Origin: Promethearchaeota archaeon
GTDB lineage: Archaea; Asgardarchaeota; Lokiarchaeia; Sigyniarchaeales; SOKP01
Direction of reading: 5' to 3'
Assembly: GCA_019894975.1 (NCBI GenBank)
Contig: JAGXNO010000059.1
Span: 1-17,871, forward strand
Length of the DNA stretch: 17,871 nt
The position numbers were made by a program, and so were the translations under genes. Below are positions 1 to 17,871 of this stretch, piece by piece. The notes beneath the pieces are model-generated. The model was not told where the DNA came from and ran no database searches. It was given only the letters and a program-made list of their open reading frames with translations. Numbering within the stretch: the first letter of the stretch is position 1; each line of letters opens with the position of its first letter.

Positions 1-447
1 ACCCAATAAATCAAGGAATCTCTCCATCCTTTCTTTTATTTTCTCTCTTTTCATGAGGTGTAAGTTCCCAAAAAGCTCAATATTTTCCTTAGCATTTAGA
101 TATTGATAAACTGCCGCTTGTTGGGGGCACACACCAATTAATTCTTTGATCTTGCTAAGATTTTTCTTTACATTATAACCTCCTACAAAAGCCTCTCCTT
201 CAGTTTGATTTATCAAACCACACAAAATATTTATGGTAGTCGTTTTTCCTGCTCCGTTTGGACCTAAAAGACCAAAAATCTCGCCCTTGTTTATTGAAAA
301 CGATATTCCGTCGACAGCCTTAACTTCCTCGATGACTTTCTTGCCCGTGTATGTCTTCCTCAAATCTTTGACTTCAATAGCATTCGGATTATCAGAACCA
401 AATATTATTTCTTTGTTTGTATGGGCTGTATTTTCTGATTTTGACAT
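1..447 (-). CDS. ABC transporter ATP-binding protein (ABC-2/DrrA-like exporter ATPase), N-terminal part; the gene runs off the left edge
   Basis: Not in the ORF track. Manual translation of the minus strand from ATG at 447 gives MSKSENTAHTNKEIIFGSDNPNAIEVKDLRKTY...KAVDGISFSINKGEIFGLLGPNGAGKTTTINILCGL...IGVCPQQAAVYQYLNAKENIELFG..., with Walker A GPNGAGKT and Q-loop CPQ. The frame stays open to position 1. Confidence 0.95.
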   Translation of the reverse strand, partial: MSKSENTAHTNKEIIFGSDNPNAIEVKDLRKTYTGKKVIEEVKAVDGISFSINKGEIFGLLGPNGAGKTTTINILCGLINQTEGEAFVGGYNVKKNLSKIKELIGVCPQQAAVYQYLNAKENIELFGNLHLMKREKIKERMERFLDLLG

Positions 448-510
448 TTTTTAATACACTTTTTTTCAAAATTTTATTAGTTAAAAATAGTAAAGATTGG
501 TGCTCTAATA

Positions 511-524
511 AGAGAATGTTCTCT
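511..524. promoter_or_regulatory. Candidate operator: palindrome AGAGAA-TG-TTCTCT upstream of the ABC ATPase gene
   Basis: Perfect 6-2-6 inverted repeat about 65 nt upstream of the ATG at 447, interleaved with a CTCTAATA direct repeat at 503-510 and 521-528. Confidence 0.3.
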
Positions 525-766
525 AATACGGAAACAAATAAAAATTGGGAGTGTATAATCATTAAAGAGAAAGAAGGGAAACTAAGTATTGAAATCATAA
601 AAACGTAAAATAAAAAATTAACCCAAAATGGCAGATATAATTCACTTTTTTACACTAAATTGGATAGGAATTAATACCTAAAATTCCCAATTTTTTTCTC
701 TTTGGTTGAGATTTGGGAAAGCAATTTGATCTAATTATATTTAGATTTTTTCAATGAATTTAAAAT

Positions 767-779
767 AAAGAAAAAAAAA
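767..779 (-). terminator. Candidate archaeal oligo-T terminator
   Basis: A-run on the + strand (T-run on the - strand) about 12-25 nt downstream of the stop of the 791-1045 gene. Confidence 0.3.
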
Positions 780-790
780 TTATTATTTAG

Positions 791-1045
791 TTAATCTTTA
801 CCTCGAATTAGTTTAATCAGAAATATAAGAAGAAATATAGCTCCGATTGTAACACAAATAACAGGTATAAACTGTGAAACGAGACCAATTGTCAAGCCTT
901 CTGCTGTGCTAATAGAATCTAAAAAATCTTGCCAACTTAAGATAGTGGGCTCATTCCAATCTAATAATGGAGGTATTACAAACATTGTTATTATAAAAAT
1001 AACAACAAAAATTACTCCAATAATAAATGCTGTCCATTTTTTCAT
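791..1045 (-). CDS. Small hypothetical membrane protein (2 TM helices)
   Basis: 84-aa ORF, MKK start, two hydrophobic segments flanking an acidic loop, basic C-terminal tail; fills the gap between neighbouring genes. Confidence 0.75.
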   Translation of the reverse strand: MKKWTAFIIGVIFVVIFIITMFVIPPLLDWNEPTILSWQDFLDSISTAEGLTIGLVSQFIPVICVTIGAIFLLIFLIKLIRGKD

Positions 1046-1119
1046 GCTAATCTACTCATTTATTCTAAAATTTTTTTGTTAAATTATTTGGTTCTAATGA
1101 ATATAATTAACTCATAAAA

Positions 1120-1127
1120 TTATAAAA
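1120..1127 (+). promoter_or_regulatory. Candidate TATA box (TTATAAAA) for a leaderless or short-leader transcript of the DUF998 gene
   Basis: TTATAAAA preceded by an A-rich BRE-like segment and ending about 25 nt before the ATG at 1152; no Shine-Dalgarno is visible. The AT-rich background makes this weak. Confidence 0.3.
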
Positions 1128-1151
1128 TGTTTTTGCATTATTACAACATAT

Positions 1152-1760
1152 ATGACAGTTCTTCAGATTTTAGCAATTTGTGGAATGCTTAGTCCCATCA
1201 TCTATACTGCGATGTGGATTATTGTGGGAAGCTTAGATTCGGATTATAATCATATAAGAGATGATATTAGTTCACTGTTTGCCGTTGGTGCTCCTAATAG
1301 GCGCTTAGCACAATCATTCGTGATAACTGAGAGTGTTTTATTGTTTGTATTTTTCATTGGATTACACGAAGGTATCACTGATGGGGGAGGTTCCATTGTT
1401 GGACCGGTCGTTCTTCTGATTAGTTCCATATTGGGAATACTGATTGCTCTTTTCTTTCCTCTTGATGAGGGAGGTGAATTCACAACTTATAAAGGAAAGA
1501 TGCATATAACCCTTGTAGTCATAATGGGATTATTAGCTATTACTGGGATGGTAGCACTTTGGATTCGATTACAGTCCGTACCTGCATGGTGTGGTTTTGC
1601 CGTATTTTCACTTATTTCGGCCATTCTATCATTAATTGGAGTAGTTATCTCAAGTATTTTTGCTGCAGGTAAGTATAGAGGAATAATCGAAAGAATCATG
1701 GTCACACCCTTTCAATTATTCTATTTCATTCTTAGTCTTATGGTATTTCTGAACAGTTAA
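1152..1760 (+). CDS. DUF998 family membrane protein
   Basis: 202 aa, about 5-6 TM segments, with the typical DUF998 motifs YNHIRDDISSLFAVGAP, FPLD...MH and GIIER. Confidence 0.85.
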   Translation: MTVLQILAICGMLSPIIYTAMWIIVGSLDSDYNHIRDDISSLFAVGAPNRRLAQSFVITESVLLFVFFIGLHEGITDGGGSIVGPVVLLISSILGILIALFFPLDEGGEFTTYKGKMHITLVVIMGLLAITGMVALWIRLQSVPAWCGFAVFSLISAILSLIGVVISSIFAAGKYRGIIERIMVTPFQLFYFILSLMVFLNS

Positions 1761-1806
1761 GCAAGGATAAATAAAAAATAATTTGATTACCGGTGTAAAA
1801 CGTTAA

Positions 1807-2388
1807 TCAGGGAATTGTTATTATTTTAAAGAAATCTAAGCAAAGTAGAACGAGAAATAAAACTTGGATCAAAAACTGTATCAAAGATTCGATAGAAAGA
1901 AGTCCCACCTCTTTTTCAACACCAATTATTTTTGGTAACCAGTACAGAAAGAATAGAATAAAGGGAAGAAGCAAAATAACGATGTAGTACCCATTTATAC
2001 TCACCAAGTATTTATAACTGATAATCCAAAACGCAATAGTTGTAAAGAGTAAACCGGAAACATGCAATACGCGAACTCCCTTTGATATTTGGTGTATTTC
2101 TTTATATTCTTTTCCCACATCTTTATTTTCTTTCTCTTTCACATTTAAAATTGTTATAATATAATCAAACCTCATCATTTGGTGTAATACATTTATAAAA
2201 GCTACGAAAGAAATCATCATTAAAAAGGTAATTGTGACAATACCTCCCTCAGAAGGAGGATGATCCCAAGCAAGTGCAACAACTACGAGATCGGCACCAA
2301 GTAATGCTGCTGCTGCGGCAACAGCAGTAGTAGTGCTAGCTCCCGGTGCTGCTTTGAACGCTTTAATACCTTCCGACTCATCACTCAT
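1807..2388 (-). CDS. Hypothetical integral membrane protein (about 5 TM)
   Basis: 193-aa ORF with multiple hydrophobic helices; SD-like GAGGT about 8 nt upstream of the ATG on the minus strand. Confidence 0.8.
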   Translation of the reverse strand: MSDESEGIKAFKAAPGASTTTAVAAAAALLGADLVVVALAWDHPPSEGGIVTITFLMMISFVAFINVLHQMMRFDYIITILNVKEKENKDVGKEYKEIHQISKGVRVLHVSGLLFTTIAFWIISYKYLVSINGYYIVILLLPFILFFLYWLPKIIGVEKEVGLLSIESLIQFLIQVLFLVLLCLDFFKIITIP

Positions 2389-2532
2389 ATTTTATGACCT
2401 CTTTTTATATATTTATTTTTGCATTATAGAATCTGATTGAATATCTATAATATTTTAGTTAAAAGAGAATTAAGCTAAATATAAAAATTAAATACATTTC
2501 TTGGTGATAAACAAATAAGGATATTATTGCTT

Positions 2533-2652
2533 TTAGGTAAGTTCCACTTTTTTAGGAAGTCTAATCGTAAAAGTTGCTCCTTTATTATGAACTAATCTTT
2601 CAGGTTTTAAACAATTTTGCCACTGTAAGAATTCTTCTTTGACTAATTTGGC
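2533..2652 (-). pseudogene. Remnant resembling the C-terminus of a histidine kinase ATPase (HATPase_c) domain
   Basis: Open stretch with no in-frame ATG/GTG/TTG upstream of the motif: AKLVKEEFLQWQNCLKPERLVHNKGATFTIRLPKKVELT*. KGATFTIRLP matches the typical G-x-x-F-T-I-x-L-P terminal strand of sensor kinases. Confidence 0.45.
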
Positions 2653-3566
2653 TCAAGAATAAATTTCATGCGGTCTTCACCCAAAATCACTTCTCCATCG
2701 AACACATCAGAAATCCCTTTTAAATAAATAGTTTCAACATTCTTATTTAATAAGGGAGGAGTAATGTGAACGAAAACAAGCTTTTTAACCTGTGCTTCTT
2801 TCGCAAGTTTTGCAGCTGAAACAGGATTCATATGATAGTTCTGAATGTCTGTTAGAATTTTAGCTACCCTTGGATTTAATTTTTCTGCTAATGTTATCAT
2901 ATTATTTAATAAATCAAAAGAAATTGCTTCGCTGAATAAAATATCTGCATTTGTACAGTGTTTCACAAGGTTATCGGTTTTAATCGTGTCACCTGTTATT
3001 GCAACAACTAAACCTTCATATTCTATTCTATATCCAACAGCGGGATTTACGGGAGAATGATCAACCTCAAATGCATATATTTTCACTCCATTTCTATCAA
3101 AGCACAATTCTTTCTCATTATGGTCCTGTATTGTTATAGTTTTACTTATAGGCACCCCTGCTTCAGAAGGTACAATTTCTTCTCCATGGTGGGCAATTCT
3201 ATACCCTGTATCAAATTCGTAAGCCATTTTAAATCCATTAACAACCTTATCTACACCCTTAGGTCCATATACTTCTAATGATTTTGATCTTCCACTCGTC
3301 CATGACATCATATTGGCTTCACCCAGGTCCCCGATGTGATCTGAATGAAAGTGGGTAAGAAAAATACAACTTAATCGTGCTACGGGAAGCCTCATTAAAT
3401 CGACATTTCGATATGTGCCCGGTCCGACATCAAAAAGAATAAATTCTCCGTTAGCAATTACAGCGATACTTGAAGCAACTCTTTTCTCATTGTTAAACGG
3501 GCCCCCAGAACCCACAAGAAAAATATGGAGTTTCCCATCCTCAAGTAATTTTTCCTGACTTAGCAT
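2643..3566 (-). CDS. MBL-fold metallo-hydrolase, RNase Z/ElaC/AtsA-like
   Basis: 307 aa; GSGGP N-terminal motif, DVGPG, THFHSDH (HxHxDH), VDHSP, TGDT, YHM and a C-terminal VH. Confidence 0.92.
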   Translation of the reverse strand: MLSQEKLLEDGKLHIFLVGSGGPFNNEKRVASSIAVIANGEFILFDVGPGTYRNVDLMRLPVARLSCIFLTHFHSDHIGDLGEANMMSWTSGRSKSLEVYGPKGVDKVVNGFKMAYEFDTGYRIAHHGEEIVPSEAGVPISKTITIQDHNEKELCFDRNGVKIYAFEVDHSPVNPAVGYRIEYEGLVVAITGDTIKTDNLVKHCTNADILFSEAISFDLLNNMITLAEKLNPRVAKILTDIQNYHMNPVSAAKLAKEAQVKKLVFVHITPPLLNKNVETIYLKGISDVFDGEVILGEDRMKFILEPN

Positions 3567-3586
3567 AAATCTTAGTTTAAAATATG

Positions 3587-4237
3587 TTATGTTTTATTTT
3601 TTTTATCGAAAAGATGGTCATGAAGCACCTCACCTATTTGATTAATTTGTTTTTGAACATCCACTTGGTCTTCAACTCGAATGCAAAGGTCACTTGAAGC
3701 TTTCGTACCTTTCCCGAATAATACCGGAGCACCACTCATTTTACACTCGCTTCCTCTTCCACAAGTAAGACATGGAACGTTCCCTCTAATTAGTATCGTC
3801 TCGATAACCTTCATGTTTTCCATTCTCATATGATGCGCAATTATTTGACTCACTGGTTTGGAAGTCATTGGTAAAACACCACTTACTACGATGACAACTT
3901 GTTTACCTTCATTGAGATTTTTTTGGTGTCGCATTGACCATAAACGTTCCAAAAAAGCTTTTGTGTGGGCATCAAGTGAATTATAAGAACAATATGCTCC
4001 TATCACAAGTGCACTCGCTTCACGGACTTTACTGGCAAGAGCAGGAAAGTCATCTTCTTGTTTACATATATTATCCTCAACACAGCGCTTACATGCTCGA
4101 CATGGTCTTACAGTGATATCACTGAGTTTCACAAATTCAGATTCAAGCTTACTGGCCTTAAGGATGGCTTTAATTGCTCGATCCGTGTTACTATTAGGTA
4201 CAGGGCTGCCTGATACACCTAAGATTTTTAGACTCAT
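3587..4237 (-). CDS. Iron-sulfur flavoprotein / NADPH-dependent FMN reductase (flavodoxin-like) family protein
   Basis: 216 aa; FMN phosphate-binding loop GSPVPNSNT and Cx2Cx2Cx5C (CRACKRCVEDNIC) followed by DD, as in the Isf family. Confidence 0.9.
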   Translation of the reverse strand: MSLKILGVSGSPVPNSNTDRAIKAILKASKLESEFVKLSDITVRPCRACKRCVEDNICKQEDDFPALASKVREASALVIGAYCSYNSLDAHTKAFLERLWSMRHQKNLNEGKQVVIVVSGVLPMTSKPVSQIIAHHMRMENMKVIETILIRGNVPCLTCGRGSECKMSGAPVLFGKGTKASSDLCIRVEDQVDVQKQINQIGEVLHDHLFDKKNKT

Positions 4238-4430
4238 CTAGTTTAAAAAAGTAGTTATTCTAATAAAATTATTGATTTACCGCTATAAGATCAGACGAAA
4301 ACGAAAATTCTTATTTTTTTATTTTTATCCTTTAAGAGGTTTTTCCAAAATCTAAAATCCCTCATTTTTAAGAGAATTTGAATTAAATCTGATAAATATC
4401 AACATTTTAATATATCGATTTACTATTTTT

Positions 4431-4787
4431 ATGATGTTTAAGGAGTTTGTTACATTTCTAGGAACTAAAGATCTCAAAATTACTTCTGATTTTTATCAAA
4501 ATGTCCTTGGTTTGACTGTATACAAAGATCAAGGTGAGTGTTTAATCTTCAATGTAAATAACCAAAGTAAAATTGGTTTTTGCTTACATATGTCAGTTAT
4601 TTATGAAGAAAAAAGTCCAATTATAACTTTTGTTACAGAGGAGGTTGACGAGGTATATGAAAAGATAAGTCAACACGGTATTGATATTCCAGAAAAACCC
4701 AAGACTAACCAAAAATTTAACATTTACCACTTTTTCTTTAAAGATCCTAATGGATATTCAATCGAAATACAAAAATTTCTTGACTAG
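4431..4787 (+). CDS. VOC/glyoxalase-bleomycin resistance family protein
   Basis: 118 aa; DLKITSDFYQNVLGL at the N-terminus and FFFKDPNGYSIEIQ at the C-terminus. Confidence 0.93.
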   Translation: MMFKEFVTFLGTKDLKITSDFYQNVLGLTVYKDQGECLIFNVNNQSKIGFCLHMSVIYEEKSPIITFVTEEVDEVYEKISQHGIDIPEKPKTNQKFNIYHFFFKDPNGYSIEIQKFLD

Positions 4788-4914
4788 TAAGGTGATCATA
4801 ATTGAACAGAGCGAAAAAACAGAAATAATAAAAATTGAAGTTTAAAAGATGTGTTACTCTTTTCTCTCTATCAAATAGTTAAAGAATTTAAATAATTACA
4901 GAAGTGTAATAAAT

Positions 4915-6330
4915 TTGTGCCCCCCTAACTCCGAATCTAACACTCAAACATCATCTAGATTAATAAAAACTACTCCCGATTTTAATTCCATGATTCGGAT
5001 TACGTTTTGGAATGGATTAGGTTTCATTTTTTTCATGTTTATAAAAACTTACGTAGTCCTCTTCTATTTTGGAGAGACGGGAGTTGTTTTTGGAATAATC
5101 ATGGCATTACAACCTTTTGCAAGGCTAATTTCAATGCCTTTAATTGCATATCTAACTGATCATACATCTAAGAAACGCCTTGTTTTAATTGGTTCACTGG
5201 GTCGAACTCTATCTTACTCAATATATTGGATCTCACTGGTTATTAAAGATTTAACTCTATTTGGTGTAGGCACGTTCTGTCAGGGTTTACTTGTAGGATT
5301 CTTTTGGCCACCCTTTTTTTCCTTAATCTCGGAAAAATCCTGTAAAGAGAATAGAACCCAAGCGTTAGCAACGGGTAGGGGTAAAATGATTGGATATGGA
5401 TTTTTGGTAGGAGCTTTTATCAGTATTCCTATCTTTGCGTCAGTAAGTATTTTCATGCCAAATAATATCCCATTAATGTATAGTCCAATATTAATATTTG
5501 CGGTACTTAATTTAATAGCAGGATATCGTTTTCATGTGAGAGTAGATGAAGATCTCACCTATGAAAAATATTGTGCGTCTTTAGATGATTCGAACTTACA
5601 AGTAAAAAGCTTTATAAGCAATGGAGTTATCAGTGGTGAAGAAACCGTGACTACGGTTGAAATCCTTGAAATACCTGAAAAAATTAATAAGAAATTAAAT
5701 AAATCGTTTCTTGCAGGTTTCTCCGCAATTATCATAGTGATACTTGTCACTTCAATGGCCGGGACAATATATTCAATGTTTATCTCGGCTTACTTAATCA
5801 ACAATCTTTTACCTAACTTTTCTGAGAATATTGTACCAATCATTGTAATGATTGTCTATTTTCCCGCACAGGTCCTTTCACAGTTAGTTGCACCAAAATT
5901 GGGTAAATATTTTGACCGAATTTCACCTACCATAAGTGTAATTATTTTAAATATATTCAAGGCTCTAATGATTTGGTTGCTAATCGGTGCTTTTACATCT
6001 ATTGATTTTGCAGTCATTCTAATATTACTTTATATCTCATTAGAATCAAATGGGTACCTTATACAAGCAATTATGAGCCGAGTATCAATAAAACATAGAG
6101 GAAAGATTTTTGGTTTGCATATGTGGGTTGATAGGTTAGGTAGAGTTATTGGTCCATTAATTGGGGGACTTCTATGGGATACTTTAACTGACACCGCTCC
6201 TTTTATAATTTCAATTTATATCATCTTATGCTTAATCCCTGTTTTCGTTTTTGCCATTCGAAAATTAAGCCCATACATGGTAGAACAGGTGGACATAGAT
6301 ACGATGGGAGTTTTAAAGATTAAGAAATAG
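4915..6330 (+). CDS. Major facilitator superfamily (MFS) transporter
   Basis: About 12 hydrophobic helices in two halves with a long central loop; motif A-like AYLTDHTSKKR and GKYFDRIS; late HRGKIFG...GRVIGPLIGGLLW. Start uncertain (TTG 4915 or ATG 4990). Confidence 0.92.
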   Translation: MCPPNSESNTQTSSRLIKTTPDFNSMIRITFWNGLGFIFFMFIKTYVVLFYFGETGVVFGIIMALQPFARLISMPLIAYLTDHTSKKRLVLIGSLGRTLSYSIYWISLVIKDLTLFGVGTFCQGLLVGFFWPPFFSLISEKSCKENRTQALATGRGKMIGYGFLVGAFISIPIFASVSIFMPNNIPLMYSPILIFAVLNLIAGYRFHVRVDEDLTYEKYCASLDDSNLQVKSFISNGVISGEETVTTVEILEIPEKINKKLNKSFLAGFSAIIIVILVTSMAGTIYSMFISAYLINNLLPNFSENIVPIIVMIVYFPAQVLSQLVAPKLGKYFDRISPTISVIILNIFKALMIWLLIGAFTSIDFAVILILLYISLESNGYLIQAIMSRVSIKHRGKIFGLHMWVDRLGRVIGPLIGGLLWDTLTDTAPFIISIYIILCLIPVFVFAIRKLSPYMVEQVDIDTMGVLKIKK

Positions 6331-6338
6331 GATATAAA

Positions 6339-8807
6339 TTATAATTTTTCCATGAAATCAAACAAATCTGCAGTCTTTGGATATTTTTTTGCTAACTGTT
6401 CCCCCTGTTTTTTCTCAATTGGAGTGGAACTTTGAGTCATCCAAAAAGTTTCAAGACGTTTAAAGAGATTTACGGGTTGTTCAATTTCCCAATCATCTGG
6501 TAGAACGCTATTATAATAACGCGTGCTAAATCGATGCCCAATTAACATAACAAACCCACGATCAGTAGTTGTGCGAAAAATACGTCCCGCAGCCTGAATC
6601 ACTTTCATCATTCCAGGATTCCGATAAGCATATTCAAATCCTTTTTTCCACTTGAATTCAAAATACTTTTTCATTAACTCTTGCTCCATTGAGAATGAGG
6701 GTAGTCCTGGTCCAATTATAAAAGCCCCAATTGCCATATCTCCTATAAAATCAACTCCTTCGCTAAAAATTCCCCCGTGTACTGCCAGTAAAAGATAATT
6801 TTTATCAGAATTTTTCATTTTTTTTAAATATGTTCTACGTTTGCTTTCACTCATTTTACGTTCTTGCACTATGAGTTCAATTGAGAGAGGTTTAGTTTCG
6901 ATTTCACGTTGTACAGCTTTAAGATAAGCAAATGAAGGGAAAAACGCTAAATAATTACCTCTTCTTATATTCACTGCATTACAAATTGTTCTAGCGATTT
7001 GATCATAAGATTCCTGACGGTCATCATATCTTGTAGAATAATTGGGCAAAAGTAGATATAATCGATTTTGTTGGGAAAACGGGGAGTTAAATTGTATTTT
7101 ATTAGCTGAGGTGGGAAATCCAACCATTTTTTGGAAATACTCCATTGGGAATAGTGTTGCTGATTGTATGATTACTGAATGAAATCCCTTAATTTGTTTT
7201 TCGAGTTTTGGTGCTGCTGATTTGCATAATAGTTTGATTTTTCCTTCTTTTATATAAAGTAATTCACTATACTCCGGAGAATCACTTTCTTTTAAGATTG
7301 TGGAGAACTGACGTAAGTTTAACGCAAATTCTATGACTTTATTCTTCCCTCCAGGTTGAAATCCTTGTTGTGAAGTAAATGATTTAACATAAGAGATAAT
7401 AAATTGATCACAATTTTTCGTCATTTCTCGGAAAAATTTCTTATCAAATTTTACTAAAACTGGTTTTTTAATTCCCGCCTCGGGATATTGGTTGATTAAA
7501 TCCATGATATAGTGTGTAAGTTGATCGTAAATGGTAAGACCATTCTTCTCAATAGATTTTGGTATATGTAATGATTGTAAGTATTGAGTAGTATCAGTGA
7601 GAGACTTCAGGGTTATTTCTGGAGAATAATAGGTCATCGCTCGGAAGGGAAGATTGTGAGCCTCATCCACAATCAATATGATATCATTATAAGGTTGGTC
7701 AAAAAATCGTTTGAGTTTAATAAATGGATGAAATACATAATTATAATCCCCCACGATTACATCACAATGGAGTGAACAATCCAGAGAAATTTCAAAGGGG
7801 CAGACAGTATGAGTTTTTGCTATTTTACGAATATATCGAGCATCAATAACCTGCTTAGTGAGAATTTCGGAAACGATCTTATCTATTGATACTTTCTCAT
7901 AATTATTGAGGTATGGACATACTGATTTCTCACAGATAAACGCACTATTTATACACATTTTTTCCTTTGCGGTGAGTATAATCGAATTAAATTTCGCTTT
8001 CTTTTTAGAAAATATTCGTAAGGTCTCCCGATAGATATGCTGTTGAGTGGTTTTAGAAGTAATAACGAAAACTCGCTTATTTTTCTTTAAAGCATATTCT
8101 AGGGCAGGATATAAAGTTCCAACGGTCTTCCCTAATCCTGACGGAGCCAAGACCATTAACCGTTCTCGTTTTTGAATGGATTGGAAAGTCATTTGAACGA
8201 TCTCTTGTTGATGAGGACGGTATTTCTCAAAGGGGAATACTAATGTTTTTGCTCGATTTCTTTGCTCTGCTTTCAATTTTTGTTCTCGTTCCCAAGAGGT
8301 TAAAATAATCCCACATTGTTTTTCAATATAAGCAGAGAGATCTTGAGGTGGAACATCGATAATTTTGGATTTTTCGGTATAGATATCAATTAGTACGAGC
8401 CGACACTGAATGGTTTTCTGTAATTGGAGAAAATAGTGCCCATACAGCAACAACTGCAAACGATACTCTTCAGCACTTTGAGATTCAAGTGAAAAATCTT
8501 CAAGATTAGAAATTGACTTAATTTCTTCTATAATTAAGGTTCCTTTCTTCTCATAGATGATATCAGCACGTCCCGAAATGATAAAACTCCACCCTCGAAC
8601 TTCTGTTTGAAGTTTTACCAGGACCTCGCGTTGAAAGGATTTTTCGGTTTTCTTTCGACTTTCTTGGAATGTTTGATGTACTTCAGTTCCTTTTGAGCCT
8701 CGAATACGTAATGGTATCGCAGAAGTATAGGATCTTCTATCAGATGAGGCGACAACAACATCTTTTACTGAAACGTGAAACTCCTTTTGCTCCTGAAGAA
8801 TTTTCAA
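6339..8807 (-). CDS. Fusion of an N-terminal RecB-like PD-(D/E)XK nuclease and an Fe-S XPD/Rad3/DinG-family SF2 DNA helicase
   Basis: 822 aa, TTG start. Nuclease motifs: GTEVH, E, GRAD, EEIK, QLLLY. Helicase motifs: Q-motif YRPHQ, Walker A APSGLGKT, Fe-S cysteines CINSAFICEKSVC...CPFE, DYNY, DEAH, SAT, FFPSF, SEGVDF, QAAGRIFR. Confidence 0.93.
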   Translation of the reverse strand: MKILQEQKEFHVSVKDVVVASSDRRSYTSAIPLRIRGSKGTEVHQTFQESRKKTEKSFQREVLVKLQTEVRGWSFIISGRADIIYEKKGTLIIEEIKSISNLEDFSLESQSAEEYRLQLLLYGHYFLQLQKTIQCRLVLIDIYTEKSKIIDVPPQDLSAYIEKQCGIILTSWEREQKLKAEQRNRAKTLVFPFEKYRPHQQEIVQMTFQSIQKRERLMVLAPSGLGKTVGTLYPALEYALKKNKRVFVITSKTTQQHIYRETLRIFSKKKAKFNSIILTAKEKMCINSAFICEKSVCPYLNNYEKVSIDKIVSEILTKQVIDARYIRKIAKTHTVCPFEISLDCSLHCDVIVGDYNYVFHPFIKLKRFFDQPYNDIILIVDEAHNLPFRAMTYYSPEITLKSLTDTTQYLQSLHIPKSIEKNGLTIYDQLTHYIMDLINQYPEAGIKKPVLVKFDKKFFREMTKNCDQFIISYVKSFTSQQGFQPGGKNKVIEFALNLRQFSTILKESDSPEYSELLYIKEGKIKLLCKSAAPKLEKQIKGFHSVIIQSATLFPMEYFQKMVGFPTSANKIQFNSPFSQQNRLYLLLPNYSTRYDDRQESYDQIARTICNAVNIRRGNYLAFFPSFAYLKAVQREIETKPLSIELIVQERKMSESKRRTYLKKMKNSDKNYLLLAVHGGIFSEGVDFIGDMAIGAFIIGPGLPSFSMEQELMKKYFEFKWKKGFEYAYRNPGMMKVIQAAGRIFRTTTDRGFVMLIGHRFSTRYYNSVLPDDWEIEQPVNLFKRLETFWMTQSSTPIEKKQGEQLAKKYPKTADLFDFMEKL

Positions 8808-8989
8808 TTTTATTGATCACTTGCACAACTAAACTTATCTCTTGTATTAAAAAACAACCCCTTAATGATATTTTAAATTATTAAAGAGAAATTATGAACA
8901 CTGGATTTTTGATAATTGAATAATATTTTAAATAGTGCGATGTCAAATATATTAATAATCCAATTAATCGTGAAAATCTGTGAGATAAT

Positions 8990-10366
8990 TTGAAATCTAA
9001 ACCAATTAGAATAAGTTTTATGCTGGTTTTCCTGTTCATCTTGATAAATGCTAACCCTAACCATTTAATAAATGAGGTAAAGAACAACGATCTAAATTTA
9101 AAGAGTTTCAAAATTGCACTTCAAACATCAGAAGTAGGAGAAGATGTAAATGTTACACTACACCAATCTTATTTAAGCACTGCTACTATTGAACTTGTTA
9201 ACTTCACTGAATCAAATACCGTTATTTTACCATGTCCAACTGAAGTTACCTTTAATTCAAGTTATACTGAATTTTTAATAGAAGATATTTATGCTCCAAA
9301 TAAGACTTTGATAATTGAAGATGAGGAAATTCAAGTTAATAAACATGAGTTGTTAATATTTCCACGATATGCATCATTTCAAGTCAAAGGAAGTTGTTAT
9401 CTTGAAAATGTCTCAGTATTGATAAGTGAAGATTCAACAGGAGATCAAGATTTCTTTTTAGATGTGTATAACGCTACGCTCTCAGATGGTTATGTTAAAT
9501 ATAACACATCTATTGCTCCAACATCAAAGACTTTATACAATATTAACCATTCAACCATGGGTTGGGAAGACATTACAAATTGGCATTTTCAACTCAATAT
9601 AGAAAATACCTATAATAATACTTTCTTCATAAAAGTTTGGTGCCAATCTAGCCAGCAAGGATATTGGCACTATGGAAGTAATGGAGTCTACGATAGTGTC
9701 ATTTGGAGAGATTTTGGTTCCTTCCCAGAACTCACTTCTAATGATCTGGGCTTAAAACTGGATTTTATAATTTTAGATAATACGCCTACTCCCTCAGAAA
9801 TTAATTTAAGAATAAACAATACTATCGTAAATGATAATGATGATGAAAATCAGGGATCTTGGGTAAGTACCAAAAAATATACAAATCCCAGTGGGAATAT
9901 AGAGTTTGAATTATCGGCAGACTGGTGGGATGTAGCTTGTAATATCACTAGGGCACAAGTTAATTACACCAAAACAGATTTGAAAGCAAATACCAATTAT
10001 GAGATTCCTGAACCCGATTTAGTTATCTGGAATGCTTCTATCAACGAAATTATTGATAGTTTCGATGCAAGAATTAATGTGTATAATTATATTCAATTTA
10101 CTATTTCATCAAATTGGTCTGCAATCAAAGCGTTCAATGGGAGCATTGAAATACTAGATATTTTCTCTGGACCAGCAATTAATAGCTATAGAGATGTTTC
10201 TATATTCGGTGCGGGAAACGGTGCAGATTGGTACCTAACAGCAGTTATAGATAATCGCATACCAGGTAACGGTGGAGAAGCTATTCCATTTGGGAATTAT
10301 TTCTTGCTTTTCACAACCGTAGCTATATTATCTTTGATCTATTTCATGAAAAGAAAAAAAGTTTAA
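8990..10366 (+). CDS. Putative cell-surface glycoprotein with a Loki-CTERM-like C-terminal anchor
   Basis: 458 aa, TTG start; basic-then-hydrophobic N-terminal signal, about 15 N-x-S/T sequons, and C-terminus GGEAIPFGNYFLLFTTVAILSLIYFMKRKKV (IP motif, TM helix, basic tail). Confidence 0.85.
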   Translation: MKSKPIRISFMLVFLFILINANPNHLINEVKNNDLNLKSFKIALQTSEVGEDVNVTLHQSYLSTATIELVNFTESNTVILPCPTEVTFNSSYTEFLIEDIYAPNKTLIIEDEEIQVNKHELLIFPRYASFQVKGSCYLENVSVLISEDSTGDQDFFLDVYNATLSDGYVKYNTSIAPTSKTLYNINHSTMGWEDITNWHFQLNIENTYNNTFFIKVWCQSSQQGYWHYGSNGVYDSVIWRDFGSFPELTSNDLGLKLDFIILDNTPTPSEINLRINNTIVNDNDDENQGSWVSTKKYTNPSGNIEFELSADWWDVACNITRAQVNYTKTDLKANTNYEIPEPDLVIWNASINEIIDSFDARINVYNYIQFTISSNWSAIKAFNGSIEILDIFSGPAINSYRDVSIFGAGNGADWYLTAVIDNRIPGNGGEAIPFGNYFLLFTTVAILSLIYFMKRKKV

Positions 10367-10385
10367 TTCACTTACAACTTAATCA

Positions 10386-10406
10386 TAAAAAAAAGAGGAA
10401 AAAGAG
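10386..10406 (-). terminator. Candidate pyrimidine/oligo-T terminator between convergent genes
   Basis: The minus strand reads as T-rich tracts (TCTTTTTCCTCTTTTTTTT) just downstream of the stop at 10423. Confidence 0.3.
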
Positions 10407-10422
10407 TTATTAATTCTTAATT

Positions 10423-11364
10423 TTAAGGAGTCCATGGAACTTCAAAGGAAATATTTAAATCTATAAAAATTCCCGCATATAACGTTGAAAAGGATATTTT
10501 AAATTCCAATGTAGCAGCCGAAGCATTTAGTGCTGCAAGAAAAGAATTATCAATATCCACAGTAATATTGTTATTTGGCTGTGAACTAAAGGAGTGAATT
10601 GTACCATAATCGCTGTTTAAGCTCTCCCCAATTTTGACACTAGGGTCAGCTGATGCATTATAGATATAAAAATTCATTGTAAGATCATAAATTGCATAAA
10701 TTCCTTGATTGTCTACATCAAACGTCATTGTAATATTAAAAGTGTCATCAGCAGTTGAAGGAGTTCCTTTCCAGTCATAATTAGGATAAAATGTATCATG
10801 AACGTCAAACCCAAGATTCATTCCACTATACACTAATGATCCAAAGTATCCTGCTATACCTAAACCCATTATAGTCCCAAAGATTTTAAACAGCATGCTG
10901 AGTTTAAATTGTTTTCTCATGTTTACATTGTATTCTTTCTTATTACGAAGTTCTAAGGCTTCAACTAAATACTGTAAGGCTCTGATTCCTGATGATGCTA
11001 ATAAGAGCCACGCAATTAGTTGTAAACCTAAAAGCACCTGTATCATTGGAAGGTCAATTCTATAAGTTCCTAAAGCGACACCAGGAGTGAATCCTCCAAA
11101 CATATAAAACAAGTAAATACCAGAGTAAATAACAGCCCCAAAAGCTACTAAACGATTTGCTGGAGTATCTTTGGGAAATAAGTGTCTTGCCATTGAAATG
11201 ACAACTCCAATAATTCCAAATATTATAATTGCAGTTTTAAATGCTGCACTAAACGTCATAATATTATATACCTGAAGAACTTCGAACAGAACTAATGGTA
11301 CTACGATGTAAAAGAGTGCACTGAGTGCCCCATACAATATCATTTTTCCTATTTGTACTTCCAT
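10423..11364 (-). CDS. Hypothetical membrane protein: about 5 TM plus a C-terminal extracytoplasmic beta-rich (LEA_2/WHy-like) domain
   Basis: 313 aa; four TM helices, a basic linker, a fifth TM, then a polar beta-strand-patterned domain (FNITMTFDVDNQGIYAIYDLTMNFYIYN) with sequons. The domain call is tentative. Confidence 0.8.
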   Translation of the reverse strand: MEVQIGKMILYGALSALFYIVVPLVLFEVLQVYNIMTFSAAFKTAIIIFGIIGVVISMARHLFPKDTPANRLVAFGAVIYSGIYLFYMFGGFTPGVALGTYRIDLPMIQVLLGLQLIAWLLLASSGIRALQYLVEALELRNKKEYNVNMRKQFKLSMLFKIFGTIMGLGIAGYFGSLVYSGMNLGFDVHDTFYPNYDWKGTPSTADDTFNITMTFDVDNQGIYAIYDLTMNFYIYNASADPSVKIGESLNSDYGTIHSFSSQPNNNITVDIDNSFLAALNASAATLEFKISFSTLYAGIFIDLNISFEVPWTP

Positions 11365-11487
11365 AATATCATACCAAATTTTTTTATTGAAATTAACTCA
11401 TTAATGGGGATTTACATATAAAACTCTTTTTATTAATATGTATTATCATATAACCCTATTGAGAATTTTATCAACAAAATCCCTTTC

Positions 11488-11670
11488 TTAAGATAATGCG
11501 TTAGTCCAATCTACATGAAGTGTACCATTTTTTGATACCTGATAGTTTCCTCCTCCAGCTTTATCCCAGAGAGACCATGGCCCGTATAATTAGTCTCCTA
11601 GCCTTAAGTAATCAGTTTACAACAACATAATTATGCTACTTTCCCATAGGTAGTTATAATGGGTGTTATT
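11488..11670 (-). pseudogene. Possible decayed gene fragment
   Basis: One minus-strand frame reads NNTHYNYLWESSIIMLL*TDYLRLGD*LYGPWSLWDKAGGGNYQVSKNGTLHVDWTNALS*. It is protein-like, has two internal TAA stops, and is more GC-rich than the flanking intergenic DNA. Confidence 0.3.
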
Positions 11671-11765
11671 AATAGAAAACTCCTAAGTAAAAAAATTTAT
11701 ATCTCATATAGGTTATAGTTAACATGGTATAAGATACAAAATTATTTTGGCGATTAGGATATTGA

Positions 11766-12260
11766 ATGAGAAAAAAGACGCATAGGAATGAAGAGATTGT
11801 ATATGAAGAATGGGTTCCCGCTGGTGGAGTTGTAAGAAGTGTAATGCTAATTGTATTTATATTGATAATTTCCATCGTTATTATAGTTATAACTTTCATG
11901 CCCGAAGATTTGATGTTTATTGGCATAATATTTGGCGCTGTGAGTCTTTTTATATTGCTTTTATATAGGAATTTCAGAGGACTCAGGATTTTCATTACCA
12001 GACATCAGATTGAGGTAGATTATGGGATATTCAACCACAAAAAAATCCCAGTACAAAAAATAACTGGATGTGAAGAAACAAAAACCAACTTTAGAAGATA
12101 TGGAGGAATAGGGATTCGATTGGGTTGGGATGGTTCATGGGCTTATAGCACAGATTTCGGAGAAGCAGTAAAAATAATCTTGCTAGAGGGTAGACCATTT
12201 GTTTTTTCTACGAGAAATTCGCAAAAAATATGCAAACTAATAAACGAATTTACAAATTAA
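11766..12260 (+). CDS. Membrane-anchored protein with a probable bacterial PH-like domain (DUF6141/DUF3093-like)
   Basis: 164 aa; two N-terminal TM helices, then a soluble domain with KIPVQKI, YGGIGIR, AVKIIL and FVFSTRNSQKI, a pattern recognised from bPH-clan membrane proteins. Confidence 0.75.
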   Translation: MRKKTHRNEEIVYEEWVPAGGVVRSVMLIVFILIISIVIIVITFMPEDLMFIGIIFGAVSLFILLLYRNFRGLRIFITRHQIEVDYGIFNHKKIPVQKITGCEETKTNFRRYGGIGIRLGWDGSWAYSTDFGEAVKIILLEGRPFVFSTRNSQKICKLINEFTN

Positions 12261-12317
12261 AAATTTGATCCCTTCATTTATATTTTTTATAATCTGAAGT
12301 TTATTTGGTGGTATAGC

Positions 12318-12971
12318 ATGGTTCAAATCACAGAAAATGGTAAAGTATATATAAAGATCCTCTATTGGGGGATGGCGGCATCAGGAAAAACAACAATTGT
12401 GGATTCGCTTTACAGATTAACAAATGAAAGCGAAAAAGACATGTTACCTTCTGGGAACCTGACTAAAATTTCAATGGCAAGCGGAGCTACGTTATATTTT
12501 GATAGAGGTACATTCATACCAAAAAACCAGGAAAAACAAGGAAAAATATTTTATCATGTATACACGGTGGCGGGTCAAAAACGATTTTCTCCTTTAAGAA
12601 CGAAGATTTTTACAGGAACAGATGGAGTGATCTTCACTGTCGACTCTCAAACCCGTTTTTTCGAAGATAATACCGAATCCTTGAAAGAGTTGAAAAGTGT
12701 AGCAAAAGGGGCATTAATAAAAGAAATTCCTCTAATAATCATGTTAAATAAGCAAGATCTTAAAGAAGTTATTGGAATCGAAGATTTTAAGCAGGTCTTA
12801 ATAAACGAAAAACTCTGGTATCCCCCCAATCATGAATTATATCTTAAGAATCCCATTATTTATAAAACCTGTGCATTGTATGACCAAAGGATGAATCTTT
12901 ATCGTAGCTTTTCTGAATGTGTTAGAAGAATTGGAGCTCATCGAAATAAAACGGGTACAACACTATCTTAA
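12318..12971 (+). CDS. MglA-like small GTPase (Arf/Ras superfamily)
   Basis: 217 aa; KILYWGMAASGKTT (G1), ATLYFD (G2; MglA has RTLFFD), YTVAGQ (G3; MglA has YTVPGQ), DGVIFTVDSQ, NKQD (G4), TCA (G5). SD-like GGTGGT upstream. Confidence 0.9.
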   Translation: MVQITENGKVYIKILYWGMAASGKTTIVDSLYRLTNESEKDMLPSGNLTKISMASGATLYFDRGTFIPKNQEKQGKIFYHVYTVAGQKRFSPLRTKIFTGTDGVIFTVDSQTRFFEDNTESLKELKSVAKGALIKEIPLIIMLNKQDLKEVIGIEDFKQVLINEKLWYPPNHELYLKNPIIYKTCALYDQRMNLYRSFSECVRRIGAHRNKTGTTLS

Positions 12972-12975
12972 AAAT

Positions 12976-13815
12976 TCAGCTTTTTAAAAATTCTAATATA
13001 TCCTTTTGAAGTTGCTTCCGGTTTGCCATACTCAGATTATGTCCATAATCTTTATAGAGTATTAATTTGGCATTCGGGATACTTTCAGCAGTTTCGCGAA
13101 CAAGATCAGCAGTATACTCAATATCTGATTCTCCACTCAGTACTAAGGTTGGTGCCTGAATCTCTTTTAATCTGTCCTTAAAATTCATTTCGATATCACC
13201 TCGAATTTCTGTTAAGAGGTCATTTGGATATTCTATCTTCCCCATAACCATTTTTCCGAATATTCGAGTTAAAAACTTAGCAATACTTCTCGCAATTCTT
13301 GAAGACCAAATCAAATCTAACATTGTTGCGAAAGCTTTTCCATACTTTTCTTGTTTAAAGTACTCCGCTACTTGGTTTTCGATTTCTGCCCCTTTTTCAC
13401 TTACTCGATATGCCGTCGAAATGATTATCAGCTTTTGAACAATATCGGGATGATTAGCAGCTAAATATTGAGCGATTTGGCCTCCTGTGGACACACCCAT
13501 TATAATAACAGGTTCTTTAAATTCCCGACGTATCATTTTCGCATAGTCATCTGCCATATCCTCAAATGTATAACTCTCTGGTACATTCTGTTTACGTCCT
13601 ACAAGGTATACAGTATATTCATCTGTAAATGCTTGAGCAAATTTAATGAACAATCTTAACGCAATTCCTGAAGACGGTTCATTTTTAAATGATAATGCTT
13701 CTAAATTGAATAAAATGTTGGGATGATTACCAATTCGAGCATAAGGAAGCCCATCTACAGAAAAACCAGTATCGACGTTGTATTTATTCTTGACTTTTTT
13801 ATCTTTTTCCTTCAT
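12976..13815 (-). CDS. Alpha/beta fold hydrolase
   Basis: 279 aa; nucleophile elbow GVSTGG, acid in PTLVLSGESD, catalytic His in YGHN. Confidence 0.93.
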   Translation of the reverse strand: MKEKDKKVKNKYNVDTGFSVDGLPYARIGNHPNILFNLEALSFKNEPSSGIALRLFIKFAQAFTDEYTVYLVGRKQNVPESYTFEDMADDYAKMIRREFKEPVIIMGVSTGGQIAQYLAANHPDIVQKLIIISTAYRVSEKGAEIENQVAEYFKQEKYGKAFATMLDLIWSSRIARSIAKFLTRIFGKMVMGKIEYPNDLLTEIRGDIEMNFKDRLKEIQAPTLVLSGESDIEYTADLVRETAESIPNAKLILYKDYGHNLSMANRKQLQKDILEFLKS

Positions 13816-14022
13816 TACTTTATCTGTATTACCAAGAAAAATTATTAATTAGGATATCCATCAAAAATCAATTAAATAAATCTATTTAGTTTTTTTTTAA
13901 AAAGCTCAAGATAATTCAATATTCTTAATAGAAACTAATTTTTGACATTTTTCACTTTTGATTAAATATAAAAAGAAAATGAATGATTATAGATGTAAGG
14001 AAAAAACTAATGTTCGTTTGAT

Positions 14023-14550
14023 ATGGAGACTCATAAAGTAATAATTGTCGGTCCTAGTGCGGTTGGAAAAACGAGTTTGCTAAACCGATTTGTACATGAC
14101 GAATTTGTTTTAAGATATAAAATGACTATAGGGGTCGACTTTTTAACTAAGATTATTGAATATCAACCATCAAAATCTGTCAAGCTCCATATTTGGGATA
14201 TTGGAGGCCAAGAAAGATTTAAATTTTTACATCGTAGCTTCTATGACGGTGCAGCAGGGGCATTGATTTTGTTTGATCTTTCAAGACAACATACGTTTTC
14301 AAGTATGAAAACTTGGCTTTCAGAAATGCGTAATATAATGGATAAAGAAATACCTAAAGTTATAATTGGGAATAAAATTGATTTAATTCCTGAAATTGGG
14401 CGAATTATTGAGAAATCTGAGGTTGAAAATTACGCAAAAAGTGAAAATTGTTTTTACATGGAAACATCAGCTAAAACAGGTGAAAATGTCGAAAAAGCTT
14501 TCTTAGAACTTACACAATGCATGTTAGGTAATGGAAAAACAAAAATCTGA
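14023..14550 (+). CDS. Rab-like small GTPase (eukaryotic signature protein)
   Basis: 175 aa; G1 GPSAVGKTS, G2 YKMTIGVDF, G3 WDIGGQE, G4 GNKID, G5 ETSAK; RabF-like motifs IGVDF, KLHIW, RFKFL, FYDGA and LFDLS. Confidence 0.95.
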   Translation: METHKVIIVGPSAVGKTSLLNRFVHDEFVLRYKMTIGVDFLTKIIEYQPSKSVKLHIWDIGGQERFKFLHRSFYDGAAGALILFDLSRQHTFSSMKTWLSEMRNIMDKEIPKVIIGNKIDLIPEIGRIIEKSEVENYAKSENCFYMETSAKTGENVEKAFLELTQCMLGNGKTKI

Positions 14551-14564
14551 TTAAGATTTCTTTT

Positions 14565-15857
14565 TTAACCCAGGATTAAAGTGTAAAGCATAGTATATCC
14601 CAAGATAATTAGAAAGTGAATCATTGCGAAAAGTGCTCCATTTTTTAGTAGACGTCTGTAATCTAGATTCACCACCTCATATTTTTTTGCCATGGAAAGG
14701 GTGAGAATATCACATGCAGACCCTTGTGGCAAGAAATTACCGGCCATATTGACTCCACTAATGAAAGCTATAATAATAGGGTTAGGAAAAAAACCCTCTC
14801 CTATAAAGCTCGCAATTATTGGGAGAAGAATGATGGTAACGGGTGTCCCTGCTAGAAATGCTGACAAGAGAGAGGAAAGACCTAATGTTATTAATACTGC
14901 GAGATAAATGTTATCATTTGTTAAATCTGCCAAACCTGTGGAGATCAACTCTGAAAATCCAAAGGTTGTTAATGAATTTGAAAGAATGAATAAAATTGCG
15001 AATATTATGAGGATTTTCCACGTGATTTCATTCTTCACATCTGAAAAATTAGACTTCTTAGAATGAATAAGAAGAAGAATAGCAGCAGCTATTATTGCTA
15101 TTAGGCCAGGGGCATTTAATATAATCATTAACCCGAAGGTGGCTAGAATAATGATAACTGTCATTACAAAATATTTTTTATCCTCAATTAAAATCCTAGG
15201 ATCTAATACTGATAATAAAATGTTCTTGTTTTCTTCAGTTGGCTTTTCCTCATTTTTCAATATAAACTTATCCATCAAAAAAATGGTTGTTCCTAAGGTG
15301 ATTATAAATAAAATACCCATATTACTGAGATATTGAATGAAACCCCAACCAAACTCTTCACCGATAATTAAATTTTTTAAGCTCGATATTGGAGTAAGTA
15401 TGGCGCCTATATTAATAGTAATTGTCATTCCCATCATGTAAGTGCCAGCAGGTATCTTTAATATTCGACACGTTCTGAAGATCAAGGGAACTAATATCAA
15501 TGATAAGGTTAAATCCTCGATAAACGCAACTATTATACCTGTAAACACGCAAATCATATAAAAGAATAATCGATTATTCCCCTTAGTTATATGAATCACT
15601 TTAATCGCAAGATATTCTAGTACATGATTCTCAGTCGCAAAATAGATTATTATCTGTATGGCAAATATGAAGATCAGAGTGTTAAAATTGATAAATCCAA
15701 GAATTTCTTCCGGTTTAAGGCCATTAATGCGCATAAAAACTATCGCAATCGCACCTATGATTAAAGCAATTGGAAAATAATCGATCTTATTTTGAGAAAA
15801 AAAAGCCATCAAAATTGCAAATAAAATTAAAATCAGGACAATTGCAGGTACATTCAT
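14565..15857 (-). CDS. SLC13/ArsB/NhaD/CitMHS (ion transporter superfamily) permease
   Basis: 430 aa, highly hydrophobic, two homologous halves; NIGAILTPISSLKNLII and NMAGNFLPQGSACDIL hairpin motifs typical of ArsB/NhaD/P-protein permeases. Confidence 0.88.
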   Translation of the reverse strand: MNVPAIVLILILFAILMAFFSQNKIDYFPIALIIGAIAIVFMRINGLKPEEILGFINFNTLIFIFAIQIIIYFATENHVLEYLAIKVIHITKGNNRLFFYMICVFTGIIVAFIEDLTLSLILVPLIFRTCRILKIPAGTYMMGMTITINIGAILTPISSLKNLIIGEEFGWGFIQYLSNMGILFIITLGTTIFLMDKFILKNEEKPTEENKNILLSVLDPRILIEDKKYFVMTVIIILATFGLMIILNAPGLIAIIAAAILLLIHSKKSNFSDVKNEITWKILIIFAILFILSNSLTTFGFSELISTGLADLTNDNIYLAVLITLGLSSLLSAFLAGTPVTIILLPIIASFIGEGFFPNPIIIAFISGVNMAGNFLPQGSACDILTLSMAKKYEVVNLDYRRLLKNGALFAMIHFLIILGYTMLYTLILG

Positions 15858-16041
15858 TCAATAAAGTAATGGTTTTATTTGTAAAAAATATCACTATAGT
15901 TAGGAAATTTTTATCTTAAATGCTGCTTTAAGAAATTCCACATTGCATATTTAACATTAAGCTTGGAATTCAAGGAAAAATAGTAAAAATTATAATTTTA
16001 TTATTTTTAATGATATTAATAAGGTTATAATAAAGAATGTG

Positions 16042-17037
16042 ATGAAGATTACTCAAAATCAGAATTTGAATACAAACTCTGTTGCAATTAATGCTTCAAA
16101 CTTAGTTAAAGAATTTGGAGACCTTTTTGCGGTAGATGATGTTTCATTTAAAATTAATCAAGGAGAAATTGTTGGTATTCTTGGTCCTAATGGAGCTGGT
16201 AAAACAACGACAATTCGATTATTAACAGGTGTTTTTCAATTAGAAAAGAACGCAAAAATAGAAATCTTTGGAAAGGATATAACAAAAAATCCAAGGAAAT
16301 ATAAAAAAAAATTTGGAATCGTTCCAGAAATCAGTAATGCTTTTTCGGATTATAGTGTCTGGCAGAATCTCAAATTTTCAGGCGGAATATATGGAATTTC
16401 AAAAGAGAAGGTTGAAACGCGCTCGAAAATACTTTTAACTCAATTTAATCTGATTGAAAAGATCTATTCTAAAACAAAAACATTATCCAAAGGATTGAAA
16501 CAACGCTTAAATTTTTGTCTCGCGTTACTTCATGAACCTCCTATTCTCATTCTTGACGAACCTACAGGTGGCTTAGATCCACTCTCTGTTAAGTTAATGA
16601 GAACTCAAATTCTTCAGTTAAAAAAGGAAGGAAAAACAATTCTAATTACTACTCATGACATGCGAGAAGCACAAAATATTTGTGATAGAATTCTGATTAT
16701 GAATAGAGGAAAAATTATTGCTGACGAGAACCCTAATACCCTTCGAGAACAATTTAAATCAACTTCTACAATTCTTTTTAAAATTGCTGGCGATATACCC
16801 GTCGAACAAGAACATTTCCTGTTAGATATGTTTAGTATTACGAAGGAAAAAAACGGATATTATCTATTTTCTAGCTATAATACCTTAAAAGATATATCTA
16901 CGTTATATAATGTCTCTAAGGAAAGGAACATAAAGATTTCCGATCTTAAAGTAAGAGAAACATCCTTAGAAGAAGTATTCCTTCATTTAATAAAGGAAGA
17001 TGTATTTGTAAAAAAGGAGGATGAAAAAAATGATTAG
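16042..17037 (+). CDS. ABC transporter ATP-binding protein (ABC-2/DrrA-like)
   Basis: Walker A GPNGAGKT, signature LSKGLKQ, Walker B ILILDEP, H-loop TTH, C-terminal SLEEVFL. Start is ATG 16042 or GTG 16039. Confidence 0.96.
   Translation: MKITQNQNLNTNSVAINASNLVKEFGDLFAVDDVSFKINQGEIVGILGPNGAGKTTTIRLLTGVFQLEKNAKIEIFGKDITKNPRKYKKKFGIVPEISNAFSDYSVWQNLKFSGGIYGISKEKVETRSKILLTQFNLIEKIYSKTKTLSKGLKQRLNFCLALLHEPPILILDEPTGGLDPLSVKLMRTQILQLKKEGKTILITTHDMREAQNICDRILIMNRGKIIADENPNTLREQFKSTSTILFKIAGDIPVEQEHFLLDMFSITKEKNGYYLFSSYNTLKDISTLYNVSKERNIKISDLKVRETSLEEVFLHLIKEDVFVKKEDEKND
17014..17020 (+). promoter_or_regulatory. Shine-Dalgarno sequence (AAGGAGG) for the ABC permease
   Basis: AAGGAGG lies inside the 3' end of the ATPase gene, 9 nt before the in-frame ATG at 17030 and with zero spacing to the ATG at 17021. 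Confidence 0.7.
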
Positions 17038-17812
17038 AAATAGCCTAAATAGAATTTGGATCTTATGTATGAAAAATTTCTTTCTTTACATTAAAAAAGG
17101 ACCCGTCTTAATTTTTGGTTTAATGTTTCCTTTCTTTATGTCACTTTCTTGGGTTATTGGCAGAGATATCTCTTTAGATCAAGTATTTATTGGGATTATA
17201 GCCATGACCTCTTTTTTCACAGCGACAGCAATTAGTCCTGTTGTGTTACCAATTGAAACTCGTGAAAAATCATTAGAAAGAATCCTATCTTCTCCAATAT
17301 CATTAAATGAAATTTTATTGGGGATACTATTTGCTTCGACTCTCTATTCACTAATAATTACTTCACTTATATCTATAATATTTATGCTGATGTTCTCTAT
17401 TGCTTTTGAGTCACTTCTAGTAATATTTTTAATGTTTTTAGGGATTGGTCTTATGTCCTTCTTAGGATCTTTATTGGGTCTATTAATTGCCGCTAATCCT
17501 ACAGATATGACTTCTAATGTGATGATAATCGTGAATCTTGTTAAGTTCCCTTTACTTTTCATTAGTGGGATTTTCATTCCTCTGCAAAATTCATCACCAA
17601 GTTTAATATTTATTTCTTTTATATCACCTGTTACATTTCTCACAGACTTATTAAGATTTTGTGTAAACAGAAGCAATTTTTTTACCTCTTACTTTAATGT
17701 TTTTATGTTAATCCTTTGGATTGTAGGCTTGTTTATAGTAAACTATGTTTTGCATAAAAAGACAATGCCTAAAAGATTGTCAGAAGCAGGTAAATCTATG
17801 AAAAAAAGATGA
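17030..17812 (+). CDS. ABC-2 type transporter permease
   Basis: About 6 TM; ETREKSLERILSSPIS...ILLG, FISGIFIP and SPVTF motifs; overlaps the ATPase stop (translational coupling). Start placed at 17030 from SD spacing; the ORF track gives 17021. Confidence 0.93.
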   Translation: MIRNSLNRIWILCMKNFFLYIKKGPVLIFGLMFPFFMSLSWVIGRDISLDQVFIGIIAMTSFFTATAISPVVLPIETREKSLERILSSPISLNEILLGILFASTLYSLIITSLISIIFMLMFSIAFESLLVIFLMFLGIGLMSFLGSLLGLLIAANPTDMTSNVMIIVNLVKFPLLFISGIFIPLQNSSPSLIFISFISPVTFLTDLLRFCVNRSNFFTSYFNVFMLILWIVGLFIVNYVLHKKTMPKRLSEAGKSMKKR

Positions 17813-17871
17813 TGAAAAAGAATATGTGATAAATAATGGTGTTAAATAATTTTATAATATTTAATATATGT

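Follow-up and report, generated by a model that had tools for sequence, protein, structure and literature searches.

The EndoDinG family was named in 2025 (PMC11981726), and the structure and activities of its founding characterised member, FmaDinG of Finegoldia magna, followed in 2026: according to the article text, FmaDinG is a Mn2+-preferring single-stranded DNA endonuclease coupled to a 5′–3′ helicase, mutations at H40, E54, R73, D75, E88 and K90 almost abolish its nuclease activity, and its authors regard its biological role as unknown (PMC13650095). The main texts of these two papers name bacterial orders only as sources of EndoDinG.

The window (the whole stretch of DNA analysed, 17,871 nucleotides) contains an ORF of this type, listed with its features in Table 1. 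An earlier interpretation, made from the sequence alone (the sequence-only reading), had attributed the DNA to a probable Asgard archaeon, which fits both the close homologues of the protein, found in Lokiarchaeia/Promethearchaeota, and the presence of Ras- and Arf-family GTPases in the window. The ORF begins with TTG, and an in-frame TGA lies three codons before it; because its first methionine is residue 205, TTG or a nearby codon is required as the start. The product consists of a PD-(D/E)XK (Cas4/RecB-like) nuclease, then a linker helix, then a complete Fe-S XPD-type helicase, confirming the architecture first proposed, including a domain boundary placed near residue 180. All motifs that had been named were recovered: GTEVH (40–44), E61, GRAD (79–82), EEIK (94–97) and QLLLY (118–122) in the nuclease and, in the helicase, the Q-motif region (R197/Q200), Walker A, the four cysteines, DEAH and motif VI (QAAGRIFR, 738–745).

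Table 1. Features of the EndoDinG-type ORF, with positions in the window.
Feature	Position	Strand	Detail or evidence
Whole ORF, EndoDinG-type nuclease-helicase	6339..8807	-	822 aa + stop
N-terminal PD-(D/E)XK (Cas4/RecB-like) nuclease domain, aa 1–155, without an Fe-S cysteine set of its own	8343..8807	-	Pfam, fold match
Catalytic core H44, E61, R80, D82, E95, K97	8517..8678	-	FmaDinG alignment, mutational data in the text of PMC13650095, conservation
QxxxY motif of RecB/Cas4-type nucleases, Q118–Y122	8442..8456	-	Sequence, conservation
Long linker helix, aa 158–188, from nuclease to motor domain 1	8244..8336	-	Structure models
XPD-type SF2 helicase core, aa 190–775: motor domains 1 and 2, Fe-S and Arch insertions	6483..8240	-	Profiles, homology, Foldseek
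Walker A APSGLGKT, aa 221–228	8124..8147	-	Sequence, conservation
Fe-S cluster region, C285, C292, C297, C336	7800..7955	-	153/153 invariant; aligned to FmaDinG cysteines
DEAH box, aa 381–384; D381 aligns with FmaDinG D378 (ATPase-dead mutant site)	7656..7667	-	Alignment, conservation
C-terminal helix with family-wide FW pair F788, W789; FmaDinG stops before it	6438..6467	-	Alignment, AF2
Disordered basic tail of variable length, aa 794–822, pLDDT <50	6342..6428	-	AF2, alignments
C-terminal motif K811–M819 (K-TADLFDFM), glutamine-less, PIP-box-like, candidate PCNA-docking peptide	6351..6377	-	Conservation, archaeal PIP rules, FEN1 tail

These motifs are conserved, rather than chance resemblances. 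Among 153 aligned representatives at 50% identity, the four Fe-S cysteines, GxGKT and DExH were present in 153/153, and the nuclease residues in nearly as many (H44 in 146; E61, E95, K97, Q118 and Y122 in 150 each; D82 in 151). Pfam recognised the helicase through DEAD_2 (4.4e-14) and Helicase_C_2 (2.2e-36). The AF2 model of the full-length protein reached pLDDT 90 and pTM 0.88, and that of the N-terminal domain alone pLDDT 93.7. The latter matched the N-domain of 9KQH, the FmaDinG structure, most closely (Z 16.5), followed by Cas4 SSO0001 (Z 13.8), Cas4 7MI4 (Z 11.3) and MGME1 (Z 10.7), with further matches to RecE, EXO5, AdnAB, Dna2 (Z 8.1) and RecB (Z 7.5). A query of the ESM Atlas returned bacterial helicase clusters only.

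FmaDinG proved to be homologous over its full length (9KQH_A, E 3e-92, query residues 8–774 against chain residues 3–748), at approximately 28% identity, and was also the best Foldseek match of the full-length model (E 8.8e-58, TM 0.71/0.78, 786 columns). The two proteins share the order nuclease, linker, motor domain 1 with Fe-S and Arch, motor domain 2. The six FmaDinG nuclease residues listed above align, in the same order, with the catalytic core of the window protein, as does the ATPase residue D378 with D381, and DNA-contact residues F698 and R733 with F724 and R759; all are conserved across the whole family. The gate loop is equally placed, a low-confidence segment of the AF2 model (residues 21–30) falling at the position of the FmaDinG loop (18–28). 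The sequence and structural features of an EndoDinG are found here: an N-terminal PD-(D/E)XK nuclease domain carrying the metal/phosphate ligands H, E, D, E and K (H44, E61, D82, E95, K97), an XPD-like core with four-cysteine Fe-S, Arch and two motor domains (by Pfam, conservation and Foldseek), and full-length homology to the characterised member. The window protein differs from FmaDinG in its Asgard archaeal host, in belonging to a well-supported Asgard clade of its own, in possessing a C-terminal FW helix common to most family members and missing in FmaDinG, and in a disordered tail that is specific to Loki copies and has a PIP-like motif at its end. The ORF belongs to EndoDinG as an archaeal representative, and its product probably acts as a stand-alone accessory enzyme that processes DNA in repair or replication, with a possible tether to PCNA.

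The sequence-only reading had considered the gene a candidate for an undescribed system, an expectation overtaken by the naming of EndoDinG (PMC11981726) and by the structure and assays reported in the text of PMC13650095. Its mention of Firmicutes DinG homologues with the same architecture was sound: 9KQH comes from Finegoldia magna, and most of 80 genome loci are from Bacillota. What may be new here is the Asgard branch of EndoDinG, with a C-terminal tail that possibly docks onto the replication clamp.

Other relatives are more distant. ExoDinG (Staphylococcus aureus DinG) and E. coli DinG/YoaA are likewise XPD-family helicases, and ExoDinG also couples a nuclease to 5′–3′ translocation, but that nuclease is a DnaQ-type 3′–5′ exonuclease. 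NCBIfam models for DinG/YoaA/ExoDinG scored far below their cut-offs (NF008729, 88.1 versus 598; NF053712, 113.7 versus 680; TIGR01407, 89.1 versus 547.7), and E. coli DinG matched in sequence at only E 5e-9. AddAB, AdnAB and RecBCD, in which a RecB-fold nuclease (fold Z 7.4–9.0) is fed by a helicase motor, are multi-subunit SF1 machines, whereas here a single SF2 polypeptide carries both functions. CasDinG (type IV CRISPR Csf4) is a DinG/XPD-family helicase with nuclease activity in some variants, but its Fe-S module is degenerate and it sits with csf genes.

The window gene stands alone, without a conserved partner gene: no recurring neighbour family was found across 101 loci. In some bacterial loci, upstream genes cluster with a pair identified in representative locus L031 as TIGR03916 (radical SAM) and TIGR03915, both named ‘putative DNA repair’ (clusters in 12 and 10 of 79 bacterial loci), and it is this adjacency that leans the interpretation towards repair. 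Neither window neighbour examined as a partner was retained: the divergent 458-aa gene (8990–10366), whose product is a surface protein, either secreted or anchored, is missing from the equivalent spot in genomes G219 and G230, and the 313-aa gene (10423–11364) encodes a multi-pass membrane protein, both without a Pfam, NCBIfam or PADLOC match. A ThiF/MoeB gene following the helicase and an Orc1/Cdc6 gene located three genes ahead of it are recurrent in Asgard family f22 alone, and were set aside as lineage synteny. A search of the window for tRNA genes found none, and the run search listed no RNA sequencing run with the sequence, the DNA runs being mostly metagenomes. Matches of the scanned Asgard neighbour ORFs to defence models consisted of ThiF against ‘E1-E2’ models, HTH, MotA-like and weak ATPase matches.

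The gene could instead encode a defence nuclease-helicase that works alone and destroys incoming viral or plasmid DNA, comparable to single-protein helicase-nucleases or to CasDinG-linked systems, a function that the first reading had entertained. Such a role would suit the patchy, accessory distribution of the gene and its variable, rearranged locus, where the present genome alone has the surface-protein gene inserted alongside. At L003, the nearest GTDB locus, PADLOC-candidate PDC-S70-like ORFs flank the gene on both sides and an RHH/UPF0175-like ORF is also present, and Foldseek lists DdmD and Hna, although far down (E ~1e-10 to 1e-11). The PADLOC typeIV_DinG model (PDLC01439) matches at 1.1e-99, but it is generic: the plain XPD of the same genome scores 1.5e-83 on it. 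No defence genes flank the ORF: six window neighbours were without a PADLOC match, no cas genes were present among the window ORFs scanned, and 150 of 200 Asgard neighbour ORFs, when scanned, gave generic or partial matches and no complete system. Moreover, the Fe-S cysteines are intact, whereas CasDinG is described as having a degenerate module; archaeal XPD is closer than CasDinG to the helicase core; putative repair genes adjoin some bacterial loci; and the PIP-like tail is similar to the one in FEN1. A defence function is, on balance, improbable.

Very unlikely is that the protein is simply the housekeeping XPD of the organism (of nucleotide-excision-repair or transcription type) with an extra domain. 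JGI names several homologues ‘ERCC-2’, the best NCBIfam match is TIGR00604 rad3, and Thermoplasma XPD is the next-best solved relative (T. acidophilum 4A15/5H8W, E ~1e-34, Foldseek TMt 0.78), sharing the Fe-S, Arch and two-motor core. However, rad3 scored 157.6 bits against a cut-off of 246.95, and canonical XPD has no nuclease, whereas here 190 aa of nuclease and linker precede the helicase. As the first reading had held, the protein is distinct from housekeeping XPD: the same genome encodes a separate, nuclease-less canonical XPD of approximately 650 aa (G000:C131), to which the window protein is only 27% identical. Most sampled Asgard genomes showed XPD-level matches only, starting near query residue 190; in family f7, such matches occurred in 42/43 genomes and the fusion in none.

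The window gene is accessory. Across the Asgard archaea, to which the survey was confined, an EndoDinG-type match was found in 32/201 genomes, distributed unevenly between families (f1, 3/40 plus the present genome; f2, 3/3; f14, 3/7; f22, 9/10; f5, 13/21; f7, 0/43), and the gene was present in 6/28 distinct genomes of the same genus. In a tree whose root is a four-way polytomy with the XPD outgroup, the window protein lies inside a well-supported Asgard-only clade. Horizontal acquisition, suggested earlier, is therefore not indicated for this copy; it applies rather to another Asgard family, f5, which has a bacterial-type EndoDinG copy.

A degenerate nuclease domain, serving as an inactive scaffold in a protein that is a helicase only, would be in keeping with the Pfam PDDEXK_1 match (residues 47–160, E 4.3e-4), which at 20.7 bits lies slightly below the 22-bit cut-off, and pseudo-nuclease DinG variants such as pExoDinG are mentioned in a review. 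This, too, is very improbable: all the catalytic residues are there, retained in 146–151 of the 153 representatives and invariant in an alignment of the N-domain, and the homologous domain of FmaDinG is active, as reported in the text of PMC13650095. Least probable of all is a link to CRISPR, with the protein serving as an adaptation nuclease of Cas4 type or as type IV CasDinG. After 9KQH, Cas4 is the nearest fold match of the N-domain, and Cas4 profiles match weakly (TIGR00372, 17.5 bits versus a cut-off of 65; PADLOC Cas4, ~1e-4), but Csf4 (TIGR03117) scores 34 against 400, the Pfam scan of the window ORFs found no Cas family, and the nuclease lacks the Cas4 four-cysteine cluster, with only C135 and C165 in residues 1–190.

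The C-terminal motif was kept in 73/76 Loki-type homologues with a complete C-terminus (65 strict, 8 variant), where it ends 1–5 residues from the C-terminus, behind a non-conserved linker of 23–44 aa. In alignment A3, D817 was invariant and K811, D814, L815 and F818 were at least 90% conserved. The motif was absent from the other clade-A families, f22 and f2. Compared with the pattern Qxx[LIVM]xx[FYW][FYWLIVM], T-A-D-L-F-D-F-M fits except for the glutamine, and a basic flank is present; according to the text of PMC6009593, archaeal PCNA is bound by PIP variants that lack the glutamine and are flanked by basic residues on the N-terminal side. FEN1 of the same genome ends in KKTQVSLDDFVKI, similar to the tail motif, and RNase HII in NKKITDFF. 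A generic glutamine-less PIP pattern was found at the C-terminus of 268/2893 ORFs of at least 150 aa in the genome, and a narrower one, written after both tails had been seen, in 2/2893, the window protein and FEN1 only. A complex of the organism's own PCNA (alignment A2) and tail residues 775–822 (alignment A3), predicted without control runs, scored 0.24 against a mark of 0.32, a value counted neither for nor against docking. Docking of the protein on PCNA through this tail is a tentative proposal, drawn from sequence likeness and somewhat doubtful.

By homology with the bacterial FmaDinG, the window protein would be expected to have both nuclease and helicase activities, coupled through ATP, and to that extent the 5′–3′ unwinding and cutting attributed to it in the first reading still hold. 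The motor domains would load on a 5′ single-stranded tail, as in FmaDinG; ATP would drive 5′–3′ translocation, splitting the duplex at the Fe-S/Arch wedge, while the other, 3′-ended strand would pass a gating loop, enter the nuclease and undergo endonucleolytic cleavage, such that resection into duplex DNA would occur only during ATP hydrolysis. In the Lokiarchaeial lineage, this would be a stand-alone accessory genome-maintenance enzyme beside canonical XPD, its most likely substrates being forks, flaps or broken ends, and the conserved PIP-like peptide may dock it on PCNA.

On paper, this arrangement is like that of eukaryotic and archaeal Dna2, in which a RecB-type nuclease of related fold is N-terminal to a 5′–3′ helicase, an Fe-S cluster is present, and flaps or ends are acted upon. 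The Dna2 helicase is SF1B, however, as against the XPD-type SF2 motor here, and its Fe-S cluster is located in the nuclease, as stated in a review. Dna2 (Pfam PF08696) was absent from matches to the ORF at E up to 1 and was not found in the genome. The window protein is an analogue of Dna2, not a member. A larger scenario, which we consider possible though unlikely, is that Asgard archaea have an old EndoDinG lineage of their own, whose Lokiarchaeial branch became attached to the sliding clamp by a PIP peptide like that of FEN1, making a PCNA-tethered, Dna2-like nuclease-helicase with an XPD-type motor at forks, flaps or ends. Because the helicase core of the family is nearer to archaeal XPD than to DinG of bacteria, EndoDinG in its entirety, ‘bacterial’ as it has seemed, could have an archaeal origin.

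Until now, EndoDinG has figured as a curiosity of bacteria, and the Asgard clade extends it to the archaeal relatives of eukaryotes. The separate XPD in the genome and the clamp-binding-type tail hint at processing coupled to replication or repair, rather than immunity. If the link to PCNA is false, the protein would be an ordinary accessory repair helicase-nuclease; if true, archaea would have in it a functional counterpart of Dna2 that relies on another kind of motor.

The window encodes a member of the EndoDinG family of nuclease-helicases, with the parts, fold and conserved residues of that family all in place. Its ORF (see the table below) begins at a TTG that follows an in-frame TGA by three codons; this start is credible, since the next Met is residue 205, homologues align from residue 1 and residues 2–13 form structured strands in the AF2 model. 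All the motifs listed by the sequence-only reading were found in it. Pfam returned clear matches to DEAD_2 and Helicase_C_2, and a match to PDDEXK_1 slightly below threshold (E 4.3e-4). An alignment of 153 sequences combined the query and a few Asgard homologues with 145 of the 150 best representatives, at 50% identity, of a search of 1.84 billion proteins. In it, the nuclease residues H44, E61, D82, E95, K97, Q118 and Y122 were conserved in 146–151 sequences, and GxGKT, DExH and all four Fe-S cysteines in 153/153. AF2 modelled the full-length protein with pLDDT 90 and pTM 0.88, and the N-terminal 190 residues alone with pLDDT 93.7. When this N-domain model was compared structurally with all of 48,161 chains, the N-domain of 9KQH ranked first (Z 16.5), ahead of the Cas4 proteins SSO0001 (Z 13.8) and 7MI4 (Z 11.3), then MGME1, RecE, EXO5, lambda exonuclease, AdnAB, Dna2, RecB and AddA. 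The domain does model as a PD-(D/E)XK fold, and the claimed fusion of a nuclease to an XPD/DinG helicase therefore stands, its architecture correctly read.

Positions of the nuclease-helicase, its paralogue and neighbouring features in the window and at other loci
Feature	Position	Strand	Remarks
EndoDinG-type nuclease-helicase	window 6339-8807	-	single ORF, 822 aa
Metallo-beta-lactamase-fold hydrolase	window 2643-3566	-	sub-threshold Apyc1 (anti-Pycsar) match, E 3e-5, 24 bits vs 50
458-aa protein	window 8990-10366	+	secreted or C-terminally anchored; many N-x-S/T sites; no family match
164-aa ORF	window 11766-12260	+	no Pfam match; directly upstream of Arf-like gene
Arf-like and Ras-family small GTPases	window 12318-12971 and 14023-14550	+	typical of Asgard archaea
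XPD paralogue	G000:C131, about 91065-93043 (L001:100-2079)		open frame of 660 codons
EndoDinG downstream of TIGR03916/TIGR03915 pair	L031:2796-5016		also in 9-11 other bacterial loci (Lachnospiraceae-type)
PDC-S70-like and RHH/UPF0175-like ORFs	L003:5325-5846, 8682-9209, 9206-9493		

The suggestion that this was an undescribed system does not hold: the family, called EndoDinG in a 2025 review (PMC11981726), is already named, structurally solved and assayed in bacteria, and the match to its solved member is full-length. A PDB sequence search aligned query residues 8–774 with residues 3–748 of 9KQH_A (E 3e-92), and Foldseek likewise ranked 9KQH first (E 8.8e-58, TM 0.71/0.78). That entry is Finegoldia magna DinG (FmaDinG, D75A) with ssDNA and ADPNP (PMC13650095). 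FmaDinG is an endonuclease on ssDNA, with Mn2+ preferred, and a 5'-3' helicase; it digests into duplex DNA with ATP, an activity lost in the ATPase-dead D378A, and its nuclease domain has a gate at residues 18–28 (PMC13650095). Nuclease activity is lost in H40A, E54A, R73A, D75A, E88A and K90A (PMC13650095), positions that align with H44, E61, R80, D82, E95 and K97 here; D378, F698 and R733 correspond to D381, F724 and R759. The accessible text of both papers treats the family as bacterial: in that of the review ‘Asgard’ is absent and ‘archaea’ is used a single time, among the references, while the Introduction, Results and Discussion of PMC13650095 name bacterial orders only. These two were the only relevant papers among the full-text matches listed for ‘EndoDinG’, and literature searches on XPD- or Cas4-type nuclease fusions in Asgard or other archaea turned up no account of an archaeal one. 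What is new here is an Asgard clade, the accessory nature of its gene in a genome that also has a canonical XPD, a bacterial-type acquisition in a second Asgard family (f5), and a candidate clamp-binding tail.

After 9KQH, the nearest solved helicase by sequence was the archaeal XPD of Thermoplasma (~1e-34), followed by yeast Rad3 (2e-18), CHL1, human XPD, E. coli DinG (5e-9) and FANCJ. Foldseek gave a similar order, with XPD-type chains above E. coli DinG and CasDinG still lower, and the curated NCBIfam models rad3, YoaA, DinG, DnaQ-DinG, Csf4 and Cas4 all scored below their cut-offs. The source genome (3.9 Mb, 95% complete, 8.6% contamination) carries a second Helicase_C_2 gene, which encodes a canonical XPD of ~650 aa with four cysteines and DECH and without a nuclease. 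The EndoDinG gene is thus, as had been supposed, distinct from the housekeeping XPD and accessory to it. The XPD frame has no ATG, GTG or TTG ahead of Walker A, and its first listed start would yield only 568 aa; an Ile codon lies opposite the Met of a relative, suggesting either an error in the sequence or a start of a non-standard kind.

Among 201 Asgard genomes searched with the window protein, 32 had EndoDinG-type matches, meaning matches with E <1e-50 that included the N-terminus, or high-identity fragments lying at the end of a contig; the majority had XPD-level matches only, beginning near query residue 190. By Asgard family, the fusion was present in 3/40 genomes of f1 (plus the source genome), 3/3 of f2, 3/7 of f14, 9/10 of f22, 13/21 of f5 and 0/43 of f7. 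Within the genus, a protein search found it in 0/10 genomes and a DNA search in 6/24 (G230, G219, G229, G218, G226 and G232; 76–82% nucleotide identity), giving 6/28 distinct genomes, with 12 of the negatives based on the DNA search alone. The contig is itself from this genus, since other window genes were matched in 24/24 of these genomes, mostly at ~70–88% identity in the matches listed. Copies in G094 (C160), G115 (C3), G080 (C210), G089 (C117) and G086 (C8) have an internal TAA or are split in two on one contig, suggesting decay or assembly errors.

A scan of a genome collection recovered at least 596 relatives, and the best 80 of these were bacterial except one: mostly Bacillota, but also Bdellovibrionota, Thermodesulfobacteriota, Myxococcota, Acidobacteriota, Latescibacterota, Melainabacteria, Mycoplasmatota and Aminicenantes. 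Two trees were built, each with six canonical Asgard XPDs as the outgroup: a FastTree of 112 rows, omitting four loci (three with ORFs <740 aa, and L077), and a quick IQ-TREE (LG+G4) of a 73-row subset from which near-duplicates and many Bacillota had been taken out. Both placed the window protein in an Asgard-only clade (support 98–99) with f1/Lokiarchaeia, Lokiarchaeum ossiferum, f2/Harpocratesius, f14/Heimdall/Kari, Hermod and f22. Both also nested the f5 copies in a Bacillota-dominated clade (support 99), which points to acquisition by separate transfer. Neither tree settled the deepest branching, composition heterogeneity was flagged and SH-aLRT was the only IQ-TREE support, so neither donor nor origin is claimed.

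A role in defence, one of the two roles proposed by the sequence-only reading, is improbable. The gene's patchy distribution leaves it some room, and the window protein matches the PADLOC model ‘typeIV_DinG’ (1.1e-99), but that match is generic, as the plain XPD of the same genome scores 1.5e-83 on the same model, and nothing specific speaks for defence. PADLOC gave no match for six window neighbours and, in 150 of 200 Asgard neighbour ORFs, no complete system, only generic or partial matches. Neighbouring genes in the window encode transporters (one MFS, one CitMHS, and ABC transporters), enzymes (a glyoxalase, an FMN reductase and an MBL hydrolase), two small GTPases, and membrane and surface proteins. 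Clustering of 1069 neighbouring ORFs from 101 loci (14 of the Asgard-only clade, 8 f5 and 79 bacterial) revealed no neighbour family common to the whole EndoDinG gene family. The most frequent neighbours were an upstream pair, in 12/79 and 10/79 bacterial loci, identified in a representative locus (L031) as TIGR03916 (‘putative DNA modification/repair radical SAM’) and TIGR03915 (‘putative DNA repair protein’, matching Pfam DUF4130); together with EndoDinG they may form a conserved repair operon.

Other associations were local. In seven f22 loci (L088–L093 and L096) a MoeB/ThiF-type E1-like adenylyltransferase follows EndoDinG on the same strand, and in six loci an Orc1/Cdc6 gene lies two to three genes upstream; both associations were seen in that family only. 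A notable exception among the PADLOC results is the closest reference locus (L003, 75% identity), where small ORFs on both helicase flanks match the PADLOC candidate PDC-S70 (E 2.7e-29 and 1.4e-10). An RHH/UPF0175-like ORF in the same locus could point to toxin-antitoxin-type modules. The gene for the window's 458-aa protein is missing at the same spot in G219 and G230 of the same genus, where a 313-aa membrane-protein gene precedes the helicase by 40–55 bp in the same orientation; relatives of the 458-aa protein (32–40% identity) are parts of open frames, mostly ~1300–2100 aa, in sister genomes.

FmaDinG ends at the equivalent of residue 774, before a helix with a conserved FW pair (F788, W789) that most family members have. 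In Loki-type proteins this is followed by an extra tail, predicted to be disordered (pLDDT <50), of 23–44 residues without conserved positions, ending in K[TS]xDL[FL]DF. Of 76 hits with a complete C-terminus (from P0002–P0079), 65 had the strict motif, eight a one-residue variant and three none; it ends 1–5 residues before the C-terminus. In an alignment of the tail region, D817 was invariant and K811, D814, L815 and F818 at least 90% conserved. Glutamine excepted, T-A-D-L-F-D-F-M fits the archaeal rule for PCNA-docking (PIP) peptides, x-x-x-[LIVM]-x-x-[FYW]-[FYWLIVM], and Q-less variants after basic residues bind PCNA, as Pyrococcus Mre11 shows (PMC6009593). In the source genome FEN1 ends KKTQVSLDDFVKI and RNase HII ends NKKITDFF. 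Across its 2893 ORFs that are 150 aa or longer, a pattern fitted post hoc to the FEN1 and EndoDinG tails matched those two only, the generic Q-less rule 268 and the rule with Q 19. In seven Heimdall-type sequences the C-terminal end is a PIP-like motif of another kind, T[TS]xL[ED][ST]L[LI]; f22 and f2 tails have no comparable C-terminal motif. Docking of the tail on PCNA is, on these sequence features, a tentative proposal.

By analogy with FmaDinG, the motor would load on a 5' tail and unwind 5'-3' with ATP, while the other strand would thread past the gate to the nuclease, where it would be cut; resection into duplex DNA would thus depend on translocation. The source genome, at 95% completeness, contains NurA, and the Dna2 domain (PF08696) was not found in it. 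From this context, the EndoDinG protein of the window would be an accessory genome-maintenance enzyme, acting beside NurA-type resection genes.
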